Part shown: positions 1 through 64,000 of the stretch, in pieces
Position numbering within the stretch: the stretch's first letter is position 1
How the letters are laid out: each line of letters begins with the position of its first letter
Assembly: GCA_965248285.1 (NCBI GenBank)
Contig: CBDFJJ010000007.1
Location: 109,209 to 173,208 of the forward strand
Direction of reading: 5' to 3'
Origin: Gemmatimonadales bacterium
Lineage (GTDB): Bacteria > Gemmatimonadota > Gemmatimonadetes > Gemmatimonadales > GWC2-71-9
Length of the DNA stretch: 64,000 nucleotides
Made by a program: the position numbers and the translations under genes
The notes under the pieces: generated by a model
The model's database searches: none
What the model was told of the DNA's origin: nothing
Seen by the model: the letters and a program-made list of their open reading frames with translations, nothing else

Positions 1-73
1 GAGCACCAACCGGCGCAGCGCCCGGCGAGTGGAGCCTTCACCCTCCGGTCGCGGGCCGCCGGCCGGGCGATGC

Positions 74-988
74 TTAACCGACACGTACCTGGAACGTGAC
101 GGTGCCACTGTCACCACCTTGGATTGTGCCGATGCGGAAAACGACCCGGTTGCCGCCGACGTCGAAGACCCCCTCGTCGTCGCCGGCTGCGTCGGTTAGC
201 GACGTGCCGTTCCACCGCAAGGTGCCGGGAACGTACGACGTACCAATCGGAATGGGATCTTTGATCTCGAAATTGGTCGCCGTGTTCGTACCGCTGGCGC
301 TGTAGGTGATCGTGTACGTCAGGATGTCGCCGATCGTCGCACTGGTGCGGTCGACCAGCTTGTTCAGGCTCACCACGATCCCGACATCGCGAATCTCCAG
401 CACATCGAGCAGCCCGTCGGACTCGGATGCGTCGAACTCACTGGTGACGACGACGCTGATCGTATCGATCGTGCCCCGGACCGTTGCCAATCCGGGGACG
501 TCGATCACTACGAGGAGTTCGGCGGTGGCGCCCATCGCCAACATGATGGGACCGGTCACTCGGGGATCGCCCGCGTCCAGCGCGCCATCCGCATTCACGT
601 CGCGGTGCACCCGAACCGGCCATCCCATCCGCGACGTCGCGACGACCGTCGTGCTGTCGGTCCCATTGCCCATGTTGGTGAGCGTGTGATTGTATACCAC
701 GGTCGTCGCGGGGTCACTCACGGCGGAGCGCGGTGGCTCGAGGTCCGTGCCCGCCACCTGCGCGACGACCATGGCGAGCGTATCGGAATACGCCGTAAAA
801 ATCAGACCGTTGGGCGCCTCGTAGCTTGCCTCCGCAAACGAGTTGATTTGCGTCCCCGCCGGCGTCTGCGCCCACACAACAGGGGCGAAGAGAGCCAGCA
901 CGGGGAAGAAGCAGATGGCCCGGCCAATCTGGTGGCCGAATCCGGGCCTCTGTCCTGCCGTACCGTGCAACACCCCAAACAACCGCAT
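74..988 (-). CDS. Secreted DUF11 (conserved repeat domain) protein, P1
   Basis: ORF 74..1003 trimmed to ATG 988: AGGAGA SD lies 6 nt upstream, and 1003 is a TTG inside that SD. Signal peptide ..FFPVLALFAPVVWAQT. C-terminal module LNKLVDRTSATIGDILTYTITY..IKDPIPIGTSYVPGT..GTVTFQVRV fits the DUF11 pattern (family knowledge, no search run). Confidence 0.75.
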   Translation of the reverse strand: MRLFGVLHGTAGQRPGFGHQIGRAICFFPVLALFAPVVWAQTPAGTQINSFAEASYEAPNGLIFTAYSDTLAMVVAQVAGTDLEPPRSAVSDPATTVVYNHTLTNMGNGTDSTTVVATSRMGWPVRVHRDVNADGALDAGDPRVTGPIMLAMGATAELLVVIDVPGLATVRGTIDTISVVVTSEFDASESDGLLDVLEIRDVGIVVSLNKLVDRTSATIGDILTYTITYSASGTNTATNFEIKDPIPIGTSYVPGTLRWNGTSLTDAAGDDEGVFDVGGNRVVFRIGTIQGGDSGTVTFQVRVG

Positions 989-1041
989 TGTTGTTCTCCT
1001 CAACGTCGAATGATTCCGTACTCGATTCCGTGCCTCTTAAA

Positions 1042-1058
1042 GGCACGATGCGTGCCAC
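1042..1058 (-). promoter_or_regulatory. sigma-54 type -24/-12 promoter A (drives P1)
   Basis: Minus strand reads GTGGCACGCATCGTGCC. TGGCACG is at -24 and GTGC at -12, with exact GG-N10-GC spacing. It lies about 55 nt upstream of ATG 988. Confidence 0.6.
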
Positions 1059-1082
1059 AGAGGACCCCACGGTGTCACATGT

Positions 1083-1090
1083 AAGTTGTT
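1083..1090 (-). promoter_or_regulatory. Conserved AAGTYRTT box A between upstream motif and promoter
   Basis: Plus strand AAGTTGTT, 25 nt beyond the -24 hexamer. The same octamer occupies the equivalent position at promoters B, C and D. Confidence 0.4.
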
Positions 1091-1148
1091 GTTGGAATTA
1101 GACTTGTGGAGTTGTATCGCAAGGTGGATTTGTTGGCCGAGCCATCAC

Positions 1149-1176
1149 GTTACTGAATGGTAACTAACCACGTAAC
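1149..1176. promoter_or_regulatory. 28-bp tripartite upstream motif A (candidate enhancer/UAS)
   Basis: Plus strand GTTAC-TGAAT-GGTAAC-TAACCAC-GTAAC, 91 nt upstream of the -24 element of promoter A. Confidence 0.6.
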
Positions 1177-1377
1177 AGATACCGTTTGGTGTCGCTGCGG
1201 TAACCGCGGTGCTTTGTGGGGCGACAGCGTCTCTGGGGCTCAAGCCCTCCACGAGTCGTGAATCGGGTCGACTAATCGAATACTCGCGGTAGACCCCGGC
1301 TTGCGCCGGCGTCCCATCCGCTCATACGTCGGGCGAATGGGACGGCGGCGGTGACTCATGCTAACCCACACGGATCG

Positions 1378-2628
1378 CTAGTTAATGGTCACTTCGATCC
1401 AGAAGTAGACCGAGCTGCCTGCGGCCAGCGAGGGTAGCGTTGCATCTACGTGCTCGGGCGGACCGTTGAGCTTGGTTATCGTCCACCCGCTTGCGTCATC
1501 GCCGTGGGTCACATAGCTGACCTCGCTCGGGAGATCGTCGTCCACGTCAATGCTGCTGGCGGCTGCCGTACCCGATGCGTTGCTGACGGTGACCTTGTAC
1601 CAGATCGACTGACCCGGCAGCACGTCGCCGCTCACAGGGGTCGTCAATCCGGCGTCCGTAAAGGCCTCTTTGGTGATCGTCACGCTGGGACGGATCACGG
1701 TGAGATCCGCGAAGCCGTCGTCGAACGTCGCCGGAGTCGTCACCGACCTGCCGCGTAAGTAAACGGTGTCTTGGGTTCCGGCGGCTACGTTGAGCACCGA
1801 GTAGACGACGACGATCGTCGTCGATGCGCCCGCCGCCAGATTGATGCGAGTGCTGTCTCCCGCCACGGCGTTGACCGACACGATTGCGATGTCGCTCGCG
1901 TCCTCAAACGACGCCAGAAGGTCGAAATCCTCCGGGCCGTTACCGTTGTTCTGCACGGTAAACTGGAACGTGTAGTCCGTGCCGTTGCTCGGCAGGTGCT
2001 GCAGGTTCTGTCCACCGTCCGGCGTCACGGTCACGGCGAACGTTTCGCTGGCGTTGATATCGTAGTCGCCTGCATCCGACTCTCCGCCATCGCGAACGGA
2101 CGTAGCCGTCAACTGGTAGTTGGCGCTCAGGCCACCCTTGCTAGAGGGTACGTCGTATGTCACCGTGATGATCGTTGACGCGCCCGCCGTGAGCTGGTAG
2201 GTCGAAAGAGCGGTGTTCAGAAGTGCGAGGGTGGCGTAGTTCCCCGCATTAAAGTTGTAGTTGGTGACGGAGATAACCGTGGGATCACCCGTGATCGACT
2301 CGGCGACCTGCACCGTATCGACGCCGTTACCGACGTTCTGAACGGTCAACGCCATCGTGCCACCAGTGCTTGGGGACGCTGGACTCTGCGATCCGCCGTC
2401 TGGCGTGAATGACAGACCGGCCTGGAAGCCCACCGTGATCGCCACGGAGCCGTTCACCGGCGTGTACGTGTTGCCGTTGGCGTCAGTCCACGACACCGTC
2501 GCGGTGTTGGTGATGACGGTGCCTTCCGCCGTTTGGGCCCGTGCTGCCGTGACGGCGACGGCCATGATGATGCCGCTCAACGCCACGGTTCGAGCCAAAG
2601 CTTTCAAGTGCAACATGCGTTTCTCCAT
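1378..2628 (-). CDS. Secreted multi-module protein with C-terminal DUF11-like module, P2
   Basis: Signal peptide MLHLKALARTVALSGIIMAVAVTAARAQT. Internal modules: ..FTPDGG..LTVQNVGNG.. and ..TVTPDGGQNLQHLPSNGTDYTFQFTVQNNGNG... C-terminal module: ITKEAF..GQSIWYKVTVSNASG..DLPSEVSYV... Start is 2628 or ATG 2616 (GGAG SD). It lies only 22 nt downstream of P3, so the two are probably co-transcribed. Confidence 0.7.
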   Translation of the reverse strand: MEKRMLHLKALARTVALSGIIMAVAVTAARAQTAEGTVITNTATVSWTDANGNTYTPVNGSVAITVGFQAGLSFTPDGGSQSPASPSTGGTMALTVQNVGNGVDTVQVAESITGDPTVISVTNYNFNAGNYATLALLNTALSTYQLTAGASTIITVTYDVPSSKGGLSANYQLTATSVRDGGESDAGDYDINASETFAVTVTPDGGQNLQHLPSNGTDYTFQFTVQNNGNGPEDFDLLASFEDASDIAIVSVNAVAGDSTRINLAAGASTTIVVVYSVLNVAAGTQDTVYLRGRSVTTPATFDDGFADLTVIRPSVTITKEAFTDAGLTTPVSGDVLPGQSIWYKVTVSNASGTAAASSIDVDDDLPSEVSYVTHGDDASGWTITKLNGPPEHVDATLPSLAAGSSVYFWIEVTIN

Positions 2629-2650
2629 TCCTTAAGAAAGGCGCGCTCTG

Positions 2651-3211
2651 TTAACGCCTCGACGCCCTGGGCTCTTTGCCAGGCTCTTGTGATGTGGCGT
2701 TCGCCACCAGCTTCGCTTCGAATTCTGCGGTGACCTGCACGCCGGGCTGCACCCAATCCTGGACGAGCCAGCGTATGTGGGTGTACCGCTCCGGCGGCGC
2801 CGGCCGCCTGATCGAACGGCCGTCAACCAGCACATCGACCAGCGGCTGTGTCGAATAGGTCAAACCACCGTCGATTGAGTACTCGATGACGACGTCGTCG
2901 CGGTCGGACAGAGCCGAGCCATCCACATAGGTCAGACCGGAGGGGATCGGGTCCTTCAACTCGATTCCGCGGACGGGTGCGTCGATGATGTTCGTGAACA
3001 CCAGCCGGTACAGCACCACGTCGCCGGCGAACAATGCTTGGGCGTCACCACCGCGCTCGGCGTGTCCGCGATGCATGGCGTCGCCCGCCATGAGATTCTC
3101 AGCCGTGATCACCAGCGCCTTGCGACCCTCGGCGTCCTGTGCGGCCGCCGGCGTGCTCCAAGACGCAGCGACCATAGCCGCCAATGCCAATACCTCTCGC
3201 CAGTGCTTCAT
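2651..3211 (-). CDS. Secreted DUF11 protein, P3
   Basis: ORF 2651..3301 trimmed to ATG 3211 (AGGAGA SD 7 nt upstream); the 3301 start would overlap promoter B. Signal peptide MKHWREVLALAAMVAASWSTPAAAQD. DUF11-like core: VVLYRLVFTNIIDAPVRGIELKDPIPSGLTYVDGS..IEYSIDGG. Confidence 0.7.
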   Translation of the reverse strand: MKHWREVLALAAMVAASWSTPAAAQDAEGRKALVITAENLMAGDAMHRGHAERGGDAQALFAGDVVLYRLVFTNIIDAPVRGIELKDPIPSGLTYVDGSALSDRDDVVIEYSIDGGLTYSTQPLVDVLVDGRSIRRPAPPERYTHIRWLVQDWVQPGVQVTAEFEAKLVANATSQEPGKEPRASRR

Positions 3212-3296
3212 CGCTCGATCTCCTGTTCTCTGGGTCCGGCTGGCGACGGTATTCGCCGCGTCGACAGCCTTTTGCTGTTCATGCGGGGGTGTAAAG

Positions 3297-3312
3297 AGCA
3301 TGCGGCATGCCG
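3297..3312 (-). promoter_or_regulatory. sigma-54 type -24/-12 promoter B (drives P3-P2)
   Basis: Minus strand reads CGGCATGCCGCATGCT. GG and GC are at the exact N10 spacing and the -12 region is ATGCT. It lies about 85 nt upstream of ATG 3211. Confidence 0.45.
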
Positions 3313-3341
3313 CGGGGTCACCGCGCGGTACGAGATCACAT

Positions 3342-3349
3342 AAGTTGTT
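3342..3349 (-). promoter_or_regulatory. Conserved AAGTYRTT box B
   Basis: Plus strand AAGTTGTT, 29 nt beyond the -24 hexamer of promoter B. Confidence 0.4.
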
Positions 3350-3409
3350 TCTTGACAGGTATTTACGGTGTCAGAACCGACCGGTTGTCACGAATTCGGC
3401 TGCTGCTGC

Positions 3410-3437
3410 GTTACCGAGAAGTAACAATATCGGTAAC
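3410..3437. promoter_or_regulatory. 28-bp tripartite upstream motif B
   Basis: Plus strand GTTAC-CGAGA-AGTAAC-AATATCG-GTAAC, 97 nt upstream of the -24 element of promoter B. Confidence 0.6.
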
Positions 3438-3612
3438 GGAATCCGTAGCGGAGGAGGGGTTCGGGGCGGCCGGACGTGGAGGCATCAACGAGGTCCGTGG
3501 CGCGGTGTTATGTCACTATTCACCACACTCGCTGCGAGCAATGCTCAGCTTGCGGGGCCTCCAGGATAGGGTGATCCGTCCGGTGCCGTTCGGGCCTGGA
3601 CCCCGAGCGCCG

Positions 3613-5178
3613 TCAGGATATCCTGCACACGAACTCCACTGTGCCGGTGTTGTCGGGTGCCGAGAAACCCAGGACATTCAGTAGGGTCCAGCGGATTCGG
3701 TCGACGCAGCCGTCGTAGTTGGCCGGGGCGCCACACCCGGTGGAGATCGGCACGTAGGTCCAGCTGCTACCGCCATCGTTGGAGTATTCGACCGTTACGC
3801 CGATTCCGACCGGCAAGTTGTTGACGACGCTCCCAACCTTGAACTCCACCTCAGCCGGCAACGAGTCCACGATCACCACACCGGCAGCGTCCTGGCTGCC
3901 GTCGTTGGTGACGGTGACCGTGTAGGTGAGGTCGGTGCCCGGGAGTTGCGTTCCGTTGGGATTGACCGACTTGGAGGTGGTCATACTCGGCTTAACCAGC
4001 TCCACGAACGCCGAGCCCGAGTCGGTGGAGTTGCTGTTGCTCACCGCCCGGCCCATGAGATACAGCGAGTCCAGGGTTCCGAGGGCGGCGTCCGAGACCT
4101 GGAACCACACGAAGGCGCTGTCACTTGAACTGGCGGGTATGTCGGCGATTCGCGCGCTGTCCGGGTCGGCTCCCCGGGTCACGTTGGGTCCGGTGACCGA
4201 ATCCGTCGTGAGGATGGTTGCGGAGTAGCCGAACAGATCGAAGGACTGGACGGCACCCGACGAGTTCGTGACCGTGAACTTGTACGACGTCGCCGTTCCG
4301 TTGCTGGGAAGAAGCCCCAACGTGTCCGCTCCATCGGGCGTGACGGTAAAGGCCACGGGCTGCACGGGTGCGATGGCAATCGTAACCGTTCTCGACTGCT
4401 CCGTATCCGTCAGCGAGAACGTCGACGTGCCACTCGAGCCCGCCGTCGCCTGGACCACGTAGCCGGCGCCGCCGGACACCGTGCCGCTGGCCGGGTCGCT
4501 CTCGTCCATGGTGATAGCCGTGTGTCCCGAGAGCCCCGGACTGTCTATTGTCACGTCGTCCTCGTCGAAGGCCCCCATGCGCACGATGAGCGTGTTGTCC
4601 ACCGTCGTCGTGACGGCGGGGCTGGTCGGCGTGGAGTTATTTCCGTCTTCGGCGGCGGCGACCACATGGATCGGTGCGGCGGCATCGTGGCCGGTAAAAC
4701 GCATCATCCAGGCATACACCTGCTGGGTGCCCGACCACGTGAACTGATGGGTCGCTGACTCCGACGCGCCGGCGAGCTTCCACCAGACGGCCAGCGTCAC
4801 TTCGTTGTTGTAGGCGCCCACGTCGATGAGCGTCCATCCCTCACCCCCAGGCGGGCTGATCGACGCAGCCGTGTTCCCGTCGGTCGCCACCGCGACGACC
4901 AGGAGGTCCCCATTGCTCGTGCCACACGGGATGGGAACGTCGATGGATAGCACGTTGCTGCTCGCCTTCGCCTCCGCGCCGCCCTCGTAGCGCACCGGGG
5001 CACCGCCCGGCGTCCCGAAGCACCCCTGGGCGAGAGCCGGTGGCGCGAAGATCCCGCCCGCCACGAGGAGAGCGACGCCCAAGAACAGCGTTCTCGGGTT
5101 GAGGAGAGAGAGCGCCAGGCCACGGCTCCCGGCGGTCCTAGGGACCGACGAGCTCAACCCGCTCCCCGAAATCAGCAT
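3613..5178 (-). CDS. Large secreted protein with C-terminal DUF11 module, P4
   Basis: ORF 3613..5280 begins with TTG; ATG 5178 is the more likely start (GGAGAGGAAAG upstream). Hydrophobic signal ..LFLGVALLVAGGIFAPPALAQG. Central module FTVTPDGADTLGLLPSNGTATSYKFTVTNSSG is shared with P2. C-terminal module: GTDLTYTVTVTNDGSQDAAGVVIVDSLPAEVEF..VEYSNDGGSSW. Confidence 0.7.
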   Translation of the reverse strand: MLISGSGLSSSVPRTAGSRGLALSLLNPRTLFLGVALLVAGGIFAPPALAQGCFGTPGGAPVRYEGGAEAKASSNVLSIDVPIPCGTSNGDLLVVAVATDGNTAASISPPGGEGWTLIDVGAYNNEVTLAVWWKLAGASESATHQFTWSGTQQVYAWMMRFTGHDAAAPIHVVAAAEDGNNSTPTSPAVTTTVDNTLIVRMGAFDEDDVTIDSPGLSGHTAITMDESDPASGTVSGGAGYVVQATAGSSGTSTFSLTDTEQSRTVTIAIAPVQPVAFTVTPDGADTLGLLPSNGTATSYKFTVTNSSGAVQSFDLFGYSATILTTDSVTGPNVTRGADPDSARIADIPASSSDSAFVWFQVSDAALGTLDSLYLMGRAVSNSNSTDSGSAFVELVKPSMTTSKSVNPNGTQLPGTDLTYTVTVTNDGSQDAAGVVIVDSLPAEVEFKVGSVVNNLPVGIGVTVEYSNDGGSSWTYVPISTGCGAPANYDGCVDRIRWTLLNVLGFSAPDNTGTVEFVCRIS

Positions 5179-5276
5179 TGACAGCTTTCCTCTCCGAAGG
5201 CGAGGACCACAACGGACCGCGCAACCAGGTGTGCCCCCGGACTCCGTCCAACAATCAGATCGCTGGCTCTCATGGC

Positions 5277-5486
5277 TCAACGAACACGCCGCGCGTCGGG
5301 TTCAAGGTCGTTCTCCCTGCACTTGTCCTGTGGCGCCACACGACCGCGGGGGGGAAGCCGATCGTTCAAATGCGGCTCCCGCCACGCGAACGGCTGGCCG
5401 CATACGGGACAGACAACCAGACTGCCCATCACGCCGCCGAACGGGTATTGGCGACTGCGACAGCATTTTGGACACGTGAGTCTCAG
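5277..5486 (-). CDS. Candidate 69-aa zinc-ribbon protein, absent from the ORF track (non-canonical start)
   Basis: My own translation of the minus strand gives (L/M)RLTCPKCCRSRQYPFGGVMGSLVVCPVCGQPFAWREPHLNDRLPPRGRVAPQDKCRENDLEPDARRVR*, with two CxxC pairs 18 residues apart. GGAGG SD at 5493-5497 lies 6 nt before CTG 5486, and no ATG/GTG/TTG precedes the first CxxC. Its stop TGA (5277-5279) overlaps TTG 5280 of the P4 ORF (GTTGA). It sits in the otherwise empty ~340-nt leader downstream of promoter C. Confidence 0.4.
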   Translation of the reverse strand: MRLTCPKCCRSRQYPFGGVMGSLVVCPVCGQPFAWREPHLNDRLPPRGRVAPQDKCRENDLEPDARRVR

Positions 5487-5526
5487 CCTTCACCTCCCGA
5501 TGCGAGAATCTTGCGCCACATCAGCA

Positions 5527-5542
5527 AGCATGGCTCATGCCA
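5527..5542 (-). promoter_or_regulatory. sigma-54 type -24/-12 promoter C (drives zinc-ribbon ORF and P4)
   Basis: Minus strand reads TGGCATGAGCCATGCT: TGGCAT at -24, ATGC at -12, exact GG-N10-GC spacing. Confidence 0.5.
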
Positions 5543-5570
5543 GCCCAGACGCAGCTTCTAAAAAAGCGTG

Positions 5571-5578
5571 AAGTTGTT
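5571..5578 (-). promoter_or_regulatory. Conserved AAGTYRTT box C
   Basis: Plus strand AAGTTGTT, 28 nt beyond the -24 hexamer of promoter C. Confidence 0.4.
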
Positions 5579-5637
5579 GCTGTAAAATGACTTACACGTC
5601 TAGACGGGGAGGGGGTTGCGGCTAAGCATACGGTGCT

Positions 5638-5665
5638 GTTACGAAATGGTAACGCACCATGTAAC
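5638..5665. promoter_or_regulatory. 28-bp tripartite upstream motif C
   Basis: Plus strand GTTAC-GAAAT-GGTAAC-GCACCAT-GTAAC, 95 nt upstream of the -24 element of promoter C. Confidence 0.6.
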
Positions 5666-5728
5666 GGAGTGCGGGGTTAGAGGCGAGGTCTTGCGGGGTT
5701 CAAGGCCGCCTCCATCACCAAGGCGGTC

Positions 5729-7201
5729 TCACAGCAGACCGTGCTTCTTGCGCTTCTCCCACAAATTCTTGCGCGAGATACCAAGGATCTCAGCAGCTTT
5801 CTCCACAGCCCCGTCGCACGCATCCATAGTGCGGCCGATATACTTCTTTTCGGCCCCGGCCAGCGTCAGGCCCTTAGGAATCTCGAAAGCCGCGTCGGAC
5901 TCTGTGTTCGCCGTGGTAACGTCGAGACGTCCGAACTCCGGCAGGTCGGTGGTCTGGAGCACGGCGCCCGCGGCGAAGATCATGGCCCATTCCATGACGT
6001 TTCTGAGTTCCCGCACGTTGCCGGGCCAGTTCCACTCCTGCAGCACCTGGGCGGCCTCCGGGCTGATCGACCGTACCTCCTTGCGGAACTCCCGGTTGAA
6101 CACCCCCAGGAAATGGTCGGCCAGGAGCGCGATGTCCTCCTTGACGTCCCGGAGAGATGGTAGGCAATGGGTGGCGACGCTGATCCGATAGTAGAGGTCG
6201 TTGCGAAACCGCCCGGCGCGGACCGCCTCATCCAAGTCGCGGTTCGTGGCAGTGATCAGCCGGAGGGCAACCTCGATCTCCTCCGTCCCACCGATCCGGC
6301 GAAACTGGCGGGACTCGAAGAAGTTGAGGAGCTTGGCCTGAAGCTCGGGGGAGAGATCTCCGATCTCGTCGAGAAACAGGGTCCCGCCGTCTGCCACTTC
6401 AACCAGGCCCCGCTTTGACTCGCGGGCGTCCGTGAACGCTCCCTTCTGGTGGCCGAACAGCTCCGCCTCGATAAGCTGGGGGGGCAGCGCCGAGCAGTTG
6501 ATTTCGACGAACCGCCCCTCCGAATCTGGGCTCGAGTAGTGGATCGCGCGAGCCACCAGGTTCTTCCCCGTTCCGCTCTCGCCAAGCAGCAGCACCGTCG
6601 GCCGTGGGATGTCGGCGATCTGGCGGACGAACTGGCGGACCTCCTCAATTCTCGGGTGCTCACCGAGAATCGCACGAACGGAGAATTCCTCCCGCCGCAC
6701 CTGCCGGAGGGTCGTAGCTTCCTCACGCAGCGGTCGCTCGTCGAGAGCGCGCTTGAGTAGTGCGTTGAACTCGTCGATGTTAACTGGCTTGGTCAGGTAG
6801 TCGGTTGCGCCGGCTTTCAACGCCTCAATTGCTGTCGCCATTTCCGCGTGGGCAGTGACGACGAAAATTGGCAGATGCGGGTCGCGCCCACGAAGCCGCC
6901 GCGTCACGTCGATGCCGCTGAGACCGGGCATCACGAGGTCGGTGACGATCGCATCGGGCAAGTCTTCCGCGCACCGCGCGAAGAGTTTTTCGGGATCGTC
7001 GAAGACTTCCCCGCGCAAGCGAGCCGCCGGATCGAGGTTGGCGGCTAGTAGCTTTGCAAAATCGAGGTCGTCATCCAGGATATAGATTCTCGGTATCACA
7101 AGTCGAATAATTGCGTCGAAGAGGTTGAGCCACAAGCCGCGCACTCCCGCCTCGAGACAGGGCGCGAATGGAGCCACGTTCATCGTCCTCGTGATCGACA
7201 C
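5729..7201 (-). CDS. sigma-54-dependent response regulator (NtrC-type enhancer-binding protein: REC + AAA+ + Fis-type HTH)
   Basis: REC domain: [21 protein letters not shown]+ domain: Walker [16 protein letters not shown], sigma-54 contact loop KGAFTDA (a GAFTGA variant), Walker [12 protein letters not shown], and [14 protein letters not shown]-terminal HTH: [21 protein letters not shown]. Confidence 0.9.
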
Positions 7202-7322
7202 TACTGGCGTCGGTGGCGAAGGTTACGCGGTCGTCTAACTGAGGCTAAGCCCAGACGTGGTTGCGATCGCAAACACCTCCCCGACGACGCCGACGCTATC
7301 GCCGGACCGAATTGGTCCGCGA

Positions 7323-7928
7323 TCAAGGGGTCATATTGGATCGCAAGTTTGGGACCAATAGGAGAGGCATATCTGTCATAGGAACGATCGTGTCCGCCGG
7401 CTGGAACGGCACCGGGATCGGTGCCGGTGAAGGCACTTTGCTGTTGGCGTTTCCGATCGCCGAACCGGCTCCGGTTGAGACCAACACGAACGCCGCGAAA
7501 GCGCCCGCTCGAATCATCCGTCGCTTGAAGTTCCGCGAAAGACGAGCCTCGAGGGCGCGGGTTTTCGTTCGCAGGACCGCTTTCTCCGCCCCCCTTTCGA
7601 TGGCCACCGCCAGGTGATCCAGGGCAACCGGCTTTGCTAGAAAGTTCTCCGCGCCAACGCGCATCGCTCGTACGGCGTCCTCGATTTCAGCCTGCCCGGT
7701 GAGCATGATCACCACCGCACGCTTCTCGCGCAGTCGATCCAACACCTCCATCCCTGACATGCCAGGCATCTTGAGGTCCAGCACCGTGACCTGAGGAGAA
7801 ACACGTTTCCAGGTTGCAATGCCTTCGGAACCCGACGCCGCCGTGTATACCGCGTGCCCAAGCTGCCGGAGGTGTGTGCTCAGGAGGTTCAGAAGATCGA
7901 CATCGTCGTCAATGATGAGAATACGCAT
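7323..7928 (-). CDS. Receiver (REC) domain protein with a C-terminal hydrophobic helix and no output domain
   Basis: ORF 7323..7961 trimmed to ATG 7928 (GGAG SD 8 nt upstream). REC: MRILIIDDDVDLL..VLDLKMPGMSG..LAKP. This is followed by ..RRMIRAGAFAAFVLVSTGAGSAIG.. (predicted TM) and a Pro-rich tail. Confidence 0.75.
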   Translation of the reverse strand: MRILIIDDDVDLLNLLSTHLRQLGHAVYTAASGSEGIATWKRVSPQVTVLDLKMPGMSGMEVLDRLREKRAVVIMLTGQAEIEDAVRAMRVGAENFLAKPVALDHLAVAIERGAEKAVLRTKTRALEARLSRNFKRRMIRAGAFAAFVLVSTGAGSAIGNANSKVPSPAPIPVPFQPADTIVPMTDMPLLLVPNLRSNMTP

Positions 7929-7966
7929 GGGTTTCGCTCCAAGTGGCAGCTTCCACCTCACTCAAC

Positions 7967-7982
7967 AGCAGGAGACGTGCCA
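7967..7982 (-). promoter_or_regulatory. sigma-54 type -24/-12 promoter D (drives the REC-TM / EBP operon)
   Basis: Minus strand reads TGGCACGTCTCCTGCT: TGGCACG at -24, CTGC at -12, exact spacing. It lies about 40 nt upstream of ATG 7928. Confidence 0.6.
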
Positions 7983-8010
7983 CTCGGGGACGGGCGCTGG
8001 CCGACCCTGT

Positions 8011-8018
8011 AAGTCATT
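8011..8018 (-). promoter_or_regulatory. Conserved AAGTYRTT box D (variant AAGTCATT)
   Basis: 28 nt beyond the -24 hexamer of promoter D. Two further AAGTTG copies follow at 8023-8034. Confidence 0.3.
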
Positions 8019-8079
8019 ATTCAAGTTGAAGTTGCGGTGTTTCAGCGAGGTGGCTGCGCCTGGTGACCGGGAAACTATG

Positions 8080-8107
8080 GTTACTAGACGGGAACCACCA
8101 GCGTCAC
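8080..8107. promoter_or_regulatory. 28-bp tripartite upstream motif D1 (degenerate)
   Basis: Plus strand GTTAC-TAGAC-GGGAAC-CACCAGC-GTCAC, 97 nt from the -24 element of promoter D. Confidence 0.5.
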
Positions 8108-8108
8108 T

Positions 8109-8136
8109 ATTACAGTATGGTAACAGTCCATGCTAC
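8109..8136. promoter_or_regulatory. 28-bp tripartite upstream motif D2
   Basis: Plus strand ATTAC-AGTAT-GGTAAC-AGTCCAT-GCTAC. It is tandem to D1 (29-bp period) and lies 114 nt from the -24 element of promoter E. Confidence 0.55.
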
Positions 8137-8250
8137 CCGCCCTGGAGGTGGTCTAGCCGTCCTGAAGGACCGCAAACCGGAACTGGCCGGTCTCTTCAAC
8201 CGGGACAGGACTTGCAGGTGTCAAGATCGTTGGTCGAGGAGGTAGACTTT

Positions 8251-8266
8251 TGGTATCACGGATGCA
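8251..8266 (+). promoter_or_regulatory. Candidate sigma-54 type promoter E (drives the REC-Hpt-HK operon)
   Basis: Plus strand TGGTATCACGGATGCA: GG-N10-GC spacing is exact and the -12 ATGC matches promoters B and C, but the -24 hexamer TGGTAT is weaker. It lies about 70 nt upstream of ATG 8336. Confidence 0.35.
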
Positions 8267-8335
8267 ATACTTGCCGATCGAAGGCATCGTTACAGGGCCG
8301 CTGCTCCTTCGACCACCTCGGAGCGCCAAGGGCGA

Positions 8336-8719
8336 ATGTCAACACCCTTCCGGATAGTCATAATCGACGATGACGCTGATCTTCGGGAGCTGATCAAAGT
8401 GACGTTGGAGTTTACGGCTGGTTGGGAGGTTGTAACGGCTGCCGACGGCCCCGAGGGGATTGCCGCCGTACGGCGGTCGACGCCCGACGCCGTCGTGGTA
8501 GACCTTATGATGCCCGGCATGGACGGCTATGAGGTGTGCCGTCAGCTTCGTCAGGATCCTGAAACGGCAGAGATTCACCTTGTCCTGCTGACCGCCCGCA
8601 GGCAGCTTGACCAGGCGCAATTCGAGTCCGCGGGTTCCGTGGGGGTCATCTTCAAACCATTCGAACTGGACGACCTCGCACCCCGCATTCTTGAACTTTG
8701 TGGATCCCGGGATGGTTGA
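8336..8719 (+). CDS. Single-domain response regulator (CheY-like receiver)
   Basis: FRIVIIDDDADLRELI..AVVVDLMMPGMDGYEV..VLLTAR..IFKPF: the canonical REC acidic pocket, phospho-Asp and Lys. Confidence 0.9.
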   Translation: MSTPFRIVIIDDDADLRELIKVTLEFTAGWEVVTAADGPEGIAAVRRSTPDAVVVDLMMPGMDGYEVCRQLRQDPETAEIHLVLLTARRQLDQAQFESAGSVGVIFKPFELDDLAPRILELCGSRDG

Positions 8720-9086
8720 CGATCAGGACCGGGGCGCTGCCGGTCACGATGCCCAGCTGGCCGAGATTCACCGCCAGTTTTCCCAGGGGTTGCCCGCTCG
8801 ACTAGAAATCCTGCGATCCGCCTTAGTCGAACTCACAGAAGGCTACCAACAGGCCATGGCCGAAAGTTTCTATCGCGCGGCGCACTCACTCAAGGGAACT
8901 GCGGCGTCCTTCGGTACCCCCGATCTGGCAGCGCACGCTGCACTCCTCGCTGATCTGGGAGACGGGTGGGTGCGGCGCCACGCTGCCCCGCACGACGAAA
9001 TCTCGTCTGCGTCCGCCGAGCTTCAGCGACTCGAAGCGACGATGGAGGCATACACAGGAAGAGTGGAGGGCGGCGGAGCAGAATGA
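8712..9086 (+). CDS. Hpt (histidine phosphotransfer) domain protein
   Basis: ORF 8607..9086 trimmed to ATG 8712, which overlaps the upstream stop. Hpt signature: FYRAAHSLKGTAASFG. Confidence 0.8.
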   Translation: MVDDQDRGAAGHDAQLAEIHRQFSQGLPARLEILRSALVELTEGYQQAMAESFYRAAHSLKGTAASFGTPDLAAHAALLADLGDGWVRRHAAPHDEISSASAELQRLEATMEAYTGRVEGGGAE

Positions 9087-10789
9087 CGCCGCAACGCGAC
9101 TCGCGGACCCTCTCAGACACCGATCGGCTCGAAGTTGTCGGTGAGCTCGCTGCACTGATCAACACAAAGTTCGATCTGAACGAGATTTTCGAGGCGGCCA
9201 TCCTGAAGCTGCGGCGCGTGATGGAATTCCGCCGTGCCAGTGTGCTGCTCCTCTCCGAAGACCGACACCACTATTACCTGCACACTTTATACGACGCGGA
9301 CAGCGGCGGGTTTGTCCAGTTGTTACAGGAGTTCAGCCTCGACGAGGGTCGCCCCGGAAAGGTGATCCGCACCGGGCAAGCGATGCTGGTGAACGAGTTC
9401 GAGGGCACTGAGGGAATCCGCAGCAAGGGTGAGCAACAAGTGTCAGCGCTAATTGTCCCACTTCGAGTGGAAGACGATGTCATAGGAACGCTCAACTTTG
9501 GAGTTGGCAGCACTAAGATTTACCGGGAGGAGGACCTGGAACTCGCGATCCTGCTGGCGCGACCGATCGAAACGTCACTGCACTACTCCAGGCTTTTCGC
9601 TACGATCCAAAGCCAGCGGGAACAACTGGCGATTGAAAATGCGCAAGTTCAGTCCGAGCGAACCCGCCTAGAAGCCCTCATCGAAGCAAGCGACGCTGCA
9701 ATTCTTATGGTAAGCGACGACATTGTCGCTCACGCAAACGGCACCATGGCTCGCCTGCTCGGCGTTCCCCTCGAAACCCTCGTGGGGGCGCCGATGGAAC
9801 ACATCAATCAGGCGGTTGCCCAGTCGCTGGCTGACCCCGAGGCGCTTGCCGTACAGACCGCCGCGCTCAATCGGGCAAGCCCGCCGCTGCGGGACCGAGT
9901 TGAATTCGTCTTTCCACGTCGGGCCATTTGCCAGCGCACGGTGGCTACGGTGCCCGGGGTGGGGGGCGACGTGCTGGGCTTTTTGCTGCTTTACCGCGAC
10001 GTCACGCGCGAAGCCGACGCGGAAGCCGCTAAGGACGAGTTCCTTGCCACAGTCAGCCACGAACTTCGCACCCCGCTCACCTCGATAAAGACTTCCCTCG
10101 GCCTGCTCGGGAAAGGCGCCGCAGGGACAGTGACCCAGCAGATGCAGAAGTTTCTCGATATCGCACTCCGCAATCTCCAGCGACTCATTCGACTGGTGGA
10201 CGACCTGCTCGACCTCTCCAGGGTCGCAAACGGGCGTTCCAAACCCACCCTCGTGCCGGTGTCCATTAAGGAAGCTACCGACCGCGCGGTGGAGGCTGTC
10301 CGCGGCTCTATTCAGGAGCGGGACGTCAAGCTGGAGCGCGACCGCCCCGCAAAGTCGATGCTCGTTAAGGGCGATGCCGATGGCTTGGTGCAGGTCGTCG
10401 TCAATCTCCTGTCCAACGCCGTCAAGTTCTCGCCCCGTGGGGGGCGCGTCACACTGGGCTGGCGGAAAGACGGCGACTTCGCCGTCCTCGAGATCTCGGA
10501 CGAAGGACCTGGATTGCCGGCCGACATGCTCGAAACGATCTTCGACAAGTTCCTGCAACTCGACGGGTCGTCCACTCGCCGTCACGAAGGAGTCGGGTTG
10601 GGACTTCACATCAGTCAGATCATAGTCGAAGATTTCGGGGGCAGGATCTGGGCGGAGAGCGAGGACGGGCAGGGATCTCGGTTCTTCGTCCGACTGGCGC
10701 TGGCCGACGCAGCTCCCAAACCCAATGAGATCGAAGGTCAGATCAAAACCGTCCAGGCCGAGGAGGGTCATCGTGGAGAAGAATCCTGA
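9083..10789 (+). CDS. GAF/PAS sensor histidine kinase
   Basis: ORF 8966..10789 trimmed to ATG 9083 (ATGA overlap with the Hpt stop). H-box FLATVSHELRTPLTSI, N-box NLLSNAVKFSP, G1 DEGPGL, G2 GVGLGLHIS. N-terminal GAF-like and PAS-like regions. No C-terminal receiver. Confidence 0.9.
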   Translation: MTPQRDSRTLSDTDRLEVVGELAALINTKFDLNEIFEAAILKLRRVMEFRRASVLLLSEDRHHYYLHTLYDADSGGFVQLLQEFSLDEGRPGKVIRTGQAMLVNEFEGTEGIRSKGEQQVSALIVPLRVEDDVIGTLNFGVGSTKIYREEDLELAILLARPIETSLHYSRLFATIQSQREQLAIENAQVQSERTRLEALIEASDAAILMVSDDIVAHANGTMARLLGVPLETLVGAPMEHINQAVAQSLADPEALAVQTAALNRASPPLRDRVEFVFPRRAICQRTVATVPGVGGDVLGFLLLYRDVTREADAEAAKDEFLATVSHELRTPLTSIKTSLGLLGKGAAGTVTQQMQKFLDIALRNLQRLIRLVDDLLDLSRVANGRSKPTLVPVSIKEATDRAVEAVRGSIQERDVKLERDRPAKSMLVKGDADGLVQVVVNLLSNAVKFSPRGGRVTLGWRKDGDFAVLEISDEGPGLPADMLETIFDKFLQLDGSSTRRHEGVGLGLHISQIIVEDFGGRIWAESEDGQGSRFFVRLALADAAPKPNEIEGQIKTVQAEEGHRGEES

Positions 10790-10790
10790 C

Positions 10791-12485
10791 GTGCCGCATC
10801 TTCTGGTTGTGAACCACCGAGTTTCCCACTTTGTAATTGTCTTGCTCTTTGCCATGACATCCAACCTCACCGCTCAAGAGACGCGTCCGTCGACCCTGGC
10901 CGGTCGCTCGACCGTGTATGCCCCACGCGGGGCGATCGCCACCAGCCAACCCCTCGCCACCGCAGCCGGTCTCGCCGTCCTGCAGCGTGGCGGCAACGCG
11001 TTCGACGCCGCCGTGACCGCGGCGGCCGTGCTCAATGTCGTGGAGCCCCATATGACGGGAATGGGTGGTGATCTCTTTGCGCTGTTCTGGTCTCAGAGCG
11101 AGCAACGACTGGTGGGCTTGGACGCAAGCGGCCACGCGGGCGCGTTGATGACGCGTGATGAGTTGCTGGCGCGCGGCCGAGAGAGGGTTCCCTCGAACGG
11201 CGCAGAAGCAATCACTGTTCCGGGCGCACTGTCGGGTTGGGCGGCGCTCTTGGAAAAGTACGGCACGATCAGCCTCGCGGAGGCACTCGCTCCCGCCATC
11301 CGAATAGCTGACGAAGGTTTCCCAGTCACACCGATCATCGCGGCGCAGTGGGGTGGTGCCGACCGCAGGCTCGCACGGGACCCGGGTGCACGCGCAACGT
11401 ATCTGATAGACGGAGAACGCGCGCCCCATGCGGGCGAGTGGTTCCGTAACCCCGACATCGCGGCGTCGTTCCAAAGCATCGCCGCCAAAGGACCCGGCGT
11501 TTTTTACGGAGGCGAGTTGGGGCGCAAGGTGGTGGACGGCGTCCGCGAGCTGGGTGGATTCCTCACCATCGAAGATCTCGCCAGTCACGAGCCGAGCTGG
11601 GTAGAGCCCCTCTCGGTCGCTTTCAAGGGATACCGGGTGTGGGAGCTTCCACCGAGTGGGCAAGGGATCGCCGCACTAGAAATGCTTCGGATCTTGGAGC
11701 CCTACGACCTGAAAGCGATGGGCCACAACTCTGCAGCCTACCTTCATCATCTCATCGAATCCAAGAAACTGGCGTTCGCGGACCTGGCGCGTTTCGTGGG
11801 CGACCGCGACCACATGATCGTTTCGGCCGAAGACCTCCTGTCTGATGAGTTCGTCGAGCAACGGCGCGCGCTGCTGAACCCAACCCGTGCCGCCGACCGA
11901 GTAGACCCAGGTAAGGCCGTAACGTCCAGCGAGACGATTTATCTCACCGCGTCCGATCAGCACGGCAACATGGTATCGTTCATCAACAGTATTTACTCGT
12001 CATTCGGCTCCGGCGTCGTCGTGCCCGGCACCGGCTTTGCCCTGCAGAACCGCGGCGCCGGGTTCACGATAGAACCCGATCACCCCAACACGGTGGCGCC
12101 CGGCAAGCACCCTTTCCACACAATTATTCCAGCTTTCGTCACAAAGGATCAAGGTGGAGAGCAGATTCCGTGGCTGAGTTTCGGTGTGATGGGTGGTTCC
12201 ATGCAACCGCAGGGACACGTCCAGGTGTTCTTGAGTCTGATCCTCTTCGATATGGACCTTCAGGATGCGATCGACGCTCCGCGGTTTCGGCACATGGGCG
12301 GCCGCCGCGTGGCTATCGAGTCACCTGTCGGGGAGGAAGTGCGTCGTGCACTCGAATCGATGGGACACGAGTTGATAGACGAAAGCGGAGCGTCCTTCGG
12401 TGGTGGGCAGGCTATCATGCGCTTGCTTCGAGGTTGGGCCGCCGCATCCGATCCAAGAAAGGACGGGATGGCGGCAGGACACTGA
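10791..12485 (+). CDS. ggt: Gamma-glutamyltranspeptidase
   Basis: GAIATSQPLATAAGLAVLQRGGNAFDAAV..HMTGMGGD and the nucleophile region TIYLTASDQHGNMVSFINSIYSSFGSG. ORF track start 10725 overlaps the HK gene. In-frame GTG 10791 (GGAGAAG SD) gives a signal peptide ..FVIVLLFAMTSNLTAQE. Confidence 0.9.
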   Translation: MPHLLVVNHRVSHFVIVLLFAMTSNLTAQETRPSTLAGRSTVYAPRGAIATSQPLATAAGLAVLQRGGNAFDAAVTAAAVLNVVEPHMTGMGGDLFALFWSQSEQRLVGLDASGHAGALMTRDELLARGRERVPSNGAEAITVPGALSGWAALLEKYGTISLAEALAPAIRIADEGFPVTPIIAAQWGGADRRLARDPGARATYLIDGERAPHAGEWFRNPDIAASFQSIAAKGPGVFYGGELGRKVVDGVRELGGFLTIEDLASHEPSWVEPLSVAFKGYRVWELPPSGQGIAALEMLRILEPYDLKAMGHNSAAYLHHLIESKKLAFADLARFVGDRDHMIVSAEDLLSDEFVEQRRALLNPTRAADRVDPGKAVTSSETIYLTASDQHGNMVSFINSIYSSFGSGVVVPGTGFALQNRGAGFTIEPDHPNTVAPGKHPFHTIIPAFVTKDQGGEQIPWLSFGVMGGSMQPQGHVQVFLSLILFDMDLQDAIDAPRFRHMGGRRVAIESPVGEEVRRALESMGHELIDESGASFGGGQAIMRLLRGWAAASDPRKDGMAAGH

Positions 12486-12573
12486 GATCAGCCTTAGTGG
12501 GCAGTAAGCAGTGGGTAGTAGGGTGTTCAAGTGTGCGCTAACGACTTGGGACTAATCCTTCTCGAAGACCAGC

Positions 12574-13973
12574 GAGTTATTTTCGAAAGTTGTGGATTGG
12601 AGGAATGAGAAAGGCGGCGTATCCTTTCGTGTAGTCAGTTGAAACGTACACGAGATCCGGTTGTGACGACCGGAGAAAGGACACGCCACCGATGTTGAGG
12701 ATAATAGAGAATGCGTCTGAGAGCAAAGGGAACGGACTGTTCGCAGACCTGGACGAGCTTGCCAGAGAGGGAGCTCGGCGGATGCTGGTGAGTGCGTTGG
12801 ACGCGGAAGTGACCGAGTATGTCGAGCGATATCGGATTGAGCGAGACGGAGAGGGCCGCGCCCTGGTGGTGCGCAATGGCAAAGCCCGTCCCCGCAAGGT
12901 GACGCTGGGTGCTGGTACGGTCACGGTGACCGCGCCACGGGTGCATGACCGTCGTATGCGGGCGCAGTTCACGAGCAAGATTTTGCCTCCCTATATGCGG
13001 CGGTCGCCGAAGGTGGCGGAGGTCTTGCCGGTGTTGTATCTGCGCGGTCTGTCGACGGGAGATTTTCGCGAGGCGTTGCCGATCTTGTTGGGTGAGGACG
13101 CATCAGGCTTGTCCCCGACGACGATCACGCGATTGACGGCGGCGTGGGAGGGGGAATACCAGGCGTTTCGCCAGCGTGATCTGCGTGATCGGGAGTATGT
13201 GTACGTCTGGGTCGACGGGATCCACTTCAACATTCGCCTCGAGGCCGACCGGCTGTGTACGCTGGTGATGCTGGGCGCCCGGGCGGATGGGACGAAAGAG
13301 CTGATCGCGGTGGAGGACGGCTATCGGGAGAGCACGGAGAGCTGGTTGGCGGTGTTGCGCGATCTGAAGCGTCGGGGGATGCGGGCCCCGGTGCTGGCGA
13401 TTGGGGATGGCGCGTTGGGGTTCTGGGCAGCGGTGCGGGAGGTGTGGCCGGCGACGCGGCAGCAGCGCGACTGGGTGCACCGGATGGCCAACGTGTTGGA
13501 CAAGCTTCCGAAACGTTTGCAGCCGGCGGCGAAGCGGGTGTTGCGCGAGATGATGTGTGCGGAGGCCGAGGCGCTGGTCGAGCGTTTCGCCACCGCGTAT
13601 GCGGCCAAGTATCCCAAGGCGGTCGCCTCGCTCACGCGGGACCAGGAGCACCTGTACAGCCATTTTGATTTTCCGGCCGAGCATTGGAAACATATCCGTT
13701 CGACGAACGTGATCGAGTCTGCCTTCGCGACGGTCCGGTTACGACAGCGCGTGACCAAGGGAGCGGGCTCGCGGAGCAAAGGGCTGACGATGGCGTTCAA
13801 GCTGTTGGAGATGGCGCAGCAACGTTGGCGGAAACTCAACGCTCCAGAACTTCTCCCCCTGGTGTTGGCAGGAGAACAATTCAAAGATGGTATGCAGGAA
13901 ACTGACAAAGAGAACACGGATCGGAAGGTCGCCGCTTGATCACTCACCGATCCACAACATTTGACAATACCTC
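12574..13973 (+). mobile_element. IS256-family insertion sequence, copy 1 (1400 bp)
   Basis: Imperfect 27-bp terminal inverted repeats: GAGTTATTTTCGAAAGTTGTGGATTGG and the reverse complement of CCGATCCACAACATTTGACAATACCTC. Perfect 9-bp target duplication AAGACCAGC at 12565-12573 and 13974-13982. Confidence 0.9.
12692..13939 (+). CDS. IS256-family (Mutator-type) transposase, 415 aa
   Basis: WVDGIHFNIRLE..ALGFWAAVREVWPATRQQRDWVHRMANVLDKLP..STNVIESAF fits the Mutator/IS256 family pattern. It is 4 aa shorter than copies 2 and 3. Confidence 0.9.
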   Translation: MLRIIENASESKGNGLFADLDELAREGARRMLVSALDAEVTEYVERYRIERDGEGRALVVRNGKARPRKVTLGAGTVTVTAPRVHDRRMRAQFTSKILPPYMRRSPKVAEVLPVLYLRGLSTGDFREALPILLGEDASGLSPTTITRLTAAWEGEYQAFRQRDLRDREYVYVWVDGIHFNIRLEADRLCTLVMLGARADGTKELIAVEDGYRESTESWLAVLRDLKRRGMRAPVLAIGDGALGFWAAVREVWPATRQQRDWVHRMANVLDKLPKRLQPAAKRVLREMMCAEAEALVERFATAYAAKYPKAVASLTRDQEHLYSHFDFPAEHWKHIRSTNVIESAFATVRLRQRVTKGAGSRSKGLTMAFKLLEMAQQRWRKLNAPELLPLVLAGEQFKDGMQETDKENTDRKVAA

Positions 13974-14671
13974 AAGACCAGCTGCATTCGCGCTTTGTCA
14001 CGAGCAGGACGCATGTCTTCGTTCCAGTCCCCGCACGCTAGAAGCATACGGAGACCGTGTTCTGCGCAAATCGACTCGAGTTCCCCTTCCATATATAGGC
14101 GCCACTCGAACCGATCCGTTGCCTCGCTCGAAGCGTATTGCAGGTCGACCACCAATCGCTGGTCGGAGTAACGCGACTTCTGCGTGATCGTCTCGCCGCC
14201 TCTGGACAGCGTGCGGGTACCGTCGAGCCCCTCGAAATGCTCTCGGTTGTATACATCGAGAACAAAACGTCCACCATCGACCAGTCGTGCCGCGATCTGT
14301 CTCACGACTAGTGCATTGGTCGCATCGTCGAAGTAGCCGAAGCTCTGCCAAAGACAAATCAACGCGTCAGCGCTTCCTTTTATCTCGGATAGACGCCGCA
14401 TATCCGCCTGAATATAGGCCACCGCGTCGCCGTCCCGGTTTTGTGCCGCCGCCAGCACGGTGCCGTTCCGATCTACACCGGTTACCTCGTAACCGTGCGA
14501 CGCCAACAACCGGGTGTGTCGCCCCGAGCCGCAACACAGGTCGGTGATCACGCGATAACGCGGCTGTGGCAATTGTCTCTTGAGAAACGCGACCTCGGCA
14601 GCCGTCTGATCTTCGGAGATCGTGTTCAGGAACACTGCGTACCACTTGCGCGAGAAAGTATTGCCTGACAC
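13940..14671 (-). CDS. Class I SAM-dependent methyltransferase with its C-terminus replaced by IS256 insertion
   Basis: Motif I VITDLCCGSGRHTRLLA. The last 11 codons (LRYCQMLWIGE*) are read from the IS end. Joining the flanks across the IS restores ..KARMQLVFEKD*. Confidence 0.75.
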   Translation of the reverse strand: MSGNTFSRKWYAVFLNTISEDQTAAEVAFLKRQLPQPRYRVITDLCCGSGRHTRLLASHGYEVTGVDRNGTVLAAAQNRDGDAVAYIQADMRRLSEIKGSADALICLWQSFGYFDDATNALVVRQIAARLVDGGRFVLDVYNREHFEGLDGTRTLSRGGETITQKSRYSDQRLVVDLQYASSEATDRFEWRLYMEGELESICAEHGLRMLLACGDWNEDMRPARDKARMQLVLRYCQMLWIGE

Positions 14672-14683
14672 GATGTGACTTTT

Positions 14684-14983
14684 CTAAGAACCCGGCTGCG
14701 ACAGCAGCTCCGTTATGAAAACGGCCCGATGGATTCTGTCCAGGTTTGGAAACTCCGCATCGAGATGAGCGTTCCCCTCGGCAATGATTTTGCCCTCATT
14801 GCCGCCACGCATTCCGCCGCCAGCCGATTCATCGTATTCCGCGTATAGCTGCTCCACTACGTCCATTCCCTCAACGATTCTGGCAATCGGAGCGAAGCCT
14901 TGATTGTCGAGTTCTGTACTGTCATCGAGATTGATGTACAGTTGCGTCGTACGGGTGTCCGGCCCCGTCATTGCATACGCCAC
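14684..14983 (-). pseudogene. Cyclophilin-type peptidyl-prolyl isomerase, C-terminal fragment only
   Basis: AMTGPDTRTTQLYINL..FAPIARIVEGMDVVEQL is the C-terminal half of a cyclophilin fold. An in-frame TGA lies 3 codons upstream of the GTG start, and the N-terminal half is absent. Confidence 0.6.
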
Positions 14984-15095
14984 AAATCCCTTTCAGTATG
15001 AAAAAAGGCAGGGACGTGGGGGTCGTTCGCCCCGACCTTGTGCCCGCACGATGCACACTGTCGCTCGCCGTAGGAGCCCGAGAACAACATCAGAT

Positions 15096-15658
15096 CTACT
15101 CGTAGCCCTCGAGCAATCGCTGCCGCGCGATATCGAGGGCCTCGGGAAAGCTGATCCGCAGCGCCTCAATGCGATAACCGTCCGCAAGGCAGTCGAGCGT
15201 CTGGTCACGAAAGGCAAGCACGTAGTGATTCTGCTCGGGGTAGCTAGACAGGTCGAACTGCGGATGGCGGCTGTCAAGTTGTTTCCCCTCTTCAATCCAC
15301 CTTGAGTTCTTGACCAAATAGGCACCGTGCCCGCCATAGCCACGTCCCACGAGCACGTGGCCGGCCTCCTCATTCGGGCCCCCGAATTCACGTCGCTGCA
15401 GCGCTCGAACTCCACAAGCGCGATTGGGCGCACCGCCTCGGACGCTGGATTGGCCATCCGAACGTATGATCCATCCCAGTTGGGATCGTGTTCGGCAATG
15501 TAGTAGAGCAAGAAGGTTTTCCAACCCGAGCACAGAAGGTGGGGCTCCGGAGCACCTTCGTCCCATATCGGGCTCCAGTATAGCGCGGTGGTGGTTTCTT
15601 CTCCCTTTGCCAGAGCCAGCTGACGTTCCGCCTTTAACTGGGACTGGTACGCTAACAT
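15096..15658 (-). pseudogene. Hypothetical protein gene with a frameshift
   Basis: The N-terminal part is in ORF 14993..15658 (MLAYQSQLKAERQL..PIALVEFERC). The C-terminal part is in ORF 15096..15743 (..EFGGPNEEAGHVLVGRGYGG..LLEGYE). The frames switch near 15370-15390 at a G/C run. No family recognised. Confidence 0.45.
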
Positions 15659-15786
15659 GCCTTCCTATTGGCAGGCGCCCTTCTACACCACTCCCGCATC
15701 GCCTGTAGCTTCGCTTCAAGCTCGTCCAATTCCGACATAGCACCTAGCCCTCAAAGCAGATCGGCTCACCGACGTTGGCCACCCTG

Positions 15787-16470
15787 TCAAATGCGCGCGC
15801 GCCAGTGTACCACTATGGCCGAGCCTTCGGCCACCACTGCGGAACGAGGCTCTCCGACCAGCACTTCGTCGTATTCGCGCCCATAGGTCGCTTCCACGTC
15901 ACATGACAATTTTGCATTTGCGGCCGGCCATACACGCCACTGGGGATGATCTACCCGATACTCGATCGACGATCCATCGCGTTGCCGTGTGTATCCCCAA
16001 TTGTGTTTCGTCACAAATTCCCCCTCTGATCCGGACGCCGGCAGATTGGGTAACCCACCGAAATCAGCACTCATCGAATTGTATAGACCCTCGCCCCATT
16101 GGTACTCGGCGCGTCCCTCGTTCTCCACTCCGGCGTCAGGGAGGGAGATGGTGGAGGACATCGGTGCGGTGACGTAATTCTCGTTGTACCACCAACGCGC
16201 CACCGCCGCCACCGCTACGCTTCGGACGATCTCCTTGATGAACACTACACCGCGGCGCCATTGTCCATCCACACGCCGGCGCACGTAGAAGCGCAGATTG
16301 ATTTCGTCGAAGTTGCGGTGAAACGGAACGGGGACTCCGAGCAGGCGCGTATTGAGAAACCGAAAACCCACGAGGCTCACCAACGCGCCATAGTCGGTAA
16401 CGTCGAGTTCGGTGCCGCGCGGCACTCGCGGCTTCAAGATCGCTGCGTCGATGTTGTAATTAAGCATCAA
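15787..16470 (-). CDS. DUF2071 family protein
   Basis: ..NYNIDAAILKPRVPRGTELDVTDYGALVSLVGFRF..FDEINLRFYV.. fits the DUF2071 pattern. The family-typical N-terminus (TLLTAEWRYLL) is in frame upstream of the TTG start but has no canonical start codon, so the start is uncertain. Confidence 0.6.
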   Translation of the reverse strand: MMLNYNIDAAILKPRVPRGTELDVTDYGALVSLVGFRFLNTRLLGVPVPFHRNFDEINLRFYVRRRVDGQWRRGVVFIKEIVRSVAVAAVARWWYNENYVTAPMSSTISLPDAGVENEGRAEYQWGEGLYNSMSADFGGLPNLPASGSEGEFVTKHNWGYTRQRDGSSIEYRVDHPQWRVWPAANAKLSCDVEATYGREYDEVLVGEPRSAVVAEGSAIVVHWRARI

Positions 16471-16514
16471 CAGATAGCGCCACTCAGCGGTCAGGAGCGT
16501 CGTAGCCTTGGTGT

Positions 16515-17144
16515 CTACGCTTTTGTTTTCCTCCTCGTGGCACGCTTAGTGCCTTTCTTTGCGACCGGCTTTTTTGTGGCTTTTCTCGTGGCCTTCTTTG
16601 CGGTGGTCTTACCGGCGCCTGCGGCGGTACGCCGGGCCTGAGTGGACTTTCGCTGGCCAGGCGCGCCGCGAGTTTTCTTCACCGTGGATGCAGAGGGCGT
16701 CTCGGGCGGACTGAAACGCAACAGCATTTCCTGGCAACGCTTGTACTCATCGAGCTTCGCAATCGCAGTGTTCTTCAACTTCTCCATCGTAACCGCAACC
16801 GTATATAGGCTCGGATCGAGTTTGAGTATTTCCGAGCGTACCTTCCCAAGATCGGCGGTGATCTTCTCCGATCGGGGACGGGACTGCGACATTTGATAGA
16901 GACGACCGATGAGGCGGCGCAGCGCGTGAATGATGATATGGTCTTGCGAGGACAGCGTCGAAAGAACCCGGGCGCGCCGGTCGACCCCGCGTCGGCGATC
17001 GACCTCCACGGCTACAGCCTCCTGGCGCCGCTGTGCCAGCCGCCGCTCGCTCACGGCCCGCCGTTCTTCCGCCGTCCGTCGGTCCGCGATTTTCCGTCTG
17101 TCGCCCTTGCGGCGTGTTGCGGCGGGGGTTTCTTCCATCTGCAC
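16515..17144 (-). CDS. Highly basic hypothetical protein (N-terminal DRR repeats, C-terminal Lys/Ala-rich histone H1-like tail)
   Basis: N-terminus: GDRRKIADRRTAEERRAVSERRLAQRRQ..DRRRGVDRRARV. C-terminus: TTAKKATRKATKKPVAKKGTKRATRRKTKA. Confidence 0.5.
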   Translation of the reverse strand: MQMEETPAATRRKGDRRKIADRRTAEERRAVSERRLAQRRQEAVAVEVDRRRGVDRRARVLSTLSSQDHIIIHALRRLIGRLYQMSQSRPRSEKITADLGKVRSEILKLDPSLYTVAVTMEKLKNTAIAKLDEYKRCQEMLLRFSPPETPSASTVKKTRGAPGQRKSTQARRTAAGAGKTTAKKATRKATKKPVAKKGTKRATRRKTKA

Positions 17145-17261
17145 TCCACGTGGTAAGCGGGCCAGTGTGAGAACGCGCCTTGGGATGGTGAGTATGAACC
17201 GCAGAACTGCGCTTCGGAAGGGTCAGTGCAAATCGCCACTCCCATCTAGGACAGGAACCGG

Positions 17262-17786
17262 TTACCTCGTCAGCACGGGGACGTATTCAGCCCAGGGACC
17301 CACCTGATCGGCGTACTGTTTCGCCATCACCCGCGTCGTCTGGGCGATGTGCCCCAAATCGTGCACCACCCACGTCGCCAGCAACTGACCCAGCCTGACG
17401 ACCCCAAAATCCGGGTGGCGCCCCACCCGCCGAAGATCGCTCGCCGATAGCTCCAACTCCCCGAGTGTGGACAGGTTGGCCGATCTCAGCTCTGCAAATT
17501 CATCCAAGAGTTCGACTAGTGCCTTTCCACGCGACTCCTCGAACTGTGCGAATCGATCCAGGGGCTCGAACACCTGCGATTCGCCTTTCGCGAGAATCAA
17601 TTTGGTGCGGTGGATCCAATCGGCCTTCTCGCAGTGGACCAGGTGTCCGACTACGTCAAATGGGCTCCACGTTTTCTCACCTTCATTCGACGCCACCCAA
17701 GAATCGGGCAGATCGCGTAGTAGTGCATCGAACACGGAAGGCGTGCGGCTGAGAATGGACGTGGCTTCCTCGATGTCAAATTGCAC
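17262..17786 (-). CDS. DinB-family protein
   Basis: His triad context: VVGHLVHCEKADW .. VHDLGHIAQ. Confidence 0.7.
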   Translation of the reverse strand: MQFDIEEATSILSRTPSVFDALLRDLPDSWVASNEGEKTWSPFDVVGHLVHCEKADWIHRTKLILAKGESQVFEPLDRFAQFEESRGKALVELLDEFAELRSANLSTLGELELSASDLRRVGRHPDFGVVRLGQLLATWVVHDLGHIAQTTRVMAKQYADQVGPWAEYVPVLTR

Positions 17787-17800
17787 TGCATACCTCCGTG

Positions 17801-18151
17801 TTACTGAGCATAGCTGTCTGCACCCATGAAGTGTAACGACACGTACGGTTCATCTCCGACGACCCAACTATCGTGACCTGGACCGATCGAAAAGAAATCG
17901 CCCGGTGTAAGATCCAATTCCCGCCCGTCATTCATCAACGCCTTCGCGTGTCCGGAAAGCACCAAGCCAATATGATCCACCTCGCAACTTGTCGCTCCGG
18001 TTGCCGCTCCGACATGCTCCGACCACTTCCAACCTGGCTCGTAGCTCGCACGTCCTATGATCATGTGTCCGATCTTGATGACGTCGAATTTCCCCTTCTC
18101 GAACGTCCTCGTCTCGTCGGGAGAGTCAAACCGCTTAATGGGTGCGTGCAT
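17801..18151 (-). CDS. Cupin domain protein
   Basis: 116 aa with ..SCEVDHIGLVLSGHAK..GDFFSIGPGHDSWV.., which is cupin motif-like. Confidence 0.6.
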   Translation of the reverse strand: MHAPIKRFDSPDETRTFEKGKFDVIKIGHMIIGRASYEPGWKWSEHVGAATGATSCEVDHIGLVLSGHAKALMNDGRELDLTPGDFFSIGPGHDSWVVGDEPYVSLHFMGADSYAQ

Positions 18152-18395
18152 CGGAATAACCTCGCTCTTGCTTCATCACCACTGTCTTCATCATCACTGT
18201 CTCAAATCTCCAAAAATGAAGCCATTAGTCACGTACGCCATCCGCACTGGCCAAGGCCTCCGCTACCTGATCAGCCTTGCACACAACTCGAGCACCTGCC
18301 CGGCCGTGCGACCAGTAGCCTGCGGGAGTGCCTGCTCGAGACGACCCGCGAAATCGAGCCGATGCTGTTGGAGACCCACAAAATGCGCGTGAGGC

Positions 18396-18574
18396 CTAGT
18401 ACTTGCTCTCGCAAAGGTACAGACTGTTGTCATCGGGGTCGCCGAAAAAGGCCAGCCTTATCGACCCATTCGCATCGCCCTGGATCGGGCCGTCGAATGT
18501 GACGCCCCGGCTCTTCAAAATACGCACGACTTCGTCGATCGACTCCGTCACATTGAAACCGACGTTGATGGATC
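18396..18574 (-). pseudogene. VOC/glyoxalase-family gene, C-terminal fragment truncated by IS5-family copy A
   Basis: GSINVGFNVTESIDEVVRILKSRGVTFDGPIQGDANGSIRLAFFGDPDDNSLYLCE. The upstream 40 codons of ORF 18396..18695 are read from the IS end. Confidence 0.65.
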
Positions 18575-18704
18575 CTAGCAGGTTGCGGAAAAATTGATGG
18601 TGAGCCGCGTTTGTCCGGGTAACACGACGGTGTACCAGCGTGCGGTCCCCTATTACCGCCCCCGCGGTGCGGTCGGCGTGACGAATGCGGCCCACACTGC
18701 CCCA

Positions 18705-19442
18705 TCAGGGGCTGCCTCCGGCCAGGGTCAGGGTGCGTATCCGCATCAGATTGTAGACCGCGGCCGTGAACGTAAACACCCACCCGACCCGCGGGGTCCC
18801 GCGATGTCGGAGTTTGCGTAACAACCCAATCGTCTTGCCCCACCCGTAGATCTCTTCCACTTTTTTGCGCTGCCGTTGACTGATCGCATAGCTGGGATGG
18901 CGCGTCGTCCGGCCATCCACCGCGCTCCGCAACCGCGTGCGGTGCACGTTCGGCGTGACGTGGGGCGTCCAGCCCAACGCCCGCAGCGTGTCGACAAACC
19001 CGCACCGATCATAACCCTTGTCCGCCCCCAACGTCCGACGCCGGGCCGTCGGCGGTAAGCTCCCCACCATCGCCAGCGCACTCGCACACTCCGCCTCGTA
19101 GCCGGGCTGCGTCACGTCGGTCGCCACCACGAGCCCGTGCCGATTATCCATCAACACACTCGCCAAGTACGCCAATTGCGCGCCTTGCCCCCCACTCTTC
19201 CGCGTCAACCGCGCCTCCGGGTCCGTCCGCGACGCATGCGTCGCATTCGTCCGTTTCTCCTGGCGAAACGTCACGCTCGGATTCCCCGGATCATCGTCCG
19301 TTGGCGGGCGGGTGCCGGCCTTCGGCTGAAAACTCTTCTGACTCGCCCACGCGTCCAGCAAGGTCCCGTCGACGGTGAAATGCTCATTCGACAACAACGC
19401 CCGCCGCTCCGCCTCCTGTAACACTTCGGCCAGAAACGCATC
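18705..19442 (-). pseudogene. IS5-family transposase, C-terminal part (copy A)
   Basis: ..LAEVLQEAERRALLSNEHFTVDGT..LGADKGYD.. is identical to residues 128-366 of the intact 366-aa copies. Confidence 0.9.
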
Positions 19443-19476
19443 GAGGTATTGTCAAATGTTGTGGATCGGTGAGTGA

Positions 19477-20736
19477 TCAAGCGGCGACCTTCCGATCCGT
19501 GTTCTCTTTGTCAGTTTCCTGCATACCATCTTTGAATTGTTCTCCTGCCAACACCAGGGGGAGAAGTTCTGGAGCGTTGAGTTTCCGCCAACGTTGCTGC
19601 GCCATCTCCAACAGCTTGAACGCCATCGTCAGCCCTTTGCTCCGCGAGCCCGCTCCCTTGGTCACGCGCTGTCGTAACCGGACCGTCGCGAAGGCAGACT
19701 CGATCACGTTCGTCGAACGGATATGTTTCCAATGCTCGGCCGGAAAATCAAAATGGCTGTACAGGTGCTCCTGGTCCCGCGTGAGCGAGGCGACCGCCTT
19801 GGGATACTTGGCCGCATACGCGGTGGCGAAACGCTCGACCAGCGCCTCGGCCTCCGCACGCGACTCCGCATACATCATCTCGCGCAACACCCGCTTCGCC
19901 GCCGGCTGCAAACGTTTCGGAAGCTTGTCCAACACGTTGGCCATCCGGTGCACCCAGTCGCGCTGCTGCCGCGTCGCCGGCCACACCTCCCGCACCGCTG
20001 CCCAGAACCCCAACGCGCCATCCCCAATCGCCAGCACCGGGGCCCGCATCCCCCGACGCTTCAGATCGCGCAACACCGCCAACCAGCTCTCCGTGCTCTC
20101 CCGATAGCCGTCCTCCACCGCGATCAGCTCTTTCGTCCCATCCGCCCGGGCGCCCAGCATCACCAGCGTACACAGCCGGTCGGCCTCGAGGCGAATGTTG
20201 AAGTGGATCCCGTCGACCCAGACGTACACATACTCCCGATCACGCAGATCACGCTGGCGAAACGCCTGGTATTCCCCCTCCCACGCCGCCGTCAATCGCG
20301 TGATCGTCGTCGGGGACAAGCCTGATGCGTCCTCACCCAACAAGATCGGCAACGCCTCGCGAAAATCTCCCGTCGACAGACCGCGCAGATACAACACCGG
20401 CAAGACCTCCGCCACCTTCGGCGACCGCCGCATATAGGGAGGCAAAATCTTGCTCGTGAACTGCGCCCGCATACGACGGTCATGCACCCGTGGCGCGGTC
20501 ACCGTGACCGTACCAGCACCCAGCGTCACCTTGCGGGGACGGGCTTTGCCATTGCGCACCACCAGGGCGCGGCCCTCTCCGTCTCGCTCAATCCGATATC
20601 GCTCGACATACTCGGTCACTTCCGCGTCCAACGCACTCACCAGCATCCGCCGAGCTCCCTCTCTGGCAAGCTCGTCCAGGTCTGCGAACAGTCCGTTCCC
20701 TTTGCTCTCAGACGCATTCTCTATTATCCTCAACAT
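19477..20736 (-). CDS. IS256-family transposase, 419 aa
   Basis: Translation is identical to copy 3. Confidence 0.9.
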   Translation of the reverse strand: MLRIIENASESKGNGLFADLDELAREGARRMLVSALDAEVTEYVERYRIERDGEGRALVVRNGKARPRKVTLGAGTVTVTAPRVHDRRMRAQFTSKILPPYMRRSPKVAEVLPVLYLRGLSTGDFREALPILLGEDASGLSPTTITRLTAAWEGEYQAFRQRDLRDREYVYVWVDGIHFNIRLEADRLCTLVMLGARADGTKELIAVEDGYRESTESWLAVLRDLKRRGMRAPVLAIGDGALGFWAAVREVWPATRQQRDWVHRMANVLDKLPKRLQPAAKRVLREMMYAESRAEAEALVERFATAYAAKYPKAVASLTRDQEHLYSHFDFPAEHWKHIRSTNVIESAFATVRLRQRVTKGAGSRSKGLTMAFKLLEMAQQRWRKLNAPELLPLVLAGEQFKDGMQETDKENTDRKVAA

Positions 20737-20854
20737 CGGTGGCGTGTCCTTTCTCCGGTCGTCACAACCGGATCTCGTGTACGTTTCAACTGACTACACG
20801 AAAGGATACGCCGCCTTTCTCATTCCTCCAATCCACAACTTTCGAAAATAACTC

Positions 20855-21005
20855 GCTCTCAGACGCATTCTCTATTATCCTCAACATCGGTGGCGTGTCC
20901 TTTCTCCGGTCGTCACAACCGGATCTCGTGTACGTTTCAACTGACTACACGAAAGGATACGCCGCCTTTCTCATTCCTCCAATCCACAACTTTCGAAAAT
21001 AACTC
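20855..21005 (-). repeat. Exact tandem duplicate of IS256 left end (20704-20854)
   Basis: 151 bp comprising the left inverted repeat, the leader and the first ~11 transposase codons, repeated head to tail. Confidence 0.85.
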
Positions 21006-21377
21006 AAACGCATCCGCGATGCCCCCCTCGACCAGCCGCGTCCGATTCTTCGTAAAGACCGTCGGCACCCACACCGCGTCGTCCAGATTCAACCCCACAA
21101 ACCATCGGTACAAGATGTTGTAATCGAGCTGCTCCATCAGCTGCCGCTCGCTCCGGATCGTATACACCACCTGCAGCAATAACGCGCGTAACAAATGTTC
21201 CGGGGGAATCGACGGCCGGCCCCGCCGCGCGTACAGCCGGTCCAACTGCGGCGAGAGCCGGGCTAACACCGGGTCCACCAGCGCCCGCAGGGCGCGCAAC
21301 GGATGGTCGGAGGGCACCCGATCCTCCGCACTGATATAGCTGAACAGCGCCGACTGATTCGTCTTGTTCCCGCGCAT
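21006..21377 (-). pseudogene. IS5-family transposase, N-terminal part (copy A)
   Basis: MRGNKTNQSALFSYISAEDRVPSDHPLRAL..GGIADAF is identical to residues 1-124 of the intact copies. Confidence 0.9.
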
Positions 21378-21580
21378 CGTGGCACTCCCATCGAGGTCCC
21401 TCTACGATAAGAACTTCCGGCTCGCGATGCTATCGTCCATTACCCGACTTTTTCCGCAACCTGCTAGAGGTCTTATCGGTGAAGACTAAATGGAGAAGAT
21501 ATTTAGGGGAGAGGTTTGGGCCTCCCCGGTTTGGTGGACACCGAGTTAGTAGACGTCCATCATACTGTGGGAGGTTTGTT

Positions 21581-21850
21581 ATGGTCAAGAAACGACGGCG
21601 GTATACGCGGGAGTTCAAGCTGGAAGCCGTCAGGCTGGCGTTAGAATCGGAGCGTCCGCTGGCGGAGGTCGCGCGGGAGTTGGGCATTGCCCCGAATGTG
21701 TTACACCGGTGGAAGCAGCAGCTGGAGACGCGGGATCCGGCGACGGCCTTCCCGGGGCATGGGAAGCGGGCGGGGCCGGAAGATGAAGTCTGGCAGCTGC
21801 GTCGGGAACTCGAGCAGGTGAAACAGGAGCGGGATTTCTTAAAAAAAGCG
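21581..21850 (+). pseudogene. IS3-family orfA (HTH), cut at the frameshift site
   Basis: MVKKRRRYTREFKLEAVRLALESERPLAEVARELGIAPNVLHRWK..ERDFLKKA. The slippery TTAAAAAAAG at 21838-21847 is immediately followed by the IS30 end. Confidence 0.8.
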
Positions 21851-21914
21851 GTGGTGGATTCAGCAGGTCATTGCAACACCCTGTATTATTTCACCGATTT
21901 GGAGGGTGTTGTTC

Positions 21915-22898
21915 ATGGCACGGTTAGGACGTCCTGGCCTTTCCGCGACCCAGAAGGCGGAGTTGTGGCGACGTTGGAAAAAGGGAGAGTCGCTGAGTGA
22001 TATTGGTCGCGCGCTCGGCAAGCATGCGGGATCGGTGTTTGGTGTACTGAAGACAAACGGAGGTATATGCCCAGCGCGTCGGCGGCGCTCGCGCCTTGCG
22101 CTGACGATGGCCGAAAGAGAAGAGATCTCGCGTGGCCTCGCGGCGGATCGTCCCATGCGGCAGATTGCCGCAACGATTGGTCGATCGCCATCAACGGTGA
22201 GTCGCGAGATCGCGCGGCATGGCGGCTGGAACGGGTACCGTGCGGCCGATGCCGACACGGCGGCCTGGGAGCGGGCCCGTCGTCCCAAACGCTGTCGGCT
22301 GGCGCAGCACGTGCGACTGCAGCGGATCGTTGCCGAGAAACTGCGTCTTGATTGGTCGCCGGAGCAGATAGCGGGCTGGCTGCGGCGGACCTTTCCCCAT
22401 GACGAGACCATGCGGGTGTCGCACGAGACCATTTATCGGAGTTTGTTTGTCCAGGCGCGTGGGGTCCTGAAACGCGAGTTGATCAAGCATCTGCGATCGC
22501 ACCGCGTGATGCGGCACGCGAAGAACGCCACCACGAAAGGGCAACCTCGGGGCCAGATCATCGATGGCGTCTCCATCCGCGACCGCCCCGCATCGGTGGA
22601 AGACCGTGCAATCCCTGGGCATTGGGAAGGCGACCTGATCGCTGGGTCGAAGAACACCCATATTGCCACACTCGTGGAACGCCAATCCCGATTTACCATG
22701 CTGGTCAAAGTGGATGGCAAGGACTCCGAAACCGTCGTATCAGCACTCAGCAAACACGTCAAGAAACTACCGTCCGAACTCCGGCGGTCCTTAACCTGGG
22801 ATCGGGGCATGGAGCTGGCCCAACACAAGCGATTTACGGTCGCCACTAATTTGCGAGTCTACTTTTGTGATCCACAGAGCCCTTGGCAGCGCGGGACG
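21915..22898 (+). pseudogene. IS30-family transposase, N-terminal 328 codons
   Basis: MARLGRPGLSATQKAELWRRWKKGESLSDIGRALG..HWEGDLI..FCDPQSPWQRGT, then read-through into IS256. GGAGGG SD lies 8 nt before ATG 21915. Confidence 0.85.
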
Positions 22899-24310
22899 GA
22901 GGTATTGTCAAATGTTGTGGATCGGTGAGTGATCAAGCGGCGACCTTCCGATCCGTGTTCTCTTTGTCAGTTTCCTGCATACCATCTTTGAATTGTTCTC
23001 CTGCCAACACCAGGGGGAGAAGTTCTGGAGCGTTGAGTTTCCGCCAACGTTGCTGCGCCATCTCCAACAGCTTGAACGCCATCGTCAGCCCTTTGCTCCG
23101 CGAGCCCGCTCCCTTGGTCACGCGCTGTCGTAACCGGACCGTCGCGAAGGCAGACTCGATCACGTTCGTCGAACGGATATGTTTCCAATGCTCGGCCGGA
23201 AAATCAAAATGGCTGTACAGGTGCTCCTGGTCCCGCGTGAGCGAGGCGACCGCCTTGGGATACTTGGCCGCATACGCGGTGGCGAAACGCTCGACCAGCG
23301 CCTCGGCCTCCGCACGCGACTCCGCATACATCATCTCGCGCAACACCCGCTTCGCCGCCGGCTGCAAACGTTTCGGAAGCTTGTCCAACACGTTGGCCAT
23401 CCGGTGCACCCAGTCGCGCTGCTGCCGCGTCGCCGGCCACACCTCCCGCACCGCTGCCCAGAACCCCAACGCGCCATCCCCAATCGCCAGCACCGGGGCC
23501 CGCATCCCCCGACGCTTCAGATCGCGCAACACCGCCAACCAGCTCTCCGTGCTCTCCCGATAGCCGTCCTCCACCGCGATCAGCTCTTTCGTCCCATCCG
23601 CCCGGGCGCCCAGCATCACCAGCGTACACAGCCGGTCGGCCTCGAGGCGAATGTTGAAGTGGATCCCGTCGACCCAGACGTACACATACTCCCGATCACG
23701 CAGATCACGCTGGCGAAACGCCTGGTATTCCCCCTCCCACGCCGCCGTCAATCGCGTGATCGTCGTCGGGGACAAGCCTGATGCGTCCTCACCCAACAAG
23801 ATCGGCAACGCCTCGCGAAAATCTCCCGTCGACAGACCGCGCAGATACAACACCGGCAAGACCTCCGCCACCTTCGGCGACCGCCGCATATAGGGAGGCA
23901 AAATCTTGCTCGTGAACTGCGCCCGCATACGACGGTCATGCACCCGTGGCGCGGTCACCGTGACCGTACCAGCACCCAGCGTCACCTTGCGGGGACGGGC
24001 TTTGCCATTGCGCACCACCAGGGCGCGGCCCTCTCCGTCTCGCTCAATCCGATATCGCTCGACATACTCGGTCACTTCCGCGTCCAACGCACTCACCAGC
24101 ATCCGCCGAGCTCCCTCTCTGGCAAGCTCGTCCAGGTCTGCGAACAGTCCGTTCCCTTTGCTCTCAGACGCATTCTCTATTATCCTCAACATCGGTGGCG
24201 TGTCCTTTCTCCGGTCGTCACAACCGGATCTCGTGTACGTTTCAACTGACTACACGAAAGGATACGCCGCCTTTCTCATTCCTCCAATCCACAACTTTCG
24301 AAAATAACTC
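22899..24310 (-). mobile_element. IS256-family insertion sequence, copy 3 (1412 bp)
   Basis: The same inverted repeats. Perfect 9-bp target duplication CGCGGGACG at 22890-22898 and 24311-24319. Confidence 0.9.
22933..24192 (-). CDS. IS256-family transposase, 419 aa
   Basis: Translation is identical to copy 2. Confidence 0.9.
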   Translation of the reverse strand: MLRIIENASESKGNGLFADLDELAREGARRMLVSALDAEVTEYVERYRIERDGEGRALVVRNGKARPRKVTLGAGTVTVTAPRVHDRRMRAQFTSKILPPYMRRSPKVAEVLPVLYLRGLSTGDFREALPILLGEDASGLSPTTITRLTAAWEGEYQAFRQRDLRDREYVYVWVDGIHFNIRLEADRLCTLVMLGARADGTKELIAVEDGYRESTESWLAVLRDLKRRGMRAPVLAIGDGALGFWAAVREVWPATRQQRDWVHRMANVLDKLPKRLQPAAKRVLREMMYAESRAEAEALVERFATAYAAKYPKAVASLTRDQEHLYSHFDFPAEHWKHIRSTNVIESAFATVRLRQRVTKGAGSRSKGLTMAFKLLEMAQQRWRKLNAPELLPLVLAGEQFKDGMQETDKENTDRKVAA

Positions 24311-24319
24311 CGCGGGACG

Positions 24320-24495
24320 AACGAAAACACGAACCGCTTATTGCGTCAGTATTTTCCGAAGGGTACTGATTTATCCGTTCACTCTCAGGCAGATCTCAAT
24401 GCTGTAGCATTACGTCTAAATCAACGACCTAGAAAAACATTGAAGTTCTGTACGCCAGCAGATAAACTGCACTCGAATGTTGCGATGACTGATTG
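24320..24495 (+). pseudogene. IS30-family transposase, C-terminal remainder
   Basis: My translation continues in frame after the duplicated CGCGGGACG: [50 protein letters not shown], which is the typical IS30 C-terminus. Confidence 0.8.
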
Positions 24496-24529
24496 AACTC
24501 AAAGCAGCGTTCTTCGCGCGGGAGTCGCC

Positions 24530-25408
24530 GTGAAGTACGCGTGTATCGCGTCGCACCGGCGGCGGTTTCCGGTGACGATGATGTGTCGGGTGTTGGGGGT
24601 GAGTCGGTCGGGCTTTTATGCGGCCCAGACGCGCCCGCTCAGCCCCCGGACGCGGCAGGACCAGCGACTTCTGTTGGAGATTCGCACGATTCATCGCGCG
24701 AGCAAGCAACGCTATGGCAGCCCTCGGGTGCACGCGGAGCTGCACGGGCGGGGCGTGCCGTGTGGGAAGACCCGGGTGGAGCGCCTCATGCGCCGCGATG
24801 GCTTGCGCGCCAAGAAACGGCGCCGGTTCCGGGTGACCACGGAGTCGGACCATGCCTACGCGCCAGCGCCCAATGTCCTGGCCCGCCAGTTTGGCGTGGA
24901 GCGTCGGTGCGCCGCGCGGGTGTGGGCCGCAGATCTGACGTATCTCCCCACGCGGGAGGGGTGGCTGTATCTCGCGGTGATTCTGGATGTCGGCACCCGG
25001 CGGGTCGTGGGCTGGGCGGCGCAGTCCTCGTTACAGCACGATATCACGCTGGCGGCGCTCGACATGGCGCTGGCGCGCGAGGGCGGTGGGGGCGGCCTGC
25101 ACCATTCGGATCGGGGCGTGCAATACGCGTGTCGCCCCTACCGCGATCGCTTGGCCGCGCATGGCATTGCGGTCAGCATGAGTCGGCGGGGCAACTGTTG
25201 GGATAACGCCGTCGTCGAGAGTTTCATGGCCACGCTGAAATGGGAATTAGTCGCCGACGCCAACTGGCTCACCCGACGCCACGCGGCCCGCTCGCTGTTT
25301 GAGTATCTCGAGCTTTGGTACAATCGGCAGCGTCGGCATTCGAGTCTCGGGTATCGGACACCGGTCGAGTACGCCGTGCTACTCGCCCAGACACAGCAGG
25401 CAGCGTAA
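24530..25408 (+). CDS. IS3-family orfB (DDE integrase core)
   Basis: ..WAADLTYLPT..HSDRGVQYACRPYRDRLAAHGIAVSMSRRGNCWDNAVVESF..YNRQRRHSSLGY. It is separated from orfA by the nested ISs, so a fused transposase cannot be made. Confidence 0.85.
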   Translation: MKYACIASHRRRFPVTMMCRVLGVSRSGFYAAQTRPLSPRTRQDQRLLLEIRTIHRASKQRYGSPRVHAELHGRGVPCGKTRVERLMRRDGLRAKKRRRFRVTTESDHAYAPAPNVLARQFGVERRCAARVWAADLTYLPTREGWLYLAVILDVGTRRVVGWAAQSSLQHDITLAALDMALAREGGGGGLHHSDRGVQYACRPYRDRLAAHGIAVSMSRRGNCWDNAVVESFMATLKWELVADANWLTRRHAARSLFEYLELWYNRQRRHSSLGYRTPVEYAVLLAQTQQAA

Positions 25409-25439
25409 ACTGTATGTCCATCAAACCGGGGGAAGACCA

Positions 25440-25643
25440 GTTGTCAGCAAAAAAGCGAGTGAGCAGATGATAAATATTATGTTGGAAACAACCTTTATGC
25501 TCAATCTAATCAAAGGGCGATTGCCGAGTGGAACGCCTGTAGCTCGTAAGGCTGGCACTCTACCAACGTCCCTTGGGGAAACGGGTATAATTTATCTTCC
25601 TGAAGACAAAGGACATGTGATAGTAACTGTAATGACCAACAAT
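25440..25643 (+). pseudogene. Class A beta-lactamase-like gene remnant, part 1 (visibly low GC)
   Basis: ..LIKGRLPSGTPVARKAGTLPTSLGETGIIYLPEDKGHVIVTVMTNNL resembles the KTG-box to C-terminal region of class A enzymes (KAG here). The 5-prime part is lost at the IS3 right end, and the fragment is interrupted by IS5 copy B. Confidence 0.5.
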
Positions 25644-26964
25644 CTAACAGGTTGCGGAAAAAGTCGGGTAATGGACGATAGCATCGCGAGCCGGAAGTTC
25701 TTATCGTAGAGGGACCTCGATGGGAGTGCCACGATGCGCGGGAACAAGACGAATCAGTCGGCGCTGTTCAGCTATATCAGTGCGGAGGATCGGGTGCCCT
25801 CCGACCATCCGTTGCGCGCCCTGCGGGCGCTGGTGGACCCGGTGTTAGCCCGGCTCTCGCCGCAGTTGGACCGGCTGTACGCGCGGCGGGGCCGGCCGTC
25901 GATTCCCCCGGAACATTTGTTACGCGCGTTATTGCTGCAGGTGGTGTATACGATCCGGAGCGAGCGGCAGCTGATGGAGCAGCTCGATTACAACATCCTG
26001 TACCGATGGTTTGTGGGGTTGAATCTGGACGACGCGGTGTGGGTGCCGACGGTCTTTACGAAGAATCGGACGCGGCTGGTCGAGGGGGGCATCGCGGATG
26101 CGTTTCTGGCCGAAGTGTTACAGGAGGCGGAGCGGCGGGCGTTGTTGTCGAATGAGCATTTCACCGTCGACGGGACCTTGCTGGACGCGTGGGCGAGTCA
26201 GAAGAGTTTTCAGCCGAAGGCCGGCACCCGCCCGCCAACGGACGATGATCCGGGGAATCCGAGCGTGACGTTTCGCCAGGAGAAACGGACGAATGCGACG
26301 CATGCGTCGCGGACGGACCCGGAGGCGCGGTTGACGCGGAAGAGTGGGGGGCAAGGCGCGCAATTGGCGTACTTGGCGAGTGTGTTGATGGATAATCGGC
26401 ACGGGCTCGTGGTGGCGACCGACGTGACGCAGCCCGGCTACGAGGCGGAGTGTGCGAGTGCGCTGGCGATGGTGGGGAGCTTACCGCCGACGGCCCGGCG
26501 ACGGACGTTGGGGGCGGACAAGGGTTATGATCGGTGCGGGTTTGTCGACACGCTGCGGGCGTTGGGCTGGACGCCCCACGTCACGCCGAACGTGCACCGC
26601 ACGCGGTTGCGGAGCGCGGTGGATGGCCGGACGACGCGCCATCCCAGCTATGCGATCAGTCAACGGCAGCGCAAAAAAGTGGAAGAGATCTACGGGTGGG
26701 GCAAGACGATTGGGTTGTTACGCAAACTCCGACATCGCGGGACCCCGCGGGTCGGGTGGGTGTTTACGTTTACGGCCGCGGTCTACAATCTGATGCGGAT
26801 ACGCACCCTGACCCTGGCCGGAGGCAGCCCCTGATGGGGCAGTGTGGGCCGCATTCGTCACGCCGACCGCACCGCGGGGGCGGTAATAGGGGACCGCACG
26901 CTGGTACACCGTCGTGTTACCCGGACAAACGCGGCTCACCATCAATTTTTCCGCAACCTGCTAA
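25644..26964 (+). mobile_element. IS5-family insertion sequence, copy B (intact, coordinates include the flanking CTAA duplication)
   Basis: Terminal repeats CAGGTTGCGGAAAAA and TTTTTCCGCAACCTG, flanked by CTAA on both sides (25644-25647 and 26961-26964). Confidence 0.9.
25734..26834 (+). CDS. IS5-family transposase (DUF772 N-terminal plus DDE), 366 aa
   Basis: SYISAEDRVPSDHPLRAL..YNILYRWFVGL.. (N-terminal domain), ..LGADKGYD.. (DDE region). Confidence 0.85.
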   Translation: MRGNKTNQSALFSYISAEDRVPSDHPLRALRALVDPVLARLSPQLDRLYARRGRPSIPPEHLLRALLLQVVYTIRSERQLMEQLDYNILYRWFVGLNLDDAVWVPTVFTKNRTRLVEGGIADAFLAEVLQEAERRALLSNEHFTVDGTLLDAWASQKSFQPKAGTRPPTDDDPGNPSVTFRQEKRTNATHASRTDPEARLTRKSGGQGAQLAYLASVLMDNRHGLVVATDVTQPGYEAECASALAMVGSLPPTARRRTLGADKGYDRCGFVDTLRALGWTPHVTPNVHRTRLRSAVDGRTTRHPSYAISQRQRKKVEEIYGWGKTIGLLRKLRHRGTPRVGWVFTFTAAVYNLMRIRTLTLAGGSP

Positions 26965-27050
26965 GAGAGGTGCGTGAAGCTGGTGAAAGGCTCATAGCTT
27001 CAGTCGCTAGGGCTACATATGAATACTTTCTTGACCAACAGGCTAATTAG
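26965..27050 (+). pseudogene. Class A beta-lactamase-like gene remnant, part 2
   Basis: The frame continues across the IS: ..NNL|REVREAGERLIASVARATYEYFLDQQAN*. Confidence 0.45.
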
Positions 27051-27212
27051 GGCGCGCGCGGTCACGATGTCGAGGACTGCATCCGCACCGCACCCCAGGG
27101 TCGGAGGGCGCACACACAGGGTCAGACGGTGCGCCGGGGCTCGTGCTTCGGAGGCCGGTGTGGATCGCCCGGAGGAAGATGTGGAGGACGCCGGCTTGGA
27201 GGAAATCGAGCG

Positions 27213-29375
27213 ATGTCGCTAACCGAAGGTCTTCCGCGATCGGCCGGGCTCCGGAGGCGGCCGCGCACGATTCAGCGAGGCGCGGGCGTCGCAGGTCTCA
27301 CGCTAGCGACGCTCGTCGCGAGCACGTCCACGGGCGTCCGTGAACGGAGTTCCTCGCGCGGCTCGCAAAGCGCGGTGGTGGCCCCGCAAGCCTTCCTTCA
27401 GATCCACAAGCCGACTGCGATCGCCTGGTCACCCGACGCCCGACAGCTGGCCTATCGACTAACCAACGCAGAGGGCAGTGAGATTCGGGTCACCGCGCTC
27501 GGAAACGGAGCGACGGTCACCGTGGCCAGAGACCTCCCCCCGGACCGCTATGGCCGAGACCGGCCCGACCTGCGTTGGTCGGCAGACGGCCGTCGCGTCA
27601 TCTACCGGGCGGAACTTAGCTATTACTCGGTGCCAGCCACCGGGGCCAGCCCCACGGTTTTGGTCAGCGGCACATTGCTGGGAGAGCTGGTGCAGCTGTC
27701 GCCGGATCAATCGCGGGTCAGCTTCATCCGCGACGGTGATCTATGGGTACAGTCCGTCGCCGGCGGCCGAGCCCGAAGGCTAACCCAGGGCGAAGGGCTG
27801 CACACTGCGGATACTCAGTTCTTCGGTCGCCTCATGCAGTGGCCGCAGTGGTCCCCGGACGGTACCCGCATCGCGTATCTCTCTCCCACCGGAGGCAGCT
27901 TCAAGATCGGGATAGTAGATGTCGCGACCGGTTCCACCAGCTGGATCGTACCGACAGAAGACATCTGGGGTCATACGATCGTCGAGTGGGCACCGGACGG
28001 CCGACGGCTCGCCGTCTCGCGCCTGAGCGCTGACTTCACGCGCAAGAAGCTCACCGTGGCCGACGCGGCGACCGGACGCGAAATGGACGTCTGGGAGGAC
28101 ACCGATGACAAGTGGGTCGATCACAACGTGGAACCCAGCTTCCACGTCTCCTGGGCGCCCGGCGGCAAGCGGCTGGCATTCCTGTCTAATCGGGACGGGT
28201 GGCGCCATCTCTACGTGTCGGATCCTGAGGGACGCGAAACGCGTCAAATCACCAGAGGCTCGTACGAGGTATCCTGGACCGCCTGGGCTCCCGGGGGGCG
28301 GCGGCTCATGGCCATCTCGAGCAGGGACCATTTACAGCGCCGCCGACCCTGGGTGGTCTCAGCCGACGGCGGCGACCAGCACCCCTTGATCGATCAACCG
28401 GGAATAGCCTCGGACAGCTGGTGGCCCGGCTATCTCGCCTTTCCGAAATGGTCGCCGGACGGGAGGCGGGCGGCGTTCTCCTTCAGCGGGCCAAGCGACC
28501 CCTTCCAGCTCCTGATTGCCGACGTCGATGAGGAAGCCGCGACTCGTACCGTTTTCTCCTCCGCTGCGGAAGATCTGGATGTCGGCCGCCTGGTGCGTTC
28601 CGAGACCGTGAGCTTCGAGAGCGAGGACGGCACTCGCATCCCCGCGCTCCTGCTCACCGCCACAGACGTGGATCGCCAGCGGAAGCATCCCGCGCTGGTC
28701 CATATGTACGGCGGGTGGGCGCAGATGGCGTCGCACGGGTGGGCAATCCCGGTCAAATCGCAGTTGTTTCACTACCTCGCCCATCGAGGCTTCGTGGTGT
28801 TGATCGTCGACCCCCGGGGATCGGAAGGCTACGGTGACGCCCACTCCAAGGGCCTCTACCGAGATGGGGGCGGCAAGCAGTCCGAGGATCTGGTGGCCGC
28901 CACTCGGTATCTCGCCGGACTGGGATACGTGGACTCCGGGGCCATTGCGCTTCACGGGCACAGCTATGGAGCGTACCTCACGCTCCAAACGATGGTGCGG
29001 TATCCCGAGGCATTCGCGGCGGGAATCCTCCAGGCCGGCGTATTCCAGTGGTCCAGTTATGGTGGCTCGGGCACGTATCAACTCATTCGCTTCGGCTCGC
29101 CCGACCGTGATCCTGAGCTCTGGGCCGCGCGTACCAATCCCCAGGGCAGAGTGGACCGCTTGCGCGGACCCGTACTGGTGTTGCACGGCACCGGCGACTT
29201 CAACGTGCCGGTTGCGCGCTCCGAGGAGCTCATCGGCGCCCTTCACCGAGCGGAGCGCGACGTGGAGTACATGGTCTACCCGGGCGAGCCGCACGACTGG
29301 GTCTCGTACCATGCCAAGCTGGACTACCTGACCCGGGTCGAGCGTTTTCTCGATCGGGCGCTCAGATCCGAATAG
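27213..29375 (+). CDS. S9-family serine peptidase with N-terminal TolB-like beta-propeller
   Basis: Repeated WSPDG/WAPDG propeller motifs. Nucleophile elbow HGHSYGAY; ..GTGDFNVP.. and ..GEPHDW.. (Asp and His regions). ORF 27129 trimmed to ATG 27213 (GGAGGAAA SD). Confidence 0.85.
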   Translation: MSLTEGLPRSAGLRRRPRTIQRGAGVAGLTLATLVASTSTGVRERSSSRGSQSAVVAPQAFLQIHKPTAIAWSPDARQLAYRLTNAEGSEIRVTALGNGATVTVARDLPPDRYGRDRPDLRWSADGRRVIYRAELSYYSVPATGASPTVLVSGTLLGELVQLSPDQSRVSFIRDGDLWVQSVAGGRARRLTQGEGLHTADTQFFGRLMQWPQWSPDGTRIAYLSPTGGSFKIGIVDVATGSTSWIVPTEDIWGHTIVEWAPDGRRLAVSRLSADFTRKKLTVADAATGREMDVWEDTDDKWVDHNVEPSFHVSWAPGGKRLAFLSNRDGWRHLYVSDPEGRETRQITRGSYEVSWTAWAPGGRRLMAISSRDHLQRRRPWVVSADGGDQHPLIDQPGIASDSWWPGYLAFPKWSPDGRRAAFSFSGPSDPFQLLIADVDEEAATRTVFSSAAEDLDVGRLVRSETVSFESEDGTRIPALLLTATDVDRQRKHPALVHMYGGWAQMASHGWAIPVKSQLFHYLAHRGFVVLIVDPRGSEGYGDAHSKGLYRDGGGKQSEDLVAATRYLAGLGYVDSGAIALHGHSYGAYLTLQTMVRYPEAFAAGILQAGVFQWSSYGGSGTYQLIRFGSPDRDPELWAARTNPQGRVDRLRGPVLVLHGTGDFNVPVARSEELIGALHRAERDVEYMVYPGEPHDWVSYHAKLDYLTRVERFLDRALRSE

Positions 29376-29404
29376 CACCGCCACGTCACAAAGGAGGCGT
29401 CCCC

Positions 29405-31192
29405 ATGGGCAACCGGAGAACTTTCCTCAAGAGCGCTGCCGCCGGCGTCGCGGCTACCCCCGCTCAGGCCAGATCCCGATGCGCCCTCGCCTTGGCATTG
29501 CTGGTAGTGGCGGCTTCCTGCCGGGGTCCCTCCTCCGCAGACAGCGCCGAGGCACTGGAGGAGATCGCCAAAGACTACTTCGCCTATGGCGAGGCGGTCG
29601 CCGACTCGTTCAAACTGTCTCCCAAAGCGACCGAGGAGACTGCATCGTTCGCTCGAGAGATTCTCGAACGCCTCGATGCCCTCCCGCTCGAGGTCATGAC
29701 CCACGAGCAGCAACTCACGGCTGAGATCCTACGCTGGCGGGCATCCGACGACGTGCGTGAGCCGGACCTCTACTGGTACCGCTCACCGATCACACCGTAT
29801 TCGTCCCCGCTGGGCGACGCCCTCACCCGGCTCAACGGTAAGGAACTCAAGAGCGCCAGCGATCTCGAAGCATATGTCGCATCCGTCCAGCGCTTCGCGC
29901 GACTCCTCACGGCCGTCCATGAGAAGCTCCGAGTCAAGGTCGAGCGGGGTATCGTTTTGCCCACGCCGCAGATCGGCCCGTCTACGGACTACGTCGAATC
30001 GTTCACCGCTCGAGCGGCCCAGAGTGCTCTGGCAGTCGCGCCTGCTCGGCTCGGTGCGATACCGGTGGATCAGGCCGAGCATTTTCAGCACCGACTCGCC
30101 GCCGTCATCGATTCGTCCGTCGTACCCGCGGCGAGGTCCCTCACGCGGTACGTGGCCGACACCCTCCGCCGAAAGGCTCCACCCGACGTCGGGATCAGCC
30201 AGTACCCCGGCGGGAAGGAGATCTATCGCACGCTGGTCAAGCAGCGGGTCACGCTGGACATCACTCCGGAGGAGGTTCACCAGCACGGCCTGGACGGCCT
30301 CGAGCGCATCGAGGCGGAGATGCAGCAGATCCGGGACTCCCTGGGCTTTCGGGGAACCCAGGCCGAGTTTCACCAGCGGCTCAGGCGGGACCCACGCTTC
30401 CACGTCAAGACACCCGAGGAGTTCGGACAGCGGCTCATGGCGCACTTCGAGCGCATCCTGCCAATGGTCGACCAATATTTCCTGCGGAGTCCCAGGGCCA
30501 AGGGCGATGTGCGGCGTCTCGATCCGGCTCTCGAGGGCACCATGACGTACGGTTACTACCAACGGCCCACCGACAGCGATTCCATGGGCCACTATCTCTT
30601 CAACGGTTCTGAGCTCGAGAGGCGATCGCTCCTCTCCAGTGCCGGGCTGACGTATCACGAGCTGGTTCCGGGACACCACTTTCAAATCAACCTGGCCTTG
30701 GAGAACGAGGCGGTCCCGGAGTTCCGCCGGCGAGGTTATTACTCCGGCTTCGGCGAGGGTTGGGGAGAGTATTCCTCTTCGGTGGTCGCTCGCGAAATGG
30801 GGATGTATCAGGATCTCTACGACCTCTATGGCAGGTTGGTGTTCGACGCATTCTTCGCCGTCAGGCTGGTGGTGGATACGGGGATGAACTACTACGGCTG
30901 GCCGCGCGCAAAGGCACTCGCCTTCATGAAGGATCACACCATGGAGTCCGAGGTCCAGATCGCCAGCGAAACGCTACGCTACTCGACGGACATGCCCGCA
31001 CAGGCGCTGGCCTATCGGATGGGGCGGGAGACCTTCCTTCGCCTTCGGCGTCAGGCCGAGGAGGAGCTGGGCGAGCGATTCGATGTGCGTCGCTTCCACG
31101 ACGCCGCGATAGGAAGCGGCGCCATGCCGCTGGCCATCCTCGAGCGGCACATCGCTTGGTTCATCGCACAGGAGAAGACTCGGCAAGACTGA
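29405..31192 (+). CDS. DUF885-family protein with twin-arginine signal
   Basis: MGNRRTFLKSAAAGVAA (Tat motif). YHELVPGHHFQ and GEGWGEY are typical of DUF885. Confidence 0.8.
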   Translation: MGNRRTFLKSAAAGVAATPAQARSRCALALALLVVAASCRGPSSADSAEALEEIAKDYFAYGEAVADSFKLSPKATEETASFAREILERLDALPLEVMTHEQQLTAEILRWRASDDVREPDLYWYRSPITPYSSPLGDALTRLNGKELKSASDLEAYVASVQRFARLLTAVHEKLRVKVERGIVLPTPQIGPSTDYVESFTARAAQSALAVAPARLGAIPVDQAEHFQHRLAAVIDSSVVPAARSLTRYVADTLRRKAPPDVGISQYPGGKEIYRTLVKQRVTLDITPEEVHQHGLDGLERIEAEMQQIRDSLGFRGTQAEFHQRLRRDPRFHVKTPEEFGQRLMAHFERILPMVDQYFLRSPRAKGDVRRLDPALEGTMTYGYYQRPTDSDSMGHYLFNGSELERRSLLSSAGLTYHELVPGHHFQINLALENEAVPEFRRRGYYSGFGEGWGEYSSSVVAREMGMYQDLYDLYGRLVFDAFFAVRLVVDTGMNYYGWPRAKALAFMKDHTMESEVQIASETLRYSTDMPAQALAYRMGRETFLRLRRQAEEELGERFDVRRFHDAAIGSGAMPLAILERHIAWFIAQEKTRQD

Positions 31193-31258
31193 CCGAGGGA
31201 CGGCCACTCGCTCGCTTCCCGTTCCTCAGCGAATATTGGTTTGAGGGGGGAATTCGTC

Positions 31259-31360
31259 ATGGCACGTAATCGCAGAGCCTTCTTGATGGACGCCGCCGCA
31301 GGCGTCGCGGCGACGGGAGTCGGGGGCCCGCCCCGTCACCAAGGACTAAGGTCGACGTAG
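31259..31360 (+). pseudogene. 5-prime stub of a second Tat-signal (DUF885-like) gene
   Basis: ATG 31259 with GAGGGGGG SD. MARNRRAFLMDAAAGVAATGVGG.. parallels the MGNRRTFLKSAAAGVAAT of the neighbouring gene. A stop follows after 33 codons. Confidence 0.5.
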
Positions 31361-31365
31361 TTGGC
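31324..31365 (+). repeat. ~42-bp direct repeat, copy 1
   Basis: GGGCCCGCcCCGTCACCAAGGAC-TAAGGTcgacGTAGTTGGC. Its partner is at 40504-40546. Confidence 0.7.
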
Positions 31366-31378
31366 CCAAAACGCGCGG

Positions 31379-32167
31379 TCACCGCAGAGCGCGCCATGGT
31401 GATCGCCTCCCATCCCTCGACCAGGCTGGTCCCTCACACCTACATAGGGTGCGGAGATGTCCAACCAGCGCCCAGATCTCGGCCGTAGTCAAGGTTTGGC
31501 CGAAGCCCGGCATGCGATGACTGCGATTGAGGATCCGCCCGCCCGCGAAGATACCGTCGAAGAGGGTATCGTCGGGGCGCGTGCTCATGTAAGCGGAGTC
31601 CGCGTGCGACGTAGCCGGAACGGGTAAATGGGAGGCGTTGTATCCGTCGCCGCGGCCGGTCGGGCCATGGCAGCCTGCACAGTAATGGGAGTACAGCTGA
31701 GCGCCATCGGTTGGCATCTCGGGGGGGTCTCCTTCCGCACTCGTCGGAATGGGCGAGGGGGACGTATCGAGCTGGCCCGAGGACTGTACCAGATAATTGG
31801 TGATGAGGCGCCGCTCATCCTCGCGCATGGCAATCTTGGGCATAACGGTGCCCGGGAACCTGGCCTTCGGATCGCGAATCATAGCGTAGATGTAGCCAGC
31901 CTCTCTGCGGGCGCCGACATCGGAAAGATCGGGTGCGATGATCCCCCCTTCACCCTCCAGCCGATGGCAGCCAAGGCAGGGGAGCCGGTCGCGGAGCAGG
32001 CGCACCGCCTTGGCCCGGGCGAAGGCCGATAACGAGTCAGGGTGGAACGAGCGAACGCTGTCTGCATCAACCGTGGCTCGCTGGGCCCAGGCCGCGACCG
32101 TTGGTGAGGAGCTTGCCAGCAATGCAGTCAGCACCGCCTGGCACCATCTCGTAGAGATCATCACCAT
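31379..32167 (-). CDS. Dihaem cytochrome c
   Basis: Two CxxCH motifs (CLGCH, CAGCH). Signal MVMISTRWCQAVLTALLASSSPTVAAWAQ. ORF 31379..32224 trimmed to ATG 32167. Confidence 0.8.
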   Translation of the reverse strand: MVMISTRWCQAVLTALLASSSPTVAAWAQRATVDADSVRSFHPDSLSAFARAKAVRLLRDRLPCLGCHRLEGEGGIIAPDLSDVGARREAGYIYAMIRDPKARFPGTVMPKIAMREDERRLITNYLVQSSGQLDTSPSPIPTSAEGDPPEMPTDGAQLYSHYCAGCHGPTGRGDGYNASHLPVPATSHADSAYMSTRPDDTLFDGIFAGGRILNRSHRMPGFGQTLTTAEIWALVGHLRTLCRCEGPAWSRDGRRSPWRALR

Positions 32168-32180
32168 GCCGAATGCATCC

Positions 32181-34217
32181 TCACGGTGATTCCTCACTCT
32201 TCCGGAGGTTGGCCTCGGCCACACGAAGGTCCAATCGCACCAGCGGTTGGTTGGGATCGACGGCTAGCGATCGCCCGAAGTACTCGACGGCCGCCTCGTG
32301 GTCACCCACGTAGCTGTACCGCCGGGCGAGGTCGCTCAGAATGTGGGGATCGTCCGGATAAGCCTCGATGGCCTTCTGATACGTTCGGATGGAGGCTTGG
32401 ACGGCAGCTGCGTCGGGAGCCGAGCCCGCGCCTGCGCGGATGTCTGCCAGTTGCCCCGCCACCAGCGCCAGCGCCGACGCCCATCGCCTGCGAACCAACA
32501 CGTCCTGATCTCCCAAACGTTGCAGCTCGCCGATGAGAAAACGCCGGACATCCCGCTCACCTCCCCATGCGTAATGCAGGCTCGCGGCAGCCAGCGCCCG
32601 CACGTCCAGGTCCCGGTGACGCATCAATTCCCTTAACATCGCGATGGTTTGAGGCTCGCGCTCCGGCATGTCCGGCCTCAAGTGACCCTTCAGTACCCGA
32701 ACCAAGGCGTACGCCTGCGCCTGAGGGTGGTTGGCTGCCGGATCGAGCAGGAGGTCCGGACGGATTGCCCCTGACTCGGCGAGCACCAATGCTTGCACTA
32801 TCTCCTTGAGCGGCTTGAGCTCTCCGTACCACGCGCGCACGCTCGCGTCCAAGTCCTCCACGTCGCGGTCCCGATGACATTGTTCACAGGCTGCCTCGAG
32901 ACCCAGGCCCCTGTCGTGGAGGGGACGGGGGATAGGAATCGTGTGGTCGGAGCGGGCATAACGGATCGCGGTGCCAACGGCGCGCTGCTGCAGGTACGGC
33001 ATGTGACACGCCACGCATCGGCTGCCGGGGGATCCGGGTGCATGGTGCGTGTGCCGGGAGATATCCGAAGCCTTGCTCGCATGGCAACCCACGCACTGCC
33101 CGTCGGAGAACCGCCCATCCAAGACGTTGCCGAAGACATCACGGTACTGCTGCGAGTGCGGATCGTGGCAGTCGACGCAGGTCATGGATCCGTTCAAGTA
33201 GCAATCGCTGTACAGATGGTTCTGTTGGTAGCCGAACGTTCGAATGCGCCCGTCTGGTTCGTACGCTTGCTGACCGATCATCCAGATCTTGAGAGAGAAG
33301 TGCTCCAGGAAGGAGTTGCCCGGAAGATATGCGGGCGCCAGCCCGCCCTTCAGCGCATGGCACTGGAAGCACACTTGGAGAGACGCGTCCTTGTCCACCG
33401 TCCCCAGCGCGGCGATCGCTATGTCCACCGAGTCCTCCAGCATGCCGGCATGCGCCAGTTCCGCATGTCGGCGTCCGGGGCCATGGCATGACTCACAGTT
33501 GATCGCCAAGCTGTGAATTCTCGTTTCGTACGCCTCGCCTTCGGGATTGTACCGAATCAAGATTTGGCTGCCGTGACATTGCTGGCAGTTGCTCATCGGG
33601 GCATCGGCGCCGAGCACGCGGCTCGGGGGCCAATCGTGGCAATCCTCGATGGACAAGTCTTCGGTGATCGGCACGAAGTGTCCTTGGCCGCGGGTGTCCT
33701 CTCCGGCCGGCCCCTCCGCGGCACAGAACCACACCGCCTCGGCTCGTGCGTAGTCGAAGGGGAGAAACCGAATCGTGCCATCTGGGAAGATCGATACCGA
33801 GCCCTGGGTGCCACCTCCCACCATGTGCCCTCCCCCCACGAATCCCATCACGGGGAACTCGGTGCTGCGGCCGTTGTCCAGTCTGACCGAGAACACGTAC
33901 TGGCCGACGCTGTCGACGTGCGGCACGACCACGGCGTCCCTGAAACGAATGGGCGCGCCGTCAAAGGGAGCGATGGCGGTCTCAGGGGAGGGGGGACCGC
34001 CGGCCCGGCCGTGGGTCGACCCGAGCCAGGCCTGGTACTGGTCGACATGGCATTCCGCACAGGCCGCCGCCCCCACGAAGTCGGCGGGCGAGGGCTCGGA
34101 TTCCGCTGCCACCGGTGCCGGTGGCGGCAGGGGTCGCGTGCCAGTGCAATGGCGGATCGCAACGCCCAGGAATACCGGGGCTGCAAGCCCAAGCGCTATC
34201 CGCCCGCGGGCCGTCAT
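32181..34217 (-). CDS. Octahaem c-type cytochrome with C-terminal TPR-like region
   Basis: Eight CxxCH motifs: CAECH, CQQCH, CESCH, CFQCH, CVDCH, CVGCH, CVACH, CEQCH. The C-terminal ~200 aa is helical-repeat-like (..AIEAYPDDPHILSDLARRYSYVGDHEAAVEYFGRSLAVDP..). Confidence 0.8.
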   Translation of the reverse strand: MTARGRIALGLAAPVFLGVAIRHCTGTRPLPPPAPVAAESEPSPADFVGAAACAECHVDQYQAWLGSTHGRAGGPPSPETAIAPFDGAPIRFRDAVVVPHVDSVGQYVFSVRLDNGRSTEFPVMGFVGGGHMVGGGTQGSVSIFPDGTIRFLPFDYARAEAVWFCAAEGPAGEDTRGQGHFVPITEDLSIEDCHDWPPSRVLGADAPMSNCQQCHGSQILIRYNPEGEAYETRIHSLAINCESCHGPGRRHAELAHAGMLEDSVDIAIAALGTVDKDASLQVCFQCHALKGGLAPAYLPGNSFLEHFSLKIWMIGQQAYEPDGRIRTFGYQQNHLYSDCYLNGSMTCVDCHDPHSQQYRDVFGNVLDGRFSDGQCVGCHASKASDISRHTHHAPGSPGSRCVACHMPYLQQRAVGTAIRYARSDHTIPIPRPLHDRGLGLEAACEQCHRDRDVEDLDASVRAWYGELKPLKEIVQALVLAESGAIRPDLLLDPAANHPQAQAYALVRVLKGHLRPDMPEREPQTIAMLRELMRHRDLDVRALAAASLHYAWGGERDVRRFLIGELQRLGDQDVLVRRRWASALALVAGQLADIRAGAGSAPDAAAVQASIRTYQKAIEAYPDDPHILSDLARRYSYVGDHEAAVEYFGRSLAVDPNQPLVRLDLRVAEANLRKSEESP

Positions 34218-34510
34218 GGTAGAGGGGTCTGGGTACTCGATGCGCCGGTAGCGCGAGCGCCTCGGGTCCTCATATTACCCCCTGAGCGATCAGATGCAGC
34301 GCGCGTCTCCCCTGCCTCAGCGAGAACGACCATCCCCCCTCTGCAACCGCGGCACTCGCAGTTGCGTACATGGGCATTTCGCGATGGAAGATGCTGACGG
34401 CCGCTCGGGTCTCGCTAGGCTTGACGCCCATTCGGTTTGGGGTGCGCCGACCGTGTCCCTCCCGGGACCAGAGACGGCAGCTCTGTCGTCTCCGACATCG
34501 GCGGGCAGAC

Positions 34511-34648
34511 CTGGGCGAGCAAATCGATGTGCGTCGCTTCCACGACGCCGCAATATGAAGCGGCGCCATGCCGCTGGCCATCCTCGAGCGGCACATCGCC
34601 TGGTTCATCGCCCAGGAGAAGACTCGGGAGGACTGACCGAGGGAAGGC
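34511..34648 (+). pseudogene. 3-prime remnant of a DUF885 paralogue
   Basis: About 90% identical by eye to 31067-31215, the end of the intact DUF885 gene plus its trailer. It carries a premature TGA (..FHDAAI*). Confidence 0.75.
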
Positions 34649-37013
34649 CGCCCTCGCTCCGGCTGCCGCTCGACGTGGCGACGTGACGATAGGGTTCCAG
34701 TTGCTCCTCGAAGTGCCGTCGAATGGCTTGATGCCAGTAGCGCTGGGTGGCCCCTCGATAGCCGTGATTCGCTTCGGGGAAGACCACGAGATCGTAGGGC
34801 TTTCCCGCCCGCGTCAGCGCTTCGACCATCTTCATGGTCGCCCCGAAGTGGGCGTTGACGTCGCTCGTGCCATGGACCAACAGCAGTCTCCCCTTGATGC
34901 GGTCAGCGAGGCGGAGACTCGAGCCGTACTCGTACTCCTCCCGATTCACCTGAGGCAAGCCCATGTAGGGCTCGATGGGACTGGCCCAGTGATAGAGGTC
35001 GGCAACGGGATACGTAGCGACGCCGGCAGCGTACACATCCGGCGCCAGCACCATCGCTCGAATCGTCATGTATCCACCCCAGGAGCCGCCGTAGATCCCC
35101 ACCCGACTCAAGTCCATGTAGGGCCGCTCCGCAGCCAGTTGCTTCAGCGTGGCGACATGATCCGGGATCTCATTCCGCCCGAAATTCTTGTAGACCACGT
35201 CCTGAAAGGCCTTGCCGCGCTCCGTGGTGCCGCGACCGTCCACACTGAACACGATGAAGCCCAGGTGCGATAAAGCCGCGGCACCATAATGGGGCCAGCC
35301 ACTCACGAACTTTCGCTGCACCATGGTGGTCTGCGGGCCGTTGTAGAGGAAGTCGACCACGGGATACCGCTTCGTCGGGTCGAAGTCGTATGGCCGGTAC
35401 ATCACGCCCCACAAATCGGTCTTGTCGTCCACCGCCTTCACCACGAACTCCTCCGGTGGATGCCACCCGATTGCCTCCAGCTCGCTGATGTCCGCCTCCG
35501 CCACCGTGCGGATCATCGTTCCGTCCGCCGCCCGCAAATCCACCCGGGGCGGTCGCGTCAGGTTGGAGTGTCGATCGAGAAAGAACTGCTTGGACGGGGT
35601 GAACTGCGCGGCATGCTGCCCCTCTTCGTGAGTGAGCCGCTCGAATCCCTTGCCGTCCAGCCCCACGCGGTAGACATGCGTGTCATACACCCGCTCTTCT
35701 GCGTGGCCCGTGAAATACACCCAGCCGTTCGCCGCATCCACCGCGGCCACTCTCAACACTGGCCAGGCTCCCTCCGTTAACCGGCGGATCAGATTGCCGT
35801 TCAAATCATAAAGGTAGAGGTGGTCCCAGCCGTCCCGCTCGGAGATCCAGAGAAATCGATTCGACTGCGGTAGAAGCGTGAACAGGTCGCCCCATCCGGG
35901 GTTGCCGGCAATCCCCTTGATGAAGGTGGGCTGCGTTTCGGTAAGGACGATCCGCGACTCGCCCGTCTCCGGATTCGCGGCCATCACGTCCAGCCGCTGG
36001 AACACCCGGTTCATCCGGAGGAACAATACTTCAGACCCGTCAGCCAACCACCCGATGATCCCGAAGTACTGATCCAGGTCCTGACCCGTGTCGATCTTGA
36101 CCTGCCGTTTGGACGAGATGTCCACGATATAAAGCGACGTTTGTGGCAAGGGCTGTCCCGCCTTGGTGAAGCGCTGCCACTCCACCTCTTCGGTGGTCTT
36201 GAGCCAGTGCACGACTGGGAACCACGGCACACCCTCCTGATTCGACTTGATGGTCACCACTTTCCAGCTGTTGGGCGACCACTTGGCCGCGGCTCCCCCC
36301 CGCACAGTGTTCAGCCGTCCACCGGCGATCTCCCACGCGTCGTCCTCGGTCCCGTCCGTGGTCAGCGGCTCCTCCCTGCCGTCGTAGGTCGAGCGGAGCC
36401 AGAGGTTGTAGTTCTTCTCCGCGAGAAACCACTGCCCGTCCGGGGACGGGAGCTCGTACACGTCCGGCGCCGTCTCCGGAAAGCTCTCGCGCACCCGGCG
36501 CGGCGTGGTCCGCGCCCGCTCACGGGCCGATTGGGGAGGAATTCGAGTCACCTCGTAGCTCTCACGATCCAGCCGAAACTCCCCACCCTCAAGTGTGAAC
36601 CGGACCACGCCGTCGTCGTCTTCCAGCGTAAACGACTCGAACGGCACGCCCCGATAGGGCGGTTCGTGGCCCAATGACTCGGTCAGGGCCTGGCGCAGAC
36701 GCCCGGTATCGAAAAATGCTGACTGGGTGTTAGCTCCCGGGTCGACTAGATACACCCCAACCGAGTCCGCCCCCCGCACGGCGTACCAGAAACGACTGCC
36801 GTCCGCCATCCAGTGCGCCGTGAGATCGCCGCCTTGGATCAGGCTGGGCAGGTCTAGATAGGCCTGATACATCTGTTCTCGTTTGGAGAGCTCTTGGGCA
36901 TCCGCCACGCTCCAGGAGCTTCCAACTGCTACCACGGTCAAACCAAATAGGTGCCTGCGTATCACGCTCGTCACTGCTGCAACTGCTGGGCAGCTGTCGT
37001 CATGTCGTCGCAT
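34605..37013 (-). CDS. S9B-family peptidase (dipeptidyl-peptidase IV-like)
   Basis: Nucleophile elbow GGSWGGYMT; ..HGTSDVNAH.. and ..EANHGY.. (Asp and His regions). Start is ATG 37013, or 37139 in the ORF track. The last ~14 codons and the stop lie inside the DUF885 remnant. Confidence 0.85.
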   Translation of the reverse strand: MRRHDDSCPAVAAVTSVIRRHLFGLTVVAVGSSWSVADAQELSKREQMYQAYLDLPSLIQGGDLTAHWMADGSRFWYAVRGADSVGVYLVDPGANTQSAFFDTGRLRQALTESLGHEPPYRGVPFESFTLEDDDGVVRFTLEGGEFRLDRESYEVTRIPPQSARERARTTPRRVRESFPETAPDVYELPSPDGQWFLAEKNYNLWLRSTYDGREEPLTTDGTEDDAWEIAGGRLNTVRGGAAAKWSPNSWKVVTIKSNQEGVPWFPVVHWLKTTEEVEWQRFTKAGQPLPQTSLYIVDISSKRQVKIDTGQDLDQYFGIIGWLADGSEVLFLRMNRVFQRLDVMAANPETGESRIVLTETQPTFIKGIAGNPGWGDLFTLLPQSNRFLWISERDGWDHLYLYDLNGNLIRRLTEGAWPVLRVAAVDAANGWVYFTGHAEERVYDTHVYRVGLDGKGFERLTHEEGQHAAQFTPSKQFFLDRHSNLTRPPRVDLRAADGTMIRTVAEADISELEAIGWHPPEEFVVKAVDDKTDLWGVMYRPYDFDPTKRYPVVDFLYNGPQTTMVQRKFVSGWPHYGAAALSHLGFIVFSVDGRGTTERGKAFQDVVYKNFGRNEIPDHVATLKQLAAERPYMDLSRVGIYGGSWGGYMTIRAMVLAPDVYAAGVATYPVADLYHWASPIEPYMGLPQVNREEYEYGSSLRLADRIKGRLLLVHGTSDVNAHFGATMKMVEALTRAGKPYDLVVFPEANHGYRGATQRYWHQAIRRHFEEQLEPYRHVATSSGSRSEGGLPSVSPPESSPGR

Positions 37014-37264
37014 GCTTTCCGCGCCTCCATTCCTTACGCTCTGCACTCGCTTGCCAGGGATCGCACTGCCGAGCTTGGTTGCGGGCGCGAAACCCGCGGG
37101 CTTGCGGTCAAGATCAGGAACGATCATCTCTTTGGCCATGTGGACTTCTCCCCACGAGGAGCGATGCTCCTCGTGATTTCATTGTCGGGCTAGGTTTCGG
37201 ACACGTCGGCCGACTTTCGTGTTTCGAGCCTCTCAGCCTCTCGCCACATTAGCGTCCGATGACG

Positions 37265-40200
37265 CTATCGCGCGAGCTGGAAATACATGCGGGCCGCCGG
37301 CCGTGGATCCGGGTAGACTCGAGCGGCGTCGTCACCGCTGTATACGACGCCGTTCTTCATCACATAGACGACCGATCGCGTGTTCCGAATGTTCACCAGA
37401 GGATTGTCGCGGAGCACAACTAGATCGGCCAGCTTGCCCACCTCGATCGACCCGAGCGCGTGATCCAGTCCGGTATGACGCGCCCCGTTGATGGTGGCGA
37501 TCTGAATCGTTTCCATCGGGCTGAAACCGCCCTGGGTGAACAGCTCCATCTCCCAGTGCGCATCGAGTCCCAGCATCTGCCCATGGGCGCCGAGCTGGAT
37601 CCGCACGCCCGCGTCGTGCAGCCGCTTGAGGTTGGCGGCGAGCTTCGGCGCGAACTGATCGTCCGGCCAGTAGTGCGTCGAACGCCGGGTGCGGGCGATG
37701 AGCTCGTCGCGCGTCGCGAAGTTCAGGAGCTTTGGGTTTTCCCACAACCGTTCCGACAGGTAAAAGAACGTTTCACCATACGGGCCGTCCAGCGTCACCA
37801 CCAGGGTCGGCGTGATCCCCGTCTCGGCGGCCGCGTGGATCCGCACCACGTCCTCGAAGAGCGGAGTATATCCCATGCCGTGCGCGATGCCCGTCGCGCC
37901 ATCGATCAGGCGGGTGAAGTTGCTCTGGGCATCCCCGCTCGGTTCCACCACCAGGTTCAGACCCTCTTCCCGGGCGGCTGTTGCCAGCATGTGACGGACC
38001 TTGCGCGTGCGCGTGAGGTAGTCCTTGAGCGCGGTGGCCCCGTGCGCCTTGTTGAAGCGCACGTGTTCGCGGGCGTCATCGATTGACTGAATCGCCCGGT
38101 ACTGCTTGGGTCTGAACTCCCTCGCGCCGTAGATCAGCGAGCCCACCGTGAACAGCCGGGGTCCCGTCATCGCTCCCTGCCGGAGCATGTCCGACACCCA
38201 GGCGTCCTTCCGATTGGAGCCCGCCACTTCGTACATGGTGGTCACGCCGTGCGCGAGGGCCGCGTGCAGCCTGGCGATTCGCTGTTGCAGGACATTGAGG
38301 CCGGAAATGCTGCTGTTGTAGTGGGCGTGCACGTCGACGATCCCGGGCATCACGGTATGGCCGGGAAGGTCGTAGACCCTGGCGTCCGATGGGATGCGGA
38401 CGGCAGGCCCGATTGCCTCGATCCGATTCCGGCGCACGAGCACGGTGGCGTTCTCCATCACCTCGCGGCCGGCGTTCATGGTGATCACCCGTACACCGGT
38501 GAAGGCGACGGTCGAAAACGGAACATCGACCTGGAATGGAACGGAGACGTCGATCCCGTGGGCCGGGCGCTGTCCTGCTAAGACGTCATCGAGAGATTTT
38601 TCGTAGAAATTTCCTCCGCGCGTCCAGTAGAGCGTGTCGCTGCTGGCCGCCCACGAGAAGAACAGTCCGTCTGCTTCGGCATCGACCCGCCTATTGAACC
38701 CCTGCTTGTCCTCCGCACTGATTGTGACCGCCTTGCCGGCAAAGTCGAACGGGGTGACGTAGGTACGGCTGTATTCGTGAAACGCAATCCACCGGGCATC
38801 GGGCGAGATGGCGGCGCCGATGCCATGCGGAAACCGATAGAGCGTCATCTCCTCCAGACCGTCGAGTCGAATCTTCTTCAACATCAACGTGTCGCCCACG
38901 AACTCCTGGAAGTAGACTCGATCACCATGCGGGTCGAACGACGTCATGGGTGGATACCTGGCTCGCCGGTTCGCGCTCAAGGAGACGTCCGTCACCTTTT
39001 GCTCTTTCCCATCCGGCCCAATGACCACCAGCTCGAATTCGGTCTGTCCTTCGAGGCGTCCGCCCATCCGGAGCGCGCCCGCCCCGCGGACAAACGCGAC
39101 CGACCGACCGTCGGGTGATACGGATAACGCTCCGTACTGAGTCGGCGTGGATGTCAACTTCCGCGGACGGCCCTCGGGAAGCGGGAGCGCGTAGATTGCC
39201 CCCATCTCATCGTCGCTCCACGACGCGTAGTAGAGCGTTCGGGTAGGCGGGTGGTACGCGGGACTGGTCTCGTGTGCCGCCGACCTTGTCAGGTTCCGGA
39301 TCTCGTTCCCAGATTTCAGATACAGATCGCCCAGCGTTTCAAACAGCATCCCCTGATCGGTGCGCTGAGCCCAGCGATGCGCCCGCGTTTGCGTCGGCCC
39401 CTCGGGAATCGGTACCGGGAACAGAATCGTTTTGTCGAGTTCCCGATGCACTCGAGCCCGGAAGGGGATGGTACGTATGTCTCTCGACTCCACGTTGACG
39501 GCGCGGATCTTTCCCCCGATGGCAACGAGCACCTCCGCCCCGCTCGGGTGCCAGGCCATCGTCGGGTAAGTTCCGTGATGATAGACTCTGAACACTTGCC
39601 GATCCCGGTCGAGCGGGGCCAGCACCCGCTCCTGGAACGTCTCCAGGTCGTGGAGGATGAGCTGGGACTGGAGATCGTCCCGGTGCACATATGCCAGGTA
39701 TCGGCCATCGGGCGAGAGGGCCGGATTCATGGCACCCCCCGGGCGGTCCAGGTACACATCGACCGTTCCCGTGCGCAGATCATATGTCTTGATCCGGGCT
39801 CCACTCGCGTACAGGTCGCCGTCGTTGTGCTCGTAGAACAGTTTCTGACGGGCCGCATGCTCCCTGAACACGTTGGCTGGTCCCCCACCTGGACCTGACG
39901 AGGTTCGAAACACCCCCAGGTCGAGCAGCTGCTGTTTGCTGCCGCGAACATGAAACTGATAGACCCTGTTATGAGAGCCGTCCGTGAAGACGGCGGCGTA
40001 GAGGTGGCGGCCGTCAGCAGACCACGTGCCCCGAAAGACCACGAGGTCGCTCTTCGAGACATTCTCCAAATCGCCGGTGGCTCGATCCAAGACCCAGAGA
40101 TCATCACTCCCGCTCCGGTCCGACGTGAACGCGATTTGCGTCCCATCGGGACTGTATTGCGGAAACATGTTCCACGAGCGCCCCGTGGTGAGCGCCGTCG

Positions 40201-40441
40201 CGTCTCCACCCCGGGCCGGCATCTGGTAGATGTGTCCCAAGAGATCGAACACGATCGTCTGGCCATCGGGCGACACGTCCAGGCTGATCCAGGTGCCCTC
40301 GGTCGCCATATAGTCCAAGACCGTGGTTTCCGGAGCGTGAGAACGCTCGACGTCCCACTCCTGACTCCACGCGCTGGCCGGCAGCGCGAGGGCCAATGCG
40401 GCGATAGCGGTGTTGAGCCGCGGAAGACCCAAAGTCGACAC
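37265..40441 (-). CDS. TolB-like beta-propeller plus amidohydrolase fusion protein
   Basis: ORF 37265..41071 trimmed to GTG 40441 (AAGAGG SD 6 nt upstream). This gives the signal STLGLPRLNTAIAALALALPASAWSQ, and the N-terminus then aligns with paralogue 52712..56065. Amidohydrolase motif: PGIVDVHAHY. Confidence 0.85.
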   Translation of the reverse strand: MSTLGLPRLNTAIAALALALPASAWSQEWDVERSHAPETTVLDYMATEGTWISLDVSPDGQTIVFDLLGHIYQMPARGGDATALTTGRSWNMFPQYSPDGTQIAFTSDRSGSDDLWVLDRATGDLENVSKSDLVVFRGTWSADGRHLYAAVFTDGSHNRVYQFHVRGSKQQLLDLGVFRTSSGPGGGPANVFREHAARQKLFYEHNDGDLYASGARIKTYDLRTGTVDVYLDRPGGAMNPALSPDGRYLAYVHRDDLQSQLILHDLETFQERVLAPLDRDRQVFRVYHHGTYPTMAWHPSGAEVLVAIGGKIRAVNVESRDIRTIPFRARVHRELDKTILFPVPIPEGPTQTRAHRWAQRTDQGMLFETLGDLYLKSGNEIRNLTRSAAHETSPAYHPPTRTLYYASWSDDEMGAIYALPLPEGRPRKLTSTPTQYGALSVSPDGRSVAFVRGAGALRMGGRLEGQTEFELVVIGPDGKEQKVTDVSLSANRRARYPPMTSFDPHGDRVYFQEFVGDTLMLKKIRLDGLEEMTLYRFPHGIGAAISPDARWIAFHEYSRTYVTPFDFAGKAVTISAEDKQGFNRRVDAEADGLFFSWAASSDTLYWTRGGNFYEKSLDDVLAGQRPAHGIDVSVPFQVDVPFSTVAFTGVRVITMNAGREVMENATVLVRRNRIEAIGPAVRIPSDARVYDLPGHTVMPGIVDVHAHYNSSISGLNVLQQRIARLHAALAHGVTTMYEVAGSNRKDAWVSDMLRQGAMTGPRLFTVGSLIYGAREFRPKQYRAIQSIDDAREHVRFNKAHGATALKDYLTRTRKVRHMLATAAREEGLNLVVEPSGDAQSNFTRLIDGATGIAHGMGYTPLFEDVVRIHAAAETGITPTLVVTLDGPYGETFFYLSERLWENPKLLNFATRDELIARTRRSTHYWPDDQFAPKLAANLKRLHDAGVRIQLGAHGQMLGLDAHWEMELFTQGGFSPMETIQIATINGARHTGLDHALGSIEVGKLADLVVLRDNPLVNIRNTRSVVYVMKNGVVYSGDDAARVYPDPRPAARMYFQLAR

Positions 40442-40503
40442 GTGGCACCTCTTGATGTCTGGAAAGGTAGGTCTGAGCCAGGCTTCGCAACCGAAAGCCG
40501 GCC

Positions 40504-40546
40504 GGGCCCGCACCGTCACCAAGGACATAAGGTTTAGGTAGTTGGC
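40504..40546 (+). repeat. ~42-bp direct repeat, copy 2
   Basis: GGGCCCGCaCCGTCACCAAGGACaTAAGGTttagGTAGTTGGC. Weaker similarity extends about 55 nt upstream (TTGATG..CAGGCtTCGC). Confidence 0.7.
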
Positions 40547-40669
40547 GCATCTGGCAACCCCTGATCGCCGGCCTGCGGGACGGTCACTGGCGTTGCCGGG
40601 CACCCCAGACAGCCCCGAACCAGCCATCCGGGGCGTCGGCGGCAACAGTCTAGGCCGAGGTGGAACCGG

Positions 40670-40845
40670 CTGTGGCGCGAGCCCGCCGGGCGGGTCGAGG
40701 CGATGCGCGCGAACGGCACCTCGCAGGGGTTCCATATGCAGCACCTCCTGTGGGCGAGAGACGATGGCGCGCACCTGAAGCGGTTTCGCCATGGCATGGG
40801 ATTCGAGATACTCGCGACTTTGGCCCATCCTGTATGCAGCCTGAG
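40670..40845 (+). pseudogene. Type B carboxylesterase gene, N-terminal fragment
   Basis: GVPYAAPPVGERRWRAPEAVSPWHGIRDTRDFGPSCMQP matches the family N-terminal signature (compare GIPYAKPPVG..W....A..YGP.CPQ). Homology stops at about 40845, where an AT-rich tract begins. A frame change upstream is likely. Confidence 0.65.
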
Positions 40846-41056
40846 AGACTATCTTTAAAGAGAGACTGCATAACCAGATTCTGAGCCCGTTACCGTAAGG
40901 GTAATCGGTAGCGAAGATTGTCTTACGGACCCGTTTGGCTGAGCAAAAACAAGTCGTAGTCGTGACAATTAATGATAGATTGGGTGCGTTCGGGTTTCTG
41001 GCGCATCCAGAATTAAAAATGAGAAAGAGCACGATAAAGTAAACCTGCCATGGTAA

Positions 41057-42751
41057 TTGAGTTCTGCGCACTCGAATCGCATTCGGCTGGACGATCGAAT
41101 CGGTAGTCTTGCTGGCAAATCCGTCGAATCCCAGCCAACCGGACCAGAGCGACGCTACCCAGTGAGAGCTGTCGAGAGCCTAACACGGCTCGTCGGAGCC
41201 GAGCACTCGACGATTCCCGAGGTGCTGGCGGCGCGCGCCAAAGCAAGTCCGGACCAGGTGTTTCTATACTGGAACCGGCGGCAGTGGACCTATGCACAGG
41301 GTCTAGCAGAGATCCGGCGGTTCAGCGGCTTCCTCGATGCCCACCTGCGTCCGCCAGAGCGACCCCGAGTCGTGACGTATCTCAGCAACCGACCCGAGGC
41401 GCTCTGGGGTTGGCTGGGGTCGGTGTGGAACGGGACGACGTCAGTGGCGATCAACCGAAATCATAAGGGAGAGCTCCTGGTGGACATGTTGGCTCGGTCG
41501 AAGGCCAGCATCCTGTTGACAGAACCCACCGCGGTAGCGGACCTGCCAGACCTGAAGGCGCTCGGCATCGACACCGTTGTCCTCACCGATGGTGACAGTG
41601 AGCGGATCTCAATCGCCGGGGTCTGCACTGTCCCGTTCCAACGGGCCATGGAGACGCCGGCCGGCGAGGCACACCGATCCGATCCAACGGCCATTGCCAG
41701 TGTGCTCTACACGTCGGGGACCACGGGGCGGTCGAAGGCAGTCATGGTTCCCCACAACCAGTACTGCCGCGGCGCGGCCCGTCTGGTGGACGCGTACGGC
41801 TGTGGTCCCGAAGATGTCTTTCACAATTGGCTTCCGCTGTATCACCTGGGCGGTCAGTTGCACATGACCATGGGCGCCGTCATCGCCGGCGGCACGGTGG
41901 CGCTATTCCCGACGTTTTCGCGGAGCCAGTTCTTCAAGCAAGTAGCCGAGGTGAAGGCGACGGTGATTTGTGGATTCGCCGCGATTCTCCACATGCTTTG
42001 GTCGCTGCCCGAGTCGTCCGGCGACGCGGACAACACCCTCTGCACCGGCATTATCGCGGGCATTCCGACGGAGCTGCACGAGCGCTTCGAGCAGCGCTTT
42101 GGGTTCACGGTCGCGGATCAGTACGGGATGACCGAGGCCGAGCCGGTGACCCTGCCGCGGCCTGATGTCGCCACCCCCCCGGGCTCATGCGGCTTTCCCT
42201 CGGACGACTTTCAAGTCGCGATTGTCGATGACCGCGGCTTCCGCCTGCCTCCGGGCTGCCGCGGCGAAATCGTGCTCCGACCGCGCGTCCCTGGCATCAT
42301 GATGATCGGCTACGAGGATGACCCGAGCGCGGAGCTGGAGGCATATCGCGGATTGTGGTTCCACACCGGCGACCTCGGCCGAATGGATGAACAGGGCTTC
42401 CTCTACTTCCTGGGCCGCCTGAAGAGCGCGATTCGGCGGCGGGGAGAGAATATCTCCGCCGTGGAAGTTGAGGCGATGTTGTTGAAGCACCCTGACGTCG
42501 CGGAATGCGCCGCCGTCGGCGTGCCTTCGTCGCTCGGCGAAGAGGAGATCAAGGTTGTGGTCGCGCGGAAGCCTGGGGCCCTGCTCACCGAGCCGGACCT
42601 TCACGCGTTCGCAGCGGAACGCATGGCCGCGTTCATGGTGCCGCGGTTCATCGAGATCCGCGACGCGCTCCCGAAAACGGACTTGGGCAAGCTGAAGACA
42701 GACGAGGTCAAGAACCTAGACGCGGCGACCTGGGACGCCCAGGAGCCTTGA
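41057..42751 (+). CDS. AMP-dependent acyl-CoA synthetase/ligase
   Basis: AMP-binding motif LYTSGTTGRSKAV; ..YGMTE.. and ..WFHTGDLG..GRLKSAIRRRGENI... The true start may be GTG 41162. Confidence 0.85.
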   Translation: MSSAHSNRIRLDDRIGSLAGKSVESQPTGPERRYPVRAVESLTRLVGAEHSTIPEVLAARAKASPDQVFLYWNRRQWTYAQGLAEIRRFSGFLDAHLRPPERPRVVTYLSNRPEALWGWLGSVWNGTTSVAINRNHKGELLVDMLARSKASILLTEPTAVADLPDLKALGIDTVVLTDGDSERISIAGVCTVPFQRAMETPAGEAHRSDPTAIASVLYTSGTTGRSKAVMVPHNQYCRGAARLVDAYGCGPEDVFHNWLPLYHLGGQLHMTMGAVIAGGTVALFPTFSRSQFFKQVAEVKATVICGFAAILHMLWSLPESSGDADNTLCTGIIAGIPTELHERFEQRFGFTVADQYGMTEAEPVTLPRPDVATPPGSCGFPSDDFQVAIVDDRGFRLPPGCRGEIVLRPRVPGIMMIGYEDDPSAELEAYRGLWFHTGDLGRMDEQGFLYFLGRLKSAIRRRGENISAVEVEAMLLKHPDVAECAAVGVPSSLGEEEIKVVVARKPGALLTEPDLHAFAAERMAAFMVPRFIEIRDALPKTDLGKLKTDEVKNLDAATWDAQEP

Positions 42752-42813
42752 GTCGCAAGCGGGTCACTGCACGGCCAAGGCCGGCCGTGGTCGCGAAAGC
42801 GCGGAGGTAAACT

Positions 42814-43587
42814 ATGAACCCATTCCGGCTCGACGGGCAAGTCGCGCTGGTGACGGGGTCGAGTCGTGGCATCGGGCGCGCTATAGCGTGCGCCATGGCC
42901 GACGCGGGAGCGGCGGTCGTGGTGTCGAGCCGCAAGCTCAAGTTGTGCGAGCAAGTCGTTCGCGACATCGAGACCCAGGGGGGACGGGCACTAGCGGTCG
43001 CCTGCAACGTGTCGCACAAGGACCAACTCGAGCGCCTCGTTGAGCGTGCCGACTCGACGTACGGCCGGATTGACATTTTGGTCTGCAACGCTGCCACCAA
43101 CCCGCATTACGGCCCAATGGCGGACATGAGCGACGCGGCCTATGAAAAGACGATGGCCGCGAATCTCCGGAGCACATTCTGGCTCAGTAACATGGTGGTG
43201 CCACGGATGGCTGATCGCGCCAGCGGCTCTGTCATTGTGATCTCGAGCATCGGTGAGAAGGTTGGCAGCAAGACGATCGGGGTCTACAATATATCCAAGG
43301 CGGCAAACTCGCAGCTGGTCCGGAATCTGGCGGTAGAGTGGGGAGCGCGGAATGTCCGGGCAAATTCCATCGCTCCCGGCCTGATCAAAACGGATATGGC
43401 ACGCGCGCTATGGGAAAGCACGACCATCAGGCAGTTCGTCGAGGATCACACGCCGCTCGAGCGAATCGGCACAACCGACGACGTCGCCGCCGTCGCGGTG
43501 TTCCTCGCGTCGCCGGCCGCGGCGTTCGTGACGGGACAGACCCTCGTGGTGGACGGCGGCTTCACGATCGCGGAGCTCGTGGGTTAG
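42814..43587 (+). CDS. SDR-family oxidoreductase
   Basis: Cofactor motif [13 protein letters not shown], catalytic [11 protein letters not shown] region. Confidence 0.85.
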
Positions 43588-43630
43588 ACCATGCGGGCCA
43601 CATTCCGGCCGACTCCAGAAAGGAGCAGGA

Positions 43631-44710
43631 ATGAACCGGGCTTCCGAGCGGTTTGTCGGCGCTGGCGAGGTTCGGGAGGGACACGGTTTCGATGTTCGGG
43701 CGCTGCAACGCTATCTCGCCGAGCACATCGACGGCTTCCCCAACATCCGGTCCTTGCAAGAGTTCCGGGGCGGACAATCGAACCCGACGTACCTGCTCCA
43801 CACCACGAGCGGGAAGTACGTCCTCCGGCGTCGCCCGCCCGGTCGGCTCCTCAAATCGGCGCACGCCGTGGACCGCGAATATCGGGTGACCCGCGCCCTC
43901 CACGGCTTGAGGCTGCCCGTGGCTCGCCCTCTTCTCCTGTGCGAAGACGACGCGGTGATCGGCACCGCATTCTACATCATGGAATTCGTCGACGGGCGCG
44001 TGTTCTGGGATCCGACGCTGCCCCAAGTTCGCTTTCCGGAACGTACCCTCGTGTATGACGCGATGAATCAGACGCTCGCCAAGCTACATAGCGTGGACTA
44101 TGCCACCATCGGGCTCGCGGACTTCGGACCGCACGGGGACTATTTCCAGCGGCAGATCTCCCGTTGGTCAGAACAATACACCCAGTCGGAATCCGAGCTG
44201 CACCCCGCAATGCGAGGCCTCATCGAATGGTTGCCGGACGCGATGCCTCGCGCCCCGGCGGAGACCTGCGTCATCCACGGCGACTACCGGGTGGATAACG
44301 CCATCTTCCATCCGACGGAGCCGAGGGTTCTCGCGGTCATCGACTGGGAGCTTTCCACGCTCGGCCATCCGCTGGCGGACTTGAGCTATCAATGCATGCA
44401 ATGGCGCATGCCCGCCGGAGCATTCGGGAGCCTGGAAGGTGGAGATCGAGCCGCGTTGGGCCTGCCGACTGAGGAAGAGTATGTGGCCGCCTATTGCGCG
44501 CGCACGGGGCGACCCGGCGTCGAACACTGGGATCATTACATCGTCTACAACATGTTCCGGTTCGCCGCGATCCTCTTTGGCGTGCGGGCGAGGGCCCGGG
44601 CCGGTACGGCCGCCAGTCAGCATGCGCTCGTCATGAGTGCGCAAGCGGCCCCCATTGCCGAGCGGGCCTGGGAGCTGGCGCGTCGGCTCGGGGCCCAGAG
44701 CCTCGCGTGA
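43631..44710 (+). CDS. APH-family phosphotransferase (ACAD10/11- and LvaA-type kinase fold)
   Basis: Brenner-type motif [13 protein letters not shown], then [16 protein letters not shown]. Confidence 0.75.
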
Positions 44711-45519
44711 TGGAAACCTCAACGGAGAAAGGTCCTGAGATGGAGCCGCTGGTACTGCGGGAACGACAGGGCGCGGTCGAGATCGTGACGATCAACCGGC
44801 CGCGCGTCCACAACTGCATTGACGCTGAGACTGCGCGGGAACTGAACGACCTCTTCGACGAGCTCGAGGGGGACGAGGAAGTGCGGGTCGTCATCCTCCG
44901 CGGGGCAGGGCCGTCGTTCAGCACTGGTCTCGACCTCAAAGCGCTCGCCCGCCAGGGCCCCGCGCTGATCGCCAAGGTCATCTTCGAAAAAACCGGCTGG
45001 GCCGGAATCGGGAAGCGGTTCTTTCCCAAACCTCTCATCGCCGCCGTGCATGGTTATGCGCTGGCGGGCGGGCTCGAGCTGGCGCTCTCGTGCGACTTCA
45101 TCATCGCGGCAGAGGATGCCAAACTCGGCTTCAACGAAGCGACCCTCGGACCGATTGCGGACGCGGGCGGTTGCTTCCGGCTGCCCAAGTGGGTGCCGCT
45201 GCCCCTCGCTCGGGAGATGCTCATGACGGGGAGACCGATCAGCGCGCAGCGAGCGTACGAGGCTGGCCTGGTCAACCACGTGGTGCCGCGCGAGCAGTTG
45301 ACTCCGGCGACGCTCGAAATCGCGCAAACCATCGCGACGAACTCGATCGTCTCGATGAGCATCATGAAGCGCCTCATCGCGGAGACCTTGGACCGGCCCG
45401 AGGATGAGGCGTGGACGATCAACGACCGCTACATGCGCCAATCGATGGAGACAGCGGCTTTCATGGAGGGACCGACAGCCTTCGCCGAGCGACGGCGGCC
45501 GGAGTTCTCCGGCCGATGA
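44710..45519 (+). CDS. Enoyl-CoA hydratase/isomerase (crotonase) family protein
   Basis: ORF 44494 trimmed to ATG 44710 (TGATG overlap with the upstream stop). ..VTINRPRVHNCID..RGAGPSFSTGLDL..VHGYALAGGLELALSCDF... Confidence 0.85.
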   Translation: METSTEKGPEMEPLVLRERQGAVEIVTINRPRVHNCIDAETARELNDLFDELEGDEEVRVVILRGAGPSFSTGLDLKALARQGPALIAKVIFEKTGWAGIGKRFFPKPLIAAVHGYALAGGLELALSCDFIIAAEDAKLGFNEATLGPIADAGGCFRLPKWVPLPLAREMLMTGRPISAQRAYEAGLVNHVVPREQLTPATLEIAQTIATNSIVSMSIMKRLIAETLDRPEDEAWTINDRYMRQSMETAAFMEGPTAFAERRRPEFSGR

Positions 45520-45535
45520 GGGTGCGGGAAGCTCC

Positions 45536-46789
45536 ATGAGGGGAAGAAAGGGATCGGTCGTCGTCGTCGTTCTGTTGCTCATGGCGCTGACGTTCCTGGG
45601 CCACTTCAATCGCATCGCGATCTCGGTAGCCGGCAGCGAGCGCATGATGGATCAGTACGGTATCGATCCGACCCGTATGGGTGTCGTGTATTCAGCGTTC
45701 CTCTTCACCTACGCCATCGCCATGATTCCCGCCGGCCTCCTCGCTGACCGGTTCGGGACCTGGCTCGCCCTCGGCGTGATGGCCGTCGGTCTCGCTGCCG
45801 GAAGTGTGGCCACCGGCGCCGTCGGCCTCACAGTGGGGGCCGCGCATGTGGTAGTCACGCTGCTCGTGGTGCGCGGGGTAATGGGAATGCTGTCAGCGCC
45901 ATTACACCCCTCAACGGCGCGCAGCGTCGCAGACTGGATTCCCATGCACCGCCGATCGCTGGTGAACGGACTCACACTCGGCGCGGCATTCCTGGGGATC
46001 GCTCTGACATATTACGTCTTCGGTGCGTTGATCGACCGCGTCGACTGGCCGGTCGCGTTCATGATCACCGCGGGTGTTACCCTCGTGGTGGGAGCGCTGT
46101 GGATCACCTTCGCAGCGGATATGCCGGCGGGACACCGCTCCCCGACACCCGCAAGAACCTCGCGCGCCGAGTGGCTCGCTCTGTTGCGCAATCGCAGCGT
46201 ACTCTTCGTTACCCTTGCGTACACCGCGGTTGGCTACTTTGAGTACCTTTTTTTCTACTGGATGCACTACTACTTCGACAACGTCTTGCAGATTGGGACT
46301 GAGACGAGCCGACTCTACTCGACCATCGTCACGCTCGCCATGGCCGGCGGAGTGATCTCCGGCGGGTGGCTCAGTGATCGACTCGTCGCCCGATGGGGAG
46401 CGCGCCGCGGCCGGGCCACCGTGCCTGTGGTCGGCATGATCGCCGGCGCAATCTTGCTCGTGGTCGGCGTTACCGCGGAGGCACCCCTCTGGGTGATGAT
46501 CTGGTTCAGCCTCGGGGTGTTCGCCACGACGGCCGCCGAAGCACCGTGCTGGGCCACGGCGATCGAACTGGGCAAAGCGCGCGGAGCCACAGCGGGGGGC
46601 ATCATGAACACCGGGGCCAACCTCGGTGGCTTCATCGCCCCGATTGCGACTCCATGGGTAGGCATGACGTTCGGCTGGCGGTGGGCGATTGGGCTTGGCG
46701 CCGCGGTGAGCCTGGCGGGCGGCTTGTTGTGGCTCGGAGTGAAGCCGGCGGAAGATGAGGTCACGATCGCAGAGCCGACGGTTGCGTGA
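45536..46789 (+). CDS. MFS transporter
   Basis: ORF 45404 trimmed to ATG 45536. About 12 hydrophobic segments. Confidence 0.75.
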   Translation: MRGRKGSVVVVVLLLMALTFLGHFNRIAISVAGSERMMDQYGIDPTRMGVVYSAFLFTYAIAMIPAGLLADRFGTWLALGVMAVGLAAGSVATGAVGLTVGAAHVVVTLLVVRGVMGMLSAPLHPSTARSVADWIPMHRRSLVNGLTLGAAFLGIALTYYVFGALIDRVDWPVAFMITAGVTLVVGALWITFAADMPAGHRSPTPARTSRAEWLALLRNRSVLFVTLAYTAVGYFEYLFFYWMHYYFDNVLQIGTETSRLYSTIVTLAMAGGVISGGWLSDRLVARWGARRGRATVPVVGMIAGAILLVVGVTAEAPLWVMIWFSLGVFATTAAEAPCWATAIELGKARGATAGGIMNTGANLGGFIAPIATPWVGMTFGWRWAIGLGAAVSLAGGLLWLGVKPAEDEVTIAEPTVA

Positions 46790-47274
46790 AGACGAAGCGG
46801 CCGGGATATCCACACGCTCGAGCGGTCCTGCACCCGGTGTTCCTGCCCTCCGGAGCCCCAGGGTCAGCAGCCTGTTCTATGAAAGCGATTGTCAAGGGCA
46901 GACTTCGTCTGCGCTGATTGGTCGGCGTTCTTTTTCCTGGCAATCAGCCCCACCTTTTTTGAGGGCGACTTCCGGTGCTTCCGGGTACGCCGGGCAGTCT
47001 TCTTCGGCATCATTCACCTCAATTCGTCTCCCGATCCGACGGAACACATGCAAGCGTCGTTGGTCGCGCGAGGCGAACCATAGTTCTATCTGAGACTCGG
47101 CACGGAGCCGGCCTGACGCTTCTTCTGGTTCTGCGAGGGGGCCTAGAGTTAGACGAGTGCCTCGGCGTGACTGCTGGCCGGGCAGACGGCTCTGTCGAGA
47201 CTGTCCCCCACACCGATGTCCTGGATCCTGGAGCCGTGGACGAGGTAAACGCACCCGCACCAGCGCCTCAGGAA

Positions 47275-48339
47275 CTAGGACGATTGTCGCGTCAACTGCG
47301 TCGGATCATAGGACGCTCCTGTCTTCCACAGACGTAGCGTGAGCGCGGCGATCTTGCGGGCGAGCGTCAGGCGTGCCAACTCCGGGCGCAGCCCGCGGGC
47401 CACTAAGGCTTGGTAAAAGTCCTGGAGCGGACCAGGCCGCGATGCGGCAGCGGTCGCCGCACCTTTGAACACGTCCTTCAGTACGCGGTTGTGATTGCGA
47501 TTGAGTCCCCGGGTCAGCGGGGCGCGGCGGCGCCGGACCGGCTGGCCCGCCACGAACGTATGATCGGCACTGGACCAGGTCACCACGGCCAGCCCCGCGT
47601 AGGCCCACAGATTCCGTTTGGTGCGAAAGCGCCAGGGCGTTCCCATCGTGGCCAGGAGCAGCGCGACCCGCACGGGTCCGTAGAACGGGATTGCCCCCAG
47701 TACGGACCACGCCGGATCGCGCTTGCCCTCGGCGATCATCGCGCCCTTCGCCTTGGGACGCAGCGCGCGCAGCACATCGAGTTCGGCGTAGAGCACCTCG
47801 GCCCGGAACCGCACCCCGCGCTCGGGGAGTTGCTCGAGCCACTGCACACGGGCCTTGGTTTGATACACGCCCGTGCCGGGGGTCGGAATCGCGCGGGCGC
47901 GGAACAGCGCTTTGATCCGGAGCATCACGCGGGTGCTGTCTTCGACCAGGTTTCGGTAGGTGCGGGTGAGTTCCTTCAGGTCGGCGCGATGCGCACTGCC
48001 GTGATAGACCGGACGCAGCCCGCCCAACCGCAGCAACTCGGACAGCCGGTCGGCATCGACCTGATCGCCCTTGTTGCCCTGGCGGGCCACCTGACGCGGA
48101 TCACAGACGACGACGCGATCGGCGAGCGGCGCGACCAGATCGTGCAACCACTGCGACTGCGTTCCCACCTCGAAGGCGACGTGCCGCGCCCCTCTCATGC
48201 CACGAAGGAACTCGACGAGCGACGGCCCGTGCGTCTCCAGGACGCTCCGGGCGAGCACCCGCCCGCTGTCATCCCGCACCGAGGCCACCGTGGTTGCCTG
48301 ATGGACGTCAAACCCCACATACTTCGTCGTGAGTTTCAT
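47275..48339 (-). CDS. IS110-family transposase/recombinase (DEDD plus C-terminal domain)
   Basis: MKLTTKYVGFDVHQATTV.. is the typical N-terminus. ORF 47275..48384 trimmed to ATG 48339 (AAGGAG SD 8 nt upstream). Confidence 0.8.
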   Translation of the reverse strand: MKLTTKYVGFDVHQATTVASVRDDSGRVLARSVLETHGPSLVEFLRGMRGARHVAFEVGTQSQWLHDLVAPLADRVVVCDPRQVARQGNKGDQVDADRLSELLRLGGLRPVYHGSAHRADLKELTRTYRNLVEDSTRVMLRIKALFRARAIPTPGTGVYQTKARVQWLEQLPERGVRFRAEVLYAELDVLRALRPKAKGAMIAEGKRDPAWSVLGAIPFYGPVRVALLLATMGTPWRFRTKRNLWAYAGLAVVTWSSADHTFVAGQPVRRRRAPLTRGLNRNHNRVLKDVFKGAATAAASRPGPLQDFYQALVARGLRPELARLTLARKIAALTLRLWKTGASYDPTQLTRQSS

Positions 48340-48420
48340 GAGAGCCGCTCCTTGTTGTGGTCCTTGGGTCTTGGTCGACTCCATGGTAGCAACAAGGGGC
48401 GTGCTTTCAATATGCGTTAG
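47275..48420 (-). mobile_element. IS110-family element (minimum extent; true ends not determinable from one copy)
   Basis: The family lacks terminal inverted repeats and only one copy is in the window. The upstream non-coding arm lies between the CDS and the 48421 palindrome. Confidence 0.5.
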
Positions 48421-48515
48421 ACGTGAGAGGTGAGAAGTGAGAGGGCCACCCGGCCGTCCCCTTTTTGGGGGTGGGGATGGGGGGCCGTCTCACGTCTCAC
48501 GTCTCACTTCTCACT
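48421..48515. repeat. Imperfect palindrome built from inverted arrays of GTGAGA heptamers around a C4-T5-G5 core
   Basis: The left arm reads cGTGAGA gGTGAGA aGTGAGA. The right arm reads TCTCACg TCTCACg TCTCACt TCTCAC. GTGAGAAGTGAG pairs with CTCACTTCTCAC. Confidence 0.8.
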
Positions 48516-48532
48516 ATCAACTGGAGGCCACA

Positions 48533-49480
48533 ATGCAATTACGCCCTACCGCCCTTCTTTGCCTGTCGCTGGCCATAATCGGCTGCCAGGCCGAACCGAT
48601 CGTCCGCACCGCGGATCCTTACTTGCGTGGGTTCACCGATGAGGACTTCCCGCGGGTCCAAGAACTGGCGGACGGGGTGTATTCCTACGAGGAGCTTCGA
48701 TCGGCTGGGGAGGAAAAATTCACCACGGTCAGCCTGTTTGTGGTGACATCCGCCGGCGTGTTGGTCGCGGACGGGCAGGGGAGTCTCGCCGAGACGCAGC
48801 GCATGGTCGATGCGATCGCGGACATTACCGACCAACCGATCACGCACGTCGTGATTTGCTCCGATCACGGAGATCACACCGCGGGGAACGCAGTTTTCCC
48901 GGAGGGTGCGATCTTTCTCGCGCATCCCACATCAAAGGCCAACCTAGAACAGAGCGCCGGCAATCCGAATCGATCGGCCGACGCGCCTCCGGTAATCCTT
49001 CCCACCGAGCTCGTCGAAGACGAGAAAGTACTGCAGCTCGGCGACAAAGAGATCCACGTACGATTTTTGGGACGCGCGCATACCGGTGGAGACCTAGTGG
49101 TCTACTTGCCCGCCGAGAGAATTCTCTTCATGAGCGAAGCATATCTCAATCGAATATTTCCTGCGATGCGTTCGGCTTACCCGTCGGAGTGGGTGACGAT
49201 GATCGAACGGGCGCAAGCCATGGACGTCGATGTTTTCGTTCCGGGTCACGGGTTCGTTGAGTCACCCGAGGTTCTCGAAGAGGAGCTGGAGACGCACCGG
49301 CGAGCGGTGGAGCAAGTGATCGCGGAGGCGAAGCGGTTGCACGACGCGGGCGTGAGCGTGGAGGACGCGGTAGAGCAGGCGCAGTTTGGTGATCTGGAAG
49401 GTTGGAGCCTGCGCGCGAGTCAGGGCCCGCGCGCGATTCAACGTGTGTACTTGGAGTTGAATGGAGAGCTATCTCGCTAG
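48533..49480 (+). CDS. MBL-fold metallo-hydrolase lipoprotein
   Basis: ORF 48437 trimmed to ATG 48533. Lipobox LAIIGC; metal motif CSDHGDH. Confidence 0.8.
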   Translation: MQLRPTALLCLSLAIIGCQAEPIVRTADPYLRGFTDEDFPRVQELADGVYSYEELRSAGEEKFTTVSLFVVTSAGVLVADGQGSLAETQRMVDAIADITDQPITHVVICSDHGDHTAGNAVFPEGAIFLAHPTSKANLEQSAGNPNRSADAPPVILPTELVEDEKVLQLGDKEIHVRFLGRAHTGGDLVVYLPAERILFMSEAYLNRIFPAMRSAYPSEWVTMIERAQAMDVDVFVPGHGFVESPEVLEEELETHRRAVEQVIAEAKRLHDAGVSVEDAVEQAQFGDLEGWSLRASQGPRAIQRVYLELNGELSR

Positions 49481-49502
49481 GCGAACACAGGAGCGCGCCG
49501 TT

Positions 49503-50096
49503 TCAAATCGGCTTGAATAGCTCCATCAGGTTGACTGTGAAGGGCATCTCGGCGGCCGCTGTCTGCCACGTGAGTCGTCCCGCTTCCAACTCAGGAAACT
49601 CGAGGTTCGGACGCCAGATTTCCACGCGTTGCAGGTCCGGGTCCACGATCCAATAGAGTGGAATCTGTTGCTCTTGGTATAGACGTCGCTTGCTGAAGCG
49701 ATCATGTCGAGCCGTGCTCGGGCTCAACACTTCAATCACGAGCAACAACGTCCTCATGCGACTCCAATCGAGGGAGCGTGCTTCGGAAAGGTCCACCACG
49801 AAGAGATCGGGTTGGACCAGAGTGTCGTCGCTCCACGAGATATCGGCGGGTGATTGTAAGACCACGCCGACCGACTCACTCTCGAGATAGTTGGCCAGGG
49901 CAACATGCAATCGGCCCAGGACCAGCTGATGCCAGGCTCGTGGCGAGGGCGTCACGAGTAGCTCGCCGTGGACGGTTTCGTAGCGGTTACCGTCGTCCGG
50001 GAAGGTCCGGACCATATCTGCTGTGTAGTACACTGGGGCGGCCATACCCATAGCGTAAGCTCGGCGGGTGAGGGAGCGCAAGAGTGGTTCACTCAC
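49503..50096 (-). CDS. Uma2-family (DUF820) endonuclease
   Basis: ..YETVHGELLVTPSP..PDLFVV..LVIEVLSPST..YWIVDP... Confidence 0.75.
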   Translation of the reverse strand: MSEPLLRSLTRRAYAMGMAAPVYYTADMVRTFPDDGNRYETVHGELLVTPSPRAWHQLVLGRLHVALANYLESESVGVVLQSPADISWSDDTLVQPDLFVVDLSEARSLDWSRMRTLLLVIEVLSPSTARHDRFSKRRLYQEQQIPLYWIVDPDLQRVEIWRPNLEFPELEAGRLTWQTAAAEMPFTVNLMELFKPI

Positions 50097-50238
50097 CCAG
50101 ACTACAATGCCGGGGTGATGTCCCCATAACCATTCGATTGCGGCGTGGTGCGAGCTATTTCACGCCGATCCTGGATCTCATGAAGATCTTGAGCCGAGTT
50201 GACGCAATCCGGTCGGCGCGCTGCGCCCCGCTGTCAGC

Positions 50239-51768
50239 CTACTGAATCAGCACCGACCCGGATGTCCGCTCGATGAACGCATCCAACGTTCGCTTCCATT
50301 GCGTTAGCAGTGTCTGCTCGACGTACATCATGTGTCCCGCCGCAAAGTCCGCGCGTTGAATGTTATCGCGCAGGTCGGGCGGCAACCCCATGTTGTCCAT
50401 CGTCCACACAGCGGCGAAGTACGGCGTAGCGAGATCGTAGATCCCGTTGACAAGCAACACCTCGAGTCTGGGATTTCGTTCGATGGCGGTTGCGAGATCG
50501 GGTGCCACGTTCGGAATACCCTCCAGCCCGAATCCGATATTGTTCCCACGATCCCAGTTCCACGGACGAGCCCTGGCGCTCGGCACGTACTCCCGGTCGC
50601 CGTCGTACCCCAGCTCGTTGCGCACGTAGGTGTTGAATGCTGAGGTGTACGCGGAGCTGATGGCCGACGACTGAGGGTCGTGGGACGGTGTCGTTTCCAA
50701 CTGATCGCCGGTTGGTCCCGTGAAGCGGGCGTCCAGCCGTCCCACCACGAGACGTTGATCCCGCAACAGCTCTTTCTCGAACTCCGGAGCGGACACGCGC
50801 AAGTCCGACTTGTCGAGGAAGTCGCGGCTGAGCCCTGTGTAGCGATGCATCTGGTCGATGACGGTACTGCGCTGTTGGGGGTCCACGGCTCCGCCGGCGA
50901 GTATTGTCGTCGCGTAGTCCGTCATGGCCCAATGCTCGACCTCTTTCATGAACGCCTCGAGGTCGGCGGGTTTCCCCCCGGGCAGCGCATCGAGATACGC
51001 GGCGGTCACCGCGTACGACGGCACGTTCACGATATAGGGGATCGCCGCTCCCGGCGGGAACAGAATCGTGTTGAAGTCGAGTACGGCGGACACGAGCACG
51101 ATGCCGTTCAGGTCGATGTTCGCGCCTTGCAGGTGCCTGGCCAGCACCGCCGAGCGCGTTGTTCCGTAGCTCTCACCAAGAAGGTAGCGGGGTGAGTTCC
51201 ACCGCTTGTACTCGCTCAGGAAGCGGCGGATGAACTGCGTCAATGACCGCGCGTCCTCATCGAGTCCCCAGAAGTCGGCTCCCGTCGCCTCACCGGCGGG
51301 GCGGCTGAACCCCGTGCCCACCGGGTCGATCATCACGATGTCGGCCTTATCGAGCAGCGTGTATTCGTTGTCGTCAAGGGGGTACGGCGGCGGCGCTTGC
51401 TGTCCCACGTTGGGCGTGATCACGCGGCGGGGTCCCATGATGCCCATGTGCAACCAGAACGATGCCGACCCGGGCCCGCCGTTGTAGGCAAAGAGGATCG
51501 GGCGTGTGGATGAGGTACCCCCGTTCGTGCGGAAGTACGCCGTGTAGAACAGCTCGGCAGTTGCTTTCGCTTCGGTATCACGAAGAATCGTGCTTCCGAC
51601 AACCGCATCGTACTCGACCGTCTCGCCGTTTACAGAGATGGAGTGGTGGCTTTCCCAGCGCGACGGTGTGGGTTCGGGAAGTGTGGGAGGCGCATCCTCC
51701 TGCGCCCAAACACGAACCGGCGACATCGCAACGGAGGTAATCAGTAACGAAACGACCGACTTTACCAT
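50239..51768 (-). CDS. S10-family serine carboxypeptidase
   Basis: NGGPGSAS and the nucleophile motif GESYGT. Signal peptide ..SVAMSPVRVWAQ. Confidence 0.8.
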   Translation of the reverse strand: MVKSVVSLLITSVAMSPVRVWAQEDAPPTLPEPTPSRWESHHSISVNGETVEYDAVVGSTILRDTEAKATAELFYTAYFRTNGGTSSTRPILFAYNGGPGSASFWLHMGIMGPRRVITPNVGQQAPPPYPLDDNEYTLLDKADIVMIDPVGTGFSRPAGEATGADFWGLDEDARSLTQFIRRFLSEYKRWNSPRYLLGESYGTTRSAVLARHLQGANIDLNGIVLVSAVLDFNTILFPPGAAIPYIVNVPSYAVTAAYLDALPGGKPADLEAFMKEVEHWAMTDYATTILAGGAVDPQQRSTVIDQMHRYTGLSRDFLDKSDLRVSAPEFEKELLRDQRLVVGRLDARFTGPTGDQLETTPSHDPQSSAISSAYTSAFNTYVRNELGYDGDREYVPSARARPWNWDRGNNIGFGLEGIPNVAPDLATAIERNPRLEVLLVNGIYDLATPYFAAVWTMDNMGLPPDLRDNIQRADFAAGHMMYVEQTLLTQWKRTLDAFIERTSGSVLIQ

Positions 51769-51811
51769 GATGACACCAAGTGTGTTGAGGTTGTGATGCC
51801 GACGGGTTTAC

Positions 51812-52624
51812 TCACTCGCCCGTTCGACCTGCAGCTTCTCTACCCACGGCCAAGGCTTCGGGCTCCGTCACGATGATGACGCGGAACCCCTGTTCGAGCC
51901 GCTCCGCGATGTCGTCCACACCCGCGGTTACTCCGCACGGCACATCGAACTCCTTACAGGCGGCAAGGATGGTCTGAATCGCGTTCTCGACGGCCTCCAT
52001 GTCGCCTTCGTATGCACGCCTCAAATCCCCGGGCCCCGCAAAGACGACGCCCACACCGGGCGTGCTCAGGATCTCGCGAACGTTCGCCACACCCACCTTG
52101 TCCTCCACGATCAGTATGCTGACCAGGTGTCCTCCGGGATTGCCGGGCCAGGCGTCAGGCCCCATGGCGCTCACCGCCACCGCGGCTTGCGCGGCGGATT
52201 CCATGTGCGGCACCACGATGGCCCCCACACCGGCGGCAAGACCCTGGCGCACGTGATCTCGGGCGGCTTCCTCGCCTTCTCCGATTGGCGGGATGCGCAA
52301 TGCCATGGGACGGGCGCCCTCCTCATCCGAAGCCGCGGCCATGTTTTCCTTATAGGCCGTCATGGTTGGGATATCGAACGGGCCCGACTCTAATGAATAG
52401 AAAACGAAGTCCGTCTCGCGGTTCTGGGCCATGATGGCGCCCTGTTCCGCCGTGTGATCGCCTGAGAACATTCCAAATACGGGTTGGCCGGCGGCGAGCA
52501 GGCCCACGATGGTATTCGTCATTTCGTCTGTCCGGTTGGAAGCTGGTGCGCACGCTGCCATGGCAACGGTCAGGAGGGCCAAGCAGGTGATCGGATTGTT
52601 TTTCATGCGACCTATTCTCGGCAT
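51812..52624 (-). CDS. HpcH/HpaI aldolase-like TIM-barrel lipoprotein (tentative)
   Basis: Lipobox LTVAMAAC. ..ALRIPP..LAAGVGAIVVPHMESAAQA..IVEDKVGVANVREIL..VVFAGPGDL.. follows the family pattern. Confidence 0.5.
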   Translation of the reverse strand: MPRIGRMKNNPITCLALLTVAMAACAPASNRTDEMTNTIVGLLAAGQPVFGMFSGDHTAEQGAIMAQNRETDFVFYSLESGPFDIPTMTAYKENMAAASDEEGARPMALRIPPIGEGEEAARDHVRQGLAAGVGAIVVPHMESAAQAAVAVSAMGPDAWPGNPGGHLVSILIVEDKVGVANVREILSTPGVGVVFAGPGDLRRAYEGDMEAVENAIQTILAACKEFDVPCGVTAGVDDIAERLEQGFRVIIVTEPEALAVGREAAGRTGE

Positions 52625-52711
52625 CGGTAAACCGTCGGGCTGGGATCATCGTGGGCGAGCGGCTATTCTACCGTCTGATCCCAAACATGCAACTCTGGGT
52701 GGAGGCTTGCC

Positions 52712-55700
52712 ATGAGGTACTTGAGCAGATCGCTGGTCGGTTGGCGACTAGCCATCGCGACCACGCTTGTGTCGTTTGGTCTGCCAGCGGCCGCGTCGGC
52801 CCGGCAGGCGGACACCACTTGGGACGTGACGCTGGCGCGCGGTCAAACGCGGGAGATCGATTTCACGACCAGTGAGGGAACCTGGATGTCGGCGGACATC
52901 TCGCCCGACGGTCGCTGGATCGTTTTCGATCTGCTGGCACATGTCTACCGGGTGCCGGCAGAGGGCGGGGAGGCCGAGTCCCTCACCCAGAACAGCGGCG
53001 TCGCAACGAACTACCATCCCCGCTACTCCCCGGACGGGCAACACATCGCGTTCATCTCCGACCGAAGGGGACAGAACAACCTCTGGATCATGGATGCCGA
53101 CGGCGCCAACCCCCGGCCGGTGTTCACCGATCTGAACGCTCGGGCGGTAGAGCCGGCATGGACGCCGGATGGCAACTACATCATCGTGCGGCGGTATCAG
53201 GTCACGGGCCCGCGACCACGTCGCAGCGGCATCTGGATGTATCACCGGGACGGTGGCGAGGGCGTCGAACTGCTGGGTCCCGAGCAGCCGGGTGCGAGCT
53301 GGCCAAGCGTCTCCCGCGACGGGCGCTACGTCTATTTCCATGTCTCGCTGGACGGTCCTCGGCTGCTGTACAGACCCGATCTCTCAAAGGGGGACTTCCA
53401 GATCCGCCGCCTGGAGCGGGCGACGGGCGACATCATGGACGTCACGATGGGCCAGGACGCGCAACAGTTTCGCGCGTCCAGCGGCGGGGCAATTGCACCG
53501 GAGGTTTCGCCGGACGGCCGCTGGCTCGCATTTGCGCGCAAGATCCCCAATGGAACCATCTCGTGGAAGGGTCATCGCTTTGGCCCCCGCACGGCGCTCT
53601 GGCTCCGCGACCTCCGAACCGGTGCCGAGCGGGCGATCATGGACCCCATCGAGGTCGACCTTTCCGAGGGAATGAAGATGCTGCGGGTGCTGCCGGGCTA
53701 CAGCTGGGCGGCGGACGGGAAGTCGATCGTGATCTCACAGGGTGGGAAGCTACGCCGGCTGGACGTGCAAACCGGGGCCGTCAGCAGCATCCCGTTCACT
53801 GCCCAAGTCCACCGCACTATCTCCGAGATGGCATGGGCACCCTCCCGGATCTCGGATGGGCCACTCGAAGTGCGCTTCGTGAGGTGGCACACGGCCTCCC
53901 CGGATGGCCGGCGCCTCGCCTTCGAGGCGGTGGGGAAGATCTGGATCATGGAGTTGCCCAACGGCACGCCCCGGCGCCTGACGGGCGAGGGGTTCGAGCC
54001 CTTGGAGTTCGCTCCCACCTGGTCGCCCGATGGGCGCTGGCTTGCCTTCACGAGCTGGGATGATGAAAACCGGGGGCAACTGTGGAAGGTTCACGCAGGT
54101 GGGAACGGCAGCGGCGCTCCTGAGGCGGTGATCGCGGAGCCCGGGGAGTATCTCCACCCGGTATGGAGTCCCGACGGTACCCATTTGGTCGCGACTCGCG
54201 GAGCGGGAGCAACGGCCCGAGGCCGGAATCTGATCAACAACCCCTGGTACGAAATCATCCGGGTGCCGGCCACGGGTGGCGACCCGGAGGTGTTGGCGCG
54301 AGTCGACTTCGAGGCGGAGCGCAGCATCTGGAGCGTGATCGTTCGCCAAGTTACCCGCGCCGCCTTCGGGCCGGAGGGGCGGATCTTCTACCACGAGCGG
54401 ATACCGCAGGGGCCGGACGGGACCGGCGACGTCGTCACGCACTTCGTTTCGATCAAGTCCGACGGTAGTGATCGGCGGGTTCACATCACCATCCCGCACG
54501 GCGACGAAATCGTCCCGTCCCCTGACGGCAAGTGGGTCGCGTTTCAGGAAGGGGACAACGTTTATCTCACCTCGTTGCCCTGGCCGGGCGCGGCAGGAGC
54601 GCCTGTGCACGTGGACCGTAGGCGGTCGAAGCTTCCCGTGAAGCAGCTCTCGCTCGAGGGCGGCACGTTCCCCCGCTGGCGGGACGCGACGACGCTGGAA
54701 TTCGGAAGCGGCAACCGGTACTTCGTCTACCATGTTGCAACCGCGTCAACGGACACCTTTAATATCCGGCTGCGCGTGCCGCGCGACATCCCGAGTGGCA
54801 CGATTGCGCTCACAGGCGGGCGCATCGTGACGATGGAGGATAGGCAGGTCATCGAGCGGGGCAGCGTCGTCGTGACGGCCGGTCGAATCAGCTGCGTGGG
54901 TGAGTGCGACGCCTCACGCGCCGACCGCGTGGTCGACGTGAGCGGCAAAACGTTGATTCCCGGGATCATCGACATGCACACGCATCACTACCGGGAGCAC
55001 CGGGGGATCAGCCCGCGCCATAACTACGAGACTGCCATCTATCTCGCATACGGTGTCACCACCGGCTCCGATCCCTCGGCTTGGGATCAGAACGTCTTCA
55101 CCCAAGCGGAGATGATCGAGGTGGGAGCGACCATCGGCCCGCGAACTTTCAGTCCCGGCAGTCCGCTGTATGCCGGCGATGCAGCGCGGCATAACGAAGT
55201 GACGAGCTACGACGCGGCGGAGCGACAGGTTCGACGGCTCATGTCGTGGGGTGCTGTCTCGATTAAGTCCTACATGCAGCCACGCCGGGACCAGCGCCAA
55301 TGGATCGTGGATGTGGCGCGAAAGTACGGACTCGAGGTCACCGGTGAAGGCGGCGACCTGGCGTACAACCTGGGCCTGATTATGGACGGCCAGACGGGGT
55401 GGGAGCACCCTATGGGGTACGCCGTACTCTATAGCGATGCGGCCAAGTTCTTCGGGAAGGCTGGCACTACCTACTCGGCCACTCCCATCGTGGCCGGTCC
55501 CGGGCCGTGGAGCGAAGAATACTTCTACCAAGAGAGTGAGATCTGGCGGGATGAGAAGCAGCAACGCTGGATGCCATGGCGGCAGCTCTTACCACACACC
55601 CGGCGCCGTGCGTTGCGGCCGGTCACCGACTACAGCTTCCCCCTCCTGGCTCAGAGCGTGGCGGACATCATTGCGGAAGGCGGCTACGGGGCGGTTGGAT

Positions 55701-56065
55701 CACACGATCAACATCACGGCCTGTCGGCGCACTGGGAGATCTGGATGGAGGCCGCGGCGATGGGGCCCATGGGTGCGCTCGAAGTCGCGACTCGGCACGG
55801 CGCGCGGTTCCTCGGCATGGAGCAGGATATCGGGTCGCTCGCCGTGGGGAAGCTTGGCGACGTGGTGGTCTTGAACTCGAACCCGCTGGAAAACATTCGG
55901 AACACCACGGACATCCAATTCGTGATGAAGGGAGGAATCCTGTACGACGCGGCGACGCTGGACGAGCTTTGGCCGCGGCAGCGACCCTTTGGCCCGTACT
56001 ACTGGGTCAATCCGGATGCACTGCTGGCCGACGACCGGCCGATCGATTACTGGGATCGGCGGTGA
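52712..56065 (+). CDS. TolB-like beta-propeller plus amidohydrolase fusion protein (paralogue of 37265..40441)
   Basis: SPDGRWIVFDLLAHVYRVPAEGG.. and repeated SPDG motifs. Amidohydrolase motifs PGIIDMHTHHY and ..GSHDQHHG... Confidence 0.85.
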   Translation: MRYLSRSLVGWRLAIATTLVSFGLPAAASARQADTTWDVTLARGQTREIDFTTSEGTWMSADISPDGRWIVFDLLAHVYRVPAEGGEAESLTQNSGVATNYHPRYSPDGQHIAFISDRRGQNNLWIMDADGANPRPVFTDLNARAVEPAWTPDGNYIIVRRYQVTGPRPRRSGIWMYHRDGGEGVELLGPEQPGASWPSVSRDGRYVYFHVSLDGPRLLYRPDLSKGDFQIRRLERATGDIMDVTMGQDAQQFRASSGGAIAPEVSPDGRWLAFARKIPNGTISWKGHRFGPRTALWLRDLRTGAERAIMDPIEVDLSEGMKMLRVLPGYSWAADGKSIVISQGGKLRRLDVQTGAVSSIPFTAQVHRTISEMAWAPSRISDGPLEVRFVRWHTASPDGRRLAFEAVGKIWIMELPNGTPRRLTGEGFEPLEFAPTWSPDGRWLAFTSWDDENRGQLWKVHAGGNGSGAPEAVIAEPGEYLHPVWSPDGTHLVATRGAGATARGRNLINNPWYEIIRVPATGGDPEVLARVDFEAERSIWSVIVRQVTRAAFGPEGRIFYHERIPQGPDGTGDVVTHFVSIKSDGSDRRVHITIPHGDEIVPSPDGKWVAFQEGDNVYLTSLPWPGAAGAPVHVDRRRSKLPVKQLSLEGGTFPRWRDATTLEFGSGNRYFVYHVATASTDTFNIRLRVPRDIPSGTIALTGGRIVTMEDRQVIERGSVVVTAGRISCVGECDASRADRVVDVSGKTLIPGIIDMHTHHYREHRGISPRHNYETAIYLAYGVTTGSDPSAWDQNVFTQAEMIEVGATIGPRTFSPGSPLYAGDAARHNEVTSYDAAERQVRRLMSWGAVSIKSYMQPRRDQRQWIVDVARKYGLEVTGEGGDLAYNLGLIMDGQTGWEHPMGYAVLYSDAAKFFGKAGTTYSATPIVAGPGPWSEEYFYQESEIWRDEKQQRWMPWRQLLPHTRRRALRPVTDYSFPLLAQSVADIIAEGGYGAVGSHDQHHGLSAHWEIWMEAAAMGPMGALEVATRHGARFLGMEQDIGSLAVGKLGDVVVLNSNPLENIRNTTDIQFVMKGGILYDAATLDELWPRQRPFGPYYWVNPDALLADDRPIDYWDRR

Positions 56066-56106
56066 AGGAATTAGTGGCCGTATTTCCTTACACTACTGGA
56101 GGCATC

Positions 56107-58545
56107 ATGCGTTCCCTGCGCCGAGTTCTGCTTTTCCCGTTTCTGGTCACGCTCGCGACCGCACCCGTCGTCGCGCAGTCGGGTTCGTTCGGGAACGCCA
56201 TCGTGGTCGGCGATGGCGAGCTGATCATCGCCGAGCCCAACACCAACTTCCGGCCCGGCGCGGTCTACATCTACCGCAAGAGCGGCAACACCTGGCGCGA
56301 GGCGGCCCAGCTGCATGCGCCCGACGCTGAGCGTGCCGACGGCTTTGGCTCGGTGTTAGCCCGTGCGGGCAATACGCTCTTCGTGGGTCAACGGGGCGGG
56401 CCGCTGCACATCTTCGAGAAACAGGGTACGACCTGGCGGGCCACAGGCACCGTCACGGGGGAAGGCGTGACCGGAATCGACCCGAGATGTGGTCAATACG
56501 GCTATTGCGGCACGGACTTCGGCATCGCGCTTGCCGCGAGCGGTGACTGGCTACTCGTCGGCGCGCCGGGGACTGTGCCGCCGCGCCGCCGCGGCGACCG
56601 CAGCCCCCTACCGGAGCCCCCGCCCGGTGTGGCATACGCGTACCAGCGTGGGGCGGACGGCAGCTGGAACCAGCGTGCGCGTTTCCGGCCCTCGGAAAGT
56701 CTTGCGGGTGACCGCTTTGGCGCAGTGATCGCGCTTGGCGGCGGCCGCGCGCTCGTTGGTGCGCCTAATTGGAGCCCACCCGGCGACACCACGGTTGTAG
56801 GAGTGGGTCGCGTCTATGAATTCCGCTTTGAGGACGGCAGATGGCGGGAAACGGCGTTGCTCGATTCGAGGATCGAGGCAAACGCCAATTTTGGATTCAC
56901 GATCGCGATGCAGGGAGACGCCGCCGTGATTGGCGCCCCCGAGAGCGGTGATGGTCACGGCGCTGCCTTCCTCCACGCCCGCGATCCGAGCACCGGTGCG
57001 TGGTCAGAGCATTCCCGACTCGCGGCATTCAACAGCATTCGCGGCGATCGCTTCGGCGGCGCCGTCGCGCTCGACGGCAACGACGTCTGGATCGGTGCAC
57101 CCACTCGGCGCGGTGAAGAGACTGGCCAGGTGTACGTGTATCGTGGCCGGGGCGACGGGCAGCTTCTGGACGCACCGCGTCGGATCCGTCTCACCGAGAC
57201 GGTCACGCGCGACGCCTTCGGCGATCTGATTGTCGCCCAAGGTGGAGTGGCTGCCGTTTGGTCATCCGGCATGCACCACCAAGCGGGTGCGGTGTACGTA
57301 TACCAACGTGACGCGACTGGCGATTGGCTGGACAACGGCATGCTCGTCAGCGCGCCCGACGCGCTCGCAGCAATGGTGGGCGAAGAACGCAAGTGTACCG
57401 ACGGCAAGGTCGGTCCCTTCGACTGCAATGAGGTCGAACTCCTATCTTTCGTGCCAAGCTCGATGCTCAGAGCGCCTGGGCACGCGCGCGGTGTGCGGAC
57501 CAACGACAACTGGGGATGGACTGATCCGCAGACCGGTCGCGAGTATGCACTGGTGGGCCGCAACGACGGCACGTCATTCATCGACCTCACCGACCCCGTC
57601 AACCCGGTGCTCGTGGGCGACCTTCCGAAACCCGCAAACACGCCGCCCTCACAACTGTGGCGCGACATCAAGACCTACAAGAACCACGCGTTCATCGTCG
57701 CTGACGGTGCCGGCAACCACGGCATGCAGGTCTTCGACTTGACACGGCTGCGGAACGTGACCAACCCACCGGCGCTGTTCGAGCCGGACGTGCACTACAC
57801 GGGAATTGCCAGCTCGCACAACATCGTGATCAACGAGGAGACCGGATACGCGTACACGGTTGGCAACCGAAGCGGCGGTGAGACATGCGGCGGCGGGTTG
57901 CACATGATCGACATCCGCGATCCGCTTAACCCCGAATTCGTCGGCTGTTTCAGGGACGGGCGCAGCACGCACGACGCGCAGTGTGTGATCTACCAGGGTC
58001 CCGACCGGGACTACCAGGGTCGGGAGCTGTGCCTGAATCTGAACGGCAGCTTCTTCGGCATCTCGGACGTGACGGACAAGGAGAGCCCGGTGGCGGTCGC
58101 GCGGGCGACATCTCCTAACGTGGCCTACATCCACCAGGGCTGGCTGACGGCGGACCATCGCTATTTCTACGTGGATGATGAAAGCGATGTGATCCGGGGC
58201 AACGTGCCAACCACGCGCACGCTCATCTGGGATCTGAGCGATGTCGACGATCCGGTGTTGGTCACGCAGTTCATGGGCTCGATGACCGCGAGCGCGCACA
58301 ACCAATACGTGAAGGACAACTTTGCGTATCAGGCGAACTACCGGTACGGGTTGCACATTCTCGACATCACCGATCCCGAGAACCCGCGCGAGGTCGGCTT
58401 CTTCGACACGTCACCACACCACACCGGTCCCGGGTTCAGCGGGGCGTGGAGCACCTATCCGTTTTTCGAGAGCGGCACGGTGATCGTGACGAGTCTACAG
58501 GAGGGGCTGTTCATACTGAAGAAAAGGGATCGGCCCGTATTCTAA
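56107..58545 (+). CDS. Secreted protein: FG-GAP-like repeats plus C-terminal LVIVD/choice-of-anchor-B-like beta-propeller
   Basis: ORF 55576 trimmed to ATG 56107 (signal MRSLRRVLLFPFLVTLATAPVVAQS). Repeats FGxxxAxxGDxxxVGAP. C-terminal part: ..NDNWGWTDPQTGREYALVG..WRDIKTYKNHAFIVAD..MQVFDLT... Confidence 0.65.
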   Translation: MRSLRRVLLFPFLVTLATAPVVAQSGSFGNAIVVGDGELIIAEPNTNFRPGAVYIYRKSGNTWREAAQLHAPDAERADGFGSVLARAGNTLFVGQRGGPLHIFEKQGTTWRATGTVTGEGVTGIDPRCGQYGYCGTDFGIALAASGDWLLVGAPGTVPPRRRGDRSPLPEPPPGVAYAYQRGADGSWNQRARFRPSESLAGDRFGAVIALGGGRALVGAPNWSPPGDTTVVGVGRVYEFRFEDGRWRETALLDSRIEANANFGFTIAMQGDAAVIGAPESGDGHGAAFLHARDPSTGAWSEHSRLAAFNSIRGDRFGGAVALDGNDVWIGAPTRRGEETGQVYVYRGRGDGQLLDAPRRIRLTETVTRDAFGDLIVAQGGVAAVWSSGMHHQAGAVYVYQRDATGDWLDNGMLVSAPDALAAMVGEERKCTDGKVGPFDCNEVELLSFVPSSMLRAPGHARGVRTNDNWGWTDPQTGREYALVGRNDGTSFIDLTDPVNPVLVGDLPKPANTPPSQLWRDIKTYKNHAFIVADGAGNHGMQVFDLTRLRNVTNPPALFEPDVHYTGIASSHNIVINEETGYAYTVGNRSGGETCGGGLHMIDIRDPLNPEFVGCFRDGRSTHDAQCVIYQGPDRDYQGRELCLNLNGSFFGISDVTDKESPVAVARATSPNVAYIHQGWLTADHRYFYVDDESDVIRGNVPTTRTLIWDLSDVDDPVLVTQFMGSMTASAHNQYVKDNFAYQANYRYGLHILDITDPENPREVGFFDTSPHHTGPGFSGAWSTYPFFESGTVIVTSLQEGLFILKKRDRPVF

Positions 58546-58560
58546 ATAAAAAGGAATGAC

Positions 58561-58603
58561 GGCCACGGATTGATATTTGAGCACGGATTTGTACGGGAAG
58601 GGT
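58561..58603. repeat. CACGGAT palindromic element, copy 1 left arm (split by IS5 copy C)
   Basis: GGCCACGGATTGATATTTGAGCACGGATTTGTACGG.. . Its mate is 59925-59978, and 61415-61448 is a near-identical arm. Confidence 0.8.
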
Positions 58604-59924
58604 CTAGCAGGTTGCGGAAAAATTGATGGTGAGCCGCGTTTGTCCGGGTAACACGACGGTGTACCAGCGTGCGGTCCCCTATTACCGCCCCCGCGGTGCG
58701 GTCGGCGTGACGAATGCGGCCCACACTGCCCCATCAGGGGCTGCCTCCGGCCAGGGTCAGGGTGCGTATCCGCATCAGATTGTAGACCGCGGCCGTGAAC
58801 GTAAACACCCACCCGACCCGCGGGGTCCCGCGATGTCGGAGTTTGCGTAACAACCCAATCGTCTTGCCCCACCCGTAGATCTCTTCCACTTTTTTGCGCT
58901 GCCGTTGACTGATCGCATAGCTGGGATGGCGCGTCGTCCGGCCATCCACCGCGCTCCGCAACCGCGTGCGGTGCACGTTCGGCGTGACGTGGGGCGTCCA
59001 GCCCAACGCCCGCAGCGTGTCGACAAACCCGCACCGATCATAACCCTTGTCCGCCCCCAACGTCCGACGCCGGGCCGTCGGCGGTAAGCTCCCCACCATC
59101 GCCAGCGCACTCGCACACTCCGCCTCGTAGCCGGGCTGCGTCACGTCGGTCGCCACCACGAGCCCGTGCCGATTATCCATCAACACACTCGCCAAGTACG
59201 CCAATTGCGCGCCTTGCCCCCCACTCTTCCGCGTCAACCGCGCCTCCGGGTCCGTCCGCGACGCATGCGTCGCATTCGTCCGTTTCTCCTGGCGAAACGT
59301 CACGCTCGGATTCCCCGGATCATCGTCCGTTGGCGGGCGGGTGCCGGCCTTCGGCTGAAAACTCTTCTGACTCGCCCACGCGTCCAGCAAGGTCCCGTCG
59401 ACGGTGAAATGCTCATTCGACAACAACGCCCGCCGCTCCGCCTCCTGTAACACTTCGGCCAGAAACGCATCCGCGATGCCCCCCTCGACCAGCCGCGTCC
59501 GATTCTTCGTAAAGACCGTCGGCACCCACACCGCGTCGTCCAGATTCAACCCCACAAACCATCGGTACAGGATGTTGTAATCGAGCTGCTCCATCAGCTG
59601 CCGCTCGCTCCGGATCGTATACACCACCTGCAGCAATAACGCGCGTAACAAATGTTCCGGGGGAATCGACGGCCGGCCCCGCCGCGCGTACAGCCGGTCC
59701 AACTGCGGCGAGAGCCGGGCTAACACCGGGTCCACCAGCGCCCGCAGGGCGCGCAACGGATGGTCGGAGGGCACCCGATCCTCCGCACTGATATAGCTGA
59801 ACAGCGCCGACTGATTCGTCTTGTTCCCGCGCATCGTGGCACTCCCATCGAGGTCCCTCTACGATAAGAACTTCCGGCTCGCGATGCTATCGTCCATTAC
59901 CCGACTTTTTCCGCAACCTGCTAG
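58604..59924 (-). mobile_element. IS5-family insertion sequence, copy C (intact, coordinates include the flanking CTAG)
   Basis: The same ends as copies A and B. CTAG on both sides (58604-58607 and 59921-59924). Confidence 0.9.
58734..59834 (-). CDS. IS5-family transposase, 366 aa
   Basis: Protein identical to copy B in the ORF track. Confidence 0.85.
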   Translation of the reverse strand: MRGNKTNQSALFSYISAEDRVPSDHPLRALRALVDPVLARLSPQLDRLYARRGRPSIPPEHLLRALLLQVVYTIRSERQLMEQLDYNILYRWFVGLNLDDAVWVPTVFTKNRTRLVEGGIADAFLAEVLQEAERRALLSNEHFTVDGTLLDAWASQKSFQPKAGTRPPTDDDPGNPSVTFRQEKRTNATHASRTDPEARLTRKSGGQGAQLAYLASVLMDNRHGLVVATDVTQPGYEAECASALAMVGSLPPTARRRTLGADKGYDRCGFVDTLRALGWTPHVTPNVHRTRLRSAVDGRTTRHPSYAISQRQRKKVEEIYGWGKTIGLLRKLRHRGTPRVGWVFTFTAAVYNLMRIRTLTLAGGSP

Positions 59925-59978
59925 TCTGCCGGATCGCTAGCGGACCTATCCGTGTTCGAAAAGGATCAATCCGTGGCC
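59925..59978. repeat. CACGGAT palindromic element, copy 1 right arm
   Basis: ..CCTATCCGTGTTCGAAAAGGATCAATCCGTGGCC. The outer 14 nt are the exact reverse complement of 58561-58574. Confidence 0.8.
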
Positions 59979-59980
59979 CA

Positions 59981-61648
59981 TTACCGAATCAGGTACCACT
60001 CCATTTGATAGGGCCGGAAGTACTCGTAGCCCCGGCCCGTCAAGAAGGCGTCGTCCTCCATAGGAATCAGCAGCGAATCGCCGTTCCACTCCTCGAGCGC
60101 GGTCTTGGCACTGAACTCAACCGACCGGTAGTTGCCAAGACGGAGCCGGGTGTCGCGCTCGTAGCCGGCGAGTATCATGTTCCGCGCATTGATGCCGGCG
60201 CCCAGAGCGTGACCCTGGTAACCCAGGGGGTGGGAGTACAGGCTGGGGAGAAAATCCACGCTCTCGAGCTGCTTCATGATGGCCAAGGTCGCTTCGCGCC
60301 CCGTCATCGACGGCCGCGGGGCGGACGCGAAAGCCTCGTGCATCAAATTCGCGTTTCGCAGCGCGACCTTCATCCCTTCGGAGACGTCCGTCTCTCCTTC
60401 GCGCAGAACATAGGCCACCTTTTGCCAGTCACTGGCGAAGCCCAGGTAGTTGAGCCCGCAGTCCAGATGGATGATGTCGCCCCGCTGGTACACGAGGCTG
60501 TCGGGGGCGGGGTGCACGTAGGGGATCACTCGACCGCTCGTCGGATCGAAGCGCTGCACTGCCGTATGAATCTCGAACCACGGCTCGGCGCCGACGCCTA
60601 GCGAAGCAACTTGCTGGTTGAACCACCACTTGACGTCTACGGCGCGCGTGACCCCCGGAGTGATCACCTCGTTGGAGAGGGCCCGCTGAGCAAAGATGTC
60701 TGTGACCAAGACCAACGCACGGTAATGCTCCAGCTCGTCCGGCAATCGCGTGTCGAAGTAATCCTCGATCAGTGCCGCCGCCGACACGAAACGCGCCTGG
60801 ACATTGGGACCCAGCGCGTCAACCAGAAACGCATACGCGTCTCGAGTCAGTCCGCGGTCCTGGCCTCGTACGCCACCCATGTTCAGGCCGATCGTTTCAG
60901 GGTCGTACCGCTCGAATAGCAACCGGAGGCCTTGCGCTGCATCTTGGCGTCCTCGAGCCGACCGCGGCACCGGCAGCGGCTCGAAGAAACGCGCGTAGTC
61001 GGCAGTGGGGCGCGAGTAGTTGGAATACCGCTTGAGCCCTTCGGCACCCGCATCCACGAAAACGTGGAATGTCAGGCGCGCGGTGTACTCGAGATCCGGA
61101 GCGACATATTGCGTGACCGGATCTGGGTGGAACTCCTCGCTGGTGACGATCCACATGGCGATGCTGTGCTTCCGCATCATCGGGAGCAGGGCTTCGTGTT
61201 TCGCGGCCAGCCATGTCAACCGCAGCTCGAACTGCTCTCGGACGCCCGCGAGCTTGGGGAGCGCCGGTACGATTCGGCCGTCGAACAGCTCGATGGAGCC
61301 GTCGGTCCGATGCATGATCGGGGATTGCTCGCGCTCGGCCCCCGATCGTGAGCAGCCGAATGCGAGGAGCGGCAAGAATAGGGTGACCCTCGCATGGCGG
61401 AATAAGGAATTGCTGCCACGGATTGATTGTTTGAGCGCGGATTTGTTCAGGAACAGAGCCCGTCTGCCGTATCGTTCCGGAAACCATCCGTGTCCGACAA
61501 AGATCATCCGTGGCCGCACTTCATTATTAATCATCCGTGGCCGCTGTTCATCCCACTGATAATGAACGCGGATTCGTGGCTGCACAAGACGAGCGCCGTA
61601 GCGGCTGAAAGACATCCGTGCTCGAATAGAATCATCCGGGCCGCACAA
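59981..61648 (-). CDS. M24-family metallopeptidase (Xaa-Pro aminopeptidase-like); start uncertain
   Basis: ..GDIIHLDCGLNYLGFASDWQ..HPLGYQGHALG..IPMEDDAF.. are the metal-ligand regions. Lipobox LLAFGCS. The first ~85 codons of the long ORF are translated repeat DNA (RPRMI twice); ATG 61507 or a later start is more plausible. Confidence 0.75.
   Translation of the reverse strand: MCGPDDSIRARMSFSRYGARLVQPRIRVHYQWDEQRPRMINNEVRPRMIFVGHGWFPERYGRRALFLNKSALKQSIRGSNSLFRHARVTLFLPLLAFGCSRSGAEREQSPIMHRTDGSIELFDGRIVPALPKLAGVREQFELRLTWLAAKHEALLPMMRKHSIAMWIVTSEEFHPDPVTQYVAPDLEYTARLTFHVFVDAGAEGLKRYSNYSRPTADYARFFEPLPVPRSARGRQDAAQGLRLLFERYDPETIGLNMGGVRGQDRGLTRDAYAFLVDALGPNVQARFVSAAALIEDYFDTRLPDELEHYRALVLVTDIFAQRALSNEVITPGVTRAVDVKWWFNQQVASLGVGAEPWFEIHTAVQRFDPTSGRVIPYVHPAPDSLVYQRGDIIHLDCGLNYLGFASDWQKVAYVLREGETDVSEGMKVALRNANLMHEAFASAPRPSMTGREATLAIMKQLESVDFLPSLYSHPLGYQGHALGAGINARNMILAGYERDTRLRLGNYRSVEFSAKTALEEWNGDSLLIPMEDDAFLTGRGYEYFRPYQMEWYLIR
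61415..61517. repeat. CACGGAT palindromic element, copy 2 (uninterrupted)
   Basis: GCCACGGATTGATTGTTTGAGCGCGGATTTGTTC ..34 nt.. ACCATCCGTGTCCGACAAAGATCATCCGTGGCCGC. It is collinear with the two halves of copy 1, spacer included (GTCTGCCG.ATCG). Confidence 0.75.
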
Positions 61649-61650
61649 CC
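61518..61650. repeat. Additional partial CACGGAT units
   Basis: AATCATCCGTGGCCGC, GCGGATTCGTGGCTGC, ATCCGTGCTCGAATAGAATCATCCGGGCCGC. Confidence 0.6.
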
Positions 61651-61992
61651 TCAGTCCGTTGGTACGACCACGAATCCAGCGGCACCAAAGTGACGATCGA
61701 GTGTCAGCGTCTCGCGCACTCCCCGTTCCGACATCACCTCGAAGCTCACCGCATCCGCAAGAGAGAAAAGCTGGTCGTCGTACCGCTCGAGCCAGTGCGT
61801 GATGGCGCGGTTCTCGAGCTCGGTGGTGGCCGCGACGACCTCGTTCGGCCGTTGTCGCACGGCGCGCAGGAACGCCAGCGCTGCCTCGCGCCGAGTGCGC
61901 GCCAAGAGCAGGGCATGCGTTTCGGCCACTATGAGGTTGGTGGTTACGATACGCACGCCGCCGCGGACGCGGTCGTGAAGCGCCGCCGCCAA
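61651..61992 (-). pseudogene. PIN-domain (VapC-like) gene lacking the N-terminal acidic motif; no antitoxin gene
   Basis: ..VTTNLIVAETHALL..LADAVSFEVMSERGV..TLDRHF.. are the central and C-terminal PIN motifs. The expected N-terminal ..LDTS.. segment is absent, and the in-frame upstream sequence runs into the 62085 palindrome. Confidence 0.45.
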
Positions 61993-62084
61993 GGAGTCTC
62001 CCGGCGCGACGCGCGGGGAAGGTGGATCCGATGGTGGCGTTGCGGAACGGGTAGGCAGTGTAGCGTCCTTTTCCGAGATTTAGA

Positions 62085-62252
62085 TAGCCACGGAAAACAC
62101 GGAATCCACGGAAACCCCGCCCAACCCCAGACTAATGTCCCCCTCCCATCCCCTTTTCGTGGCGATCCCGAATCCCGGGGGAGAGGTGGGGAAACACAAC
62201 CTCCGGGCGGGGGGTAGGGGTCCGTGCTTTCCGTGGATTCCGTGGCTATTAC
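62085..62252. repeat. ~170-bp palindrome with inverted triplets of CACGGAA units around a C/G-tract core
   Basis: Left arm: ATAGCCACGGAAAACACGGAATCCACGGAAACCCCGCC. Right arm: GGCGGGGGGTAGGGGTCCGTGCTTTCCGTGGATTCCGTGGCTAT. Confidence 0.75.
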
Positions 62253-62306
62253 TCGATCGGAGCCGGCATCCGTCTCCCCTGGTCGCTTGAGTTATGGGGC
62301 TAACGA

Positions 62307-64000
62307 CTATGTCTTGAGCGATATCAACGGATCGACCGAGGCGGCTCGCCTGGCAGGGATGTAGGTGGCGACGGCCGTCACCGCCACGATGAGCAACAGC
62401 GCGACACCGTAGGTGCTCGGATCTCTTGGGCTCACGCCGAAAACGAGACCGGACAGCACGAACCCGGCCATGATCGAAAACAGCAAGCCCACTCCGATCG
62501 CGCTGCCAACGAGCATCACGGCGCGTTTGCCCATTAATCTCATCACATCTTTTCGACTAGCACCGAGGGCGATGCGGAGTCCCAGTTCACGGGTTCGCTG
62601 ACTGACCGAGAGCGCAATCACACCGTATACGCCCACGGACGCCAGCACGAGGGCGAACGCGCCGAGCCCCATCGCGATCGTCGCGGCTGTGCGCGAGAGC
62701 CAGAGATCCGTGCTGACCCAGTCTGCGACGGTCATGACATTCCTGGGTTCGAGGCCGGGATCTAAGGCGTTGATCTGCTCGCGTAGCAAAGTCTTCGCGA
62801 GGGCCGTCGATCCCTCGCTACGGACGTGCAAGGTTACAATCGGCTGGAAGCGTTGGGCCAAAGAGAGATACACATAGGGCCGTGGGTCGCACGCCAGACA
62901 AGAGTCGCGCACGTCCGCCGCAATGCCGACTACTTCGAAAGTTGTCGTGCCCTCGCTCACCTGCAATGTCCGTCCAACGGCCTGGGTTTCGGGCCAATGT
63001 CGCTTCACGAAAGACGCGCTGACGATGGCTACCGGCCGGCCATTTACATCGTCTGTTGCGTTGAAGTGACGACCTTCCAGAAGCGGAATATCCATCGTCA
63101 TGAAGTACGCTGTGTCCACGACGTTGAATGGCACACGGGTCTCTTCCAGTTCCGCCCTACTACCGTCTACTCGAACGTCCATCACGGGAGAACCGGGCAT
63201 GAGCGGACCCACTCGTGCGATGGAGACACTACGGATCGTGGGTATGGCCGCCAGCGATGTTGCCAGCCGACGGAGCAGGCGTTGCCCCTCCGCCTCCCCG
63301 TGCCGCTCGCCGATGTTGAGGAGAGCTACGACGCGGTTCTCGATCCCGAATCCCGTATCCACGCGCTGGTACCAGATCATGGTGCGCACAAACAGACCCG
63401 CCACAACCAGCATGGTGAGGCCCAGTGACAGTTGCACCATCACGATGGCGTTCATCGACCGGAATGGTGAAGCATGGCTGCGGTTGTCGTTCGACTTGAG
63501 GCTCGATACAAGGTCGGTCTTGGTCGAAGCAAGGACGGCGGGGAGCGCAGCCAAGCAGCCCGCGAGGAGCGACGCGCCGAGGGCATACGTCGCCACCCGG
63601 AGATCGGGAGAGAAATCCATCGCAAACGATGTTGCGATAGGGGGGAGAAAGAAGGTGAAGATCTTCGTCATCCAAAACGACAACGTCAGTCCGATGGCCC
63701 CGCTGGTAGCGCCAGGACGATTGTTTCAGTAAACAGCTGGCAAGCAATCCGCGAGCGATTCGCCCCCATGGCCACGCGGATGCTCAACTCGTTTCTCCTG
63801 GTGATTCCGCGTCCCAACAACAAGCTGGATACGTTCGCGCAGGCGAGCAGGACGATGAACGCTGCCATGGCGAATGCAACCGCGGTTGCGGAGGTAACCG
63901 CAGAAGGCGTGTTGGGGTTAATGAGGCCGGCCCGCTCCGGGAGCACGGTGACGGTGATTGCCCCTTCGTCCCGCGACGACATGAGTGCGGCATGTGTTGC
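62307..64000 (-). pseudogene. ADOP/MacB-type FtsX-domain ABC permease, frameshifted, 5-prime end outside the window
   Basis: C-terminus ..YIPARRAASVDPLISLKT. The upstream part (63686..64000, open to the window edge) is in a different frame, and the frames meet at about 63684-63700. Confidence 0.65.

Follow-up and report, generated by a model that had tools for sequence, protein, structure and literature searches.

A five-gene operon in the genome of a Gemmatimonadales bacterium probably encodes, judging from sequence comparison, the degradation of a carboxylic acid bearing a 4-oxo or 4-hydroxy group through a known phospho-elimination route, that of Pseudomonas putida Lva and mammalian ACAD10/11, with the acyl-CoA dehydrogenase (ACAD) component acting in trans. 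The cluster is then an unremarkable representative of a known pathway whose genes are scattered, and its apparent ACAD gap reflects where the genes lie rather than how the pathway works chemically. The observations behind this reading are the domain families, the kinase and ACAD subfamilies with their intact residues, the hydratase residues, the operon structure, and gene co-occurrence; the substrate, and which way and at what point the SDR acts, we infer.

Gene content and organization of the cluster

We analyzed a 64,000-nucleotide stretch of contig 7 (C7:109209-173208, hereafter the window, with positions counted from its first letter). ORF and domain searches confirmed five plus-strand genes at 41057-46789 with the domains originally assigned to them; the cluster and its borders are as follows.

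40654-41056, plus strand: upstream junction, a carboxylesterase relic and then an AT-rich stretch (translation signature)
41057-42751, plus strand: AMP-forming acyl-CoA ligase (PF00501, E 8e-58; PF13193)
42814-43587, plus strand: classical SDR of the DHRS4-like carbonyl reductase type (PF13561, E 2e-69)
43631-44710, plus strand: ACAD10/11-type APH-fold kinase (matches to the mouse ACAD11 kinase domain and PDB 3dxp)
44710-45519, plus strand: crotonase-fold enoyl-CoA hydratase, ECH_1 (PF00378, E 8e-60)
45536-46789, plus strand: MFS_1 transporter of the anion:cation symporter (D-galactonate/ACS) type (PF07690, E 1e-44)
46874-48423, minus strand: IS110-family insertion sequence (PF01548, PF02371, NF033542)

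The intergenic gaps along the five genes are 62, 43, -1, and 16 bp, and we therefore read them as one operon. These gaps are too short to hold a small LvaB-like ORF, which bears out the original prediction that the cluster lacks one, and its statement that the window contains no ACAD also stands, the closest ACAD match on contig 7 (C7:232556) lying outside the window. The ligase start is ambiguous and could fall anywhere from TTG 41057 to GTG 41162. The crotonase start was refined to ATG 44710, giving a 1-nt overlap with the kinase TGA, and the MFS start to ATG 45536; the 417-aa MFS product is identical to a called protein in a public collection.

The grouping of these genes, as sequence comparison indicates, is more than chance, as the same kinds of genes are clustered around a relative of the kinase with 72% identity (P0002, on a 3.86-Mb metagenomic contig). 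There, the ligase, kinase, crotonase, and MFS genes have the same order and strand as here and are joined by an SDR gene, which follows the MFS gene, whereas the SDR gene described here lies between ligase and kinase. The P0002 cluster also includes an ACAD, known at ACAD family level only, that is divergent beside the ligase (ACAD / ligase-kinase-ECH-MFS-SDR) and occupies the position of the carboxylesterase relic in our genome.

The kinase belongs to the ACAD10/11 family

Matches, identity, and tree placement all group the kinase with ACAD10/11 kinase domains. Its match to the mouse ACAD11 kinase domain spans residues 13-352 (E 1.7e-85), PDB 3dxp is matched at E 1.6e-119, and the kinase tree places it within the family containing the ACAD10/11 kinase domains. 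Macrolide, viomycin, and aminoglycoside kinases matched only at E above 1e-3, and NCBIfam models for APH(3'), homoserine kinase, and thiamine kinase scored 19 to 26 bits; the kinase did not fall with aminoglycoside, choline, or homoserine kinases, the competing placements raised by the original prediction. LvaA is reported to be only 29% identical to ACAD10/11 (PMC9399607, PMC11342911), whereas the cluster kinase shares 41 to 48% identity with eukaryotic ACAD10/11/IBR3 and sits in the ACAD10/11-like branch. At a guess, a divergent "type A" kinase clade, whose members adjoin ACADs in relatives G010 and G025 and in L101, could be the LvaA-like one.

The catalytic HGD-x4-N is kept (aligned as IHGDYRVDN / VHGDFKLDN; D220, N225), as are the CoA-contacting Arg equivalent to R176 (FQRQIS / CKRQVS) and the DRE motif of helix alpha-C; D220, N225, and R176 are named as catalytic or CoA-contacting residues of the ACAD11 kinase (PMC12440821). 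On these features we propose that the protein may act as a 4-hydroxyacyl-CoA 4-kinase.

An ACAD11-type ACAD is encoded elsewhere in the genome

The same genome encodes exactly one ACAD11-type ACAD, on contig 12 (G000:C12:394022-395218), which matches mouse ACAD11 at E 2e-145. It carries GRLGPGRIHHCMR (R626, H634, R637) and LRLADGPDE (D753), and both its GRLGPGRIHHCMRT, the HCMR motif region, and its LRLADGPDEVH align with mouse ACAD11, where R626, HCMR (H634, R637), and catalytic D753 are the residues of phosphate elimination (PMC12440821). Conservation in this ACAD family is 77 to 83% across the best 120 matches. The neighbors of the contig 12 gene are unrelated, and DDE transposases adjoin it.

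Across 121 genomes of one class, kinase and ACAD were found together in 38, ACAD only in 2, neither in 81, and kinase only in 0, a table that overstates independence because of the relatedness among these genomes. Kinase and ACAD frequently lie at a distance from one another in this sample (3 Mb in G041, for example), and where genomes with a kinase locus lacking an ACAD were tested, the ACAD lay elsewhere in five of five. Among the 40 relatives of our genome, the ACAD was found in two only, and both also bear a kinase. In the genomes sampled, ACAD10/11-type kinases are thus always accompanied by an ACAD11-type ACAD but often at a distance, so that cluster-based annotation of lva-like systems misses parts. 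We infer that the contig 12 ACAD would serve the operon, a coupling drawn from co-occurrence only. The genome also has a second, likewise orphaned kinase, with a MaoC gene as its neighbor, and the partner kinases of the contig 12 ACAD's relatives are closer to it than to the window kinase (57% versus 48%).

The crotonase has the residues of an ordinary hydratase

Both catalytic Glu residues of the crotonase are present, in GGLELAL and FNEATLG with a spacing of 20 residues, which we take to correspond to Glu144 and Glu164 of rat ECH (textbook numbering), and the oxyanion-hole segment is present as SFSTGLDLK; the closest solved structures are EchA1 and EchA19. These residues bear on the earlier claim of a lacking ACAD step, with the crotonase processing the phosphorylated intermediate. 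An ACAD-independent pathway of this kind would have the crotonase itself act on 4-phosphoacyl-CoA (elimination, isomerization, or ring closure) and replace LvaC/ACAD. Consistent with it are the window without an ACAD, the overlap of crotonase start and kinase stop, which suggests translational coupling, the occurrence of ECH-kinase fusion proteins in the kinase family, and the 52 of 80 related kinase loci that have no ACAD11-type gene in the flanks examined. We nevertheless regard it as highly unlikely, given the intact ACAD11-type ACAD in the genome, the presence of that ACAD in 38 of 38 kinase-bearing genomes and of an unaccompanied kinase in 0 of 121, the nearest cluster (P0002) with ACAD as well as crotonase, and the canonical hydratase residues. 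The ECH domain of the fusion proteins, moreover, is just 29% identical to the cluster crotonase, and one such fusion adjoins a 3-hydroxyacyl-CoA dehydrogenase, a beta-oxidation context. To our knowledge, enolate chemistry at C2 has no direct way to expel a C4 leaving group, which speaks against a crotonase working alone; the narrower proposal that the operon functions without any ACAD, its crotonase being translationally coupled to the kinase and, for example, eliminating or closing a ring by enolate attack on C4, would give the crotonase fold a reaction new to it, and we judge this less probable still. The claim that the crotonase takes the place of the ACAD is therefore not supported.

Ligase, SDR, and transporter

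The top NCBIfam model for the ligase, PRK06155, is under its cut-off, and among solved structures it comes closest to oxalate- and feruloyl-CoA ligases. The top solved match of the SDR is DHRS4 (E 7e-56). It also shares 51% identity with the SDR domain that, in the fusion protein P0255, directly follows a kinase of the same family, a relative that fits SDR and kinase acting as consecutive steps, and we propose for it a putative LvaD-like role as a 4-oxoacyl-CoA reductase. The transporter scores 150 bits against TIGR00893, under cut-off, and is proposed as a candidate organic-acid importer. A carnitine (CaiC/CaiD-type) reading of ligase and crotonase was rejected, the model scores all falling far under cut-off.

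The operon might instead act on a different acid, if ligase, crotonase, and MFS formed an older module for another carboxylate and if kinase and SDR worked on another hydroxyacyl-CoA (branched, cyclic, or with a differently placed hydroxyl). The crotonase's closest relatives (59% and 50%) adjoin ligase relatives without a kinase, and ligase and crotonase may for this reason represent a more ancient unit dedicated to a separate substrate; elsewhere the genome contains a paralogous pair of ligase and ECH (G000:C12:224295-226895), and the weak CaiC/CaiD-type and EchA19-type model matches of ligase and crotonase, all under cut-off, point the same way. In some Burkholderiales loci, moreover, members of the kinase family lie beside ordinary ACADs (about 30% identity), Zn-ADH, and thiolase, and other hydroxyacyl-CoAs may therefore be among the family's substrates. 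Set against this are the retention in the kinase of the ACAD11 residues binding CoA and the 4-OH, the strict co-occurrence of kinase and ACAD11-type ACAD, and a gene content that parallels Lva step for step (PMC9399607). We consider a different acid unlikely, though worth keeping in mind.

Comparison with known systems and proposed pathway

The original assignment to a levulinate or 4-hydroxy-acid type of gene set is supported. Ligase (LvaE role), SDR (LvaD role), APH-fold kinase (LvaA role), and transporter are shared with lvaABCDEFG of P. putida KT2440 as summarized in the literature (PMC9399607, PMC11342911), the SDR/LvaD and ligase/LvaE matches being at fold-family level. Unlike the P. putida set, the operon has no LvaB-like gene, no LvaC within it, and no LvaR-type regulator nearby, and it has a dedicated crotonase. 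Mammalian ACAD10/ACAD11 combine the same kinase and ACAD types, and the catalytic residues are shared with the pair in this genome, but here kinase and ACAD are separate, non-neighboring genes located on two contigs, and the kinase sits in an operon with ligase, SDR, crotonase, and transporter. A stand-alone bacterial orthologue pair is known from Burkholderia pseudomallei (kinase Q63VL0 plus an ACAD), and ACAD10/11 and their bacterial orthologues yield 2-trans-enoyl-CoA, the substrate for the hydratase that is needed next (PMC11342911, PMC12440821). Halioglobus loci have the order kinase-ECH-thiolase-ACAD11 type.

In the phospho-elimination route that we favor, the acid would be imported by the MFS symporter and converted to its acyl-CoA by the ligase. 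The DHRS4-like SDR would then reduce 4-oxoacyl-CoA to 4-hydroxyacyl-CoA, a step that a 4-hydroxy acid as starting substrate would make unnecessary, and the kinase would phosphorylate the 4-OH. Phosphate elimination by the unlinked contig 12 ACAD would give 2-enoyl-CoA, which the operon crotonase would hydrate to 3-hydroxyacyl-CoA for general beta-oxidation. Such a pathway would extend the 4-hydroxy-acid phospho-elimination route to a Gemmatimonadota genome, and the compact ligase/reductase/kinase/hydratase/transporter cassette could be of use in levulinate or gamma-hydroxy-acid conversion, though the findings are unlikely to surprise a specialist.

Flanks and genome setting

Upstream of the ligase, positions 40654-40884 hold the relic of a type-B carboxylesterase N-terminus, whose stop-to-stop translation shows the signature ..GVPYAAPPVGERRWRAPE.., and AT-rich sequence covers 40850-41060. 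This AT-rich stretch is likely to be the operon's promoter region; a sigma-70 promoter and terminator scan gave no signal above shuffled background. Downstream, the IS110 element starts 84 bp past the MFS stop (transposase at 47275-48384) and delimits the cluster at its 3' end. Near-identical copies of it (99.6 to 100%) number at least 17 in the genome. The genome is rich in IS elements. No remnants of an ACAD, kinase, or SDR were found in the flanks at 40000-41300 and 46700-48700 (tblastn, E up to 10).

This setting could also fit a rearranged remnant, in which IS activity removed the ACAD and left the operon nonfunctional as a pathway. The IS-rich genome with its many copies of the flanking IS110, the carboxylesterase relic directly upstream, the orphaned state of both the ACAD (beside DDE transposases) and the second kinase, and the different flanks in a related strain are all in keeping with such a history. 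We find it very improbable, however, as all five genes have uninterrupted frames and retain conserved catalytic residues, and the contig 12 ACAD is intact; unlinked kinase/ACAD pairs are common in complete genomes, and separation of the two genes is therefore no sign that function has been lost.

In this Gemmatimonadota genome, the operon appears to have been acquired recently. The cluster was not found in eight genomes of the same genus. In a second sample, an MFS gene in the same 90%-identity cluster has near-identical DNA as far as the stop, and in the related strain an S15 peptidase, not IS110, lies downstream of the MFS gene.

Operon structure and pathway assignment

Judged from sequence, the five-gene cluster at 41057-46789 (plus strand) forms a genuine operon that belongs to the known phospho-elimination pathway for 4-oxo and 4-hydroxy acids. 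The products of its five open reading frames match an AMP-binding ligase, a classical SDR, an APH phosphotransferase, an ECH_1 crotonase, and an MFS_1 transporter. Reading of the junctions refined the crotonase start to ATG 44710, with a 1-base overlap with the kinase TGA, and the MFS start to ATG 45536; the 417-aa MFS product is identical to a called protein in a public collection, and the ligase start is uncertain (TTG 41057 to GTG 41162). Intergenic gaps of 62, 43, -1, and 16 bp indicate a single operon and are too short to hold a small LvaB-like gene. We found no acyl-CoA dehydrogenase (ACAD) in the window, and the original prediction was right both in describing five packed plus-strand genes and in describing them as free of ACAD and LvaB-like genes.

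Among all solved structures, the two that the kinase (43631-44710, plus strand) matches best are 3dxp, a stand-alone protein of the Cupriavidus type (E 1.6e-119), and the mouse ACAD11 kinase domain (residues 13-352, E 1.7e-85); E values for macrolide, viomycin, and aminoglycoside kinases exceed 1e-3. It is 41 to 48% identical over the domain to eukaryotic ACAD10, ACAD11, and plant IBR3, and it keeps the catalytic HGD-x4-N motif, the DRE motif, and the CoA-contacting Arg (R176 of ACAD11, among the kinase residues named in PMC12440821). In a maximum-likelihood tree of 46 kinases it pairs with P0002, a 72% identical kinase from a metagenomic contig (support 100), within the family that holds the eukaryotic ACAD10/11/IBR3 domains and Burkholderia loci; the one further APH in this genome with a good score attaches through a branch of 5.8 substitutions per site. 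Tree and structure matches alike thus group the window kinase with the ACAD10/11/IBR3 family and not with unrelated APH subfamilies, the placement that the original prediction had singled out for checking. LvaA of the Pseudomonas putida levulinate (Lva) pathway shares just 29% identity with the kinase domains of ACAD10/11, and a closer Burkholderia pseudomallei kinase can substitute for the ACAD10 kinase domain in vitro (Paquay et al., PMC11342911). By homology, the window kinase is a member of this branch closer to ACAD10/11, that of the B. pseudomallei kinase.

Among solved structures the SDR comes closest to DHRS4, a carbonyl reductase, and it shares 51% identity with the SDR domain that directly follows a kinase of the window-kinase family in the fusion protein P0255. 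This likeness fits a scheme in which SDR and kinase would take consecutive steps, as LvaD and then LvaA do in the Lva pathway (PMC9399607). The transporter is of the anion:cation symporter type, with a score below the model cutoff.

An unlinked ACAD and the role of the crotonase

We searched the whole assembly (6.45 Mb, 13 contigs) with an ACAD from a Halioglobus cluster (kinase, ECH, thiolase, ACAD), a probe whose best solved matches include ACAD11. Exactly one ACAD11-type ACAD was found, on contig 12 (394022-395218); the next ACAD matches reach at most 30% identity. It matches mouse ACAD11 with E 2e-145 and carries GRLGPGRIHHCMR and LRLADGPDE, equivalent to R626, H634, R637, and the catalytic D753, which are needed for phosphate elimination (Rashan et al., PMC12440821). 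Its neighbors are unrelated (a saccharopine-dehydrogenase-like gene, peptidases, a 23S IVS protein, and DDE transposases); its closest relatives (81 to 82% identity) each have a kinase immediately downstream that overlaps them by 4 bp. Hence the genome does encode the ACAD step, unlinked to the operon, and the enzyme would be supplied in trans.

Separation of the kinase and ACAD genes is commonplace. Of 80 loci whose kinases show 51 to 58% identity, 28 have an ACAD11-type gene no more than 10 kb from the kinase (immediately next to it in 11), and none turned up in the fetched flanks of the other 52; all five genomes without a linked ACAD that were searched whole have one elsewhere. In 121 genomes sampled evenly from one class (cutoffs, E 1e-60 or better for the kinase and 1e-100 or better for the ACAD), the kinase occurs in 38 and the ACAD in 40, all 38 kinase genomes lie within the 40, neither gene occurs in 81, and none has the kinase without the ACAD; in several single-contig genomes the two are 0.2 to 3 Mb apart. 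Of our genome's 40 relatives, only two, G010 and G025, yielded the ACAD, and each also has a kinase. Because the genomes counted are related, these counts are not independent, yet a kinase that depends on the ACAD would be expected to give this pattern.

The crotonase had been proposed to handle the phosphorylated intermediate in place of an ACAD. We find no support for this replacement: the genome encodes an ACAD with the phosphate-elimination residues, and the closest cluster, that of P0002, has an ACAD, divergently transcribed beside the ligase, as well as a crotonase, which is therefore no substitute for ACAD there. In the window crotonase the oxyanion-hole segment is present and the two catalytic glutamates (GGLELAL, FNEATLG) lie 20 residues apart, the canonical spacing; the nearest solved relatives of this enzyme are the mycobacterial hydratases EchA1 and EchA19. 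The product released by ACAD10/11 and by the bacterial pair is 2-trans-enoyl-CoA, whose hydration is only partial and unexplained (PMC11342911), so a hydratase is the expected next enzyme; the crotonase most likely carries out ordinary hydration of 2-enoyl-CoA. ECH-kinase fusion proteins also exist, one of them after a 3-hydroxyacyl-CoA dehydrogenase; their ECH domain is 29% identical to the window crotonase.

A different substrate for the operon stays a live alternative, supported mainly by signs that ligase and crotonase form a module of their own. Close crotonase relatives are few: representatives share 60, 51, and 47% identity, and below them come generic crotonases at ∼40%. The two closest adjoin ligases related to that of the window, with no kinase. 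Contig 12 echoes this pairing with a paralogous crotonase (41%) and divergent ligase (46%) at 224295-226895; a further ligase paralogue (43%) lies at 233386-234972.

Flanks and origin of the operon

Two features border the operon:
40654-40884, plus strand, type-B carboxylesterase relic directly upstream of the ligase, N-terminal signature ..GVPYAAPPVGERRWRAPE..
46874-48423, IS110-family element of ∼1550 bp, starting 84 bp past the MFS stop

The IS110-family element has at least 17 copies at 99.6 to 100% identity over 8 contigs, which points to recent IS expansion in this genome. A related strain has near-identical DNA as far as the MFS stop, followed by an S15 peptidase gene. The carboxylesterase relic has no start and no intact frame, and a long minus-strand open reading frame (37265-41071) is probably over-extended across it; an AT-rich stretch also lies upstream of the operon. 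Searches of eight same-genus genomes did not find the kinase. One protein in a 90%-identity protein cluster carries the label Gemmatimonadota. Together with a second kinase that has no ACAD found near it (locus L003), these observations suggest that the operon is a cassette which this rearranging genome acquired.

Variants of the kinase family

The second ACAD10/11-type kinase (contig 7, 16471-17547; L003:9469-10548, minus strand) is 48% identical and lies 136 kb from the cluster, adjoining a MaoC-type dehydratase amid peptidase and beta-lactamase-family genes; MaoC also adjoins the kinase in a Rhodoblastus locus (L069). Tandem kinases of the window-kinase family occur in Sneathiella, Parvibaculaceae, and other Alphaproteobacteria (L021-L028, L036, L039, L041, L042, L047, L048), one nearer the window kinase and the other nearer the second kinase, with an ACAD11-type ACAD then on the opposite strand 2.5 to 4 kb off. 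The two paralogues of our genome may derive from such a tandem.

In Burkholderiales MAGs (L009, L010, L012, L015, L017) this kinase family sits in another type of cluster: kinase, then Zn-dependent alcohol dehydrogenase, ligase, ordinary ACAD (∼30% identity to the ACAD11 type), and thiolase. Fusion proteins in the family (P0241, P0242/P0243, P0255, P0252, P0258, P0247) join the kinase to acyl-CoA ligase, crotonase, SDR, patatin lipase, histidine phosphatase, or a nitronate-monooxygenase-like domain, and some could be gene-calling read-throughs. G010 (contig 154, L099/L004; same family as our genome) and G025 (contig 1, L100/L006; same order) have an operon of SDR, ACAD11-type ACAD, SDR, and kinase; their kinases form a divergent type that shares 34% identity with the window kinase, sits on a long branch in the tree, and is possibly an LvaA-like form.
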